Part shown: piece after piece, positions 1-55,237 of the stretch
Layout: each line of letters begins with the position of its first letter
Numbering within the stretch: the stretch's first letter is position 1
Notes under the pieces: generated by a model
The model's input: the letters and a program-made list of their open reading frames with translations, nothing else
What the model was told of the DNA's origin: nothing
Databases searched by the model: none
Position numbers and translations under genes: made by a program
Source of the DNA: a virus
Taxonomy: Duplodnaviria; Caudoviricetes
Strand: one strand, 5' to 3'
Virus record (IMG/VR): IMGVR_UViG_3300020201_000024
Span: 1 to 55,237 of that record
DNA: 55,237 bases

Positions 1-191
1 GCAAGGCCCACGTGTCCGACAACGCCCAAGTGTCATCCACCGCCCGTGTGTACGGCAACGCCCGCGTGTACGGCATCGCCCAAGTGTCCGGCGACGCCAT
101 TGTGTCCGGCTACGCCCGTGTGTACGGCGACGCCGAAGTGTCCGGCTACGCCTGCGTGTACGGCGATATCTCAGGCAAGGAGCAGGAGTGA
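1..191 (+). CDS. Hexapeptide-repeat beta-helix protein, 3' part (probably the end of the gene starting at 54624, or an extra copy)
   Basis: Frame starting at nt 3 reads KAHVSDNAQVSSTARVYGNAR...VYGDISGKEQE* (TGA 189-191); same C-terminus as its paralogs. Confidence 0.85.
   Translation, partial: KAHVSDNAQVSSTARVYGNARVYGIAQVSGDAIVSGYARVYGDAEVSGYACVYGDISGKEQE
20..145 (+). repeat. 126-bp terminal direct repeat, identical to 55112-55237 (circularisation or assembly overlap)
   Basis: caacgcccaagtgtcatccacc...gaagtgtccgg occurs at both ends; the preceding 19 nt differ. Confidence 0.85.
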
Positions 192-194
192 AAT

Positions 195-671
195 ATGAAA
201 TTCAAATTTACAGACGAGACTAGGATTACCCCCTCCGGGGAAACTATTTACCGCATTGAAGCTATTGAGGATATCCCTAGCCGAGGGGTTAAAGTTGGAG
301 ACAAAGGGGGATTTGTTGGTAAATCTGCTCAGGTAACTGGTGATGCATGGGTGTATGACAACGCCCGTGTGACCGACAACACCCAAGTGTACGGCAACGC
401 CCAAGTGTACGGCAACGCATGGGTGTCCGGCAACGCCCGAGTGTACGGCAAGGCCCACGTGTCCGACAACGCCCAAGTGTACGGCGACGCACACGTGTCC
501 GGCAAAGCCAAAGTGTACGGCTACGCCCTTGTGTACGGCTACGCCCGTGTGTACGGCAACGCCCAAGTGTACGGCTACGCATGGGTGTCCAGCAAAGCCC
601 GTGTGTACGGCAACGCCCAAGTGTCCGACAACGCCCAAGTGTCCGGCGATATCTCAGGCGCGGCACCATGA
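195..671 (+). CDS. Hexapeptide-repeat (VxGxAx) beta-helix protein, 16 units
   Basis: Conserved 52-aa head MKFKFTDETR...GDKGGFVGKSAQVTGDAW followed by VYGNAR-type repeats; SD-like AAGGAG/CAGGAG upstream. Confidence 0.9.
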   Translation: MKFKFTDETRITPSGETIYRIEAIEDIPSRGVKVGDKGGFVGKSAQVTGDAWVYDNARVTDNTQVYGNAQVYGNAWVSGNARVYGKAHVSDNAQVYGDAHVSGKAKVYGYALVYGYARVYGNAQVYGYAWVSSKARVYGNAQVSDNAQVSGDISGAAP

Positions 672-696
672 AATTAGTAAAAAGGAGCGCATAATA

Positions 697-900
697 ATGA
701 CTATGCCCGACGAGCGCCGCAGAGCAGTGCACAACACAAGGGAGTTTCTTAGGTCTCTTTTAGACCCAAAAGTAACCCCTAAAGTACCTAAAACAATCCG
801 CAAGCAAGCGTACTGGGTTTTAAAGCACTTCCCTAGCGATAATGAAATTGAAAAAGCACGCCTTAACTATGCCGAAGTTTTTGGGGATAAAAATGACTGA
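697..900 (+). CDS. Small phage protein, BPSL0761-like
   Basis: MTMPDERRRAV...FLRSL...PKVPK.IR..A...LKHFP pattern; AAGGAG upstream; start re-called to 697. Confidence 0.6.
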   Translation: MTMPDERRRAVHNTREFLRSLLDPKVTPKVPKTIRKQAYWVLKHFPSDNEIEKARLNYAEVFGDKND

Positions 901-1096
901 ACAAGAAAAGATTGATTATGTAGCCCGGTTTGGACACCAAAGCAATGTTATCCGCCTAGTCTTTAACCTCAAAGACCGCCTAGGAATTGGAACGGAGTAT
1001 TTAACAATAAACGGCGCCTTAGCTGTAAAGTACGTGGACAACAAACAAGTAGGCCCGGTACGCGATTTTCCTGTAATGCCCAAGAAAAACAAGTAG
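893..1096 (+). CDS. Hypothetical protein
   Basis: ATG at 893 overlaps the end of the previous gene; GGGGA upstream. Confidence 0.6.
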   Translation: MTEQEKIDYVARFGHQSNVIRLVFNLKDRLGIGTEYLTINGALAVKYVDNKQVGPVRDFPVMPKKNK

Positions 1097-1157
1097 TTAG
1101 TGGCAAGGGCGGAAACATGCCTTTAGGCCGATAACAGAGTCCCCGCCACTACTCAGG

Positions 1158-1196
1158 ACCCCTAGATGCTTAAACCGCATTTAGGGGTTTTTGTTT
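1158..1196 (+). terminator. Rho-independent terminator ending the repeat-gene island
   Basis: Stem ACCCCTAGATGC / GCATTTAGGGGT followed by TTTTGTTT. Confidence 0.75.
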
Positions 1197-1198
1197 GC

Positions 1199-1213
1199 GG
1201 GCACTATATCCAT
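1199..1213 (+). promoter_or_regulatory. Conserved GGGCACTATATCCAT element (candidate late promoter), copy 1
   Basis: Exact 15-mer also at 7432 and 48001, each at the start of a block of structural genes. Confidence 0.6.
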
Positions 1214-1313
1214 TATAGAGAGGTTTAAGATATCCTTGGACCCTTGCCCGACTAGGCTACTCCTGCATGCCTAGCGGTTGACCCCAGAGCAGGAATAACC
1301 AAGGATCTATAAA

Positions 1314-1922
1314 ATGGCAAATCGTAACTGGCCCAACTCTCGTCTTTACTCGCAGCATGTAATGCCCGTCTCTCTTGACTGTCAAATCGCTATCGGCGCT
1401 GCCGGTGCCCCTTCTATTGCCCCAGGCAACGGATATGGTATTTCTAGCATTGCTCGCCTTGCGGCAGGCCAGTACCGTTTGCAATTGCAAGATAACTTTT
1501 CAAAACTGTTGCAGTTTAAAGCTACGATGCAGGCCCCCCTTTCGGGCTCTCCTGTAGCCGCCACTGCCCTCGCTCCCGGTTCGGTTTACCAGATTGTGTC
1601 TATGGGTACCTCCTCGCAAGCCAACTGGGTCACCGCAGGTCTCCCCAGCGGCATTGTTGCTGCCCCTGGAGTGTCTTTTAAAGCTGCGGCGGTTTCAGTT
1701 GGTACGGGCACTGCGTCCCTTATCGGCTCAAGCGATGTTCACGCGGTCGAGCTTATTAGCTCGTCCGTAAACATGCTCATGAACCAGCCTCCGGGCACTA
1801 CCTCCGCTCAACTCGGTGCGTTCGTAGACTTTCAGTGCTTGCTTTCTAGCGCAATTGGAGACCCGGCTAATGGGTCCCAAATGTTCCTGGAAGTCGTTCT
1901 TAGCAACTCCAGCCTCCAGTAG
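1314..1922 (+). CDS. Probable virion structural protein (head-associated)
   Basis: 202 aa, rich in S/A/G; first structural-type gene after the capsid gene once the island is skipped. Confidence 0.55.
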   Translation: MANRNWPNSRLYSQHVMPVSLDCQIAIGAAGAPSIAPGNGYGISSIARLAAGQYRLQLQDNFSKLLQFKATMQAPLSGSPVAATALAPGSVYQIVSMGTSSQANWVTAGLPSGIVAAPGVSFKAAAVSVGTGTASLIGSSDVHAVELISSSVNMLMNQPPGTTSAQLGAFVDFQCLLSSAIGDPANGSQMFLEVVLSNSSLQ

Positions 1923-1944
1923 TCCTTAACAGCGTAACCACAAG

Positions 1945-1984
1945 AGGCTAGAGGGTGCGTTCAAACAGTAGAACCCTCTAGCCT
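1945..1984 (+). other. Intergenic 12-bp perfect hairpin (processing or attenuation site?)
   Basis: AGGCTAGAGGGT (1945-1956) pairs with ACCCTCTAGCCT (1973-1984). Confidence 0.5.
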
Positions 1985-1999
1985 AGTGTTTAGGAGCAT

Positions 2000-3019
2000 A
2001 TGGCTATCCCGGCTACCCCCAGCAATATGATCATACAGCAAGCTAACCATCAAGTGTTGGTAAGTTACAATCTTGCCTTGAGTGCTACCTCCTATAACAT
2101 TAACCGCAGCATTGACCAGATCAATTATACCGTAGTTGCCGTTATTTCCGCTAAACAGTACCTAGACACCACGGTAGTCATTGGTACCCAATATTTTTAC
2201 AAGGTCTCAGCTACGAACGTAGACGGCACTAGCCCGTTTACGCTCCCTCAGTCGGTCATCCCCTCCCCCAACGGTGAAATGGCCCTAGCGCAGATTAGAC
2301 TTCAGGCCCAGCAACGTGCGGACAGGGTCAACAGCCCGTTTGTGTCCACCGCCGAATGGAATACCTACATTAACCAAAGCCTCTTTGAACTATATGACCT
2401 ACTGGTCACCGCGTATGGGGAGGAGTACTTTGCAGCCCCCGTACTAACCTTTACCACGGTAGGTAACACACAGTTCTACCCCCTTCCCAACGGGATTAAC
2501 TACAGTGCCGCTCCCGCCTTCTATAAGCTTCTAGGCGTAGACCTAGGGCTTAACCAAAGTGCGCAGCCTAACAACGGATGGGTAACGGTAAAACGGTTCA
2601 ACTTCATTGACCGTAACAAATACTTTTATCCTAATACGCAGTCCACCATCTACGGCGTATTTAACATGCAATATCGCTTAGTTGGCAATCAAATCGAGTT
2701 TATCCCTGCCCCAAGTGCTAATCAACCTATCCGCATCTGGTATATTCCTCGCATGGAAATGCTCCTGCAAGACACCGATATCACTACTTCTGGCATCTCG
2801 GGCTGGATTGAGTACATCATTACAGACGCGGCAATCAAGGCAATGCAAAAAGAAGAGTCCGATGTATCTGTGCTTATGCTGCAAAAGGGCGTTTTGATCA
2901 AACGTATTGAGGCGTCGTCTATGAACAGAGACGCAGGTCAAGCCGATACTATCTCGGATACCCGCAATCGAAACGGCGGGAATTCGGGCGCGGGTAGTGG
3001 GTTTGGGGCAGGTTGGTAA
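2000..3019 (+). CDS. Head-tail adaptor-like protein with N-terminal fibronectin type III domain
   Basis: FN3-like PATPSN...SYNINRS...YFYKVSATN..GTS, then LAQIRLQAQQRAD...WNTYIN...ELYDLL typical of phage adaptor proteins; AGGAG SD. Confidence 0.65.
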   Translation: MAIPATPSNMIIQQANHQVLVSYNLALSATSYNINRSIDQINYTVVAVISAKQYLDTTVVIGTQYFYKVSATNVDGTSPFTLPQSVIPSPNGEMALAQIRLQAQQRADRVNSPFVSTAEWNTYINQSLFELYDLLVTAYGEEYFAAPVLTFTTVGNTQFYPLPNGINYSAAPAFYKLLGVDLGLNQSAQPNNGWVTVKRFNFIDRNKYFYPNTQSTIYGVFNMQYRLVGNQIEFIPAPSANQPIRIWYIPRMEMLLQDTDITTSGISGWIEYIITDAAIKAMQKEESDVSVLMLQKGVLIKRIEASSMNRDAGQADTISDTRNRNGGNSGAGSGFGAGW

Positions 3020-3330
3020 TGGCTAAACAACTCCCTACCATTCAAAACGTAGACCGCACGTTATCGATGCTCCAGAGTCAATGGAAGGCTATCCTAGATA
3101 ACCTTTTGGCTGCCCCCATGTCCGATTACGTTATGTTGTCAGACTTAAAGCTTGTGTCTGGAAGCAACGTAATTAACCACAAACTAGGCCGCAAGCTAGT
3201 GGGTTATGTGGTCACCCTAAAAAGCGCCGCTTCGGACATACATGACAATCAAACGGTCAATACTATGCCCGACAAGACCCTAATCCTAGTAGCCTCTGCG
3301 CCGGTTACTTTATCCCTAATGGTGTTTTAA
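3019..3330 (+). CDS. Small virion/tail protein
   Basis: Contains INHKLGR motif seen in small phage tail domains; TAATG coupling to the upstream gene. Confidence 0.55.
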   Translation: MAKQLPTIQNVDRTLSMLQSQWKAILDNLLAAPMSDYVMLSDLKLVSGSNVINHKLGRKLVGYVVTLKSAASDIHDNQTVNTMPDKTLILVASAPVTLSLMVF

Positions 3331-4449
3331 ATGGCAGACTTTAGCCTTAGCCCTAATATGCAGCTTCCGGTCCCTGTAACCGGCGTAGCCCCTGGTCCGG
3401 AGTGGGCGGACTTGCTCAATGCCTGCATGGCTAAGATTGATGGTCATGACCACACGCCGGGCTCAGGGGTAAAAATTACTCCGTCGGGCCTTAACATTTC
3501 CGCCGATCTGCCTTTAAACGCCAATAACCTCACGCTAACTAGGTCGGTGCAGTTTTTGTCCCAGGGCGCGCCTATTCCAGACCTGGCTTCTATTTACGTT
3601 AACGGAGTTGACCTTTATTTTAACGATCTGTCCGGTAACCCGGTGCGCATTACCCAATTCGGCGGCGTAGTGGGTACTCCAGGGTCCATCTCTGGCCTAA
3701 TAGCTCCAGCGTCCGCCTCTTACGTAGCCCTTTCCGCGGCTTATGTGTGGCAATCTGCGGCTAACATCTCTGCCAATATGGACATTGGTAGCCTTATTCT
3801 AAGGAATAACACCATAGGTTCCTTTGGCCTAACGCTTGCCCCCCCGGTAGGAATGGCGGCAGACTCTACTATTACGTTGCCTGTTATCCCTGGAGTAACT
3901 AGCACGCTGCTTATGGATAACACGGGGGCGATGACTACCCAAGACGCTCTCCAAAGCTACCTCCCTCCTGGCGTAGTTATGGACTATATGGGCGCTACTG
4001 TTCCTGCCGGTTGGTTGTCAACAGACGGCACCGCCGTGTCCCGCACGGTGTACGCTGCCCTTTTTGCGGCTATCAGCACCATTTATGGTCCCGGCGACGG
4101 GGTCACCACCTTCAATTTGCCCAACTTAAACGGGCTGGTTACCGCAGGAGCGCCGGGCGCTTTGGGGGGACTAGCCACTACAGGCGGAGCATATGCCCAC
4201 ACGTTAACTATTGCAGAAATGCCCTCGCACATCCATACCGATGTTACGGGACACGCCCACACTATTAATCTTACACAAAATAACGCTAATAATCTTCCGC
4301 TGATTAGCGCCATTGGTTCCCAAAATGGCGGCAATAACTCGCCAAATACTACCTCTGTTGCACACATTACTATTGATGCAAATGGCGGCGGCGGCGCGCA
4401 TAACAACATTCAGCCTTATATGGCTGTTAATAAAATCATCAAAATCTAA
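3331..4449 (+). CDS. Tail fibre protein with tail-collar domain
   Basis: PGVVMDY.G..VPAGWLSTDG.AVSRT.YAALFAAI.T.YG.GDG.TTFNLP is a classic phage tail collar domain; ends AHNNIQPY.A.NKIIK. Confidence 0.85.
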   Translation: MADFSLSPNMQLPVPVTGVAPGPEWADLLNACMAKIDGHDHTPGSGVKITPSGLNISADLPLNANNLTLTRSVQFLSQGAPIPDLASIYVNGVDLYFNDLSGNPVRITQFGGVVGTPGSISGLIAPASASYVALSAAYVWQSAANISANMDIGSLILRNNTIGSFGLTLAPPVGMAADSTITLPVIPGVTSTLLMDNTGAMTTQDALQSYLPPGVVMDYMGATVPAGWLSTDGTAVSRTVYAALFAAISTIYGPGDGVTTFNLPNLNGLVTAGAPGALGGLATTGGAYAHTLTIAEMPSHIHTDVTGHAHTINLTQNNANNLPLISAIGSQNGGNNSPNTTSVAHITIDANGGGGAHNNIQPYMAVNKIIKI

Positions 4450-7430
4450 TGGCCATTACTAAAAGCAACCTCAGCCTTAACTTTACTCAAGGGGTAAACA
4501 CCAAGACCGACCCTTGGCAAATAACCCCCGGTGAGATGCTTGAACTATCTAATTGTCTATTTAACACAAGCAAGCTGTTGGCTAAACGTAACGGCTTTGT
4601 TGAGCTTGCGCCCATTCCAGACCTCTTAATCAATACTGTCACAACGTTTAAAACCTCGTTAACAGCGATTGGGGCCTCTCTATACGCTTATGTACCTGAG
4701 ATCAAGACTTGGTACAATAAGGGCCTGCTTACCTCTGTAAACCTTTCTGTACAGCCTGTAGGACGTAGCGGTGCGTCTCTAACTAACCAAGATAGCGCCA
4801 CTACGCTTGGGGGCCTCTCTTGTGTTGCTTGGGAGTCATCTTTTGGCGGTTCCGCGTACCAGATAGTAGACAGTATCAACTCACAAATTGTAGTGGCTGC
4901 CATAGATTTGCCCGCCACCGCCGTGCAGCCTAAAGTATCGATATTAAACAGGTATTTTGTAATAACTTTCGTGGTTACCGTTTCTGGTAGCCCCCGCCTT
5001 CAATATATTGCGGTACCTATTAGTAACCCTACAAGTCCAACACTACCCGTAACCATGGCCACACAAATAACCGGCCTAACGGCCCCCTATGATGTTGTGG
5101 TAGCCAATAACACCCTCTACGTTGCTTATAAAGCAAGTAGCAGCACTATTCGCTTGGTTTACCTCTCCAGCACACTGGGGTTGTCCAACACGGTAATCCT
5201 AGCTGGTCAAGTCCCTACTGTCATCTCGTTAGCCGCAGACAGTACAGGGTCAACTCCCGACATTTGGCTCGCCTTTGCCAAAGCTGGCCCAACGGTATAC
5301 GCCGCAATGTACTCGGCAACGCTTATTTCCCAACTCGCTCCTACGCTATTAGACTCCCCAGCCAACGCCGTACCCTCTATGACCGGACAAGCGGCTAACG
5401 GGGTACTGACTCTAGCTTACGGGCAACGCATTCAGTCGCTCCCTGCCCCTCCCACTTTGGATCATATTTTAACTAACACCATAACGTCTTTGGGGGTTAT
5501 TGGTACCCCTGTAATTGTAGCTCGGGGGCTAGGGCTTGCTTCCGAAATGTTCGTTGTGTCAGAAACCCCTTACGTCCTTACCCAGTACAACAACACCTAT
5601 CAGCCCACTTACTTCCTTTTGGACCTCTCAACAGGTAAAGTAGTGGCTAAACTGGCATATCAAAACGCGGGCATTGAGCCTGCACGCACCCTGCCCACAG
5701 TGTCCATCTATGGCTCTAAAGCTTATGTTTCCTATCTATACAAAGACTTAACTACCGCAGCTAACAAAAGCCAAGGCACCTCTACCCCGGGCATTTACTC
5801 CCAAACCGGCGTAAATGTTGTACAATTTGATGTCAATACGGTGCCTTTGGCCTCCTCTGAGATAGCAAATAACCTTCATCTATCGGGGGGTTACCTTACT
5901 ATGTACGACGGCGGCGCCCCTGTTGAGCACGGGTTTTTACTGTACCCCGAAGGCATCACACTTACCCCAGGCGGCGGGGGCAGTATGTCTGCCCAACAGT
6001 ACTATTACCAAGTCACATACGAATGGACAGACGCGCAGGGTAATTTGCACCGCTCTGCCCCTAGCATCCCCCAGGAGGCAACTCTAGGAGGTTCTTCGGT
6101 CACCCTAATCATTCCGACACTCCGAGTCACGCAAAAAAAAGAAGTGCGCATTGTGGTCTACCGCTGGAGCGTTGCCCAACAGGCTTACTATCAAGTTACG
6201 TCTATTACCGCGCCCCTAATGAACGACCCTACGGTAGACTCAATTACCTACCTAGACACACAGGCAGACTCAAGTATCTTGGGTAACCAGTTAATCTACA
6301 CTACTGGGGGGGTTATTGAAAACGTAGCGGCCCCTGCCTGCACCCACATGTGTCTGTTTAAAAGCCGCCTGTTTCTTATCGATGCAGAGGACGAAAATGT
6401 TATCTGGTTTTCTAAGCAGGTAATTGAGGCTGTACCCGTAGAGACTTCGGATTTGTTCACTATTTTCGCCGCTCCTAGTCAAGGAAGCCAAGCTAACACT
6501 GGAGGGGCTAAAGTGCTCGCGGCTTTGGATGACAAGCTAATTGTATTCAAGTCTCAAGCCGCTTATTACGTTACCGGCAGCGGGCCAGATAACACTGGGG
6601 CGCAGAATGACTTTTCTGATCCTGTTATCATATCGGCCACCGTAGGCTGCGCTAACCCTCAAAGCTTGGTTTTAATCCCCAACGGCCTCATGTTTCAGTC
6701 TGACAAAGGAATTTGGCTACTAGGGCGAGACTTGTCTACAACCTATATTGGCTCAAACGTAGAAAAGTACAACAATATTAAGATCATATCAGCGGTTAAC
6801 GTATCTAAAGACAATCAAGTACGCTTCTCCCTTGCAGATGGTACCATGTTAATGTACGACTACTTTTATGGGCTCTGGGGCACCTTTACTAACCTGCCTG
6901 CCGAGTCTGGCACGATGTTTCAAAACCTTCACACGTATGTGGATCAATTTTCCCGTGTGTTTCAGGAGAGCCCCGGTAAATACCTGGACGGCTCTAAACC
7001 TGTCCTATTGTCGTTTAAAACCGGATGGTTCTCTTTGGCAGGCTTACAGGGCCTAGAGCGGGCATATTTCTTCCAACTCCTAGGCCGGTACATCACTCCC
7101 CACACGCTTACCGTGGGTATCGCGATTAATTATATTAACAGTGTATTGCAGACGGTTGTAATCCACCCCGACAACTTCACCCCCAACTATGGCGACGCGC
7201 CTGGCCCTTATGGCGCAGAAGACACTTACGGGGGTATCCCGGACCCTGAGCAATGGCGTATCTTTTTTGAAACCCAAAAGGTCGAAAGCTTCCAACTCAC
7301 AGTATCAGAAAACTACGACGCCTCTTTTGGTGTCCAGCCGGGCGCAGGGCTTACCCTTTCTGGCATAAATCTTGTAGTGGGAGCTAAGAAAAGCTACACA
7401 ACTACTAGCAGTTCTAGGTCAACCGGTTAA
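4449..7430 (+). CDS. Tail tube/nozzle (head-stabilisation-like) beta-rich protein
   Basis: 993 aa, beta-rich; FTQGVNTKTDP N-terminus and GC.NP.S...G.MFQS.KGIW.L motifs; lies before the probable ejection genes. Confidence 0.6.
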   Translation: MAITKSNLSLNFTQGVNTKTDPWQITPGEMLELSNCLFNTSKLLAKRNGFVELAPIPDLLINTVTTFKTSLTAIGASLYAYVPEIKTWYNKGLLTSVNLSVQPVGRSGASLTNQDSATTLGGLSCVAWESSFGGSAYQIVDSINSQIVVAAIDLPATAVQPKVSILNRYFVITFVVTVSGSPRLQYIAVPISNPTSPTLPVTMATQITGLTAPYDVVVANNTLYVAYKASSSTIRLVYLSSTLGLSNTVILAGQVPTVISLAADSTGSTPDIWLAFAKAGPTVYAAMYSATLISQLAPTLLDSPANAVPSMTGQAANGVLTLAYGQRIQSLPAPPTLDHILTNTITSLGVIGTPVIVARGLGLASEMFVVSETPYVLTQYNNTYQPTYFLLDLSTGKVVAKLAYQNAGIEPARTLPTVSIYGSKAYVSYLYKDLTTAANKSQGTSTPGIYSQTGVNVVQFDVNTVPLASSEIANNLHLSGGYLTMYDGGAPVEHGFLLYPEGITLTPGGGGSMSAQQYYYQVTYEWTDAQGNLHRSAPSIPQEATLGGSSVTLIIPTLRVTQKKEVRIVVYRWSVAQQAYYQVTSITAPLMNDPTVDSITYLDTQADSSILGNQLIYTTGGVIENVAAPACTHMCLFKSRLFLIDAEDENVIWFSKQVIEAVPVETSDLFTIFAAPSQGSQANTGGAKVLAALDDKLIVFKSQAAYYVTGSGPDNTGAQNDFSDPVIISATVGCANPQSLVLIPNGLMFQSDKGIWLLGRDLSTTYIGSNVEKYNNIKIISAVNVSKDNQVRFSLADGTMLMYDYFYGLWGTFTNLPAESGTMFQNLHTYVDQFSRVFQESPGKYLDGSKPVLLSFKTGWFSLAGLQGLERAYFFQLLGRYITPHTLTVGIAINYINSVLQTVVIHPDNFTPNYGDAPGPYGAEDTYGGIPDPEQWRIFFETQKVESFQLTVSENYDASFGVQPGAGLTLSGINLVVGAKKSYTTTSSSRSTG

Positions 7431-7455
7431 TGGGCACTATATCCATATTTGAGGT
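7429..7455 (+). promoter_or_regulatory. 27-bp element AATGGGCACTATATCCATATTTGAGGT, copy 2 (includes SD GAGG)
   Basis: Identical to 47998-48024. Confidence 0.65.
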
Positions 7456-7460
7456 GTATT

Positions 7461-8732
7461 TTGGGTAAAGGTAAATCCGCGGGCATGGGAGCGTTAACCG
7501 GGGCGGCCTCTGGTGCCGCCATAGGCACCGCCGCGATGCCTGTCATCGGAACCGCCATTGGCACCGTAGGCGGCGCCCTTGCTGGCGGCCTAATGGGGTG
7601 GTTTGGCGGGAAAGATGATGAAACTGATCCTACAATGCCGGATATTACTAGCCCCGTTACGCAGGGGCAGCTTAACCAAGCCCACGGCGCCACGCAAAGC
7701 GGTTTGGAGCAACAACAAGCGTTTGTTAACGCACTTAACGCACAAAACGGCATTGGTAACCAAAGTCAGGTCTATAACCAGCTACAAGGCATAGCAAGCG
7801 GCACTGGACCTAATCCCGCGCAAGCCATGCTTAACCAAGCAACCGGCGCCAATGTGGCCAACCAGGCCGCTCTAATGGCCTCTCAGCGCGGCTCTAGCGC
7901 CAATTCAGGCATGCTTGCCCGTCAAGCTGCCATGCAGGGCGCCAACATTCAACAGAATGCGGCAGGCCAAGGGGCAACTCTTCAGGCAAATCAATCACTT
8001 AACGCTATTGGCGCTGCCGGTAACATTGCTAATCAACAGGTTGGGCAGCAAGCCAACGCCGTAGGTAATTTTAATCAATTTGCCCAAAACAACCAGGGGC
8101 AGCTATTAGGGGCGCAGAGTAACTATAACAACGCGATTACCGGGGCGAAGGGCAATGTTAACTCCAACAACCAGCTAGCGGCAGATCGAGACGCTAAGCA
8201 AACGGGCGGATTGTTAAATGGCGTGGGCGCTGCGGCGGGGGCTTTCGCCAAGGGCGTGGGAGGGGGCGGATCGTCTGATACAGGGTCTACCGACGCTATG
8301 TTCAAGATGCCTCAACTAGGCGCAAACGTGGTTAAAACTACGCCTTCTGGCCCTAGCCTTGGCGCCAATTTGAACTTCGCAGGGGGCGGACCCGTCGGCG
8401 CTGCCTCCTTTGTAGGCCGCCATCTCTCAGGTAAGCCTCAGCTTGCGCACGGCGGCACCGTGGACGCCCTTGTCTCCCCCGGTGAACGCTACCTCCCCCC
8501 CGCGGAAGTCAAAAAAGTAGCTTCGGGTAAAAAAGCCCCCCTTAGCGCAGGACAAAAGATTGCGGGTACGCCAAAGCACCCCGGTAACGACTACCGCAAC
8601 GACACCGTGCCAAAGAAGCTCCAAGAGGGGGGGATTGTTATTCCCAACTCTGTCCTGCAGTCTAAAAACCCCCATGCCGCCGCCGCCACCTTTGTAGCTG
8701 CAGTGCTCGCTAAGCAGGGACTTAAAAAGTGA
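7461..8732 (+). CDS. Probable DNA ejection/pilot protein
   Basis: Glycine-zipper hydrophobic N-terminus, Q/A/N-rich body, C-terminal AxGG...DTVP..L.EG..V module; likely TTG start at 7461 after GAGGTG. Confidence 0.65.
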   Translation: MGKGKSAGMGALTGAASGAAIGTAAMPVIGTAIGTVGGALAGGLMGWFGGKDDETDPTMPDITSPVTQGQLNQAHGATQSGLEQQQAFVNALNAQNGIGNQSQVYNQLQGIASGTGPNPAQAMLNQATGANVANQAALMASQRGSSANSGMLARQAAMQGANIQQNAAGQGATLQANQSLNAIGAAGNIANQQVGQQANAVGNFNQFAQNNQGQLLGAQSNYNNAITGAKGNVNSNNQLAADRDAKQTGGLLNGVGAAAGAFAKGVGGGGSSDTGSTDAMFKMPQLGANVVKTTPSGPSLGANLNFAGGGPVGAASFVGRHLSGKPQLAHGGTVDALVSPGERYLPPAEVKKVASGKKAPLSAGQKIAGTPKHPGNDYRNDTVPKKLQEGGIVIPNSVLQSKNPHAAAATFVAAVLAKQGLKK

Positions 8733-10441
8733 AAATAAACCTCAAGCGCATCAAGAAAATTGCTTCCGATGACCACACCACCACGTTGCGCACCCATGAC
8801 GGACATGAGGTTGTGGTTAGCCACAAGTCTTTGCATCCCGCCACACGCGGCGCTCTAGCCGCCATGCCCATGATTGGCGATGGTAAACTTAAAGCTATGG
8901 CTCAGGGCGGCGCAGTACAACAGGGCGGCCCGGAAGTTGCACGTAAAGAGATGTACGAGTCAGGCGGCGGCGTAGAGGAGTCTCCAGACCCCTCTGATAT
9001 GGACCCACAGTCCGCGCCGGCAAATAAAGCTGCGCCTAAGAAGTTTGCAGAAGGTACGCCCGACGGCCCTATTAAAGCCCCCCTTATCCCGGATGATATG
9101 ATTAACCCTAACGCCGGGGCTATGTCCCAAGCTAGGGCCGCCGCAGCACCGCAGGAGATGACCCAGGGCCAGCAAGTAGCAGTTGACCCCGGCGCCCTCC
9201 CCTACGGTATCTCTCCTGAGCAAGCCCTTAGCGGTGACCAGGCCCCTCCAGCCGCTACCCCCATGCAAATGGAAGGTAATGCGCAGCCGCCAGCGCAAGC
9301 CCCGGGCAGCCCTCCAGCACAACCAGACCCTTACGGATTTAATGCGCATGAGGCGGCGTATAATCAAGGGCTAGAGAGCGAAAAGAAGGGTTTGCAGCAA
9401 GCGTCTAGTGCGGAGGCCGCCGTAGGGCAGGCTCAGGCTCGGCTACTGGGTACACAACAGGCAATACAAGCTACGCAAGCTACTGAGTTTCAGACTTATA
9501 TAAAGGTTCTGAATACCGAGCGTGAGTCTCTAATGGCAGACATTAAAAACCAGCATATCGATCCCAATCGGTTTGTTAATAACATGAGCACCTCCTCTAA
9601 GATTTCTACGGCTCTTGGTCTTATTGCTTCTGGCATGGGGTCTGCAATGGCGCATCAAGAAAACCTTGCGGCTAAATTCTTGACTCAACAGATTGACAAT
9701 GACATTAATGCTCAAAAATCGGAGTTAGGAAAGAAAGAAAACCTTCTATCCGCTAACTTTAGACAGTTCGGTAACATGCGAGACGCCATGGACATGACGA
9801 GGGTTATGCAATCCGACATCTTGGGCAACCAGCTTAAGCAGGCGGCGGCCCAGCAACAGTCTCCTATGGCTAAAGCTAACCTATTGAAAGCTTTGGGACA
9901 ACTAGAAATTCAATCTGCCCCTATCGTCTCCCAAATGGCGATGCGCAAGACTTTACTCTCTGGCGCGTCTAAGGGGCAAATTGCCCCCGAGTCAGTTATC
10001 CGCATGGTTGTTCCGGAGCATGAGCAAGCGGGAGCTACCAAAGAACTGAAAGAAGCTCAAACCTCTTATAAAGCGCGCGACAACGTACTAAGTGCTTTTG
10101 ACAAGATTGCCGAGATTAATACGCTGAGTAACCGAGCACTTAGCCCTTTTCAATCAACCCGGCAAATTGCCGCACTTAGAGACCCCGTGGTAGCCTCCCT
10201 CTCTAAAGAGACGGCGGGGCGCTTTACTGAGCAGGACGCGCATATGCTTGCCACCCTCTTCCCCCAGGCCGGTGATACCCCTGAAACCCTCATCATGAAG
10301 AGGGGGCAGACTAACAAGCTTATTAACGAAAAGCTTAACTTCCCCGCATTAAAAAAATGGGGTATTGACTTATCGAGTACGGGCAGGTATGATAGTGTTG
10401 GCAATCTTAAGATTGTAAAATCCGCTCCAAAGCAAAAGTAA
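8729..10441 (+). CDS. Probable internal virion/ejection protein
   Basis: 570 aa; P/A/Q-rich linker, helical body, one hydrophobic segment (ALGLIASGMGSAM); GTGA overlap. Confidence 0.6.
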   Translation: MKINLKRIKKIASDDHTTTLRTHDGHEVVVSHKSLHPATRGALAAMPMIGDGKLKAMAQGGAVQQGGPEVARKEMYESGGGVEESPDPSDMDPQSAPANKAAPKKFAEGTPDGPIKAPLIPDDMINPNAGAMSQARAAAAPQEMTQGQQVAVDPGALPYGISPEQALSGDQAPPAATPMQMEGNAQPPAQAPGSPPAQPDPYGFNAHEAAYNQGLESEKKGLQQASSAEAAVGQAQARLLGTQQAIQATQATEFQTYIKVLNTERESLMADIKNQHIDPNRFVNNMSTSSKISTALGLIASGMGSAMAHQENLAAKFLTQQIDNDINAQKSELGKKENLLSANFRQFGNMRDAMDMTRVMQSDILGNQLKQAAAQQQSPMAKANLLKALGQLEIQSAPIVSQMAMRKTLLSGASKGQIAPESVIRMVVPEHEQAGATKELKEAQTSYKARDNVLSAFDKIAEINTLSNRALSPFQSTRQIAALRDPVVASLSKETAGRFTEQDAHMLATLFPQAGDTPETLIMKRGQTNKLINEKLNFPALKKWGIDLSSTGRYDSVGNLKIVKSAPKQK

Positions 10442-10451
10442 AGGTATTACC

Positions 10452-13400
10452 ATGAAGGTAACTAAGAAAAAGTTCGCAGATGGAGGCGCTACGTATGGAG
10501 CTAAGCCTACTACGATTGAAGAAAGCTCTGTGGATGGAGCTAAGCATATTACGATTAAAGGGGGCCCTACGTATGAAGCTAAGCCTACTACGATTGAAGG
10601 GGGCTCTGTGTATGGAGCTAAGCCTATTACGATTGAAGAGGCCCTTCTCTCTATGCAAAAGCGAGATATTGCCAATACGATAGGCCACCAAGTCTATCCC
10701 GCCCCTAACCCCGCTTACTTTGAACCTAAATATGGAGCTAAGCCTATTACGATTGAAGAGGCCCTTCTCTCTATGCAAAAGCGAAATATGGCCAATACGA
10801 TAGGCCAAGCCTATCCCGCCCGTAACCCCGCTTACTTTGACCCTAAAGATGAGGCGTTAGAGAATCCTCTGTTTAGCCCAGAGGACTTGGTAGCACTGCC
10901 TGCGGACCTCGCGGCTAAGGGTGTTATGCGTGTTGGAGAAGCTGCGGCGCCCTATGTGAAGGCCGGGGCTAAGGCTATAGGTAGAGGCGCTGCGGCGCTT
11001 ATGGAAGACGAGTCAGGTAACCTAGGCCGTAAAGGTGTTCAAGCCCTTATGCCAGAGCTTCCCCCTGAAGTCCCTATGTACTCTAAACTGGAGGAAACGG
11101 TTAATTCTAAAATCCGTCAATCCATGCCCAGTGAGTATGTTAAAGCTACCCTCAAAAATGCAGGCGTCACTGCGGACGAGCTAGAAGTTTATGGGGTGGA
11201 CGGATTTTTAAAAGGTAAAAAAACCGTAACCCCCGAAGAACTAAAAGAGTTTGTTAAAAATAATCGCCCCAATATTGAAAAACACTCTTATGGCGATAAA
11301 ATTGAGAAGTTTGACGATGCAGGCATTCCGGAGGATTTTGAAATATCCGACAGGGACATAGCTAGATCGTGGGATAACTTAGAAGATAAAGATGACTTTG
11401 ATGAGGCGTGGATGGAGTACCGAGACACCCTCAGGTCCGAACACTCCGACAATCCGATAAACAGGTTTAAAGTTGAGCCCGTAGAAACGCGCGGAGGCTC
11501 TACTAAATACGTTTTAGATTTAGGGGATGAAGAGTTTACTACGGGGTACGGGCAACGCCGTAAATCACACACCGGCAGCTTAGAGTTTGGTACTGAAGAC
11601 GAAGCGCAAAGCGTTTTAAATGATATTATAGATAACTGGGAAGAGGGCTTTGAGCTTTCTGATCAAGACACCGCCAACGTAGCGGCGCCCTTTATTGAAG
11701 CTCACGGCGTGCAAGTGCGCCGGGAGGCTTGGGAACGGGCTTTAGAGGAAAACCCCGACTTAGCCCCTCCCGCCAAAAGTCTCCCCGATGGGGCGCTCAA
11801 AAGGGCAGAGGCGCCCCTTAGCGGGAAAACTAAATATAAAAATTACACGTTAGAGGGGGGAGAAAATTACCGTGAGGACCTCTTTACCGGCCCAAGCAAG
11901 ACTTCATTTACGGCGGAGCGAGCAGAGAAGGACTTCCGCAGCGTAGTAGCTAAGACTGAAGACTCTCTTACCCTAAAAGGGGTCGATACGCACAGTCCGG
12001 AAATGGCAGAGTACGTCGATACCTTACGCGACTCCGCAAAAGTAGAGGATAAAGAGGTTGTAAAAGCCTATGATGCGGTTGTCCCCCCTTGGAAGCGCAC
12101 TGCTAAGTTAACTATTTCTCAAAAAGAAGCCCAACTTGAGGAACTTGAGGGCGAACTCGACGGTATAAACAGCGGGTATGAGGCAAAAAAAGATGAAATC
12201 CTACGCGACGCGGTTGAGGCGTCGCAGGAGTCGTCGGTTGCTCAATTAGAAACACTTGATGCTCAAAGAGATCTTGCGGCGGAGCTTAATCGGGACAAAC
12301 GCGTCAAATTACGCAAGGATACTGCAGATTTAAGACTATCTCTTGAAAACACTTCGGGTGAATACAAGGGTTCCCATTTTGGCGACCGCCAGCCCAATAT
12401 CTTTGTGCACGCACGCACTACCGAGCGCGACCTTCCGGGCGTTGGTAAATCTTTGCACGTAGAAGAGATCCAGTCAGACGGGCATCAAGAGGCGCGGAAG
12501 GTCGGCTATGTGGGTGAAGCCGCCAAGCCTTACACAGGTATTGTATTTGGGCAGGAAGTACAAGATGCGCACTTAGCTAAGATGCAAGGTCAACTTGACG
12601 AATACATGCGTAAGCACAACCTCACAGACCGCACTTCGGCCTTGTCGCAAGCGGAGCAAGCGGGAGTATTTAACCCCCAGGACATGCAAAAGCTGGCAGA
12701 TATCCAATCCTATAAACTTCACCAAGAAAACCCTTCCGGTATTCCTGAAATGATTATGGCTAAAGGTTGGGAAGACCATGGCTTTAAGCGGTCTTTGCAG
12801 AAAGCTGTTGATCAAGACAAGGATTACCTGACCTGGAATACGGGCGAAATTTCCGCCAGGATTAACAGTACTCCCAAAGAAGGACATGAGGGGCAAAAAT
12901 TTGCGTATGATAAAAAATACCCTGGAATTATTAAACGGTTAATTAATCAATTTGACTCTAGCATTACAGTAGAGAAGGTACGAGTAGGAACTGGAGAAGG
13001 CAAGACGGCGGAAGTTTGGGGCATCAAGCTCACCCCTAAGCTTAAAAATGCTCTACGCAAAAAAGGATTTGCTAACTTTGCATCAGGCGGTATGGTTGGC
13101 TACGCGAATGGCGGCGGGGTTGTAGGCAGTCAACCAGGAGACAATGGAACCTTAATTCCTTATGATGCCGCTCCTACCGATGCTGCTCCTACCGATGTTA
13201 TTGACCCCTATACTCCCGATCCAATTGATCAACAATCTTCAGATGTTAACGTAATTACCCCCGAAGGAGACCTCGTCTCTATCCCCCAGGAGAGTCTGGC
13301 GCAAGCGTTACAGCTTGGATACTCTCACGCGCCACAGCAACAGGTTGAAAATCACTTTCAACAGAAGAAATATGGCGCTGCGGGGCAGCAAGCTATTGCC

Positions 13401-15956
13401 GGACTTGAGGGCGTCGCTTCGGGCGTTGTGGGCAGCACTTTGGCTACCGCCGCTGAGCGGGGCTTTGGGGTTAACCCTGCCGATATCCGCGCGCGAGAAG
13501 CTGCTAACCCCGGCACCCACTTAGCCGGTGAGGTTGTAGGCTTTGCTGGTAGCGCATTAGCGGGCACAGGCGAAGCTGCTTTACTAGGTAAGGCAGGGGA
13601 AGCTGCCGCCAGTGCTGTAAAGCTTACTGGGGGCTGGCAGAAGCAGGTAGCGCAGGATGTGGTAAGGGCGGCCTTTGAGGGTGTCCTTTACCAGGCTGAT
13701 CAGGAGCTTGGGCGAGTAGTTAAACAAGACCCAGAAGTGGGCGCAGGGTACGCGATTGTCAATATTGGCTTAGCGGGCGTCATGGGCGGTGTATTTGGAG
13801 GAGCAACGGGCGCAGCTTTGAGGAAACTCGGAGTGCACCCCGAATTACCTTCTGCTCAAGTTGACGAAGGCCCCTTTGTGTCCGGCATGGACATGGCGGC
13901 CTATGAAGCGGGCGACCTTAAGACCCACGTAGCCGTTAGCACCGATATTGCCCCCGCTAAAAAGGAAGGGCTGCTCTCTGCATTTAAGCTTAACAAACAA
14001 AAACATAACGCCAAAGAGATTAAAGAAGCAGCTAAGACCATAGGAGCGCCTGAAACTCCTGGCATGACTCTTGAATCTCCTTTGATTCAAATGCAGCTTG
14101 ACTCCCTTGCTCATAGCCCATACACCTACTCGGGTAACAAGATTAGGGGTCAACTCGACGCTGCCTATAGCACCGCTGAGGGGGCTTTGGAGGGGGCTAC
14201 TAAATCCGCTAGTGGTTTGTCTAAGGAAGAGTTAGGGCTTTCTGTTCAAAAATCTCTTACTGACCAGATCAAGACTGCCTACGCTCCCGTCAAAACCGCT
14301 TTTGAGGAAGTGTCCGCGTTGCATCCTAACGTACCTGTTGAGTTGAAGTCTATTGGAGCGTTTAAAGAGGGGCTTAAGGACATCAAAGAGATCGCTTTGG
14401 GACCTAGTACCGACGAGGGCAAGCTTGCCCGTCAAGTTATTAGCGCACTTCAAAACGCTAAGACTGCGGAAGACATTGGAATTGTTCGCAATATGGCGGC
14501 TTTGAAGAAGTCGGGCCTTGGCGCAGACCCTATGGGACGCATTAAAGGCGTCTTGCGCGACCGCTTAGCTGAGATGCAAGACGACGCCGTAGCACGGTAC
14601 GCTAAAAGTTTTCCTCGTAACGACGAAGCGGGCGCTTTGATGGGCAGCTTGATTGACCAAAACGCCGCCGCTAAGGAGGCGTATAAGCCTTATATCCGCA
14701 AGGTAGGCGAATTGAGCGAATGGCTAGGTAAGGGTAAAATCCACGGTACCGCAGACGCTTTGAATTTTATGAACGAGCGGCTAACGGCTACCGACATCTC
14801 TAAGCGTATGTTTAGCGCCGCTAAAGACCCTGCGTTTATTAAGTTCTTCTCTAAGGAGTTTCCTGAACAGTTTCAGTTAGTTAGAGACCATCAACGTATG
14901 GCTTTGCGGGACGCTGCAACTACCGGCGAGTCGTTCAGCCCTAAAGTATTCTTTAACAAATACAATAAGTTAGAGCCTGAGATTCAGCGGGCGCTGTATA
15001 CTGTGGAAGAAATGAGAAAAATTGCCGCTTCGGAAACCTATATCCGCGACGCCTTTCCTAAGAATTTCAACCCGTCCGGCACCGCGCATGCCCTTGCCCT
15101 AAAATCCGCATATGGTAGCCCCAAAGGTCTCCTTTTGGCTAACGCCAGAGATTACGCCATGGAGAAGGTCATTAACGCTTCCAGCAACATAAAAACGCAG
15201 CAAGCGCAAGCTTTGGCAGAGGCTACTATTAAAGGAGACCGCCTCTCTACGAAAGCAGTAAAAGCTATTTTCAACCCTATGAAAGATGCCATGCCCTCAG
15301 CCGTGTACCCCCTTGCAGCGCATAGGGACAAGCTAGAGCGCATTGTAGCCGGGTACCAGGCGGACCCATCTAAAATGTTTGGGCAAAACGATAGCAACCC
15401 TGTACCGGCCTATGCTCAGGCTTTTTCTGGGACTACTGCGCGGGCGATGAGTCTATTAGTGGCGGCTAAGCCCGGTATGGTACCTCGTAACCCCCTGGAT
15501 ACCATCATCCCCGCTTCTAAGCCTCAGCAAGCTCAGTACACGCGTACCCTGGACATTGCCCAACAGCCTCTAAGCGTACTAGCTAGAATTAAAAACAACA
15601 CGTTGGTTAGCGCGGACGTAGTGCTGCTTAAGACTTTGTATCCCACTATCTATAACGGGTTATCTCAGAAATTAATGAACACTATCATTGAGATGAAGGG
15701 TAAAGGTAAGGTCATCCCTTACAATACCCGCATTCAGCTTAGCGTATTCCTTGGGCAGCCTCTGGATAGCACTATGACTCAGCCCTCTATTGCCGCCGCA
15801 CAAGCTAAACCTTTGGCGCAACAACAGCCGCAAGAGTCTGCTCAAACTCCCAAAACTGGGGTTAGAAGAAATACAGGGGCTTTGGAGAAGCTTGGAACCT
15901 CTTATCAGACAACTTCGCAGGGGCGTGTCAGAGATCGATCAGACGGTAAACTTTAA
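10452..15956 (+). CDS. Large internal virion/ejection protein with N-terminal polyvalent-protein-like domain
   Basis: 1834 aa; motifs YSKLEE, GENYREDL, SHF..NIFVHART.ER, LHVEEIQSD resemble large polyvalent protein domains; C-terminal half has glycine-rich hydrophobic segments. Confidence 0.6.
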   Translation: MKVTKKKFADGGATYGAKPTTIEESSVDGAKHITIKGGPTYEAKPTTIEGGSVYGAKPITIEEALLSMQKRDIANTIGHQVYPAPNPAYFEPKYGAKPITIEEALLSMQKRNMANTIGQAYPARNPAYFDPKDEALENPLFSPEDLVALPADLAAKGVMRVGEAAAPYVKAGAKAIGRGAAALMEDESGNLGRKGVQALMPELPPEVPMYSKLEETVNSKIRQSMPSEYVKATLKNAGVTADELEVYGVDGFLKGKKTVTPEELKEFVKNNRPNIEKHSYGDKIEKFDDAGIPEDFEISDRDIARSWDNLEDKDDFDEAWMEYRDTLRSEHSDNPINRFKVEPVETRGGSTKYVLDLGDEEFTTGYGQRRKSHTGSLEFGTEDEAQSVLNDIIDNWEEGFELSDQDTANVAAPFIEAHGVQVRREAWERALEENPDLAPPAKSLPDGALKRAEAPLSGKTKYKNYTLEGGENYREDLFTGPSKTSFTAERAEKDFRSVVAKTEDSLTLKGVDTHSPEMAEYVDTLRDSAKVEDKEVVKAYDAVVPPWKRTAKLTISQKEAQLEELEGELDGINSGYEAKKDEILRDAVEASQESSVAQLETLDAQRDLAAELNRDKRVKLRKDTADLRLSLENTSGEYKGSHFGDRQPNIFVHARTTERDLPGVGKSLHVEEIQSDGHQEARKVGYVGEAAKPYTGIVFGQEVQDAHLAKMQGQLDEYMRKHNLTDRTSALSQAEQAGVFNPQDMQKLADIQSYKLHQENPSGIPEMIMAKGWEDHGFKRSLQKAVDQDKDYLTWNTGEISARINSTPKEGHEGQKFAYDKKYPGIIKRLINQFDSSITVEKVRVGTGEGKTAEVWGIKLTPKLKNALRKKGFANFASGGMVGYANGGGVVGSQPGDNGTLIPYDAAPTDAAPTDVIDPYTPDPIDQQSSDVNVITPEGDLVSIPQESLAQALQLGYSHAPQQQVENHFQQKKYGAAGQQAIAGLEGVASGVVGSTLATAAERGFGVNPADIRAREAANPGTHLAGEVVGFAGSALAGTGEAALLGKAGEAAASAVKLTGGWQKQVAQDVVRAAFEGVLYQADQELGRVVKQDPEVGAGYAIVNIGLAGVMGGVFGGATGAALRKLGVHPELPSAQVDEGPFVSGMDMAAYEAGDLKTHVAVSTDIAPAKKEGLLSAFKLNKQKHNAKEIKEAAKTIGAPETPGMTLESPLIQMQLDSLAHSPYTYSGNKIRGQLDAAYSTAEGALEGATKSASGLSKEELGLSVQKSLTDQIKTAYAPVKTAFEEVSALHPNVPVELKSIGAFKEGLKDIKEIALGPSTDEGKLARQVISALQNAKTAEDIGIVRNMAALKKSGLGADPMGRIKGVLRDRLAEMQDDAVARYAKSFPRNDEAGALMGSLIDQNAAAKEAYKPYIRKVGELSEWLGKGKIHGTADALNFMNERLTATDISKRMFSAAKDPAFIKFFSKEFPEQFQLVRDHQRMALRDAATTGESFSPKVFFNKYNKLEPEIQRALYTVEEMRKIAASETYIRDAFPKNFNPSGTAHALALKSAYGSPKGLLLANARDYAMEKVINASSNIKTQQAQALAEATIKGDRLSTKAVKAIFNPMKDAMPSAVYPLAAHRDKLERIVAGYQADPSKMFGQNDSNPVPAYAQAFSGTTARAMSLLVAAKPGMVPRNPLDTIIPASKPQQAQYTRTLDIAQQPLSVLARIKNNTLVSADVVLLKTLYPTIYNGLSQKLMNTIIEMKGKGKVIPYNTRIQLSVFLGQPLDSTMTQPSIAAAQAKPLAQQQPQESAQTPKTGVRRNTGALEKLGTSYQTTSQGRVRDRSDGKL
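10494..10846 (+). repeat. Intragenic tandem repeats (YGAKPxTIEE; 39-nt units plus a 120-nt duplication)
   Basis: tatggagctaagcctattacgattgaagaggcccttctctctatgcaaaagcga at 10611 and 10731; shorter related units near 10494, 10533 and 10572. Confidence 0.85.
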
Positions 15957-16001
15957 GTCCCAATAGGATCATTATAATTTCCTACGTAGGAAAATAGGCC
16001 C

Positions 16002-16310
16002 TCATAGTGTACTTGGCGGAGGAGGGTAGCACCTGAAGCAGTCAGACCCATGCACGTCATGCGGACAGCGGTCCTTTTCGGATAGTTCCATAATTCGCTT
16101 CGCGCAACCAGATGCGCTCGCAGCATGTTCTGGACAATGTGGGTAGGCTAAATACCGTTCAACTTCCAGTTGACACAGCTTCGCCGCCTCCCTCATCCCC
16201 TCGGCGCGGGCTTCGCGGAGGGCTTGGGCGATAATTACGACTGAATCTGGACCTGGTTCGCCATTCTCGGAAGCACAGCACGCTTCCCATACCTTCTCTG
16301 CTTCGTTCAT
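16002..16310 (-). CDS. Hypothetical protein with C-terminal Cys/His cluster
   Basis: 102 aa, CPHDVHGSDCFRC; GAGGA upstream on the minus strand. Confidence 0.6.
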   Translation of the reverse strand: MNEAEKVWEACCASENGEPGPDSVVIIAQALREARAEGMREAAKLCQLEVERYLAYPHCPEHAASASGCAKRIMELSEKDRCPHDVHGSDCFRCYPPPPSTL

Positions 16311-16332
16311 GGCTTCGCTTCCTCTTCTGGCG

Positions 16333-16836
16333 TCATTTAGCGTCGTCCCGATGGTACCATCTACCGTCTTTGTCTAGGTAGTACTTATCAAGAGGGCGGT
16401 GCGAGTTCAGGGAAGGCGAAGCGAGGGAGGGCGCTGGGGCGTTGTTGCGATGATACCATCTACCGTCTTGGCCTAGGTAGTACTTATCGAGATGGCGCCC
16501 CAAGTCCAGGGATAGGTCGTCGACGATGTGCTGGGGCGCTGGGGCGTTGTCGGCGAAGCGGTACCATTTACCATCTTTGCCCATGTAGTGATGACGTAGG
16601 AAAGTACTGAGGGCGACGGGGTTTGGTCGTAGCGGGCCCCAATTATCCGGCACTGCGGGCTTGGAGCGGGCTGGGTCGGGTTTAATGGTACCTAAGTTGA
16701 TGGTGTGCTCATGCTCGGGGTTGCGCATAATAATCTCTGCCAATTCCTTTTTACACGCGCGGCAATACTTGTAAGTCTCCCCCAAAGAGGTCGCTTGGGC
16801 GTCTACCATTTCAGTACAACATTGTGGACAATTCAT
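16333..16836 (-). CDS. Hypothetical protein: N-terminal zinc ribbon plus three YYLxxDGRWYH repeats
   Basis: CPQC...CRAC; repeats HYMGKDGKWYR, YYLGQDGRWYH, YYLDKDGRWYH; AGGAGG SD. Confidence 0.7.
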   Translation of the reverse strand: MNCPQCCTEMVDAQATSLGETYKYCRACKKELAEIIMRNPEHEHTINLGTIKPDPARSKPAVPDNWGPLRPNPVALSTFLRHHYMGKDGKWYRFADNAPAPQHIVDDLSLDLGRHLDKYYLGQDGRWYHRNNAPAPSLASPSLNSHRPLDKYYLDKDGRWYHRDDAK

Positions 16837-16865
16837 TAGATCCTCCTGCCAGCGGCAATAGTAAG

Positions 16866-16894
16866 AGTGTGCCTTCTAAAGAGTAATATTGCAA
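16866..16894 (-). promoter_or_regulatory. Sigma70-like promoter for the two-gene minus-strand insert
   Basis: TTGCAA-17 nt-CACACT on the minus strand. Confidence 0.4.
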
Positions 16895-16969
16895 GATAAA
16901 CTTGGGTTAGGCACAATATCCTATTTATACCGGGGTCATAAGCCCTTAACCTATAAGGGGTATAGCCAC

Positions 16970-17353
16970 ATGGCACGTAAAAATGTACTGAAATTTGAAG
17001 CCTCCACCTCCCAAAGCATGGCTAGTAACTTTATCTCAGAACCTACTGTTATCAAGTACTTAGACAACTGCTCCTATCAAATCCTTATCACTACTATCGA
17101 TTCTACCGGCTCGTTTGCCGTGCAGGCTAGCAATGATTATGAGCCTAATGAACCCGGCGTTGCTGAACCTAACCCCGGTAATTGGGCCGCGCTCCCCCTG
17201 TCTGGTGCTCCTACCGCAGGCGGTGCAGACGACTCTATTGTTATTGACCTTAACCAACTGCCCTATACGGCCCTGCGCGTGGCCTATACCGTGGTTACTC
17301 CCGGAACGGGTACTTGCGACATCATCTTTAACTCAAAACAGGTAGGGGGCTAA
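16970..17353 (+). CDS. Tail fibre adaptor-like protein A (paralog of 20846-21214)
   Basis: Shares DD..IDLNQ...R..YT....G.GT with the 20846 gene; start re-called to ATG 16970 after AAGGGG. Confidence 0.6.
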   Translation: MARKNVLKFEASTSQSMASNFISEPTVIKYLDNCSYQILITTIDSTGSFAVQASNDYEPNEPGVAEPNPGNWAALPLSGAPTAGGADDSIVIDLNQLPYTALRVAYTVVTPGTGTCDIIFNSKQVGG

Positions 17354-17355
17354 CC

Positions 17356-18534
17356 ATGAGTCAAGCATACTTCTACCCCCCATCGGGCGGCTCTAACGCC
17401 TCTGTAGGCCCTAACGGCGCCCCTATTCAATCATCAAGCACCCTAGTGGCAGGAGAGAGCCCTACGGGTACCCAACTGCCTCTATCCGTTAACGCCAGCG
17501 GCGACCTAATCATTGACGTGCTTACTCCCGCCTCAGTCGTTACCGTGGTGCAGCCCAACGGTGCACTGCTACACGTTACGGTGGATGCGTCCGCCTTGCC
17601 CCTAGGCGCTGCGACGGAAGCTAAGCAGGATACAGGTAACGCCTCCCTAGCGGCTATTGACGTTTCTACGGTTTCTATTGATACCAAAACCCCTGCGCAA
17701 GGGCAGGCCCTTATGGCCGCCTCTGTGCCCGTGGTTATTGCCTCTGATCAAAGCACTTTGCCTATTTCCGCCGCTTCTCTTCCTTTACCTTCGGGCGCGG
17801 CTACAGAAACTACCCTAGCGGCTATTGATACCAAAACCCCTGCGCAAGGGCAGGCCCTTATGGCCGCCTCTGTGCCCGTGGTTATTGCTTCTAATCAGAG
17901 TGTTTTGCCCGTATCGGCTGCTTCTTTGCCCCTACCTTCGGGCGCGGCTACTGCGGCTAACCAGGCCACCGAGATAGCCTCTTTGGCCAGCTTAGATACT
18001 AAGCTGCCTGCTCAAGGGCAAGCCCTTATGGCGGCTTCGGTGCCGGTTACGCTCGCTTCTGACCAAACCACGTTGCCTGTGTCTATTGCCTCTCTTCCCT
18101 TGCCTGCCGGGGGGGCTACTGAGGCTACTTTGGCGGCTATCTCTGCTCAATTGCCTGCGGTTTTAGGTCAAACCACGGCGGCAAATAGCTTATCCGTCAC
18201 TTTGGCCTCTGACCAGGCAGCACTTCCCGTTACTGCGGCTACTCCGGTAGCTTTGACTATTACAAACGCTGCTATTACTGTGGGGGTCACCGCTGTGAGG
18301 CTCACGGTGTCTGGCGGCGCCCCTGCCGTTACCCGGGTAGCTTTGGTAGTTACTCCAGACTCCTTGTCCGGTGCTTTGTTTTACATTGGCTCTAGCTCGG
18401 TTACAAATTCAGGAGCTACTAGAGGCGTTCAAATAGCCGCAGGTCAAACTTTTATTGCTAATAACGACGCTGGCGACTATTGGATTGTTTCTAGCGTAGC
18501 CGCGCAGACCGTGGAAGTTATGGAGCAAGCATAA
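17356..18534 (+). CDS. Fibre protein with ~50-aa internal repeats
   Basis: Repeats LPLPSGAATE..IDTKTPAQGQALMAASVPVVIASDQ; DNA repeat at 17675 and 17822. Confidence 0.65.
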   Translation: MSQAYFYPPSGGSNASVGPNGAPIQSSSTLVAGESPTGTQLPLSVNASGDLIIDVLTPASVVTVVQPNGALLHVTVDASALPLGAATEAKQDTGNASLAAIDVSTVSIDTKTPAQGQALMAASVPVVIASDQSTLPISAASLPLPSGAATETTLAAIDTKTPAQGQALMAASVPVVIASNQSVLPVSAASLPLPSGAATAANQATEIASLASLDTKLPAQGQALMAASVPVTLASDQTTLPVSIASLPLPAGGATEATLAAISAQLPAVLGQTTAANSLSVTLASDQAALPVTAATPVALTITNAAITVGVTAVRLTVSGGAPAVTRVALVVTPDSLSGALFYIGSSSVTNSGATRGVQIAAGQTFIANNDAGDYWIVSSVAAQTVEVMEQA

Positions 18535-20042
18535 TGTCCATATTGATTACAAACAGAGCGGGTGGCGGCGGTGGCGGAGTCGTGGTTAAATCATTTACCA
18601 TTGCCAACAATCAGGTTGCGCCTGCCGATGTTACTGGCTTCTCAGTAGATCCCCTGTTGGCTAACGGCTTTATCTCAGAAATGTCAATAGTTAGACGCAC
18701 TGATACCGTGGTGACCGGAAGCGTTAACGCGCCTTACGTGGCTAATCTGCCCTCTTTAAATGGGGCTGTAGTTGGGTCCGCTAGTTCGGGAAGCGGAACT
18801 GTTATCGTCGGTGATTTTTCTCAAGTCAACGCTGTTGCTCGCGCCAGAATAACAAAATTAAACGCCAACGGCACAGAAGATGCAGTTTTTGCCGCTAACG
18901 TAGGTATCGGATTTAACAGTGCGGCGATTGCGGTAGCAAGCTACTCAGACGGTAGCGTTCTTGTGGGCGGGGCGTTTAGTCATCTTAACGGCGTCCTCAT
19001 TAATCCTGGCAGGATTGTCAAGCTTAGTTCAGCCGGCGTGTTAGATGCTCCTTTTAATACAAATTTAGGTGGCGGCCCTAACGGCGCTGTACAAACCTTA
19101 GCAATTCAAACGGACGGTAAAGCCCTTATCGGAGGGGATTTTACTTCTTGGAACGCTAACCCTATTAATAGACTTGTTCGCATAAACGCAGACGGTACCG
19201 AAGACACCGCTTTTACCACCAATCTGGGAACCGGGTTTAACGGTAGAGTGCGCAGCGTGGTTGTAAACTCATCAGGGTCTATCCTTGTAGCAGGTCAGTT
19301 TACCAGCTTTAACGGAAACGCCCGAGATTATTTTGTTCAATTAAACGCAGATGGTACAGAAAACGCAACCTTCTACTCTACAGCAATTGCGTCCGGCGGA
19401 TTTACTGGGGGCACCTTATATGAAGCCTTTTACCAGGCGGACGGTAAGGTCTTGCTTGGGGGAGATTTTACTGGTTTTGCGGGGGTAACCAACTACGGGG
19501 TAGTGCGGCTCTCCGCCACAGGCGTCCCCGATACGGCTTTTAACTCTAATACTGTTGCTGGGTTTGCAGCACAATATTCTATACTAGCTATTGGGCAAAG
19601 CCCGCAAGGCAAAATTGTAGTCGGAGGAGACTTTACCGTCTATGACGGTAACTCTAACTTAGTGGGCGTGGCTCAGTTAAACCTAGACGGCACTACAGAT
19701 GCTACTTTTACCGCAAACTTTGTCGCGCCAAGTCCTACTTATTTGGGTGCAAGTTTTAATTACAACGCTAACGGACTTTACATTGGTAGCTATGACGGTA
19801 CGGGCGCTGCGTTTTTCAGTCGTTTAGGGGAGGGTTTGGTTGAGCTTAGTACGCAACAAACCCTTAGAGGTGTCTACAACTCACTTTCAGGGGTTTGGAG
19901 TGTAGGGGCTATTGTTTCTATTGGAGACGCGGTAGGAGTGAGCTTCTCGATGACTCCTGCCGGTCAACTTCAGTATACGTCAACCAACATTGCGGGCACA
20001 GTTCTTGCGAGCATTATGAGGTTTGTAGTTCAAGCCCTTTAG
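18534..20042 (+). CDS. Delta-60-like repeat beta-propeller protein, probable receptor-binding protein
   Basis: Repeated Q.DGK.L.GGDFT......RL..DGT.D..F units. Confidence 0.75.
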   Translation: MSILITNRAGGGGGGVVVKSFTIANNQVAPADVTGFSVDPLLANGFISEMSIVRRTDTVVTGSVNAPYVANLPSLNGAVVGSASSGSGTVIVGDFSQVNAVARARITKLNANGTEDAVFAANVGIGFNSAAIAVASYSDGSVLVGGAFSHLNGVLINPGRIVKLSSAGVLDAPFNTNLGGGPNGAVQTLAIQTDGKALIGGDFTSWNANPINRLVRINADGTEDTAFTTNLGTGFNGRVRSVVVNSSGSILVAGQFTSFNGNARDYFVQLNADGTENATFYSTAIASGGFTGGTLYEAFYQADGKVLLGGDFTGFAGVTNYGVVRLSATGVPDTAFNSNTVAGFAAQYSILAIGQSPQGKIVVGGDFTVYDGNSNLVGVAQLNLDGTTDATFTANFVAPSPTYLGASFNYNANGLYIGSYDGTGAAFFSRLGEGLVELSTQQTLRGVYNSLSGVWSVGAIVSIGDAVGVSFSMTPAGQLQYTSTNIAGTVLASIMRFVVQAL

Positions 20043-20058
20043 CTTAAATTAAAAATAT

Positions 20059-20640
20059 ATGTCAAAACCTTCTGTTCATATTAACGATTCTCTAGTCTTT
20101 AGGCCGCTTGCTTCTGCTCCCGCTAACCCGGAAGAGGGCGAAATTTACTATGATAGTACCTTAGTCGCTTTGCGTCAGTACGTAGCCGGTGTTTGGTCTA
20201 CACTTGGCCGCTCTGCGAATTCATCCTATGTTTTCAACGGCTCTACAGACCTTGGCCCAACGGTTGCAAATAATGTACGGCAAACCGTACCTTTTGGCGG
20301 AACCTCTCCGGGTACTTTTACTAATATGGGCTGGTACAACGGCACAACGGGCGTTTTAACAGCCGCGCGTGCGTGTCGTATGCTAATCAGCGCAAGCATT
20401 CTTTGGAACCCCAATTCAGCCGGATCAAGGGCGCTAGTTCTCACTAAAAACGGCACGGACATTTTTATTGATTTTAAAGGGGCCGAGCCTAGTTTAGAAA
20501 CTCAAAATAAATTTTGCCAGCTAGTTGACGCTCAAGCCGGGGACTATTTTGAGTTGCAAATCCAACAAAACAGCGGCTCGACTCTAGGATTGTACTTGGG
20601 CGCCCTCCTTAATCATCTTTCTATCTTTGAAATCCCATAA
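20059..20640 (+). CDS. Tail-tip protein with C1q/TNF-like beta-sandwich
   Basis: P.NPEEGEIYYDST N-terminus; Y...TG..TA and AGDYFEL...QNSG C1q-like pattern. Confidence 0.55.
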   Translation: MSKPSVHINDSLVFRPLASAPANPEEGEIYYDSTLVALRQYVAGVWSTLGRSANSSYVFNGSTDLGPTVANNVRQTVPFGGTSPGTFTNMGWYNGTTGVLTAARACRMLISASILWNPNSAGSRALVLTKNGTDIFIDFKGAEPSLETQNKFCQLVDAQAGDYFELQIQQNSGSTLGLYLGALLNHLSIFEIP

Positions 20641-20712
20641 TGACGATTAACCAAGGTGGCGGCTCTAGTTTTAATTTTTGTAGAAGAATTTTACTCTTAA
20701 AAGGATAATAAT

Positions 20713-20844
20713 ATGAATAACTTACAAGCTAGCGTTTCAAGCGGACTCAGTGTAGATACCTGGAAAGTTGGACCTTCTTCTTTGGATATTGATAACCAGC
20801 TTAACACCGTGAAAACAATCATGGTTGTACGGCAAGGGGCGTAA
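20713..20844 (+). CDS. Small hypothetical protein (43 aa)
   Basis: AAGGA upstream; fills the gap and stops 1 nt before the next start. Confidence 0.4.
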   Translation: MNNLQASVSSGLSVDTWKVGPSSLDIDNQLNTVKTIMVVRQGA

Positions 20845-20845
20845 C

Positions 20846-21214
20846 GTGGCTTATAACTTGCTTAGACCTGTGGCCCTCTTCTCCAGCCTCTCTATGGCCA
20901 CTAGCCAGACGAGCAGGGCGGTTGAGATTAAGAATCAGGATAATATTGGCCTTCAGGTTACGTGGGCAGGCGCCCCTACCGGGGCGTTTAGTGTCCAGAT
21001 TTCAAGTGATCACATAGAAGACATTGAAGGCAACATTCAAGTAGCAGGTCATTGGGTTACTTTGCCTCTCTCTCCCGCCGTCACTGCGTCCGGTACCCCC
21101 GATGACGCTTACATTGACCTTAATCAAATGTCGGCTCAATATGTCCGTTTAGTGTATACCGCGGCGTCTGGGGCGGGCACTATGACGGCACTGGCAGTCG
21201 GTAAGGGAGTCTAA
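20846..21214 (+). CDS. Tail fibre adaptor-like protein B (paralog of 16970-17353)
   Basis: DDAYIDLNQMSAQYVRLVYTAASGAGT; GTG start after AAGGGG. Confidence 0.6.
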   Translation: MAYNLLRPVALFSSLSMATSQTSRAVEIKNQDNIGLQVTWAGAPTGAFSVQISSDHIEDIEGNIQVAGHWVTLPLSPAVTASGTPDDAYIDLNQMSAQYVRLVYTAASGAGTMTALAVGKGV

Positions 21215-21215
21215 A

Positions 21216-23438
21216 ATGAGTCAATATAGCCTATACCCTCCAAAAACAGGCGGCGGCGGAGCGGGAACCTGGAAAACTCCCGTAGCTACGGCGGCGGCTT
21301 TGCCTGTAGTGGGCAATGTTATAGGCGACGCTCGCGCGGCGGCGGACACGGGCGTTATTTACGTTTGGACGGGGGCTAGTTGGGATACGGCGGTGGCGGG
21401 CGTAGGTACTGTTACCTCTGTAGGCTTGTCTGCTCCAGGATCAATCTTTAGCGTCTCTGGCAGCCCCGTAACGGGCGCAGGTACCCTAGCCCTTGCCTTA
21501 ACTACCCAGGCCGCAGGTACTTTCCTATCCGGCCCTGTATCGGGAGGACCTTCCGCGCCTACGTTTAGGGCATTGACTGGCGCCGACCTTGCAGTTGGGA
21601 CACCCAACACCGTTGCTGGGTTCGGAGGAGGCGGCGAGTTAGAATCTATCCCTAACTGGGGGGTAAATACGGTTAGCGGTGGATTAGATCAACAGCTTAC
21701 CGAGCAGCCTAACGATTTCAATACCGGGTATAACGTAAATAACTTACAAGTAAACTTTGACCCTCTTAAAAACTCCCCCAATGACTCTTGGACCTTAAGC
21801 AATGTTTATGCCAACTTCGATGTTAATAGTTCAGGGTTTACGCTTGGCACCAACACCAACGCCGCTATTTTAAGGAACAACTATTTACAGCACTTGGGGA
21901 CGGGCAGCGTTGGCGGGTTAATTTTTAACAGGAACAGTGCTAACCTTGGCAACGGTGTAGACCCAATTTCAGTTAGAGGTTTGTTTTACAGTGCAGGGTT
22001 TGGTAATGTCAATAGCGGCGTCACTATGACTCAGGCGCTCCAGGGCTATAATTTACAGGTACGTTTTAATCCCGGCTCGGTCATGCAGGGAAACGTCTTG
22101 GCCTATGGCGACTTTTGTAACTTTGAGGTAGCTGTTCCTGGATACCAAAGTTTTGTGGCGGCGCCTCAAATAGCGGAAATCTCTAACAATTCCAACTATT
22201 TAGGCGTTAATATTGCGCCTACTATTACCACGTTTACGGGTAATGCTGGGTTTACGGGGGTTAACATTAGCCCCCAACTGGGTACTCTTGATACTGGAAG
22301 CTTTCAAGGCATTACAGTTAACCCTACGATTGCGTTAAATAAAACTCAAGCTTTGGGGCTCAATGTTACCATGGCGGGGGTAACAAATTACGTTGGGGTT
22401 AAATCCTCTCTTGTAGTTCAGGATTTAACGTATCAATTCAACGCCTTCCAAGACAACGACTACTACACCCTTGAGTACGCCAATGACGGCGTTGCGGGAG
22501 CGGAAACATTTACAGTTGGCGGCAGCAGCATTGTGGGTCACATACAAAGCGGAGTGTCTACCGCAACGCAAATCAGGGCTGCCGCCATTCTAAACGTCAA
22601 TATATCCGGCGCGATTACTGTTACAATATCTGGTACGGGCAGCACCGCGCAAGTTACGGCTGCCCCTGTTAACTTTACAGGAGGAGAGGACCCCGGAACC
22701 GCCAAGGCGGCTCAGTTTGAAGGCGATGTTCAGATTAACGGCGCCCTCAGCTTTACTGGGGCGCTATCTATTGGTGCGCTAACCTCGTTTGCCCCCTACA
22801 CGGTAATGAGCGGTACCGGGTTCACCTCGATTGATTCGCTTATCACACAGCCAAATGTTCCAGCTAACGCCGTAATCACGGGTACGGACCTTCTGGCTAT
22901 CAACACCGCCATGTTGCTCAACATTGGAGATAATGCCTCTGTTACCTCTAACTTCCTAGGCTTTGCCGCTTTGGGAATGCCTACCGTGCTCAGTATGGGC
23001 ATAGGGTCTACCATTGACCTGGTAGCGGGCGCGATCTTTGCTGTTAGCTTAGATGGATCGGCAACGGGAGGAATTGCGGATAGACTTGAACTGTGCCGGA
23101 CGCTCGCTATCCCAAACGGGGTTACAGTTGTAAACAACCTAGTGGGATATCAGTTTGATTTACCTTTTGGAGACCCGGGAACCTTTACTTGGGGTTTCTA
23201 CTCTAGTCCCGTTACTGCCCACAACTTCCTAGCGGGGGACCTAAAGGTGGGCGGCGTGGACTTACCGTCTAACTCTAGCGTGGGGATTGAACTAGAGTCT
23301 ACGACTAAAGCAGTACGCTTTTCTAACATGACTACAACTCAAAAGCTGGCCCTTACGGCACTCCCGGGCATGCAGGTATTTGACACTACTTTGACTCAGA
23401 TGAGCTACTACAACGGAACTACTTGGATTAACTTTTAA
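21216..23438 (+). CDS. Tail fibre/spike protein
   Basis: 740 aa, G/T/N-rich; GTVTSVGL and MTTTQKLAL...PGMQVFDTT...YYNGTTW fibre-type motifs. Confidence 0.7.
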   Translation: MSQYSLYPPKTGGGGAGTWKTPVATAAALPVVGNVIGDARAAADTGVIYVWTGASWDTAVAGVGTVTSVGLSAPGSIFSVSGSPVTGAGTLALALTTQAAGTFLSGPVSGGPSAPTFRALTGADLAVGTPNTVAGFGGGGELESIPNWGVNTVSGGLDQQLTEQPNDFNTGYNVNNLQVNFDPLKNSPNDSWTLSNVYANFDVNSSGFTLGTNTNAAILRNNYLQHLGTGSVGGLIFNRNSANLGNGVDPISVRGLFYSAGFGNVNSGVTMTQALQGYNLQVRFNPGSVMQGNVLAYGDFCNFEVAVPGYQSFVAAPQIAEISNNSNYLGVNIAPTITTFTGNAGFTGVNISPQLGTLDTGSFQGITVNPTIALNKTQALGLNVTMAGVTNYVGVKSSLVVQDLTYQFNAFQDNDYYTLEYANDGVAGAETFTVGGSSIVGHIQSGVSTATQIRAAAILNVNISGAITVTISGTGSTAQVTAAPVNFTGGEDPGTAKAAQFEGDVQINGALSFTGALSIGALTSFAPYTVMSGTGFTSIDSLITQPNVPANAVITGTDLLAINTAMLLNIGDNASVTSNFLGFAALGMPTVLSMGIGSTIDLVAGAIFAVSLDGSATGGIADRLELCRTLAIPNGVTVVNNLVGYQFDLPFGDPGTFTWGFYSSPVTAHNFLAGDLKVGGVDLPSNSSVGIELESTTKAVRFSNMTTTQKLALTALPGMQVFDTTLTQMSYYNGTTWINF

Positions 23439-23447
23439 AGAGGTTTT

Positions 23448-23573
23448 ATGACACTAGAGGAAGCGAAAGCGCATTTGGAAGCTGTGAAACTAGACCCTAA
23501 AAAGGGTGTAGAAGACAAAGATAAGACTATTAAAGCCTTACAACTTGTAAGCGGCGCATGGGCGAAAATATGA
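23448..23573 (+). CDS. Small hypothetical protein (41 aa)
   Basis: GAGG SD; ATGA overlap with the holin start. Confidence 0.5.
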   Translation: MTLEEAKAHLEAVKLDPKKGVEDKDKTIKALQLVSGAWAKI

Positions 23574-23956
23574 GCGCTATTAAAGGCTTAGGGATTGGTA
23601 TTGTGACAATTTTTGCCCCTATCCAAGCGGCTTTGATTGTAGCTTTGTGTCTGGTTGTGGCGGACTTGATCACGGGGGTGATTGCAGCTAAAAAGCAAAA
23701 AGAAGCAATTACTTCTAGCGGAATTAAACGAACTGTGGGTAAAATAGTACTGTATGAGCTTGCTATTTGTCTTGCTTTTCTTTGCCAGCAATATCTCACG
23801 GGGGATCTATTCCCCGCTTCTAAGCTAGTGACGGCTTTGGTAGGACTTACCGAGCTTACTAGTATTTTGGAAAACCTAAACGCTATTCACGGTGCCCCCG
23901 TGTTTAAGATTATACTCGATAAGATCACTAAATCTAAGGAAAATCTAGAAAAATAA
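23570..23956 (+). CDS. Holin (phage holin 4-like family)
   Basis: Hydrophobic helices; DLITG.IAA...ITS.G....K and ELTSILENL motifs. Confidence 0.85.
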   Translation: MSAIKGLGIGIVTIFAPIQAALIVALCLVVADLITGVIAAKKQKEAITSSGIKRTVGKIVLYELAICLAFLCQQYLTGDLFPASKLVTALVGLTELTSILENLNAIHGAPVFKIILDKITKSKENLEK

Positions 23957-23974
23957 GTTTGTAGGGTAAAATTA

Positions 23975-24595
23975 ATGTTAAAAATTGTGTTATTTTTGTA
24001 TGTTTTTCTCTTTTCCTTCAATTCTTTTGCGTTGCAAGTAAAAGCCAAAAAAATTAACTTAGAGCTACGAACGATTAAAATCGCGCATATTCAAGGAAAA
24101 ATAGACGACATCTCCGCTACCTTATTTGAAACAGAAGTGATTCACACTGCGAATGTTCCGGGGCCGCGCCTTGTAGTGATTAACTCCCCTGGTGGGCATG
24201 TTGATTCGGGAGAGCGTATGATTAGGGTTATGAAAGCCGAACAATCTCGCGGTGTTAAATACGTGTGTGTGATTGTAGGCGACGGCGCTAGTATGGCGTT
24301 TAACTTTTTTACTCTTTGCGATGTTAGGCTTGCAGTAAAAACCGCTCATTTTCTATTTCACAAAATAGCCCTTGCAAAAGAAGGCATCCCGTCCCATGTA
24401 AGGCTAACGGCGCAAACATTGAGGCGGGTTGCTGATATGCTGGACGCAGAGGACGAAAAATACCGGATTGGTAACGCTTTTGCCTTGAGTCTGTCTCTTA
24501 GCGTGTATGATAATCTGGCGGCGGCAGATATCGAATGGAACACTTCTGAGTTGTTAAACAACGGTTACCTGCACGGCGTAGCAACTCTTGACTAA
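23975..24595 (+). CDS. ClpP/crotonase-fold serine protease-like protein with signal peptide
   Basis: IQGKID, INSPGG.V, GASMA (catalytic Ser), FLFH (His); N-terminal hydrophobic segment ending SFA. Confidence 0.7.
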   Translation: MLKIVLFLYVFLFSFNSFALQVKAKKINLELRTIKIAHIQGKIDDISATLFETEVIHTANVPGPRLVVINSPGGHVDSGERMIRVMKAEQSRGVKYVCVIVGDGASMAFNFFTLCDVRLAVKTAHFLFHKIALAKEGIPSHVRLTAQTLRRVADMLDAEDEKYRIGNAFALSLSLSVYDNLAAADIEWNTSELLNNGYLHGVATLD

Positions 24596-25029
24596 TGCGT
24601 AAAATTAACATTGCTGGAGTTGCCCTAATTAAAGAGTTTGAAGGGTGCAAGCTAGAGGCGTATAAATGCCCCGCCGGTGTGTGGACTATAGGGTATGGGC
24701 ATACGGGGGCAGAGGTTGTAAAAGGATGTAAAATTGACCTCGACACCGCTGGCGAGATTTTAGATAAAGATTTGACCAACTTTTCCGTGGGTGTAGATAA
24801 ACTAGTCACTAACAAAACTATTACTTCTAATGAATTTTCCGCTATGTGTTCGTTTGCTTTTAACGTAGGTCTAGGCAATTTTAAAGCTTCCACACTGCTT
24901 CGGTGTGTCAATAAGTTTAACACTGAGGGGGGGGCGGGGGAGTTTATGCGTTGGAATTTAGTTCGGGGTATTATCTCTCCTGGCCTGGTTAGACGCCGCG
25001 AAGCTGAACGCGCTTTATTTGTGTCTTAG
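24595..25029 (+). CDS. Endolysin, GH24 lysozyme
   Basis: LIKEFEG..L.AYKCPAGVWTIGYGHT; FAFNVG; GLVRRREAE. Confidence 0.95.
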   Translation: MRKINIAGVALIKEFEGCKLEAYKCPAGVWTIGYGHTGAEVVKGCKIDLDTAGEILDKDLTNFSVGVDKLVTNKTITSNEFSAMCSFAFNVGLGNFKASTLLRCVNKFNTEGGAGEFMRWNLVRGIISPGLVRRREAERALFVS

Positions 25030-25180
25030 TGGCGGCAGCCGCATCGAGTTAATGCGCCTTCGCAGCGAGTAAGGCCGCTTAGATATACTCTTTCCAGGTA
25101 TTCGTAATGGGCGGCAACACCCCCTAACGTGTGTCCAATCCATAAAGTCTCTGATAATAGGAGTAAAAGAAGTACCAGTC

Positions 25181-25660
25181 TCACTCCTGCTCTTTGCCTG
25201 AGATATCGCCGGACACGCGGGCGTGGCCGGACACTTCGGCGATGCCGAACACGCAGGCGTTGTCGGACACGTGGGCGTTGCCGTACACCCATGCGTAGCC
25301 GTACACACGGGCGTTGCCGTACACGCAGGCGTAGCCGTACACTTGGGCGTTGTCGGACACTTGGGCGTCGCCGCACACCCATGCGTTGTCGTACACTTCG
25401 GCGTTGCCGGACACGCAGGCGTTGCCATACACTTGGGTGTTGTCGGTCACACGGGCGTTGCCGAACACGTTGGCGTTGCCGAACACGCAGGCGTTGTCGG
25501 ACACCCATGCCTCACCCGTTACCTGGGCAGATTTACCAACAAATCCACCTTTGTCTCCAACTTTAACCCCATGGATAAAGATATCCTCAATAGCTTCAAT
25601 GCGGTAAATAGTTTCTTCGTAGGGGGTAATCCTAGTCTCGTCTGTAAATTTAAATTTCAC
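25181..25660 (-). CDS. Hexapeptide-repeat beta-helix protein, 16 units
   Basis: True start is GTG 25660, overlapping the TGA of the upstream paralog (GTGA); same head and GDISGKEQE tail. Confidence 0.88.
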   Translation of the reverse strand: MKFKFTDETRITPYEETIYRIEAIEDIFIHGVKVGDKGGFVGKSAQVTGEAWVSDNACVFGNANVFGNARVTDNTQVYGNACVSGNAEVYDNAWVCGDAQVSDNAQVYGYACVYGNARVYGYAWVYGNAHVSDNACVFGIAEVSGHARVSGDISGKEQE

Positions 25661-26520
25661 TCCTGCTCCTTGCCTGAGATATCGCCGTACACCCGTGCGT
25701 AGCCGTACACTTGGGCTTTGCCGGTCACTTGGGCGTAGACGGACACTTCGGCGTCGCCGTACACGTGGGCGTTGTCGGTTATGAGGGCGTTGCCGAACAC
25801 ACGGGCTTTGCCGTACACTTGGGCTTTGCCGGTCACTTGGGCGTAGACGGACACTTCGGCGATGCCGTACACTCGGGCGTTGCCGCGCACTTGGGCGTCG
25901 CCGAACACTCGGGCGTTGCTGCGCACTTGGGCGTTGCCGTACACGTGGGCGTTGCCGTACACTCGGGCGTCGCCGTACACGCGGGCGTTGCCGTACACTC
26001 GGGCGTCGACGAGCACTTGGGCGTTGCCGCCCACACGTGCGTTGCCGTACACCCGTGCGTTGCCGTACACTAGGGCTTTGCCGTCCACGTGGGCGTTGCC
26101 GTACACTCGGGCGTAGTCGAGCACTCGGGCTTCGCCGTACACCCGTGCGTTGTCGGACACGATGGCGTGGCCGGACACTCGGGCGTCGCCGGACACGTGG
26201 GCGTCGCCGTGCATCCACACGTTGTCGGACACGCAGGCGTTGCCATACACTTGGGTGTTGTCGGTCACACGGGCGTAGCCAAACACAAGGGCTTCGCCGT
26301 ACACCCACACGTTGTCGGACAAGTAGGCGTTGCCGTACACCCGTGCGTTGCCGGACACCCATGCATCACCCGTTACCTGCGCAGATTTACCAACAAACCC
26401 CCCTTTGTCTCCAACTCTAACTCTAACTCCCCGGCTAAAAATATCCTCAATAGCCTCAATACGGTAAATAGTTTCACCGGAGGGGGTAATCCTAGTCTCG
26501 TCTGTAAATTTAAATTTCAT
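25657..26520 (-). CDS. Hexapeptide-repeat beta-helix protein, 37 units
   Basis: Same head and tail; 287 aa. Confidence 0.9.
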   Translation of the reverse strand: MKFKFTDETRITPSGETIYRIEAIEDIFSRGVRVRVGDKGGFVGKSAQVTGDAWVSGNARVYGNAYLSDNVWVYGEALVFGYARVTDNTQVYGNACVSDNVWMHGDAHVSGDARVSGHAIVSDNARVYGEARVLDYARVYGNAHVDGKALVYGNARVYGNARVGGNAQVLVDARVYGNARVYGDARVYGNAHVYGNAQVRSNARVFGDAQVRGNARVYGIAEVSVYAQVTGKAQVYGKARVFGNALITDNAHVYGDAEVSVYAQVTGKAQVYGYARVYGDISGKEQE

Positions 26521-26523
26521 ATA

Positions 26524-27057
26524 TTACTCCTGCTCCTTGCCTGAGATATCGCCGTACACGTGGGCGTCGCCGGACACGCAGGCGTTGCCGTACACTCGGG
26601 CGACGCCGTACACTTGGGATTTGCCGGACACACGGGCGGTGCCGGACACTTGGGCGTTGCCGTACACTTGGGCGTTGTCGTACACGGGGGCGTTGTCGGT
26701 CACACGGGCGTTGCCGGACACCCACGCGTCGCCAAACACCCACGCGTCGCCGGACACAATGGCGTTGCCAAACACACGGGCGCTGCCGAACACACGGGCG
26801 TTGCCGGACACACGGGCGTTGCCAAACACACGGGCGCTGCCGGACACCCACGCGTCGCCGTACACTTGGGCGTTGTCGGACACTTGGGCGTCGCCGTACA
26901 CCCATGCATCACCAGTTACCTGAGCAGATTTACCAACAAATCCCCCTTTGTCTCCAACTTTAACCCCTTGGCTAGGGATATCTTCAATAGCTTCAATACG
27001 GTAAATAGTTTCACCGGAGGGGGTAATCCTAGTCTCGTCTGTAAATTTAAATTTCAT
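26524..27057 (-). CDS. Hexapeptide-repeat beta-helix protein, 19 units
   Basis: Same head and tail; ATGA overlap with the helicase stop. Confidence 0.9.
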   Translation of the reverse strand: MKFKFTDETRITPSGETIYRIEAIEDIPSQGVKVGDKGGFVGKSAQVTGDAWVYGDAQVSDNAQVYGDAWVSGSARVFGNARVSGNARVFGSARVFGNAIVSGDAWVFGDAWVSGNARVTDNAPVYDNAQVYGNAQVSGTARVSGKSQVYGVARVYGNACVSGDAHVYGDISGKEQE

Positions 27058-28361
27058 ATTAAAACTACCTCAATTCCAAATTCTTCTCTAAGAATTTTAC
27101 GCTGACAGTTGTAATGGTCTCTAGTCCATTTGTGGGAAGGGTCTTTAAACAAAATGACCTTGCAAGTATCCTTACCTGGATACATCCTAAACCCTCTGCC
27201 AACCCATTGCAAGAACGAATTTTTAGCTTTACCTAACCCCGCGATAATAATGTACTCCGCAGGCTTGGTATCTACCCCCTCCCCCAAAACTCCCGTAGTT
27301 CCAATCAGTACGTTTAACTTTCTGGAGGTAAATTTGGCTATAAGATCTTTAGAGTTATTGGATACCCCGTTAGCAAACGGCATGCCTGTAAGTTGAGAGA
27401 GAATGTCCCCGTGTTCAATTTCTTTTACCAGGCAAAGGGCGCTTTTACCCGCATCTTGTAACATCTTAAGTTGATTGGAGATTAACTCATTGCGGTGCTG
27501 GTTCCTAATTACCGCCTGCGTGTATACGGCCCGCCAAGTGGTGCCGGTATACGTTACCCGGGGTAACTCGTAGACATACGCCTCTACAGGGCATATGAGT
27601 CTTTTAGCGACCGCATGCGCGTGAGGTACCCGGTAGGCTACCCCCGCGATAAGGCTCTCCATTAGAATGTTTTCCTCCTCTTGGGACCTAAAAGGTGTCG
27701 CCGTAAGGCCGCAGCGGTAGTAGATAGTGCTGCCTATTGTTTTATTGATCTGGCGGTAGGTTTTGGCGGCTGCGTGATGGTACTCGTCTAGTATCATCAT
27801 GCCGTAGTTTAGCCCGGTTGTTTTGTTTTCTATAGCATCAATATTTTCAACTGCAATTAGCGCGCCCCAAGGGCCTACGTCTAAACCGGGGAAAAACTCC
27901 CGCAAGCTGCTAGTAAGCTGCTCCTTCAGGTTCAGGTTAGGCACCACAATAAGCGTCGGTACGTTTATAGCTTCGATAAGAAGCGCAATGACAACTGACT
28001 TACCCACCCCGGTAGATGCGACTAGTACCCCCTGGTGTGCGCGCTTTAGAGCCTGCACCATGGCGGTCTGCTCCTCGTAAGGGGTAAAGGGTAGGCGGAG
28101 CATGAAGGGCGTCGTGTGGGGGCTAGGAATGGCCCTATTGTCATTTAGAGAGAGGGTCCAGCCTTGATGCTCTGCTAAAACAACTAAGCGGAGAAGGAGG
28201 CCGGTAGCAAAGTGACCTTTTTTGTCAATCAAAGGCTTACGGTAGTTTACGCCATAAAAACTTTTGGGCGGCAAGTAGGACAACTCCCGACGGATGAGGG
28301 CGAACTGAGCCGCGGTGTACCCCTCAACCCTCGAAACAGAATTGTTTACCGTGACCTGCAT
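27054..28361 (-). CDS. Superfamily 2 DExH helicase (UvsW-like)
   Basis: Walker A TGVGKS, DEYHH, GLTATP, GEGVD, QWVGRGFR. Confidence 0.9.
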   Translation of the reverse strand: MQVTVNNSVSRVEGYTAAQFALIRRELSYLPPKSFYGVNYRKPLIDKKGHFATGLLLRLVVLAEHQGWTLSLNDNRAIPSPHTTPFMLRLPFTPYEEQTAMVQALKRAHQGVLVASTGVGKSVVIALLIEAINVPTLIVVPNLNLKEQLTSSLREFFPGLDVGPWGALIAVENIDAIENKTTGLNYGMMILDEYHHAAAKTYRQINKTIGSTIYYRCGLTATPFRSQEEENILMESLIAGVAYRVPHAHAVAKRLICPVEAYVYELPRVTYTGTTWRAVYTQAVIRNQHRNELISNQLKMLQDAGKSALCLVKEIEHGDILSQLTGMPFANGVSNNSKDLIAKFTSRKLNVLIGTTGVLGEGVDTKPAEYIIIAGLGKAKNSFLQWVGRGFRMYPGKDTCKVILFKDPSHKWTRDHYNCQRKILREEFGIEVVLI

Positions 28362-28364
28362 GGC

Positions 28365-28697
28365 TCAGTTAGTTACTTGGCAGTTTGCGCCGATGTGCAG
28401 GTTGCAGCCCGAAGGCGAGGTAGACGCATAGTTACCCGGGGGAAGCTCTGCCAGCCAAGCCGAAGTGCCGTTCCACATAACCCCGTAGAGCTTGCCCTCG
28501 ATGCACAAGGCCGATTCAGGGAAGCTGCTAGGGTACTGTATTACCTGCTGGGGGCACAGTTGAATAGGTACCAGGGAGGGGGCAACCCCGGCCTGACCTG
28601 CAGCCCCGGTAGGCCCCTTAGGTCCGGGGGGACCGATAAGCTCAGGTCCGCAGGCGGTAAAAGCTAGTACTACTAACAGTAAAATTAGAGTTTTCAT
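28365..28697 (-). CDS. Lipoprotein with short collagen-like G-X-Y stretch
   Basis: Signal peptide with lipobox FTAC; GPPGPKGPTGAAGQAG. Confidence 0.75.
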   Translation of the reverse strand: MKTLILLLVVLAFTACGPELIGPPGPKGPTGAAGQAGVAPSLVPIQLCPQQVIQYPSSFPESALCIEGKLYGVMWNGTSAWLAELPPGNYASTSPSGCNLHIGANCQVTN

Positions 28698-28703
28698 ATA
28701 TAC

Positions 28704-28732
28704 AAGCTACCCTACTCTATTATCTAAGTCAA
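28704..28732 (-). promoter_or_regulatory. Sigma70-like promoter for the lipoprotein-helicase-repeat operon
   Basis: TTGACT-17 nt-TAGCTT on the minus strand. Confidence 0.6.
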
Positions 28733-28739
28733 GGGGCTA

Positions 28740-29070
28740 CTCTGACCCCTAACCCCCTCCCCATAGCTCCTACTAGCCTTGATAACCAAGGCTTGCGTTG
28801 ATCTGGAGGTCAACCTGCTACTGCTAGCCTTATTCACACCCGGTTTGCTGGGGCTATTAGGTGCCCAACTACCATTAAAACCGTTATCAAGGCGCTTACG
28901 CGAATGGGTGTGATTTCTGCCTTATGCTTAGTGGCCCTTTACACCGCTTGGCCCGGAGTGAGTCCCGGTCTTGATCCAGCTTTGCATGTAAAGAACCTCT
29001 TAGACCTTGACTTCTTAGGTTTCAGGTCGGTGAGCCTAGTTTAGAGACTGTTAGGCTATCCTTCGTCTTG
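28740..29070 (-). ncRNA. Candidate structured non-coding RNA (~330 nt)
   Basis: No ORF of 60 aa or more; several nested helices and a GUAA tetraloop on the minus strand; upstream sigma70-like promoter. Confidence 0.4.
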
Positions 29071-29076
29071 TGGTAT

Positions 29077-29105
29077 ACTCTATAGTAGGATATGGTACCT
29101 GTCAA
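29077..29105 (-). promoter_or_regulatory. Sigma70-like promoter
   Basis: TTGACA-17 nt-TAGAGT on the minus strand. Confidence 0.6.
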
Positions 29106-29139
29106 GGGTTTACTTGATTTAACAGGGTTATAATTTGAT

Positions 29140-29168
29140 TTGACATTAGCGGAGTTGTTTAGTAGCCT
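29140..29168 (+). promoter_or_regulatory. Sigma70-like promoter for the rightward early operon
   Basis: TTGACA-17 nt-TAGCCT. Confidence 0.6.
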
Positions 29169-29210
29169 ATGGTCTGTAGCTGCACTTTATCAAACTTAAG
29201 AGGTAACTAA

Positions 29211-29531
29211 ATGAAAAAAATCACTGAAATTCAGTTGAAGGAGATCCTAGCTAAGCATTTGGAATGGTTGAAAAATCCCGAAGAGGGGGAACGTGCAAAC
29301 CTAAGCGGCGCGGACCTAAGCAACACGGACCTAAGCAACGCGGAGCTTAGCTATGCGGACCTTCGCGATGCGGACCTCGGTAAGGCAGACCTAAGCAACG
29401 CAAACCTTAGATGTGCAAACCTTAGATTTGCAAACCTCGCTGGTGCGGACCTCTACTGCACCGACCTTCGCGATGCGGACCTAGGATATGCGTACCTCTA
29501 CGGCGCGAACCTGCGCGGTACAAAGTTCTAA
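29211..29531 (+). CDS. Pentapeptide repeat protein 1
   Basis: A[DN]Lxx repeats after MKKITEIQLKEILAKHLEW. Confidence 0.92.
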   Translation: MKKITEIQLKEILAKHLEWLKNPEEGERANLSGADLSNTDLSNAELSYADLRDADLGKADLSNANLRCANLRFANLAGADLYCTDLRDADLGYAYLYGANLRGTKF

Positions 29532-29571
29532 AATAATCAAGCGTAAATCTGCCGAAGAGGAATGGAAATAG

Positions 29572-29949
29572 ATGTCGAGTAATACAAAAGTACTTACAAC
29601 GCAAGAACTGGTTTCAAGCTTAGCTAAGACATTGGCCCTTGGAATGTCAAAGCTTATTGACGGTCAGGCAGAGCACAGAGGCGGTGATGTAGCATTTCAC
29701 TTGTCTACGCAATTACTGGCGGCGTTTGTAGCTGCCAGAGCTTGTAACTCATTGAAAGTGCCGAGTAATCTAACCCCGCCTCAACAGTTTGAAGTGGCTT
29801 GCGCCTCTTTTCAAACTTTTAAGGTCGCCTGTCAAGAGGCAGTGGCGGCAGGATTTACTGCCGCAATGAGCGAATTTAGTGGACAACATGTAGAGTATTA
29901 TTGTCAAATTAAGGTAGTCCCGGAACCCCCCAGTAAGTTAGTTAATTAA
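29572..29949 (+). CDS. Hypothetical protein
   Basis: 125-aa ORF within the operon. Confidence 0.65.
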   Translation: MSSNTKVLTTQELVSSLAKTLALGMSKLIDGQAEHRGGDVAFHLSTQLLAAFVAARACNSLKVPSNLTPPQQFEVACASFQTFKVACQEAVAAGFTAAMSEFSGQHVEYYCQIKVVPEPPSKLVN

Positions 29950-29961
29950 TAAAGGAGCTTT

Positions 29962-30216
29962 ATGAATAAGATGGTTGGTTTGGTTTTTGTGTACCCTCTG
30001 GTTTTTGTGATTGCGATGGTATTGAGTATCATGTCTTGTAGCCCCCCCTCCCCGAAGGCTAAGACCTTGTGCGTTCACCCGTTTGTCAATGGCGGGCAAC
30101 CGACGGTACTCTCCGAAGACGCTATGACCATGAACAACGGTCAAATCGTATTCACCGATGGGGACCGCCTCATTCGACTTAACGGTGCCCTTTGCATCAC
30201 GGTGGGGCAGAAATAA
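29962..30216 (+). CDS. Membrane-anchored or lipoprotein-like hypothetical protein
   Basis: AAGGAG SD; hydrophobic N-terminus ending IMSC. Confidence 0.6.
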   Translation: MNKMVGLVFVYPLVFVIAMVLSIMSCSPPSPKAKTLCVHPFVNGGQPTVLSEDAMTMNNGQIVFTDGDRLIRLNGALCITVGQK

Positions 30217-30217
30217 T

Positions 30218-30496
30218 ATGACTAAACTTGAACGAGCGGTCAATTCTTTGGATAACGACACCCTGGCAGAGCTAGGGGCTATGAGTCAACAGGGCCTTAA
30301 GGATCGCATTGTAGGGGCCTCAGAGACGATGAGGCAGGCCTTGGAGGAGCTTGAAAACAATGCTAACTATCAGAAGGTTAAAGAGGACAAGGCGGCCCTG
30401 GAAGCCGGTAAAAAGGAAGTTAATAAACGCCAAAAAGCTATTATTGAAGTGGCCTTGAGCCATTTGACGGGGCAGGCAACAAATGAAGCTAAATAA
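30218..30496 (+). CDS. Coiled-coil hypothetical protein
   Basis: Start re-called to ATG 30218; heptad-rich. Confidence 0.6.
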   Translation: MTKLERAVNSLDNDTLAELGAMSQQGLKDRIVGASETMRQALEELENNANYQKVKEDKAALEAGKKEVNKRQKAIIEVALSHLTGQATNEAK

Positions 30497-30911
30497 GAAC
30501 CTACAGCTAGGATTACTTTTTGCTCTTTACTTGGCACGTAGCGGGAGGACTACTATTCATTATGCGGCGTCCGGGTTGGGAGTTTCGGAACCTTTTTTGG
30601 CGCAAGTGGCACGGTTATTGCGTAAAGGCGGAGTAATTGTATCAAGTAAAGGGCCTAATGGGGGGTATGAGCTTAAAGGTGAGCCCCTGGTGTCGGACGT
30701 ATTCAAGGCTATCGCCCCGGTAAAGCTGCTCAGCACGTACCGGCTTCCCGGCTCTAGCCATGAATACAGGGCGCTACACGCCTTTGCGGGTAACCTTACG
30801 GCTTCCATGGCCCCCCTTATGAATCGTAAGATCAAAAACCTAGTAAACGAGGTTTATGCAAACGATACGGCTAAGTTTAACCGTACTTCCCCTTCGACGA
30901 GCATCAATTGA
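30483..30911 (+). CDS. Rrf2-family winged-helix transcription regulator
   Basis: MKL......GL....YLA; VSEPFLAQVARLLRKGGVI.S.KGPNGGYEL. Confidence 0.85.
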   Translation: MKLNKNLQLGLLFALYLARSGRTTIHYAASGLGVSEPFLAQVARLLRKGGVIVSSKGPNGGYELKGEPLVSDVFKAIAPVKLLSTYRLPGSSHEYRALHAFAGNLTASMAPLMNRKIKNLVNEVYANDTAKFNRTSPSTSIN

Positions 30912-31366
30912 CCACAAAAACTAAGGTAATTTCCGTACTGCTAATTACAGTCACCGCGTATGCGTTTGGGCGATGGAGTGCCCCGGAAAAGATTGTAGAG
31001 AAGCGCGTGGAAGTTGTTCGCGTAGACAAGAGTGTTGACACCAACAAAGACCAAAGAAAAGAGGTAGTAAAACACACGGTGACCAAGCCCGACGGCACCA
31101 CAGAGACCACAGAGACCACGGTAACCGATACTAAAAAAAAGACAGAAGTAACTGTTTCGACGGAAAAAAATGTGAGTACAGAAAAAACAGTGACTTTTAG
31201 CACTTCAAAGGTTACTATTATGGCTCTGGTAGGTTCGGAGTTGTCTTTGCCTTTGGTTCCGATTTATGGCCTTTCTATTACTAAACCTGTACTAGGCCCT
31301 GTTACCGCAGGCGCTTGGGGCTTTTCTAACCGGACCTTTGGGGTCTCTGTGGGGTTAACTTTTTAA
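30908..31366 (+). CDS. Membrane-anchored protein (possibly spanin-like)
   Basis: N-terminal TM segment, T/K/E-rich stalk, C-terminal beta strands ending in Phe. Confidence 0.5.
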   Translation: MTTKTKVISVLLITVTAYAFGRWSAPEKIVEKRVEVVRVDKSVDTNKDQRKEVVKHTVTKPDGTTETTETTVTDTKKKTEVTVSTEKNVSTEKTVTFSTSKVTIMALVGSELSLPLVPIYGLSITKPVLGPVTAGAWGFSNRTFGVSVGLTF

Positions 31367-31755
31367 TGGATATTTTAGCGCTTCAAGAAATTATTAAACA
31401 AGCATATGAGTCTGAAGTTACTGTGTCGGAGGCAGAAAAACACGCGGCTAGGTTCCTTGAGGCGCAGATTACTATCTCGTCTGCACTTAAGGAATGCGAT
31501 CTAGACTGCCGCATGCGCAAGACCGGCCTTAAAACTCTCAAATCTGCCATATATCTAAAAGAAGCCCGCAGCGGGGAAAAGAAGCCCTCAGATGTTATGA
31601 TTGAAGCGGTTATTAACCAGGATAAGCTGGTGGCCTCTGCTCAGGACGAGTTAGACGCGGTAGAGGTTACGCGTAACGAGTTTCAGAGTCATTACGAGAT
31701 ATGCCGAGAAGGGCACATCTTTTTTCGGGGTATTGCTAAAGGACGGTTCGAATGA
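31366..31755 (+). CDS. UvsY-like recombination mediator (putative)
   Basis: 129-aa helical protein directly upstream of the RecA-like gene; size and position as in T4-like modules. Confidence 0.45.
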   Translation: MDILALQEIIKQAYESEVTVSEAEKHAARFLEAQITISSALKECDLDCRMRKTGLKTLKSAIYLKEARSGEKKPSDVMIEAVINQDKLVASAQDELDAVEVTRNEFQSHYEICREGHIFFRGIAKGRFE

Positions 31756-32669
31756 TTAAAATTGACGTAGCCAATATTGTAGCCAATATGCAGAAGTTGT
31801 ACGCCAAAGATAAGAAAGCGCAGAGTATCATCTGCTCTGGAGACTCTGTAAAAACTTCATATCAGGAAAACAACGGCGCCCCCTTCCCAATCTCTCACCC
31901 CCTCCGAGTACTCACGGGCCTTCCCTGCGTCCCCTTCAATAAGATCATTCAGGTAGCGGGAAAGCCCGACTGCGGTAAAAGCACGTTTGCCGCAGAGCTA
32001 ATGGCTTCAAGCCAAAAGTCCGGCATCCAAGTCATTGTGTGGGACGCGGAGGACAAATTTGACGCCAACCGCTTCACCAAGATGGGCGGCATTCCCAAGG
32101 ATCTCCTAGTTATCAAGACCAATGAGATCCTAAAGGGCGCGGAACTTGTTCGCAAGTATATCACCGCCATTAAGGAGCAAGACGAGGAAGCTAAGATCCT
32201 CCTGGTATGGGACTCCGTAGGCGGTAGCCAGTCTAGAAGTCATGCAGAACGGGAGCTAGATAGCGAACGCCACGCACAGCCCGGGCAGGACGCCAAAGAG
32301 AATGGCTCAGTCATGAAGATGCTGGTAGCCCTCATTAACAAGTACCCAGACTCTATCGCTACATACCTGGTAAACCAGACCTACGCAAAAATTGGTTTTA
32401 TGATGAAAGGGGACGCCGCTTCTGGAGGCACTAAAATTGAGTACCATTCTTCCCTCATTATCATGCTCAAGCGCATCAAGGTGCTCACTAAGACTGTCAA
32501 GGGTGTAGTTAACAAGTACGGCATCCTAACCCGCGCCACGGTGTCTAAAAACCATTTGTCCCCGTCTGCTACCTCCGTTCATCAAATGGACTTCCAAATT
32601 ACCGCTGAAGGTGCTAAGGTATCAGAAGGAGCAACGGGAGATGAAGAAAATGAAGACTCAGAAGAGTAA
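31752..32669 (+). CDS. recA: RecA/UvsX-like recombinase
   Basis: GKPDCGKST Walker A; WDAE, VWDSV, VNQ, SGG..IEYHSS. Confidence 0.85.
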   Translation: MIKIDVANIVANMQKLYAKDKKAQSIICSGDSVKTSYQENNGAPFPISHPLRVLTGLPCVPFNKIIQVAGKPDCGKSTFAAELMASSQKSGIQVIVWDAEDKFDANRFTKMGGIPKDLLVIKTNEILKGAELVRKYITAIKEQDEEAKILLVWDSVGGSQSRSHAERELDSERHAQPGQDAKENGSVMKMLVALINKYPDSIATYLVNQTYAKIGFMMKGDAASGGTKIEYHSSLIIMLKRIKVLTKTVKGVVNKYGILTRATVSKNHLSPSATSVHQMDFQITAEGAKVSEGATGDEENEDSEE

Positions 32670-33642
32670 CCCCATCGCGGTACTAATCAGTGACATCCAT
32701 TTTACGTTGGGGACCCTAGAGCTAGCCTCCTCTGCACTCAGCACCGCTTTGCAGGATGCAAAGGCCAGAAATCTTTCTTTAGTCATTTGTGGCGATACTT
32801 TGGACGCTAAAGCTATCATTAGAGCCGAAATAGCCAACAGACTTATCAACCTGTTGTCTAATCCAGACAACCCAAAAATCTACCTTATAGTAGGTAACCA
32901 TGATATGTGTAACGAGAAGGGGAAAGAACACGCTTTAAACTTTTTACAGCCTTATTGTGACATTGTGTCCTACGCAAAAGAAGTTGTTTTAGGCAAGCAA
33001 AGTGTTTGGCTATTCCCCTACTTCTCAGATAGAGAGGAATTCGCACGATATATTCAACACCCGTACTGCTCTGACTTGGTTATCGGACACCAGGGCGTTT
33101 TAGGAGGTAACCCGGGACATTACATTCAGGACCCCGGCGCCATTGATCCAGAAATTTTGAGGGGTAAACGGTTTATTACAGGCCATTACCACGCGCATCA
33201 AGTAGAGGAAAATTATAGCTACGTGGGCACCCCCTACACTATCACATTTGGAGAGGCTAACGATCCTCCCAAAGGCTATTGCCTCCTAAATTCGGACGGC
33301 AGCCTGACACACGTTCTCCTTAATCTCCGCAAGCATATTATCGTAGAACGCACAACAGAAACACTTGCACAACCTATCATAAACTATGTCCCGGGAGACC
33401 TATTGTGGTTTAAACTCACGGGTAGTAGGATGGAGCTTGATCAAGTAGAGCGCGAAAACGTAGCCAAGGCCCTAGGCATCTCCGAAGGTTTCAAGTTTGA
33501 TAAAATATGCACAGACTCAAATGTGGTTCAGATGACTCCAAAAGTAGGTCAATCCGAGATTGAGATGCTGGATAAGATCATTGACGCTTCTAAGGTAGAT
33601 GACCCAGAAGCCGTAAAAGCTCTTTACAAAGGGATGATGTGA
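32641..33642 (+). CDS. SbcD/Mre11/gp47-like nuclease
   Basis: SDIH, CGD, GNHD, GHYH, YVGTP....FGE metallophosphoesterase motifs; adjacent to an SMC-like ATPase. Confidence 0.85.
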   Translation: MKKMKTQKSNPIAVLISDIHFTLGTLELASSALSTALQDAKARNLSLVICGDTLDAKAIIRAEIANRLINLLSNPDNPKIYLIVGNHDMCNEKGKEHALNFLQPYCDIVSYAKEVVLGKQSVWLFPYFSDREEFARYIQHPYCSDLVIGHQGVLGGNPGHYIQDPGAIDPEILRGKRFITGHYHAHQVEENYSYVGTPYTITFGEANDPPKGYCLLNSDGSLTHVLLNLRKHIIVERTTETLAQPIINYVPGDLLWFKLTGSRMELDQVERENVAKALGISEGFKFDKICTDSNVVQMTPKVGQSEIEMLDKIIDASKVDDPEAVKALYKGMM

Positions 33643-35249
33643 AAGTTTTAACCGCTAAAGCTACAAACTTCCAAAGTTACAAGGACTTAGAGTTTAACTA
33701 CTCCGATAAAGGCCTAGTCCTTATCTCAGGAGAGACGGGCGCGGGCAAATCCACACTCTTGGACCTGGTGTCTTGGACACTCTTTGGAGTCACGTCCAAA
33801 GAGGGGAAGGCAGACGACGCGGTATCTTGGGGAGCTAAAGAGACCAGCGCCACACTAACCGTAGCCTTTACTGACTACCGCGTCAAGGTTACCCGCACCC
33901 GTGGTAAGTCTAACGATCTGTATTGGTCAGAAGAGGAAGGCGGCGCGGACCTTCGGGGTAAGGACCTCACGGAAACGCAAAAACTTCTAGAAGCGCGATT
34001 AGGCGTGACTGCCGACCTTTTTCTTACCGCGTCCTATCTTACTCAGTTTTCTAAAGCCGACGAATTTTTTATCTCAAAAGCTAAAGATCGCAGGGACGTA
34101 CTGGAAAAAATTGCAGATCAGGATTTTGCAATCAAATTAGGCGTGCGCTCCTCAGAAGCGCGCAAAGCTGCAAAAAAGGAAGCAGAGACCCTAGAGGCTA
34201 AAGCCGCACGGTTAGCCGGTCAAATGGCCAGCCTAGAGGGTACCGTTGTTGACCTGAAACTTTCCGCCTCTACTTGGAAACAAACAAACCTTAATGAAAT
34301 TGCGGGAGTTAAAAAACTAGCTGTTAGTTTTCACAAGGACAACTTGGATAAAGCAGAGGCGCTTAAGTCTAAGAAGAACCTACTGGACGGTTCCCAAGAT
34401 ACCCTGTTGTTGTCTAATATGATCCAGGGGTTGCGGGTAGAGGCGGATTTTTGCTCTAAGAAACGCTGCAATCAATGCAGCGGCCCTACGGGGCATAAAG
34501 AAAGAGAAGAAAAACTTAAAGAAATCAGCATCTTAACCTCTGCCCTAAGAGATGCGCAAGCGGTAGTGGTCAAGATAGAGACCCTTACCATGCAGATCGA
34601 CCGCCTCTATACCGCATCTAACCCCCATACGCTGCAATTAGAAGCCCTACAGAAGCAAACTAATCCTTTTGTGGGCAAGGTATCGCAGTACGAGCTAGAA
34701 GCAGCCAAAGCCTCCCTAGATCACGGCAAAACCGTTGCGGAGCTAACCAACACCCGCACCCTGGTATCCCGCCTCTCCTATCTTTATGACGCCTCCATGA
34801 CACTTAGGGGCGTCCTAATGCAACAAGCTGTAGCCTGCCTCCAAAACGAGACAAATAAGTACCTAGAACAGTTTTTTGACGCCCCTATTAGAGTAGAGTT
34901 GACGTTAGAGGACTCAGACCGCATTGAAGTTGTGATCTGTAATGGCGGGTACGAAGCCTCCTTTAAGGCCCTGTCAGGAGGAGAGCGGTGCATGCTTAAA
35001 CTGGCGTTCAGTCTCAGCCTTATGCGCTTAGCTCAGGAACGGGCAGGAGTAGCCTTCGGGCAAATATTCTTAGATGAGCCTATGAACGGACTAGATACAG
35101 GGCTTAAAGGTAATGCTTTTGGTTTACTACAGAAATTAGCCCGCACGTACCCCACGGTAATGGTTATTGAACACGACGAAGAGATTAAAAATATGTTTGA
35201 TAAAAAATATACCGTGACAAAAAGCAACGGCAATAGTACCGTTACTTAA
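33639..35249 (+). CDS. SbcC/Rad50/gp46-like ATPase
   Basis: NFQSY, GETGAGKST, central CNQC hook, LSGGE signature, FLDE, IEH. Confidence 0.9.
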   Translation: MKVLTAKATNFQSYKDLEFNYSDKGLVLISGETGAGKSTLLDLVSWTLFGVTSKEGKADDAVSWGAKETSATLTVAFTDYRVKVTRTRGKSNDLYWSEEEGGADLRGKDLTETQKLLEARLGVTADLFLTASYLTQFSKADEFFISKAKDRRDVLEKIADQDFAIKLGVRSSEARKAAKKEAETLEAKAARLAGQMASLEGTVVDLKLSASTWKQTNLNEIAGVKKLAVSFHKDNLDKAEALKSKKNLLDGSQDTLLLSNMIQGLRVEADFCSKKRCNQCSGPTGHKEREEKLKEISILTSALRDAQAVVVKIETLTMQIDRLYTASNPHTLQLEALQKQTNPFVGKVSQYELEAAKASLDHGKTVAELTNTRTLVSRLSYLYDASMTLRGVLMQQAVACLQNETNKYLEQFFDAPIRVELTLEDSDRIEVVICNGGYEASFKALSGGERCMLKLAFSLSLMRLAQERAGVAFGQIFLDEPMNGLDTGLKGNAFGLLQKLARTYPTVMVIEHDEEIKNMFDKKYTVTKSNGNSTVT

Positions 35250-35251
35250 GA

Positions 35252-35635
35252 GTGAAAAATCCAAGGATCACACATAAAGAGCGGGGGTTACTTAAAGGAG
35301 CGATTAGACGCGTATTCAGTCGCTCCGATATCCGCCGCAAGGTAGTAGAGTTGACAGTAGTAAAACATTACGACACAAGCCGCCCCCGCGTAAAGAAATG
35401 GTCAGTTTGCCCCCTATGCGAGCAGTTCACCCCTACCTACCTGTTACAGGTTGATCATAGAGACCCTATCGTCCCAACTCACACTTCTTTAGAAGAGATG
35501 TCATGGGATACAGTAATAGATCGCGTGTGGTGCGCAGAAAATAACCTCTTAGCAATCTGCAAACCTTGCCATAGAGAGAAGACACGGTTAGAAAACAAAG
35601 AACGCAGGAAAAACAAAGGAGCAAAAAGTGAGTAA
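35252..35635 (+). CDS. HNH endonuclease
   Basis: CPLC...VDH..P...NL..ICKPCH..KT. Confidence 0.85.
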   Translation: MKNPRITHKERGLLKGAIRRVFSRSDIRRKVVELTVVKHYDTSRPRVKKWSVCPLCEQFTPTYLLQVDHRDPIVPTHTSLEEMSWDTVIDRVWCAENNLLAICKPCHREKTRLENKERRKNKGAKSE

Positions 35636-35894
35636 TTCTAAGGATATCCGAAAGCAAATTCGCAACGTTATGCAGGCGGAGGCCCTCACGGTGCTTACCC
35701 AAGAAACCATGGAAGCCATTCGGAAGGAGCTTAAGGACCAAATTCGGAATGAGCTTGAGGTTTTAACTAAAGACCTCAAGGCTACCCTGGACCTGCGCAT
35801 TAAAGACATCGCTAAGCAAGTCTCAGATACCCTTGAATCTATTGCCAAACACAGCAAAGACATTCAAGCTTACGTGTTGCGCCAAAACAAGTAG
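35628..35894 (+). CDS. Coiled-coil hypothetical protein
   Basis: AAGGAG SD, GTG start. Confidence 0.65.
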   Translation: MSNSKDIRKQIRNVMQAEALTVLTQETMEAIRKELKDQIRNELEVLTKDLKATLDLRIKDIAKQVSDTLESIAKHSKDIQAYVLRQNK

Positions 35895-35920
35895 CACTAA
35901 ATCCAATGGTAGGAGACCTA

Positions 35921-36622
35921 ATGAATAACAATCGAATTCTTATCGTGTCTGACTTGCATTGTCCCTATGAACACGGGGATACCGTTAGGTTCCTTGCTGC
36001 CATTAAAAAGAAGTATAAACCTACGCGCATCATCCTTACAGGGGACGAAGCAGACTTTGCGGGCATCTCCTTTCATGATCACGACCCAGATATGGACTCC
36101 TCTGGTAAAGAACTTGATAAAGCAATTAAAGCCCTTCAACCGATCTACAAACTCTTTCCTACTGCCCAAGTGCTAGAGTCTAATCACGGCTCGCTAGTAC
36201 TGCGCAAAGCCCTTGCCCACGGCATGTCACGTTCATACTTCAAAGGCCCCGGAGAGATCCTTAAGGCCCCCAAAACCTGGTCATGGCATTTTGACATCGT
36301 CCTAAACCTCCCGGACGGTACGCCCTGCTACTTCCATCATAGCAAGGGGGCTAATGTTAAGAAAAACTCTCAGGCAATGGGCTCTAGCTTTGTGCAGGGG
36401 CATCACCATGAAAGCTTTGAAATTTCTTACTGGGGTAACCCTCATGCCCTACTCTTTGGTATGACCGTGGGCTGCCTGGTAGACCCGCACAGCCTAGCAA
36501 TGGCATACAATAAGAACAACCTGCGACGCCCGGTAATTGGCTGCGGTATAATCATCGATAGCATTCCTCAGCTTATCCCCATGAAATTAAACAAGAAAGG
36601 CCGCTGGAACGGTAAGGTTTGA
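35921..36622 (+). CDS. Calcineurin-like metallophosphoesterase
   Basis: SDLH.P, GDE.D, SNH, QGHHH motifs; AGGAG SD before ATG 35921. Confidence 0.85.
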   Translation: MNNNRILIVSDLHCPYEHGDTVRFLAAIKKKYKPTRIILTGDEADFAGISFHDHDPDMDSSGKELDKAIKALQPIYKLFPTAQVLESNHGSLVLRKALAHGMSRSYFKGPGEILKAPKTWSWHFDIVLNLPDGTPCYFHHSKGANVKKNSQAMGSSFVQGHHHESFEISYWGNPHALLFGMTVGCLVDPHSLAMAYNKNNLRRPVIGCGIIIDSIPQLIPMKLNKKGRWNGKV

Positions 36623-36647
36623 CTTCATAGGGCCTATCTGAGATACT
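36619..36647 (+). promoter_or_regulatory. Sigma70-like promoter (downstream mRNA probably leaderless)
   Basis: TTGACT-17 nt-GATACT, 7 nt before ATG 36655. Confidence 0.45.
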
Positions 36648-36654
36648 CTTATGC

Positions 36655-37050
36655 ATGAACCATCTAATACTGGTTTTTTTGACCGTAACAAAGCTCTACA
36701 GCCTCCCGCCTGGTCTCCAGTCCGCCCTTTGCTTTGTAGAGTCTTCCCACAATGTTAAAGCTGTTCATCACGACGATGGCAGCGCTAACAGCGTTGGAGT
36801 TTGTCAAGTACAGCTTCCCACGGCTCGTATATTGGGCTTTAAAGGAACAGAAACCGAGCTTTACCGTGTGGACACCAACGTTAATTTGTCTGGCGCTTAT
36901 ATATCTAAGCAGCTACGGCGTTATAATGGCGATGTGGTCAAAGCAATTAGTGCTTACAATATGGGCACTTACCGTGTAGGTAAAGACGGGTTTCCAAAAA
37001 ATAAGAAGTACGTTCTAAAAGTTTTAAAAGCTTGGGGAGAGGGCCGGTGA
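36655..37050 (+). CDS. Lytic transglycosylase (SLT domain)
   Basis: A...VES, G..Q....TA, AISAYN.G, YV.KV. Confidence 0.88.
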   Translation: MNHLILVFLTVTKLYSLPPGLQSALCFVESSHNVKAVHHDDGSANSVGVCQVQLPTARILGFKGTETELYRVDTNVNLSGAYISKQLRRYNGDVVKAISAYNMGTYRVGKDGFPKNKKYVLKVLKAWGEGR

Positions 37051-37388
37051 AACGCATTAATTTTAAGATTATGGGCAAAGATTGGGTTTTACGTCTTCTA
37101 AAACGTAAAGAGTATGATAAGCGACACGGCAGAGGTAGCGTAGGCATCACTCATATGCACAAGCGCCGAATTGACCTACAGCCTCAAGGAATGGACCTTG
37201 AGACCATTATTCATGAGCTTACCCATGCCTACATGGTAGAGATTTGCACCGGCAGCGTGGACCTGGACGACGAGCAGATTGAAGAAGTATTTGCGGAATT
37301 GTTTGCTAAGAGAGGCCGGGAGATGTTAGACTTGGCGGATAAGCTGCACAATACGGTTCGGGAGCTAACATCAGGTATTACGAGGTAA
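37047..37388 (+). CDS. Zincin-like metallopeptidase (HExxH)
   Basis: TIIHELTHA...EEVFAE; GTGA overlap. Confidence 0.7.
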   Translation: MKRINFKIMGKDWVLRLLKRKEYDKRHGRGSVGITHMHKRRIDLQPQGMDLETIIHELTHAYMVEICTGSVDLDDEQIEEVFAELFAKRGREMLDLADKLHNTVRELTSGITR

Positions 37389-37390
37389 CA

Positions 37391-37954
37391 ATGAAGCACA
37401 AAGAAATTGAGACTAAATACCGCGCTGATGAGATGTCTTTTACCGAGTTTGAGCAGTTCATTACTGCCCTCAAGCCGGTAAACACTATCCGCGCGTCGGG
37501 CTACGATTACTTCTACTGCTCCCCCGCCGCCCCCGCTAGCTTTGCCCGCCACAGGGTAGGCCCTGAGTTTAACCAGCTTACTTTTAAGCGTAAACTATCT
37601 GATATTAATAACTACATTCGAGACGAACACAACATCTCACTCGACACGAAAGTTAAGATTGATCAGGTCGCTGCCCTACTCAAAGAGTTTGGCTATACAC
37701 ATAACTCTACAATTTTTAAAAATGTTTTTGTATACAACTTTGATAAGTACAACTTTGTCTACTACGTGTGCTATACCCCCGAGCTTAAAGAGTTAGGGCG
37801 ATTTGTTGAGGTAGAGATGTCCGAAGAACATCCTTGGGACAACGAAGACCAGGCTTGGGCGCTCCTACGTGAGATTGAAGGCAGCCTTCGCCCTCTAGGC
37901 ATCACCCCCCAGCATCGCATGCGCAAATCTTTGTTTGAGATGTTTAAAAAGTAA
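37391..37954 (+). CDS. CYTH (triphosphate tunnel metalloenzyme / class IV adenylate cyclase-like) protein
   Basis: N-terminal EIETKY (ExExK), DYFY, ARHR, LTFK, GRFVEVE. Confidence 0.8.
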   Translation: MKHKEIETKYRADEMSFTEFEQFITALKPVNTIRASGYDYFYCSPAAPASFARHRVGPEFNQLTFKRKLSDINNYIRDEHNISLDTKVKIDQVAALLKEFGYTHNSTIFKNVFVYNFDKYNFVYYVCYTPELKELGRFVEVEMSEEHPWDNEDQAWALLREIEGSLRPLGITPQHRMRKSLFEMFKK

Positions 37955-37983
37955 TTGACTTAACCCGCCCCCCGGCATAACCT
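37955..37983 (+). promoter_or_regulatory. Sigma70-like promoter
   Basis: TTGACT-17 nt-TAACCT. Confidence 0.55.
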
Positions 37984-38000
37984 AATCACAGGAGTTACAA

Positions 38001-38561
38001 ATGATTATTGGACTAAACGGACTCATGGGAGTAGGCAAAAGCACTGCGGCTAACTTCATTACCGCCTACTCTGCCTCCCCGACTAAGCTAATCAAGTTTG
38101 CCGCCCCTCTTTACGATATCCAGGAATTTGCATACCGCAGGATTAAGTCAGTATTTAACCGCCCCGATGACTTTGTAAAAGACCGCAAGCTTCTCCAATG
38201 GCTAGGTACCGAATGGGGGCGAGGTACCATTAACGATAACATTTGGGTTGACATTTGGGAAAATGAAGTCCGGGAAGCCGTAAAGCAAGGCTTCACAGTT
38301 ATCTGTGATGATGTACGATTTGATAATGAGGCAGAGACTGTGCTCAGCTTGGGAGGTATTGTGCTTAACATCGCTTCCAGCCAATCCCTTACCCGAATCA
38401 CGACGGCCAACGGTATAGTAGCTCATGCAAGCGAAGCAGGCATTGCCTCCAACTATATCTCGCACCGGGTAGAAAACAACGGCACCGAAAAAGAGTTTGA
38501 CCACAAGCTGAGAAGCCTACTCTTTGTAGCCGGTGTAAAACTTTTGGCCCTGCCCAAATGA
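38001..38561 (+). CDS. Deoxynucleoside monophosphate kinase
   Basis: IIGLNG..G.GKST, FAAPL, R.LLQWLGTEWGR, DDVRF.NE, HASE. Confidence 0.9.
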   Translation: MIIGLNGLMGVGKSTAANFITAYSASPTKLIKFAAPLYDIQEFAYRRIKSVFNRPDDFVKDRKLLQWLGTEWGRGTINDNIWVDIWENEVREAVKQGFTVICDDVRFDNEAETVLSLGGIVLNIASSQSLTRITTANGIVAHASEAGIASNYISHRVENNGTEKEFDHKLRSLLFVAGVKLLALPK

Positions 38562-38740
38562 ACCTGCTTATTATCAGTGCAGTTTATATTGTGTGTCTTT
38601 TGATCTTGACTCTATGGACCAAATTTGTTACTTATTGTTTAGAGCCCGCGCTAAAAGATCTTATAATCTCCCTGCTACCTATTATTTTTTTGGTCCCCGC
38701 ACTCGCAGTAGTAATCATGTATCTGTCCCCTAACAACTAA
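38558..38740 (+). CDS. Small two-TM membrane protein
   Basis: 60 aa, two hydrophobic segments; ATGA overlap. Confidence 0.6.
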   Translation: MNLLIISAVYIVCLLILTLWTKFVTYCLEPALKDLIISLLPIIFLVPALAVVIMYLSPNN

Positions 38741-38749
38741 GGAGCTAAA

Positions 38750-39280
38750 ATGGCATTTCAAGCATTGTTTGACGCAAGCAACGGTACCCCCTTTAAATTC
38801 GAAAATATTGGCGATAGCCTTGAGGCTTATTACATGGGTAGCTTTGACTATGAAGGCGATTACGGCCCGACTAAAAAGCACGTTTTTAAGACTGAGACCG
38901 ACGACGCGGTTGTGGTCTTTGGGCAACGCAGCCTTATGCAGCTTCTCCCTTCAGCCACGGTTGGGGCAATGCTTCGGGTTACCCTCACCGGCTCTAAGCC
39001 CGCGGCTAAGAAGGGGCAGCAACCTATGAAGCTCTATAAGATCGAGCAGGACATTAAAAACACTACTCACGTTGCAGGCGTTAAGACCGACGCGGACACG
39101 ACCGCCGCGGAATATGTTAATCCGTCGGACGAAGACGCGGAAAATGCAGACGGCCCGGCAGATGAGCCACAACTTCCCCCGGCGCGCGCCCCCCAAGCGG
39201 CGGCGGGTAAGCTACCCTCTCAGGCTGCTCAAGATAAGGTTCGGGAGCTTCTGAACAGAGGTAAGGTTCGTAGCGCATAA
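38750..39280 (+). CDS. Probable single-stranded DNA-binding protein (OB-fold-like)
   Basis: Beta-rich N-terminal domain plus acidic/proline-rich tail; upstream of the primase; AAGGAG SD. Confidence 0.55.
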   Translation: MAFQALFDASNGTPFKFENIGDSLEAYYMGSFDYEGDYGPTKKHVFKTETDDAVVVFGQRSLMQLLPSATVGAMLRVTLTGSKPAAKKGQQPMKLYKIEQDIKNTTHVAGVKTDADTTAAEYVNPSDEDAENADGPADEPQLPPARAPQAAAGKLPSQAAQDKVRELLNRGKVRSA

Positions 39281-39291
39281 TACATGTACAT

Positions 39292-39367
39292 TGGGGGGTA
39301 GCTTAATTGGTAAAGCTATCCGCTGTTAACGGATAAGATATTGGTTCGAATCCAATCCCCCCAGCCA
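39292..39367 (+). tRNA. tRNA-Asn (GTT)
   Basis: Acceptor stem TGGGGGG/CCCCCCA plus GCCA end; D-arm GCTT..AAGC; anticodon arm ATCCG-CTGTTAA-CGGAT; T-arm ATTGG-TTCGAAT-CCAAT. Confidence 0.92.
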
Positions 39368-39382
39368 CATTTTAGGAGACCT

Positions 39383-41215
39383 ATGCAGAAGCAGCTTGCT
39401 CGTCTCATCCTTGCCAAATGGGTACAAGACCCTGGTAAGCGTCCGGTTTTAGAAGCGGAGTATACCTCTGAGCAGTTAGAGGCTTATAACTCAGAAGGCT
39501 ACAACTGTTACTACCTGCCAAACTGCCCCGCAGAGTACCTCCCCGGTAAGCCCGTAGACGGCTCTATGGTAGACAAATTCAACTATGTATTTGTGGATTT
39601 TGATTTAAAATCTAATACTTACGCCACTAAAGAGGACTTCATTGCGTCCCTTTCTGTTTTTTCCTTGGAACCTAGCCGCATCACAGATAGCGGAGGCGGC
39701 GTGCACGCCTATTGGGCAGTATCCGACCTAGACGCAATGAGCTACCTCCGCCTTTCCAGGCGCCTTATGCGCCTGCTAAAGACCGACGAAGCTGTGGGCC
39801 AAATCTACCAGCTTATGCGCCTCCCCGGCACGGTAAACGTAAAGCAGGAGGACGATCCCCGACTTTGCGAAATACTTTTGGACACCGACACCCGGTATAC
39901 TTGCGAAGAAATCGACGCCGCGTTACCTCCTATCTCTCAGGCGGACGAAGCGCATTGTAAGCAGCATTATGAAAAGACTTACCGCTTAAAATCCGAGGTT
40001 AAAGTAGATACCAATATCCCTCTTAAATTTTCGCAGCTTATAGCTTCTAGCAGAGAGGCTAAGGACATTTGGTCGGGAAACGTAGAGGACAGGAGCAAAG
40101 GAGATTACCGCCTAGCTCATATTATGTTTGCCCACAGCTTTACGCGAAAAGAAGCTATCTCTGTCCTAGTCAATAGCTCTAAAGCCCTCAATAGAGCCCC
40201 GCAACATCAAGTCTCTTACGCGGAAAATATTGTAGATAAAATTTGGACTTTTGAAGTTAATACCGACAAAACCGCCCTTAACCTATCGAGCAGCGTCAGA
40301 AACATTCTTTCTAAAGGAGGGGACACCCTCAAAGGTACCCGCTTCCCCTGCTGGCGGTACCTTGATGCTACCGAAAACGGCTTTCGACTAGGTCAAGTCA
40401 TTGGCCTAGTAGCAGGCTCAGGCGTAGGAAAGACTGCCGTAGCCCTTAACATGTTTCTAGGATTTGTCCAAAACAATCCCGACTATGATCATTTTTTTGT
40501 GCCTTTAGAGCAGCCCGTGGAAGAGATTGCAGACCGTTGGCGGCTTATGTGCGGAACTAACACCGCGTTGCACGATAAGGTACACGTAATCAGTAACTAC
40601 GCCGAAGACGGTTCCTATAGAAACTTGAGTTTTGATCAAATTAGGGATTATATCTTACAATTTCAAAAGACCACAGGCAGAAAAGCCGGATGTGTTGTAA
40701 TTGACCACATCGGCGCCCTGAATAAGAAAGGCGCCAAGGGCGAAAATCAGGACCTAATGAACATCTGCCACACCATGAAAGCCTTTGCAATATCCACTAA
40801 TACCCTCCTTATCATGCAGAGTCAAGCCCCCAGAGAGAAAGCAGGTATCGGAGACCTAGAACTATCCAAGGATGCCGCGTATGGCACGGTTTTCTTTGAG
40901 TCATATTGTGATTTTTTAATGGCCATCTGGCAGCCCCTCAAGCGGTGCTATTCTGAAACCGGATGCCTCACGGTTACGGCTTTTAAACTTTGTAAAATTC
41001 GCCATAAAAATCAATTACTAGATAAGATCCAAGAGGACGTTTGCTATAAGCTCTTTTTTGATCCCACGACCGGACACTTACAAGAGATGAGCCAGGCGGA
41101 TGACGAAAGCTTTAAGTTTTGGCTTGCTAAGTCTACCAATATGCGTAAACTCGATAGGAAGACCGACCTAATCCCGTACCAGTCAACCGATTGGAGTAAG
41201 AAGGAGACCGCGTGA
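39383..41215 (+). CDS. Primase-helicase: RepB-like (AEP-type) primase fused to DnaB-like helicase
   Basis: FVDFD, DSGGGVHAYW, MRLPGTVN; GSGVGKT Walker A, VVIDH, QSQ; start re-called after the tRNA (AGGAG). Confidence 0.85.
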   Translation: MQKQLARLILAKWVQDPGKRPVLEAEYTSEQLEAYNSEGYNCYYLPNCPAEYLPGKPVDGSMVDKFNYVFVDFDLKSNTYATKEDFIASLSVFSLEPSRITDSGGGVHAYWAVSDLDAMSYLRLSRRLMRLLKTDEAVGQIYQLMRLPGTVNVKQEDDPRLCEILLDTDTRYTCEEIDAALPPISQADEAHCKQHYEKTYRLKSEVKVDTNIPLKFSQLIASSREAKDIWSGNVEDRSKGDYRLAHIMFAHSFTRKEAISVLVNSSKALNRAPQHQVSYAENIVDKIWTFEVNTDKTALNLSSSVRNILSKGGDTLKGTRFPCWRYLDATENGFRLGQVIGLVAGSGVGKTAVALNMFLGFVQNNPDYDHFFVPLEQPVEEIADRWRLMCGTNTALHDKVHVISNYAEDGSYRNLSFDQIRDYILQFQKTTGRKAGCVVIDHIGALNKKGAKGENQDLMNICHTMKAFAISTNTLLIMQSQAPREKAGIGDLELSKDAAYGTVFFESYCDFLMAIWQPLKRCYSETGCLTVTAFKLCKIRHKNQLLDKIQEDVCYKLFFDPTTGHLQEMSQADDESFKFWLAKSTNMRKLDRKTDLIPYQSTDWSKKETA

Positions 41216-41427
41216 CCGGCACTGTAAGATGGTTTAACGATAGTAAAGGTTATGGTTTTATTACTTTACCCGACGGGCGCGAAGCTTTTTTGCACTACAG
41301 CCACATTAAAAAAAAGGGTTATAAAACCCTCGCTAGCGGAGACAAGGTAAAGTTTGACCTTTATGAGGCAGGCACTCACAGAGGCTGTATGGAGTATGAA
41401 GCCCACAGCGTAACAAAGGCGGAATAA
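41212..41427 (+). CDS. csp: Cold-shock domain protein
   Basis: TGTVRWFNDSKGYGFI...FLHYSHI...GYKTL..G.KV.F. Confidence 0.95.
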   Translation: MTGTVRWFNDSKGYGFITLPDGREAFLHYSHIKKKGYKTLASGDKVKFDLYEAGTHRGCMEYEAHSVTKAE

Positions 41428-43571
41428 TGGCTGAACGTCTAGAAGTAATCAAGACTAAAGCGGGCGTAGAAGACCTTAAGGCTTATCTAGCCGATAAGGA
41501 GGTTATCGCCTTTGACACTGAAACCACGGGCGTAGAAAAAGACTCTGAAATCATAGGATTCAGCGTTTGCGCCGACCTCGAACTAGCTTACTACGTTGTT
41601 TTGAGTTATTGGGATATAACCGAACAAAGGCTAGTGTACCTAGAAACTCGGGAGACGGCTAAGGGCTTGCTCGATAGCCTCAAAGGTAAGCAGCTAGTCG
41701 CCCACAACGCTGTGTTTGATTGTTCCATGATCCACAACAGCTACGGCGTGGACCTCATGCCCTCCATCTACGTAGACACTATGATCCTCGCGCATCTCCT
41801 TAACGAAAACCGCCGGGTAGGTCTTAAAGACCTGGGGGTATCTATCTTTGGAGAGGATGCCGACGCCGAACAGCGATTAATGAAAGAAAGCGTCACCAAA
41901 AACGGTGGCGTAATGACTAAAGAGTGTTATGAGCTATACAAAGGCGACGCCGACCTAATCGCCCGGTACGGTGCCAAGGACACTATCCTCACCCTTAAGC
42001 TCCTCTATCACCTTCTGCCGGACCTATACGAGCAGGGCTTAGATAAATTTTTCTTTGATGACGAGTCTATGCCCCTGCTTAGAGGCCCCACATACGACTT
42101 GAACACTGCCGGTCTTAAGGTAAATGTAGAGCAATTACAGCGACTTTCAACGGACGTTGAAACCGAGTGTTTAGAGGATAAGGCTTACATCTACAAAGAA
42201 ATTGCCGGGTACGTTAAAGACAAGTACCCCGGAACCTCCAAAGCCAACACCTTTAATATAGGCGCAGGGCAGCAATTATCTTGGCTTTTGTTTATTAAGC
42301 TTAAGGAACCCTTTGGTACCCTCACAGACGGCGGTAAGGAGTTATGCCACGCCCTAGGCATCAAAATACCGTACACCAACCCCGCACGTAAAGACTTTAT
42401 ATCCCGAGTTACCGAACTAAAAGGTAAAGAATGGGCCAAAGCCGCCTACAACTCAAAAACTAAAAAAATGGGCCGACCTAAAAAAGTAGGAGACCCCTGG
42501 CAGTACATGAGTTGCGGTAAAGTCTCAATGGCGGTGGCGGCTATGAGATACAAATGGGTTGCCCGCCTTTTGAAGTATAGAAGTAACGAGAAGCTGCGCA
42601 GCACGTACATAGTGGGCATCCAGTCCCGCATGAAGTACGGCATCATTCGCCCCTCCTTTCTACAGCACGGGACAACGTCCGGCAGGTACTCTAGCCGCAA
42701 CCCTAACTTTCAAAACCTTCCAAGAGACGACAAGCGCGTCAAAGCTTGTATCATCGCTAGGCCGGGTAAGGTTTTTGTAGGCGCGGACCAATCACAACTA
42801 GAGCCCCGCGTATTTGCTAGCTTATCGGGAGACGAGACGCTCATGGGCTCATTTGCCAAAGGGGAAGATTTCTACTCCGTAGTAGGATCGCCGGTATTTG
42901 GCATCCACGACGCCACACTAGTCAAAGACGGCTCGCCTAACTCCTTCCCCGTCAAATATCAAAAGCTGCGTGACTTATCCAAGGTTATTGCCCTGGCCAC
43001 GCCCTACGGCACCTTAGCCCCGCAAATGTCTAGCGAGCTAGCCCTCAAGGCCGGTATCATCAAGTCTAAGGACGAATGTCAAGACATTATCAATACCTAC
43101 TTTGAGACCTACCCCAAAGTTTATAAGCTAATGCTAGACGCCCACGCCCAAGCCAAAGAACACGGCGTGGTCTATAACCTCTTTGGACGCCCAAGGCGCA
43201 TTCCAGAAGCTAAGTTGATAGCAGGGGCCTATGGAAAAAACACCGCGCATAGCGACCTTCCCAGGGCTGCTCGTACTCTATTAAACCTTGCCATGAATCA
43301 CCGCGTACAGTCTACGGGAGCGTCTATTATGAACAGAGCCGCCATTGCGCTACGCGCTACGATAGACCAACTAATGATTGAAGATAAGAGATGGACAGAA
43401 GTTAAGATTGTGCTGCAAGTCCACGATGAGCTTGTGTTAGAAGGGCCAGAAGCCCTTGCCCTCGATATGAGCACGATATTGGGGCACTGCATGGAGACTA
43501 CGGTGACGCTTCCGGGGGTAGCCCTCAAAGCTGAGCCTAAAATTGCCTATAATCTCGCGGACTTAAAATAA
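41427..43571 (+). CDS. polA: DNA polymerase family A with 3'-5' exonuclease
   Basis: FDTETTG, HNAVFD, YGAKD exonuclease motifs; TSGRYSS..PNFQNLP, ADQSQLE.R, K.....T.YG, LQVHDEL. Confidence 0.95.
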   Translation: MAERLEVIKTKAGVEDLKAYLADKEVIAFDTETTGVEKDSEIIGFSVCADLELAYYVVLSYWDITEQRLVYLETRETAKGLLDSLKGKQLVAHNAVFDCSMIHNSYGVDLMPSIYVDTMILAHLLNENRRVGLKDLGVSIFGEDADAEQRLMKESVTKNGGVMTKECYELYKGDADLIARYGAKDTILTLKLLYHLLPDLYEQGLDKFFFDDESMPLLRGPTYDLNTAGLKVNVEQLQRLSTDVETECLEDKAYIYKEIAGYVKDKYPGTSKANTFNIGAGQQLSWLLFIKLKEPFGTLTDGGKELCHALGIKIPYTNPARKDFISRVTELKGKEWAKAAYNSKTKKMGRPKKVGDPWQYMSCGKVSMAVAAMRYKWVARLLKYRSNEKLRSTYIVGIQSRMKYGIIRPSFLQHGTTSGRYSSRNPNFQNLPRDDKRVKACIIARPGKVFVGADQSQLEPRVFASLSGDETLMGSFAKGEDFYSVVGSPVFGIHDATLVKDGSPNSFPVKYQKLRDLSKVIALATPYGTLAPQMSSELALKAGIIKSKDECQDIINTYFETYPKVYKLMLDAHAQAKEHGVVYNLFGRPRRIPEAKLIAGAYGKNTAHSDLPRAARTLLNLAMNHRVQSTGASIMNRAAIALRATIDQLMIEDKRWTEVKIVLQVHDELVLEGPEALALDMSTILGHCMETTVTLPGVALKAEPKIAYNLADLK

Positions 43572-43572
43572 G

Positions 43573-43601
43573 TTGACTATTTTAGTCGTTTGGAATAATC
43601 T
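43573..43601 (+). promoter_or_regulatory. Sigma70-like promoter
   Basis: TTGACT-17 nt-TAATCT. Confidence 0.6.
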
Positions 43602-43753
43602 AGCTACGTGGTGCTATCAGGTTGACCCTGATAAACACATTAGCCTAATAACGAAAGCTATTTACAGCACAAAAACCGCCGTATACGCGGTAGCGTATTA
43701 AATGTTGCTTATACGCACTTGCGTATAGCCTCTAAACAAATCAAGGAAACCAG

Positions 43754-44245
43754 ATGAAAAAAATCACTGAAATTGAGTTGAAGGAAATCCTAGCTAAGCA
43801 TTTGGAATGGTTTAATACTGGCAAGGGGGAACGTGCAAACCTTAGCAATACGGATCTAAGCTATGCGGACCTTAGCGGTGCGAACCTCCGTAAAGCGAAC
43901 CTCTGCGGTGCGGGGCTTTGTGGTGCAAAACTCAGCTTTGCGGACCTTTGCGGCGCAAACCTAAGCGGAGCGAACCTCTGCCAGGCGGATCTAAGCAATG
44001 CGGGCCTAGCCTTTGCGTACCTAATCGACGCAAACCTAAGCTTTGCGAACCTCAGCGGCGCAAACCTCCGCCGTGCGGACCTAAGCTTTGCGGACCTCTA
44101 CGGTGCGAACCTCCGCCGTGCGGATTTAAGCAACGCGCACATACACGACGCGGACCTCAGTAAGGCGGACCTAGGCGGTGCGGACCCCTACAGCGCATAT
44201 ATGTACGGCGCAAAGCTTCCTATCAAACTTAAGGGGACCAAATGA
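43754..44245 (+). CDS. Pentapeptide repeat protein 2
   Basis: A[DN]Lxx repeats; head nearly identical to the 29211 gene. Confidence 0.92.
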   Translation: MKKITEIELKEILAKHLEWFNTGKGERANLSNTDLSYADLSGANLRKANLCGAGLCGAKLSFADLCGANLSGANLCQADLSNAGLAFAYLIDANLSFANLSGANLRRADLSFADLYGANLRRADLSNAHIHDADLSKADLGGADPYSAYMYGAKLPIKLKGTK

Positions 44246-44330
44246 AAACTATTTACGTTACTAAGATTACCGTAGAATCTTATAACCAATTTGTTAGTAT
44301 GGGATACACCATAATTTTTGTGAGTAGCAA

Positions 44331-44591
44331 ATGGATGTCATAATTAAACTTTTTCCTATTCTAGCCGTGCTTTATTTAGCGCGCGCAATAAGAAAAATTA
44401 ACAGGCAAGTGCTTAAAACTCCAGACCAGCTAGCGGCTGATGTGCGACGGCGCGTCCTGCGGCGTCAAATAACCGCCCGCCGCACCCCCAGACTATGCGC
44501 AAAACACTCTACACGCCTCCAAACGGGAAGCATGGCCATACTGGATAGCAAAAAATGCGAAGAGTGTAATAAACCCCCTAGAACTGTATAA
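44331..44591 (+). CDS. Hypothetical protein (N-terminal hydrophobic segment, C-terminal Cys/His motif)
   Basis: CAKH...CEEC. Confidence 0.55.
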   Translation: MDVIIKLFPILAVLYLARAIRKINRQVLKTPDQLAADVRRRVLRRQITARRTPRLCAKHSTRLQTGSMAILDSKKCEECNKPPRTV

Positions 44592-44717
44592 TTTTAGTAC
44601 AGCAGCCTAAACTTTTTTCTTTATTAAAATCAAATACTTATCTTTAAATAGCTTATTCTTATCTAAAAACAAAGATTAAAAAGAGACACAAAAAAACTAT
44701 TGTGTCATGCTTTGTTT

Positions 44718-45071
44718 ATGAAAAACGTCTTTAATAAAATCAAACGCTTATATAAACAACTAGCAGGACGGCTACCTAGCCCCCTACCTGTAGGTATTAA
44801 CGAATTTAACGCCTGGTGCGACGATATCAAGGCCACGTATGATTTGCCTACACAGTCGGACGATGATATTCGTTTTACTTGTGCGGCAGTTATTATGCGT
44901 TTTAACGAGATTGCAGATGCTAAGCCTAAGTATTTCTTTGTAAGGGCGATGCGCTCAGGGGCCGCTAAGCAAATTGCGGGCTACGCCTTTGGTGAGGTCA
45001 AGAACAGACAACAGGCCGCGTACAAAGCCGCCCAAGAGGCTGCAAATGTCCCTCAAACCTCTGAAGCTTAA
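44718..45071 (+). CDS. Hypothetical protein
   Basis: ORF after an AT-rich gap. Confidence 0.65.
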   Translation: MKNVFNKIKRLYKQLAGRLPSPLPVGINEFNAWCDDIKATYDLPTQSDDDIRFTCAAVIMRFNEIADAKPKYFFVRAMRSGAAKQIAGYAFGEVKNRQQAAYKAAQEAANVPQTSEA

Positions 45072-45411
45072 GAAGCTGCAAGCCCTCTGGGACCGAAAAC
45101 TTAAAAAATCCGGGTTTGAAGACGCAGAGGACAATACGGGTAAGCTTAAGAGTTACCATAGCTTAGAGTTTTTTAATTCAGGTCTACGGCATCCCGATTA
45201 TCAAGAGGGTAAAGCTGAGTACTACAGAGCCGCAGGACATTTTTTACATTCTTATAAGTTTGCGGACAAAGAAGAGGAGCATCTATGGCAAATGCACTGC
45301 GAGGGGCAGAGTCTCAAACACTACAGAAGCAAGAAATATACCTGCTCAAACATAATTTACCGGGCGATTCGTCGCCTAGCCAAAGAAATGAAAGCATCGT
45401 GGAAGACGTAA
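45046..45411 (+). CDS. Hypothetical protein with possible sigma region 4/LuxR-like C-terminal HTH
   Basis: EHLWQMHCEGQSL....IIYRAIRRL resembles a region-4 helix-turn-helix; GAGG SD. Confidence 0.45.
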   Translation: MSLKPLKLKKLQALWDRKLKKSGFEDAEDNTGKLKSYHSLEFFNSGLRHPDYQEGKAEYYRAAGHFLHSYKFADKEEEHLWQMHCEGQSLKHYRSKKYTCSNIIYRAIRRLAKEMKASWKT

Positions 45412-45818
45412 CTAACAAAAATGAGCTAGTAGAGCTAAGGCCCGAAGTAGAGGCCGATAGGCCGTTTATTTTCGCTACCTGGCTTAAAGGCCTTCGCCAC
45501 GGTAACGACTACCACGGCAGTATCGAAAGCGAACCATACTTTAGGCACCAACACAGTCGAATTGAGGGCATCCTAAACGACTTCGACACCACAGTGCGAA
45601 TCTCCTGCCTCAAAGAAGACCCCTCTGTAATCTTGGGGTACTGCGTATACAAAGACACAACCCTACATTGGGTTTTTGTTAAGAAGGCGTGGCGTAAGAT
45701 TGGCCTTGCTAAAGACATGGTCCCCAAAAATATTAAAACTGTTAGTCACGTAACAAAGGTAGGCCAGGACTTGTTACGTAAGCAATCTGGCATTAAATTT
45801 AACCCTTATCTGGAGTAA
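45399..45818 (+). CDS. GNAT-like acetyltransferase-fold protein
   Basis: LRP...D..FI..TW; ILGY; LHWVFVKKAWRKIGLAK (motif A). Confidence 0.7.
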   Translation: MEDVTNKNELVELRPEVEADRPFIFATWLKGLRHGNDYHGSIESEPYFRHQHSRIEGILNDFDTTVRISCLKEDPSVILGYCVYKDTTLHWVFVKKAWRKIGLAKDMVPKNIKTVSHVTKVGQDLLRKQSGIKFNPYLE

Positions 45819-45820
45819 GT

Positions 45821-46021
45821 ATGACCGAAAAAAAGCCCCGCACTAGCGACGAGATTCAAAAAGAGTATCAACATCTCGCATTTAAAGCAGGTAATCTTCA
45901 ATATGCCATCGTAGAAAATCAAAAGGATTTGGCCCTTATCAATAGCTCGCTGCGCGACCTTAACTTTGAGTTTACCGCCGCTAAAGCCTCCGAAGCCCCT
46001 CCCGCAGGTACTGCCGAATGA
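45821..46021 (+). CDS. Hypothetical protein
   Basis: GGAG SD; 66 aa. Confidence 0.6.
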   Translation: MTEKKPRTSDEIQKEYQHLAFKAGNLQYAIVENQKDLALINSSLRDLNFEFTAAKASEAPPAGTAE

Positions 46022-46236
46022 ATCGCAAAGTAACTCAAATTTCTGTTCACCAGGTAACCCTTATCCCCAACGCCGGTAACCTCAAAAATACCATTAACCA
46101 GGGCTCTAACCCTGAGTTTAGCATGCACGCTACAGAGGTCGGCGTAGAAGTTGAATCTAAGTCTAAAAACGTATATTTCCTTGTTCCTTGGGGGAATATC
46201 ATCGCGGCTACGTTTGCCGGTCCCAAGGATGCATGA
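46018..46236 (+). CDS. Hypothetical protein
   Basis: ATGA overlaps on both sides. Confidence 0.6.
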   Translation: MNRKVTQISVHQVTLIPNAGNLKNTINQGSNPEFSMHATEVGVEVESKSKNVYFLVPWGNIIAATFAGPKDA

Positions 46237-46544
46237 GTAAGAAACTCATTGTAGAGCCGCTCAAGGATGAGCTTGGGGCTTATGTAAAGCCTCCAATTGC
46301 AGAGAAGCCCTCTATTCCTTCTGACTTGTCTATTGACGAGGAGATGGATAAGGGGCTTCTCGCTATTCACCGTTTAATGAAACAGGTTAACGAGGACGTG
46401 GTTGCTCGCTCTAATCTAAAAGAAACAGTAGTAATTTTAAAGGCTTGCATGGATATGCTTCGCGACCTTAAAAAAGCTGAGACCGACTTACTGGATACGC
46501 TCAGCGAGGATCAATTACAGGCTTACCTGGACTCTAGGAAATGA
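46233..46544 (+). CDS. Possible terminase small subunit
   Basis: Helical ~100-aa protein overlapping the terminase start; ends LSEDQL. Confidence 0.4.
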   Translation: MSKKLIVEPLKDELGAYVKPPIAEKPSIPSDLSIDEEMDKGLLAIHRLMKQVNEDVVARSNLKETVVILKACMDMLRDLKKAETDLLDTLSEDQLQAYLDSRK

Positions 46545-47956
46545 AACCCACAACCGCCTCTATTGTTAAGCGGATTAGGCGCAAGGAAGGTTACAAACCT
46601 AAGCCTATCGAGCTAGACCCTCGCTTCCCGGAACAAAATGCCTTTGTATTAGACGACGCCCGGTACCTTGACGCCCAGTGCTCCCGCCGCTCAGGCAAAA
46701 CTAACGGGCTAGTTTTAAGGTTCCTGCGCACCATGGAAAAACACCCTAAAAGCCAGTGCGTGTACATGGCCATGACATTTGACTCTGCTAAGCAGATCAT
46801 GATGCCTGCTATCCAGGAGCAGGAGGATAAGTATAAGATTGGCCTAACCTTTACCGATTCAAAGGTAAAACACCCCAATGGTGCCGTATTGCATCTTATG
46901 GGCGCAGACCAAAAGAATTTTATCAAGCGCCTCAAAGGCCGCAAATTCCCCGGCGTGGCCATTGATGAAGCCCAGGACTTTGGAGCACACTTACAATCGC
47001 TCATTGACGATGTTCTTACCCCCTCCATTGCCGACTATGCCGACGGCTGGCTTGCACTTACAGGCACTCCAGGCCCCGTACCACAGGGGTACTTTTTTGA
47101 GGTAACTCAGCAACGCAAATACGGGTACTCTCATCACTCTTGGACGATCCTTAACAATCCCTATATGCCCAACCCTGCGAGCTTCATTGCAGACCTCATC
47201 TCTAAAAGGGAGTGGGCGCATGATCATCCAACGCTGCTTAGGGAATGGCAAAACCAATGGGTGTTAGACGTACAGGCGTTGTGGGTAAGGTATAACGAAA
47301 AACTTAATAATTACGATACGTTGCCTGAAGGTAAATACACCTACGCCTTGGGCATTGATATCGGGTTTAACGATGCCGACGCCTTAGCTGTAGTGGCGTG
47401 GTCAGAAGACAGCCCGGTAACGTATCTAATAGAAGAAATTATAACAAAGAAACAAGGACTTACCGGATTGGTAGAGCAAGTACAGGGATTACGTAAAAAA
47501 TATGACTTTGCTAAGATGGTTATAGACGAAGGTGGGCTAGGTAAAAAGCTTGCCGAAGAGATGCGCCGCAGGCACTCTATACCCGTTCACCCGGCAGATA
47601 AAATGCGTAAGCAAGAGAGTGTTGAGTTTATGAATGACGCCCTGCGCCTTTCAAAGCTCAGGGCTAAAAAAGAGTCTCAATTTGCCAAAGACTCTTACCT
47701 AATCCAGATTGATTGGGACAAGTCTACCCCTAACAGGATCGTCATTAAAAAGAAACCCCACAGCGATATTATCGACGCGGTGCTGTACATTTTTAAAGAG
47801 TCCCCAGCTTTTTCCTATGAAAAACCAGTAGTTAAGGCTAAGTACGGCACTAAAGAATGGGCCGACTCCCAGCAAGACGAAATGTGGGAAAACGCTCAGA
47901 CGCACTTCTCCGAACAGGCAGACCTAGAGCGCTACAATAACGGCCAAAACGACTAA
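46541..47956 (+). CDS. terL: Terminase large subunit
   Basis: Q motif, SRRSGKT Walker A, VAIDEAQ Walker B, LTGTP, LGIDIG..D, HSDIIDA..Y nuclease motif. Confidence 0.93.
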   Translation: MKPTTASIVKRIRRKEGYKPKPIELDPRFPEQNAFVLDDARYLDAQCSRRSGKTNGLVLRFLRTMEKHPKSQCVYMAMTFDSAKQIMMPAIQEQEDKYKIGLTFTDSKVKHPNGAVLHLMGADQKNFIKRLKGRKFPGVAIDEAQDFGAHLQSLIDDVLTPSIADYADGWLALTGTPGPVPQGYFFEVTQQRKYGYSHHSWTILNNPYMPNPASFIADLISKREWAHDHPTLLREWQNQWVLDVQALWVRYNEKLNNYDTLPEGKYTYALGIDIGFNDADALAVVAWSEDSPVTYLIEEIITKKQGLTGLVEQVQGLRKKYDFAKMVIDEGGLGKKLAEEMRRRHSIPVHPADKMRKQESVEFMNDALRLSKLRAKKESQFAKDSYLIQIDWDKSTPNRIVIKKKPHSDIIDAVLYIFKESPAFSYEKPVVKAKYGTKEWADSQQDEMWENAQTHFSEQADLERYNNGQND

Positions 47957-47997
47957 AAAGTCAGTTTTTTGACCTTTTTACATGAATTTTTACTAAA

Positions 47998-48024
47998 AAT
48001 GGGCACTATATCCATATTTGAGGT
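47998..48024 (+). promoter_or_regulatory. 27-bp element AATGGGCACTATATCCATATTTGAGGT, copy 3
   Basis: Identical to 7429-7455; precedes a TTG start. Confidence 0.65.
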
Positions 48025-48030
48025 ATACAC

Positions 48031-48315
48031 TTGCTCCCATTCATGAAAGCTAAGTCGGTCGCCGGGCTCATTATCTCTAAGCGCAAGCCGGACGACGGCT
48101 CGCCCGCAGAAGCCCCCGAAGCCTCAGAAGACTCGGGCATGGATGCCTGCTCAGAGTCCCTAATCCGCGCCATTCACTCTAAAGACGCCAAAGCAGTCTC
48201 TTCTGCCTTGCGTGACCTTTTGGAGATAATGGAACCTGCGGAGGGAGAAGAATCCTTAGAAGATTCCAACACTTACGCGTCCCAGAATATTAAAGCAGCA
48301 AAGGAACAAATTTAA
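48031..48315 (+). CDS. Hypothetical head-module protein
   Basis: TTG start after GAGG. Confidence 0.65.
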   Translation: MLPFMKAKSVAGLIISKRKPDDGSPAEAPEASEDSGMDACSESLIRAIHSKDAKAVSSALRDLLEIMEPAEGEESLEDSNTYASQNIKAAKEQI

Positions 48316-48641
48316 TGGCTAATTTTTACACTACTCAAACCTCCCCAGGACTAGGAACCATCCTTACCGTTAAGGTTCCTACCCAGGACCGCTACCGCGT
48401 GTCCGGTAAGATCACTCTTCCTACCATCCCCGAAGGCGCCATGCAGTCGTCGGTTGTGGCTGTAGTCAATGTTAACGGCTCTCCCGTCTACACGGGGCAA
48501 GTAGGCGCCCGCGGCTTTGAAACCTCCCCATTCTGTAACGCTAACGACATCATCACCGTGGTGCTCAGTTCGGCTAACGTAGCAGATCAGGGTTTGAATG
48601 TAGTTAAGACTACCGTCGCTATTAGCGAAGGGGTCTCGTAA
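48315..48641 (+). CDS. Hypothetical beta-rich virion protein
   Basis: TAATG coupling; 108 aa. Confidence 0.65.
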   Translation: MANFYTTQTSPGLGTILTVKVPTQDRYRVSGKITLPTIPEGAMQSSVVAVVNVNGSPVYTGQVGARGFETSPFCNANDIITVVLSSANVADQGLNVVKTTVAISEGVS

Positions 48642-49399
48642 TGTTTAAGAAAAAGTCTAGAGGTATGCCTGAATCGCCTTCTGAGTTTTCCCTATCTCAA
48701 GCACTTGGCGCGCAGAAGTACGGCAAAAAGAAAAAAGCTTTGGGTTTTAAAGACGGCGGCTACGTAGAGCCCCAGTATGACCAATATGGGCGTAAGATTG
48801 AACGTAAATCTCGCATCCCAGGCGGCGACGGCTCGCCTAGCATTGACCCAGTAAAAGCTAAAGAGATGCAAGACGGCGCCGAAGAACCTTTTAGCTTTAA
48901 AAAATCACTCGCTAGGGGTAAAAAAGCTTTGGGTTTTAAAGACGGCGGCGCTGTTGCGGAAAGCGGGCACCCTTATAGCCGTAACCTAGGCACCCCGGCT
49001 AAGAAGCCGGATGACCACCGCCTCCCCGAGCATGAGTATATGGGCGAAAACTGGTCATATGGCGAACCTCCCCCCCGCAAGCCCGACGATAGTCGCCCCC
49101 CAATGGAGCGCTACATGGCGGACCATTTTGCAGAAGGCGGCCTAGTTGAGTCTATTGCTGAAGCCGTCATGCGCAAGATGGCAGAAGGCGGGCAAGTTGA
49201 CCTAGAGCACCATTCAGAAGAAGAGCCGAACCAGTACTACGATATGAACGAGGATACCGCTAACGAAGAGCAATACGACCTCTCTAAACAGCCCGAAGAC
49301 TCCAACCAGAAGGGCGACGACGAAGAGGACGAAGAATCAGATAAGCATGGCATGGTGTCGGCTATCCGCTCCAAAATGAAGGCTAAGAAAGGCCGCTAA
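48641..49399 (+). CDS. Disordered acidic protein with four FKDGG/FAEGG/MAEGG motifs
   Basis: Direct repeat aaaaaagctttgggttttaaagacggcggc near 48731 and 48920. Confidence 0.7.
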   Translation: MFKKKSRGMPESPSEFSLSQALGAQKYGKKKKALGFKDGGYVEPQYDQYGRKIERKSRIPGGDGSPSIDPVKAKEMQDGAEEPFSFKKSLARGKKALGFKDGGAVAESGHPYSRNLGTPAKKPDDHRLPEHEYMGENWSYGEPPPRKPDDSRPPMERYMADHFAEGGLVESIAEAVMRKMAEGGQVDLEHHSEEEPNQYYDMNEDTANEEQYDLSKQPEDSNQKGDDEEDEESDKHGMVSAIRSKMKAKKGR

Positions 49400-49400
49400 C

Positions 49401-49649
49401 TTGAGCCTCCCAAGCGCAAAAGACCTTAAGCAGCTTGCCAAAGCCTGCCGCGCGGTAGGTATTACCTCGTTTGAAGGCGACGGCATCAAGTTTACGCTAG
49501 GCCCTATTGAAGCTGCCCCATCAAAACCGCCTACTGGCACCCAGGCCCCTGATTTGGGTGCCAATGAGGTTGATTCGGACGAACTATCTCAAGACGCCTT
49601 GCTTTTCTGGAGCACTGGCGGTGAAAGCGAATCTCAGGAGAATGCGTGA
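49401..49649 (+). CDS. Hypothetical protein
   Basis: 82 aa; overlaps the portal start. Confidence 0.6.
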   Translation: MSLPSAKDLKQLAKACRAVGITSFEGDGIKFTLGPIEAAPSKPPTGTQAPDLGANEVDSDELSQDALLFWSTGGESESQENA

Positions 49650-51562
49650 AAGTCACAAATGTTGAAGTTAAATCCTCTGTAACGCTCAACACTTCCGGCA
49701 AAAAGGCTAAGGATCAAAAAACTTTTCAATGGTGGCTTGCTAAGAACGATCGAGACCTGTGCTCTGAGCTACTAAGCACCGCCGCCTTTCTTAAAGAATC
49801 TCAAAACTTCCGCTATAAGCAATCCGCAGTATACGCAAAGCTGTACGGTAACATGAGCTTGTTTTCGTTTCTAGGCGCCTCTGCCTCTAAGATGGATGCC
49901 CCGCAAGGGCTGCCGTCGGATCGACCCACGTTCAACATCATTCAATCCGCCGCCGACACCCTGGTATCACGCATCTCCCAGTCTCGCCCCACGCCAGTAT
50001 TTCTAACCGACAACAGCGACTACAAAGAACGTAACCTCGCGAAAAAACTCAATAATTTCATTTTAGGAGAGTTTTACCAGACTAAGTCTTATGATAAGGG
50101 CGTCATCATGCTTCGCGACGCCCTGGTAACGGGTACCGGCTGCCTAAAGGTCTTTCGTACCGAAGACGATAAGGTAGGAGTAGAGCGGGTACTTAACACC
50201 GAGCTACTTGTAGACCCTAATGAAGCTATTTACGGCGAACCTCGTCAACTACACCAGCTTAAGTTGGTTGACCGGCGCGTACTCATGGCGGCTAACCCTA
50301 AGTTTAAAAAAGAAATTGAAGCTGCTGACCGCGCCTATGTGGACAACTCCGCAGACTCTGCCCGAAGCGTTTCTGATTTAGTGCTGGTAGTAGAGGGCTG
50401 GCATCTTAAGTCAGGTTCTAAGGCTACAGACGGACGCCACACCCTCGCGTGCTCCTCTGGTATCATTTTTGATGAAGAATACACCAAAGACAAATTTCCC
50501 TTTGTTTTCCTGCACTACTCCCCTCGCCTCCTAGGCTTTTGGGCTCAAGGCTTGGCGGAGCAGCTTATGGGCACACAGCTAGAAGTCAACTCCCTCCTAT
50601 ATACTATCTCCCGCGCTATCAAGCTTGTAGGTGTCCCTCGCGTGTTTCAGGAAATGGGTTCCAAGGTTGTCCGCTCTCATCACAATAATGAGATTGGCGT
50701 CATCATCACCTACCAAGGCACCAAGCCTACCTATGAGGTCGCCCAGTGCGTCCCAGAGGAGCTATACGCCCAGCTACAGCGTCTTATCGGGTACGGGTAC
50801 CAACAGTGTGGCGTAAGCGCCCTGGAAGCCTCTGCACAAAAACCGGCAGGACTTAACTCGGGAGAAGCCATTAGGAGCTATGATGACATTTCTACAGATC
50901 GCTTTGCTTCCTTGTCTCGTCGATACGATAATGCTTTTGTTGACCTTGCATATCTTGTGGTCGACGCCGCCAAGGACATTGCAGACGATACGGGCGAGTA
51001 TCAAACCGTCTACCCCGGCAAGAACGGCGTTAAGCAAGTAGACTTGCCCAACGCGTCCCTTCTACAAGACCCTTTTGTAATTCAAGCGTTTAACATGTCC
51101 AGCCTCCCACGTGACCCCGCAGGCCGCATGCAAAAAGTCACCGAGATGATCCAGGCCGGTATGATTACCCTCAAAGAAGGCCGCCGCCTCCTAGACTTCC
51201 AAGACTTGAGTCAAATCGAGACCTTAGCTAATGCATCCGAAGAACGTATCTTTCAGATGCTTGACGCCATTATTGAAGACGGCACCTATAGCCCTCCAGA
51301 CCCCTTCCTAGACCTAGACCTAGCCTCTGAGCTTACCGTGCAGTACATCAATCTGTATGGTGCCGCTAAGCTTGAAGAGGAAAAGATGCAACAGCTACGC
51401 GACTACTTCACGCAAATACAGGAGCTAAAGCAGGCCGCTGCACCGCCTCCTATGGAGGCCCCTCCAGGAGACCCTAGCGGCGCCGCACCGGGCCAAGCTC
51501 CTATGGCCTCCCCAGAGGCTATGCCTACGTCAAGCCTAATTCCTAATGGAGCGATTCAGTAA
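49646..51562 (+). CDS. Portal protein
   Basis: 638 aa between terminase and capsid; DALVTGTG..KV, FPFV......GFW.QGLAE.L, SGEAI; proline-rich tail. Confidence 0.85.
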   Translation: MKVTNVEVKSSVTLNTSGKKAKDQKTFQWWLAKNDRDLCSELLSTAAFLKESQNFRYKQSAVYAKLYGNMSLFSFLGASASKMDAPQGLPSDRPTFNIIQSAADTLVSRISQSRPTPVFLTDNSDYKERNLAKKLNNFILGEFYQTKSYDKGVIMLRDALVTGTGCLKVFRTEDDKVGVERVLNTELLVDPNEAIYGEPRQLHQLKLVDRRVLMAANPKFKKEIEAADRAYVDNSADSARSVSDLVLVVEGWHLKSGSKATDGRHTLACSSGIIFDEEYTKDKFPFVFLHYSPRLLGFWAQGLAEQLMGTQLEVNSLLYTISRAIKLVGVPRVFQEMGSKVVRSHHNNEIGVIITYQGTKPTYEVAQCVPEELYAQLQRLIGYGYQQCGVSALEASAQKPAGLNSGEAIRSYDDISTDRFASLSRRYDNAFVDLAYLVVDAAKDIADDTGEYQTVYPGKNGVKQVDLPNASLLQDPFVIQAFNMSSLPRDPAGRMQKVTEMIQAGMITLKEGRRLLDFQDLSQIETLANASEERIFQMLDAIIEDGTYSPPDPFLDLDLASELTVQYINLYGAAKLEEEKMQQLRDYFTQIQELKQAAAPPPMEAPPGDPSGAAPGQAPMASPEAMPTSSLIPNGAIQ

Positions 51563-51673
51563 TCTACTAAATCCATTTATATATGAATAGATACAGGAAG
51601 TATCCAAGGCGAGTGGGCCTTACCTACTCAACATAGAAGCGACTTTAATAACCCAGCAAGGAAACCCCTAACC

Positions 51674-52720
51674 ATGTCTTTTTCAACCGTACCCAAAGCT
51701 GCCCCGTCCCCCGTCCCAGGCGCCCTTAACCCCGTCCCAGGCGCCCCTCAGAGCGCTAAAGAACGTGCTATCGCAGCGTTTAAAGCGGCTGCCCCCGCCG
51801 CCGTCGCCCCCCCTGAGTCCGTAGAAGCGTCCGAGTCTCCAGAAGCTGAGGCACTAAATCCTACTATTGAAGGCAAGTCTTCTGAAACCCTCCCCGAAGT
51901 ACCCGAGAAGGTTGAGGATAACAAGCTTTCATCGCAATATGCCCAGCTTGCCCGCAAAGAGAAAGCAATCCGCGCGCAAGCCATGCAAGTCAAGGCTCAG
52001 AATGATGCCCTTGCCGCTCGCGAAGCCTCTATCAAGGCTAAAGAAGCGGAACTATCGGGGGATAGCTATATCCCCAAGGCCAAACTCACGGCAGACACTA
52101 TGCGGGTTCTACAAGAGGCCGGTATCTCTTATGAGCAGATTACCCAAATGGCGCTCAATGCTCCCTCGCAAGAGGAGCAGCAATATGAGTCTAAAATCTC
52201 AGCCTTGGAAGCTAAGATCTTAGCCCTAGAAGAGGGCCAAACTAAGGTAACTAAAAACATTGAGGACAGCCAACAGAATGCCTATAAACAGGCAGTGAGT
52301 CAGATCCGCGCCGACGCTAAGCAATTGGTATATACCTCAGAAGAGTTTGAAACTATTAAGGAAACTAACTCTGTTAATGAAGTAGTGGACCTCATTACCC
52401 AAACATTCGAGAAGGGCATGGGAGACGAATACCCTAAAGGAACGCTGCTTACTGTAGAGCAAGCCGCGCAGATGGTAGAGGATCATCTGTACGAAGAAGC
52501 TTTTAAACTTACGAAACTTAAGAAAATCCAAAAGCGGATGTCTGAGAATGCTGTTGCAACAGCTTCAAAAGAAGCCGCCGCCAAGCAAGGCGACCCTGAA
52601 CAGCAAAGCGGTGCAAAGTCAGTCACCATGAAAACGCTAACTAACAAAGACGGCAGTGCTCGGAAGCTAACAGCGAGCGAACGCGCTATCCTTGCTTTTA
52701 AAGGCGAACTAAGAAAATAA
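51674..52720 (+). CDS. Scaffolding protein
   Basis: Acidic coiled-coil between portal and capsid; related ERAIAAFK/ERAILAFK motif at both ends. Confidence 0.75.
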   Translation: MSFSTVPKAAPSPVPGALNPVPGAPQSAKERAIAAFKAAAPAAVAPPESVEASESPEAEALNPTIEGKSSETLPEVPEKVEDNKLSSQYAQLARKEKAIRAQAMQVKAQNDALAAREASIKAKEAELSGDSYIPKAKLTADTMRVLQEAGISYEQITQMALNAPSQEEQQYESKISALEAKILALEEGQTKVTKNIEDSQQNAYKQAVSQIRADAKQLVYTSEEFETIKETNSVNEVVDLITQTFEKGMGDEYPKGTLLTVEQAAQMVEDHLYEEAFKLTKLKKIQKRMSENAVATASKEAAAKQGDPEQQSGAKSVTMKTLTNKDGSARKLTASERAILAFKGELRK

Positions 52721-52768
52721 CTAAGCATATCGCATAGTTATCATTTAAAATAAGAAAGTAGACACACC

Positions 52769-54070
52769 ATGGGCGCAGTTTATGCAAATAGTTCCAATCA
52801 GATCGCGAGTTTGAAAGAACTCTATAAAGATGACTCCGATTACATGAAGGATATGGTTTATAAAGAAAACCCCTTCCTTGCCCTCGTCCCTAAGAACGAG
52901 TCTCCAGACGGGTTTGCCGGTAAGTACATCCCGGTCCCCCTCGAATACGGCACTCCTCAAGGTCGCGCGCACACTTTCGCTAATGCCCAGAATCAACAGA
53001 CGGCAACGTCTCTGGCTAGCTTCTTTGTGTATGTGATTCAGGATTATCAACTCGTTACGATTACCAATCTCTTGATGGAACAGACCAAATCCGACGCAGG
53101 CGCGTTTGTGGATGCGGCTAAGCTCCAGATGGACGGCGGTTTCCGCAACATCACTAACAACATCGCTTTCGAAATCTTCGGCAGCGGTACCGCCACGCGC
53201 GGCATCTCTGCCATTACCTCCAGCCAGGTCGGCGGTGTTGCTCCTAGCGGCGTGACCCTTCCTTTGACCAACTCGAATTCGGTTGTTGCGTTTGAAATTG
53301 GCATGTTGCTCGTGGCTTCGGCTACGGACGGCGGCGCCCCTTCGTCGGATACCGTGTTGATTACGGAAGTGAACCGCGCCAGCGGTGTGATTAAAGGTAC
53401 GGCTTCGGCGGCGGTTCTTTCCGCTAACTGGGCAATCGGTACCGCAATTGCGTATCTCTCCATCTCGGGAGATATCCCCCTCTCTGGCGCAGTGAACACC
53501 GGCAGCTTCCTGGCCCTTTCCGGCCTTGCTGCTTGGATTCCTGTAACCTCTCCTGCTCCTACTGACAACTTCTGGGGTGTTAACCGCAGCGCCGACCCGA
53601 CCCGCCTTGCCGGTCTTCGGTTCGATGCTCGCGCTTACACCATTGAAGAAGGCATGACCAACGCGCTTGCTTTCAGCAATCGTGAAGGCGCTAAGCCTGA
53701 CCTGTGCATCATGGACTTCGCGTCCTATGCCGCACTCGTTAACGCTTTGGGTGCTAAGGTTCAGTACGTTCAAGTTAACCATGACGAAGTTGAAGTAGCT
53801 TTTGAAGGTATCACCTTCCAGAGCGCCTATGGCCGCGTCACGGTGCTCGCGGATCGTAGCTGCCCTCCCCAGACTGCATACCTCCTCACTATGTCGACTT
53901 GGAAGCTCCGCTCGCTCGGTAAAGTCCCCCACATCCTCACTTACGGAATGGAAGGGCTTGAAGGCCTCCGCGTCGGCAATGCGGATGCTCTGGAAATCCG
54001 CATCGGCTACTACGGGAATTTGATTTGCTCAGCACCCGGCTTTAACTGCGTGGTCCAGCTTAGCAACTAA
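52769..54070 (+). CDS. Major capsid protein
   Basis: 433 aa after the scaffold; LKELY...NPFLALV; codon bias typical of highly expressed genes; followed by a terminator. Confidence 0.88.
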   Translation: MGAVYANSSNQIASLKELYKDDSDYMKDMVYKENPFLALVPKNESPDGFAGKYIPVPLEYGTPQGRAHTFANAQNQQTATSLASFFVYVIQDYQLVTITNLLMEQTKSDAGAFVDAAKLQMDGGFRNITNNIAFEIFGSGTATRGISAITSSQVGGVAPSGVTLPLTNSNSVVAFEIGMLLVASATDGGAPSSDTVLITEVNRASGVIKGTASAAVLSANWAIGTAIAYLSISGDIPLSGAVNTGSFLALSGLAAWIPVTSPAPTDNFWGVNRSADPTRLAGLRFDARAYTIEEGMTNALAFSNREGAKPDLCIMDFASYAALVNALGAKVQYVQVNHDEVEVAFEGITFQSAYGRVTVLADRSCPPQTAYLLTMSTWKLRSLGKVPHILTYGMEGLEGLRVGNADALEIRIGYYGNLICSAPGFNCVVQLSN

Positions 54071-54094
54071 GTTACTGTAATTATTAGATAAACT

Positions 54095-54128
54095 AAGGGC
54101 CCCGGGTCAATGACTCGGGGCCTTTTTT
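54095..54128 (+). terminator. Rho-independent terminator after the capsid gene
   Basis: GGGCCCCGGGTC-AAT-GACTCGGGGCCT followed by a T tract. Confidence 0.85.
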
Positions 54129-54213
54129 ATTTGTAGTGACCAATATTGTCCCTCCTGCCTAAAAGTTATACAATATCGCACCTTAACAGTACAGTAATTT
54201 TAACCCTCTACTT

Positions 54214-54229
54214 TGGCACAGACCCTGCA
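54214..54229 (+). promoter_or_regulatory. Sigma54-type (-24/-12) promoter
   Basis: TGGCACAGACCCTGCA gives GG-N10-GC spacing; GGAGG SD downstream. Confidence 0.55.
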
Positions 54230-54255
54230 ACACTTAGTATCATATCGGAGGATTT

Positions 54256-54360
54256 ATGATTAAACTGTTGCGGTTCATGATTAAACTAGGCTACTGGGGT
54301 AAAAGACACAAAGTACGTAACGATATTATCTTAGTTTCACTTTTTGTGATGGGAGTATAA
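54256..54360 (+). CDS. Small hypothetical protein (34 aa)
   Basis: GGAGG SD; stops 1 nt before the next ATG. Confidence 0.5.
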   Translation: MIKLLRFMIKLGYWGKRHKVRNDIILVSLFVMGV

Positions 54361-54361
54361 C

Positions 54362-54622
54362 ATGCTAGATAAATATAAAGAACAAGTCCTACTCGTCCAG
54401 ATGGAAAAAGCCCTCCTCGCCCTTGGCCCAGAAGCCTTTCTTGAACTGGTACATGAGACTTACGGACGAGCAAAGCTAAGCGTGTCTGAAGACTTGGACG
54501 ACGGCGCCGCAGGTAACATGGCTCGCCATGAGGCCGCAATTGAGTGTATTATTTTAAACTTGGAAGACTCTAATGACGGGGAATCCCCTGAAGACGAAGT
54601 CAATTTTTTGGATCAAGGTTAA
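54362..54622 (+). CDS. Acidic hypothetical protein
   Basis: GGGAG SD; 86 aa. Confidence 0.65.
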   Translation: MLDKYKEQVLLVQMEKALLALGPEAFLELVHETYGRAKLSVSEDLDDGAAGNMARHEAAIECIILNLEDSNDGESPEDEVNFLDQG

Positions 54623-54623
54623 T

Positions 54624-55237
54624 ATGAAATTTAAATTTACAGACGAGACCAAGACTAGCCTCACCGGTGAAACTATTTACCGCATTGAAGCTATTGAGGA
54701 TATCCCTAGCCAAAGGGTTAAAGTTGGAGACAAAGGGGGATTTGTTGGTAAATCTGCTCAGGTAACGGGTGATGCATGGGTGTCCGGCAACGCCCGAGTG
54801 TACGGCAACGCCCACGTGTCCGGCAACGCCGAAGTGTCCGGCGACGCCCACGTGTACGGCGACGCCCACGTGTACGGCAACGCCCACGTGTCCGGCTACG
54901 CCTTTGTGTCCGGCAACGCCCAAGTGTCATCCACCGCCCAAGTGTCCGGCGACTCCCTTGTGTCCGGCAACGCCCAAGTGTACGGCAACGCCCTTGTGTG
55001 CGGCGACGCATGGGTGTCCGGCAACGCCTGCGTGTCCGGCGACGCCCACGTGTACGGCGACGCCCACGTGTACGGCAACGCCCGCGTGTACGGCGACGCA
55101 TGGGTGTCCGGCAACGCCCAAGTGTCATCCACCGCCCGTGTGTACGGCAACGCCCGCGTGTACGGCATCGCCCAAGTGTCCGGCGACGCCATTGTGTCCG
55201 GCTACGCCCGTGTGTACGGCGACGCCGAAGTGTCCGG
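54624..55237 (+). CDS. Hexapeptide-repeat beta-helix protein (runs off the end; 219 aa, 26 units if joined to 146-191)
   Basis: MKFKFTDETKTSLTGETIYRIEAIEDIPSQRVKVGDKGGFVGKSAQVTGDAW followed by repeats; frame open to the window end. Confidence 0.88.
   Translation, partial: MKFKFTDETKTSLTGETIYRIEAIEDIPSQRVKVGDKGGFVGKSAQVTGDAWVSGNARVYGNAHVSGNAEVSGDAHVYGDAHVYGNAHVSGYAFVSGNAQVSSTAQVSGDSLVSGNAQVYGNALVCGDAWVSGNACVSGDAHVYGDAHVYGNARVYGDAWVSGNAQVSSTARVYGNARVYGIAQVSGDAIVSGYARVYGDAEVS

Follow-up and report, generated by a model that had tools for sequence, protein, structure and literature searches.

Tandem 18-nucleotide repeats in five paralogous phage genes, and in their relatives across viral and cellular genomes, have probably evolved in concert through copying between units and between paralogues, combined with selection at the protein level for a mix of residues at three positions of each unit. 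This is a known mode of repeat-gene evolution, of which the arrays are a clean example, and not a mutator system. They provide a natural experiment in which silent sites log homogenisation while four nucleotide sites log polymorphism kept across deep divergence.

The stretch of DNA analysed here, referred to as the window, is IMG/VR record IMGVR_UViG_3300020201_000024 (55,237 nt; Caudoviricetes), which CheckV rates as 100% complete. Its arrays of period 18 (54780-55237, 1-164, 351-647, 25208-25504, 25682-26358 and 26551-26901) are all contained in the five genes A to E, whose products share one plan, with 17 to 38 hexapeptide units V-x-G-x-A-x after a 46-residue N-terminal domain, and are devoid of the 60-80-residue C-terminal domain present in homologues from the phages Sfi19, AP1 and Boilgate. 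These genes and their neighbours are as follows.

54624..55237, plus strand: gene A, with a 46-codon N-terminal domain and 18-nt units from 54762, continuing past the window end (PF18836, 94.1 bits; PHROG 5070, E 8.7e-71)
1..191, plus strand: 3' end of gene A, with the stop codon at 189-191
146-191, plus strand: last part of gene A, at the window start
195..671, plus strand: gene B, 158 aa, 17 units (333-638; PF18836, 69.4 bits; PHROG 5070, E 6.6e-52)
24595..25029, plus strand: neighbouring endolysin gene, convergent with gene E (PHROG 7, E 5.4e-52)
25181..25660, minus strand: gene E, 159 aa, 17 units (25217-25522; NCBIfam YdcK_fam, 63.3 bits)
25657..26520, minus strand: gene D, 287 aa, 38 units (25693-26376; PF18836, 106.5 bits; PHROG 7964, E 7.8e-85; PDB 2f9c (YdcK), E 1.5e-13)
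26524..27057, minus strand: gene C, 177 aa, 20 units (26560-26919; PF18836, 88.5 bits; PHROG 5070, E 5.2e-58)
27054..28361, minus strand: neighbouring DNA helicase gene (PHROG 16, E 2.9e-51)

The helicase gene immediately precedes C-D-E and shares their strand, the GTG start of gene E overlaps the stop codon of gene D, and gene D carries an additional higher-order period of 108 nt. Megablast identified three relatives of the window at approximately 99% identity (L011, L012 and L013), of which L012 has the identical overlap of D and E, and L011 spans the junction, joining the window end to the window start. At that junction, bases 20-145 are an exact repeat of 55112-55237, and bases 1-33 match 448-480 of gene B at every position; the window thus opens with 19 bases of a chimeric assembly path.

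Judged by profile matches, the proteins are putative YdcK-type beta-solenoids (PHROG 5070/7964), resembling the YdcK family (PF18836; PDB 2f9c/2pig; NF040481) in the hexapeptide V-x-G-x-A-x repeat. The PF18836 YdcK beta-solenoid repeat model scores 69-106 bits for A-D, above its gathering cut-off of 30 bits, and the PHROG 5070/7964 profiles span both the N-terminal domain and the repeats, from residue 2 on, in A, B, C and D (E 7.8e-85 to 3.8e-50). B, C, D and E score 62-83 bits with the NCBIfam equivalog model NF040481, far below its cut-off of 350; therefore, these proteins are not the cellular YdcK, though they are related to it. Other left-handed or repeat models scored less: the hexapeptide model PF00132 (Hexapep) of the left-handed beta-helix (LbH) acyl/acetyltransferases, such as LpxA, LpxD and GlmU, reached 17.5 and 14.2 bits (cut-off 27), LpxA and LpxD chains matched weakly (E 5.8e-05 to 6e-04), and the bactofilin model PF04519 (cut-off 27.9) gave 44.8 bits for D, 35.9 for A, 26.8 for B and 25.6 for C, all far below the YdcK repeat model over the same residues.

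The window was split into 126 units, from which we removed the six at the window start, as duplicates of units at its end, along with the first unit of each gene, leaving 115 core units, in agreement with the ~115 counted in an earlier note on this DNA. Each first unit reads VTGDAW in ordinary codons (GTA, GGT, GAT). Across the core units, entropy is 0-0.13 bit at unit sites 2, 3, 9 and 14 and rises to 1.59, 1.34, 1.21, 1.40 and 1.89 bit at sites 5, 10, 16, 17 and 18, which places the changes at residues 2, 4 and 6, where the note had located them. Codon use was compared with that of 13,110 background codons, taken from 30 other open reading frames (ORFs) of the window. Val is encoded by GTG in 114 of 118 codons (background 0.19), with a binomial P of 1.5e-77 that assumes independent units, which these are not, so that the comparison between lineages described below is the better control. 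Gly is GGC in 90/90 (background 0.42), Asn AAC in 60/60 (0.64), Asp GAC in 42/42, Gln CAA in 28/28 (0.55), Tyr TAC in 58/61, Ser TCC in 44/50 (0.19) and Ala GCC in 93/108 (0.32). The claim that units almost never vary at synonymous sites holds, with exceptions: Arg at residue 6 is spread over four codons (CGT 16, CGA 10, CGC 6 and CGG 4), 15 of 108 Ala codons are GCA or GCG, and TAT for Tyr and TTT for Phe occur in 3 and 5 units, respectively, in addition to the deviating first units.

The pattern is not special to the window phage. We assembled a viral set of 79 IMG/VR loci plus the window, 80 arrays with 2195 units (one of 80 loci was excluded for an N), using an amino-acid pattern that imposes conservation of residues 1, 3 and 5 but not of their codons. 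At the silent scaffold sites 3, 6, 9, 12 and 15, mean within-array diversity is 0.04-0.08 and 65-78% of the 80 arrays are monomorphic, counts that are not independent as the set includes many interrelated loci (L011-13 with the window, L046/48/49 and L077/78). The majority base at these sites varies from array to array (diversity 0.36-0.70). Sites 5, 10, 16 and 17 have a within-array diversity of 0.44-0.52, and just 0-1% of arrays are monomorphic there. The same combination of uniformity within and divergence between recurs in bacterial and archaeal genomes (68 of 80 loci, 1325 units) and in three cultured phages (Sfi19 orf229, Acidovorax AP1 and Mycobacterium Boilgate gp64). At silent sites, units are therefore more alike within an array than between lineages, first in the viral set and then in the genome loci.

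Scaffold third bases form 40 haplotypes among the 80 arrays, and the number of GC-ending scaffold codons tracks the GC content of the locus (Spearman 0.80, P 6e-19). Silent identity between lineages for the scaffold and the N-terminal domain, respectively, is 0.73 versus 0.64, 0.85 versus 0.85, 0.93 versus 1.00 and 1.00 versus 0.99 in successive bins that hold few pairs each (51, 15, 28 and 14); the silent scaffold sites thus appear to diverge freely, at about the ordinary silent rate. This bears on the idea that the nucleotide sequence itself has a function that constrains the silent sites, as an overlapping reading frame, a CRISPR-like array or a structure in the RNA or DNA. In its favour, every one of the six frames stays open through the arrays, ORFs of other frames or of the opposite strand appear in database annotation, and 'CRISPR_spacer' features cover homologous arrays in Vibrio phage records. 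However, the scaffold third bases differ between lineages, track GC content and change at the silent rate, and thus conserve no one sequence. Matches to Pfam and PHROG families that include the N-terminal domain are confined to the V-x-G-x-A-x frame. Unlike the repeats of a CRISPR array, the units adjoin one another in frame, have no spacers between them and belong to a gene with protein-family matches. We regard a nucleotide-level function as very improbable.

An assembly artefact, in which short-read assemblers collapse or invent a repeat mosaic, could be suspected from the chimeric path through gene B at the window's first 19 bases. Nonetheless, the pattern is present in complete bacterial chromosomes and in cultured phages including Sfi19, which we take to have been Sanger-sequenced, and three independent metagenome contigs match the window arrays unit for unit, so that an artefact is hardly credible as an explanation.

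Within this uniform background, the same few one-base polymorphisms (Y/S, N/D and Q/R/W) segregate at intermediate frequency in almost every array. The median major-allele frequency at the four variable sites is 0.59-0.65, reaching at least 0.9 in only 0-8 of the 80 arrays. Tyr and Ser codons have the third base in common in 99 of 104 arrays, as do Asn and Asp codons in 130 of 133, and Ser is TCN in 1100 of 1101 units; the variants are therefore one step apart on a common background.

Variation focused on a few codons of a constant scaffold is also what diversity-generating retroelements (DGRs) produce in a phage protein, as in Mtd of Bordetella phage BPP-1. The earlier note had seen a DGR-like adenine bias, which would imply a reverse transcriptase copying a template repeat with adenine errors and thereby rewriting the variable sites. 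Under one choice of consensus (TAC, AAC, CAA), adenine does occupy four of the five most variable sites, and the scaffold codons GTG, GGC and GCC contain none. This adenine template is, however, an arbitrary consensus, with site 5 split between C 49 and A 49 and site 17 between G 53 and A 51. Where the scaffold does offer adenines, in arrays built on GTA, GCA or GGA, these four-fold silent adenines are retained in 559 of 574 units, compared with 502 of 789 for variable-site adenines of the same arrays, and unit site 11 still has its adenine in 2088 of 2195 units. In 52 of 80 arrays, site 16 varies between C and T, and the variable sites are essentially two-allelic, not changed from A to any base. 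As the note had also observed, neither reverse transcriptase nor template is visible: PF00078 has no match at E <= 1 anywhere in the complete 55,237-base record, and the five would-be target genes, of differing lengths, are accompanied by no template copy. The arrays thus differ from a DGR in enzyme, template, base specificity and allele number, and DGR-like mutagenesis is exceedingly unlikely.

A further argument against targeted mutagenesis, and for copying of units, comes from linkage within the unit. Of the window's units, the 13 with TGG or CGG at residue 6 all have GCA or GCG as the preceding Ala codon, and none of the 93 GCC units carries TGG or CGG (Fisher 5e-15). W and R(CGG) units thus bring their own Ala codon with them, and a silent marker tied in this way to the next codon means that variants spread by descent. 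The pairings differ elsewhere (in L029, L079 and L085, and in Sfi19, where GCT pairs with GAG), and linkage falls with distance inside the unit, from an r2 of 0.40 between sites 16 and 17 to 0.17 between 10 and 16 and 0.08 between 5 and 16. We also considered avoidance of restriction sites as the reason for GCA before TGG or CGG. Neither candidate site is avoided genome-wide (CCWGG 98 versus 119.5 +/- 9.3 expected; CCSGG 116 versus 131.4 +/- 12.7) and other arrays pair other Ala codons with TGG, so linkage by descent is preferred.

Comparison of the window with its three close relatives gives a direct view of changes in the arrays. Unit numbers are identical throughout; no gain or loss of units, and hence no unequal exchange, was seen among L011-L013. 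The 116 unit comparisons yield just 22 differences, of which 15 fall at sites 5, 10 and 16-18 and another 5 at scaffold sites that are silent; those at single sites are indistinguishable from point mutations. Others are clustered in patches: four adjacent bases in gene A unit 4 and eight changes in gene E units 4-6, and the 144-nt N-terminal domain of gene D shows 10 mismatches and a 6-nt indel. Such multi-base patches with unchanged unit number point to probable conversion-like events. Among changed codons, replacement to silent changes stand at 13:5 in the arrays versus 6:21 outside them (the latter from L011 and L013 only; Fisher 0.0017). Along the arrays, unit order is near random, as measured by identity of state (Y/S, N/D, Q/R/W) and of whole 18-mers at lags 1-7. 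A signal at one solenoid turn (lag 3), which would suggest a structural cause, is seen neither in residue states nor in 18-mers, and only weak deviations occur, at lag 1 for position 6 (z -2.9) and at lags 2, 4 and 6 for identical 18-mers (z 2.1-2.5).

The latter slight surplus of identical units is what might be expected from a recent burst of whole-unit slippage from one founder, followed by selected point mutations with no continuing copying. Differing unit numbers of the paralogues (17 to 38) and the 108-nt period of gene D fit such a history as well. Yet nearly all of ~150 lineages would each need a separate recent burst, and identical polymorphisms recur everywhere at intermediate frequency. 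The patches and the altered N-terminal domain at constant unit number argue for conversion instead, as does the decay within the unit of linkage between the silent marker and codon 6 for recombinational shuffling. A slippage burst is therefore unlikely as the main explanation.

We favour continued copying, in which the units of an array and of paralogous arrays would copy onto one another by gene conversion or template switching, through enzymes that we postulate, with occasional multi-unit duplication alongside. A new silent change would soon be lost or spread array-wide, and therefore a phage would come to use one codon per scaffold residue while other phages use other codons. The same copying would carry along a small stock of one-base variants, namely Y/S (site 5), N/D (site 10) and a group that includes Q/R/W (sites 16-18), giving a shuffled mosaic with an apparent excess of amino-acid changes. 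DNA-level homogenisation, as the earlier note had proposed, is supported by silent sites that are fixed within arrays and differ between lineages, by their divergence at close to the ordinary silent rate and by the conversion-like patches. The preservation of homology for recombination, which the note also proposed, need not be the reason for the homogeneity, as a by-product of unit copying is the simpler account.

Copying of this kind would sweep neutral outward sites as clean as silent sites. The variants are instead at intermediate frequency in almost every lineage, and we therefore infer, by this argument of symmetry, protein-level selection for a mix at positions 2, 4 and 6, residues that presumably face outward. 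The pattern thus suggests that selection demands a mixture of residues on the surface of the solenoid, and offers a handle on the role of these early phage proteins.

A comparable combination is found in the TAL effectors of Xanthomonas, whose 102 bp repeats carry one variable pair, the repeat-variable di-residues, which reads DNA bases. Common to both are near-identical DNA repeats with variation in defined codons, recombination and selection on the variable residues; the present arrays differ in their 18 bp units, three variable residues and several paralogues per phage genome. Spidroin repeats are likewise kept alike at the DNA level by intragenic concerted evolution, according to one study (PMC3933166). 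Silk units are long and homogenised whole, and shared polymorphisms maintained at fixed sites are not the point there.

What the surface is for is addressed here by a tentative suggestion, which we consider possible but doubtful: the arrays could be a recombination-driven device for combinatorial surface variation, in which a minimal alphabet (Tyr/Ser, Asn/Asp, Gln/Arg/Trp) at three exposed positions is re-dealt among units and paralogues to give each lineage or paralogue a distinct binding face, engaging or evading a fast-evolving host component early in infection. If true, this residue alphabet has been kept by selection in hundreds of phage lineages. The PADLOC defence-system library gave no match for B, C or D, and a literature search, whose scope excluded supplementary files, returned nothing on the family's function or repeat evolution. 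Structure prediction gave a pLDDT of 46.6 (~32 over the repeats) from a 24-sequence alignment and 77.3 from a single sequence. With the single-sequence model, Foldseek returned nothing at E <= 0.001; in VIA-align, LbH chains had the top Z (12.8-16.1) but an rmsd of ~11.7 Å, compared with 2.2-3.6 Å for right-handed solenoids.

The family is widespread: 531 of 536 candidate IMG/VR stretches encode a relative, and members occur in cultured phages of Streptococcus, Mycobacterium, Xanthomonas, Vibrio and Liberibacter as well as in genomes of many phyla, over which the closest genome matches are scattered, none of them close to the window phage. In Liberibacter phage SC2, the homologue lies ~1 kb from a primase gene; its identity with the ORF of a Liberibacter prophage 'CRISPR array' in PMC4711790 could not be established, and we dropped the link. 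Arrays of this type mislead annotation, leading to ORF calls with an incorrect strand or frame and to 'CRISPR_spacer' features on homologous arrays, and contig ends break or turn chimeric inside them.

Tandem arrays with an 18-base period occupy six places in the window, spread over five paralogous genes, A to E:

Gene A: starts at 54624, runs off the window end and continues at the window start to base 191
Gene B: 195–671
Gene C: 26524–27057, minus strand
Gene D: 25657–26520, minus strand
Gene E: 25181–25660, minus strand

The encoded proteins all open with a conserved N-terminal domain (46 residues), continue with 17 to 38 V-x-G-x-A-x hexapeptides and close with a short tail. Upstream of A is a gene for a major head protein; C, D and E are preceded by a DNA helicase gene and faced by an endolysin gene. 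The E start codon is a GTG overlapping the D stop (25657–25660), an overlap found identically in the close relative L012, and the A–B and C–D junctions differ from it in having a 3-base gap and an ATG start. Every gene stops a few residues past its array (180–191, 660–671, 25181–25195, 25657–25670 and 26524–26540), and the homologues of cultured phages Sfi19, AP1 and Boilgate go on into an extra C-terminal domain of some 60–80 residues; A–E may represent a truncated subfamily, or obtain that domain from another source.

The window record, rated 100% complete by CheckV, has overlapping ends (20–145 equals 55112–55237), and a related IMG/VR contig, L011, spans the end/start junction unbroken; the genome, of about 55,092 bases, is therefore circular or terminally redundant despite its ‘linear’ class in IMG/VR. 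As window bases 1–33 match 448–480 in gene B identically, the first 19 bases represent a chimeric assembly path.

Proteins A–D match the YdcK beta-solenoid repeat of Pfam at 69–106 bits (cut-off 30) and PHROGs 5070 and 7964, both of unknown function, with E values down to 7.8e-85 and the N-terminal domain covered too. Among structures in the PDB, D matches Salmonella YdcK (2f9c, E = 1.5e-13) and, weakly, LpxA and LpxD. Scores of 62–83 bits for B–E against the NCBIfam YdcK equivalog model, whose cut-off is 350, mark the proteins as related to cellular YdcK without being equivalogs of it; the PADLOC defence library gave no match to B, C or D. AlphaFold produced a poor model from an alignment (pLDDT 46.6) and a better one from the single sequence (pLDDT 77.3). 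The latter superposed well with right-handed solenoids only, left-handed helices fitting at about 11.7 Å. A beta-solenoid is thus supported, and its handedness and outward-facing residues are inferred. Our literature search found nothing on the function or repeat evolution of the YdcK-type phage repeat family; these are uncharacterised phage proteins, and in the records examined their genes neighbour ones for replication or regulation.

The earlier note had claimed that the repeat units vary in amino acid and hardly at synonymous sites, and both unit-site entropy and codon use confirm that units are near-invariant at silent sites and varied at a few others. Of 126 units in A–E, 115 were kept, after removal of 6 duplicated by the terminal overlap and of each gene's first unit, where codons are ordinary; numbering the nucleotides of a unit 1–18, entropy across these was 0 to 0.13 bit at sites 2, 3, 9 and 14 and 1.2 to 1.9 bit at sites 5, 10, 16, 17 and 18. 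Relative to 30 other window ORFs (13,110 codons, GC3 0.52), codon choice in the units is extreme: Val is GTG in 114/118 cases (background 0.19), Gly GGC in 90/90 (0.42), Ala GCC in 93/108 (0.32), Asn AAC in 60/60 (0.64), Ser TCC in 44/50 (0.19) and Gln CAA in 28/28 (0.55). The claim needs three qualifications: Arg at residue 6 uses four different codons, 15 units have GCA or GCG for Ala, and the N-terminal domains of A–E use ordinary AT-ending codons. In that domain, 10 of the 46 codons differ silently only among paralogues, and silent third-position diversity (0.12) exceeds that of scaffold sites 3 and 9.

A scan of IMG/VR recovered 531 relatives in 536 candidate stretches. Among the best 80 of the 531, scaffold codons are constant inside nearly every locus and unlike between loci, which use GTG, GTC, GTT or GTA, GGC, GGT, GGA or GGG, and GCC, GCT, GCA or GCG. 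Seventy-nine of these loci (one was excluded for an N) and the window gave 2195 units, several loci being close relatives of each other; arrays were detected by amino-acid pattern, which forces residues 1, 3 and 5 to be conserved and leaves codons free. Across the 80 arrays, silent scaffold sites 3, 6, 9, 12 and 15 show a mean within-array diversity of 0.04–0.08, with 65–78% of arrays monomorphic, and a between-array diversity of the majority base of 0.36–0.70; at sites 5, 10, 16 and 17, within-array diversity is 0.44–0.52 and 0–1% of arrays are monomorphic. The alleles recur: A/C (Tyr/Ser) at site 5 in 57/80 arrays, A/G (Asn/Asp) at site 10 in 77/80, C/T at site 16 in 52/80 and A/G at site 17 in 68/80, with Gln, Arg and Trp arising as combinations of sites 16 and 17 and the remaining combination being a stop codon. 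The pattern was replicated in 68 of 80 bacterial and archaeal genome loci (1325 units; the 12 left out held under 10 units each) and in three cultured phages (Sfi19 orf229, Acidovorax AP1 and Mycobacterium Boilgate gp64), ruling out an assembly artefact. The third base of codon 6 is G in 73/80 viral and 66/68 genome arrays irrespective of GC content, which fits a base homogenised and kept at G by Trp (TGG) units; the exception is the window lineage, including its close relatives L011–L013, where site 18 varies through all four bases.

Nucleotide sequence as such is not conserved across arrays: the 80 arrays hold 40 scaffold third-base haplotypes, and the number of GC-ending scaffold codons tracks locus GC (Spearman 0.80). 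Between lineages, silent identity in the scaffold versus the N-terminal domain was 0.73 versus 0.64, 0.85 versus 0.85, 0.93 versus 1.00 and 1.00 versus 0.99 in informative bins that are small (51, 15, 28 and 14 pairs), the scaffold saturating at about 0.45 past them. By this tracking, array-wide silent changes accrue at about the ordinary rate, as concerted evolution predicts. A function of the sequence itself, whether as overlapping gene, structured RNA or CRISPR-like array, does not predict it. The third base is identical between Tyr and Ser codons in 99/104 arrays and between Asn and Asp codons in 130/133, and Ser is TCN in 1100/1101 units; variants are single-base alleles on a common background.

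These alleles are also linked. All 13 window units with TGG or CGG as codon 6 have GCA or GCG as the preceding Ala codon, and none of the 93 GCC units carries TGG or CGG (Fisher 5e-15); the GCG form is peculiar to gene C and GCA-CGG to D. Restriction-site avoidance does not explain this linkage and was rejected. Other arrays (IMG/VR loci L029, L079 and L085, and Sfi19) have different Ala/sixth-codon linkages. Inside the unit, r2 declines with distance, from 0.40 for sites 16–17 to 0.17 for 10–16, 0.15 for 5–10 and 0.08 for 5–16 (about 0.05 expected under independence), and the order of units along arrays is near random: variants spread by descent and are shuffled.

L011, L012 and L013 are 98.7–99.5% identical to the window over A–B, D–E and flanks, with the same unit numbers. 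Their arrays differ from those of the window at 22 of 2088 bases (1.05%), compared with 0.57%, 0.59% and 0.88% outside arrays; 15 of the 22 fall at sites 5, 10 and 16–18, a rate of 2.6%, against 0.86% at silent scaffold sites (5 differences) and 0.2% at the remaining sites (2 differences). Among changed codons, the replacement:silent ratio is 13:5 in arrays versus 6:21 outside, the latter from the L011 and L013 flanks with those of L012 left out, and with three differences unassigned (Fisher 0.0017). Some changes form patches, including four adjacent bases in unit 4 of A (GCC-CAC to GCA-TGG) and a cluster of eight in units 4–6 of E. Beyond the repeats, the D N-terminal domain (144 bases, 26377–26520) and its L012 counterpart are separated by 10 mismatches plus an indel of 6 bases, the L012 version resembling other paralogues, which looks like conversion between paralogues. 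There is thus no hypermutation of the arrays: their rate of change is roughly that of the background, and change is focused where units differ from one another, just as unit-to-unit copying would give.

The resemblance of the adenine bias to DGR mutagenesis, also proposed earlier, is refuted. No reverse transcriptase was found at E ≤ 1 across the window record. Four-fold silent scaffold adenines are retained in 559/574 units, one array contributing 14 of the 15 exceptions, and variable-site adenines of the same arrays in 502/789; the site 11 adenine is retained in 2088/2195 units. Variable sites are two-allelic, the site 16 polymorphism is C/T, and the ‘adenine template’ rests on an arbitrary choice of consensus.

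Homogenisation at the DNA level is supported by arrays that are alike within, silent sites that diverge between lineages, and the patches relative to L011–L013. Copying from unit to unit and paralogue to paralogue would homogenise all sites, and a neutral site facing outward should then, by symmetry, be no less monomorphic than a silent one. The four variable sites have a median major-allele frequency of 0.59–0.65, with values of at least 0.9 in 0–8 of 80 arrays versus 67–74 at silent sites. So far from monomorphic, they call for either site-specific hypermutation or selection favouring arrays of mixed residues. The linkage data, the conversion-like patches and the modest rates all contradict hypermutation; selection for DNA heterogeneity alone is excluded, as silent differences would serve equally and yet are absent. 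With both set aside, we infer protein-level selection, which would keep positions 2, 4 and 6 mixed, with residues of Tyr/Ser, Asn/Asp and Gln/Arg/Trp type. In behaviour the A–E arrays agree with intragenic concerted evolution that leaves repeat-variable residues, of which TAL effector repeats are an example. They add a very clear and extremely widespread new case of a known evolutionary mode. Spider silk genes offer a further comparison for intragenic concerted evolution (PMC3933166).

Other window ORFs hold two pentapeptide-type arrays of 15-base period and lower regularity (29293–29437 and 43864–44158; 61–76% matches). Tandem repeats with 39-, 78- and 120-base periods lie at 10483–10851 within a 1834-residue ORF, and one of 147-base period at 17675–17951 runs from a 392-residue ORF (17356–18534). 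Public records annotate the array region incorrectly or unusually: for AP1 an ORF is called on the strand opposite to the gene, Sfi19 has a second ORF inside orf229 in another frame, and Vibrio phage entries place ‘CRISPR_spacer’ features over a homologous array.
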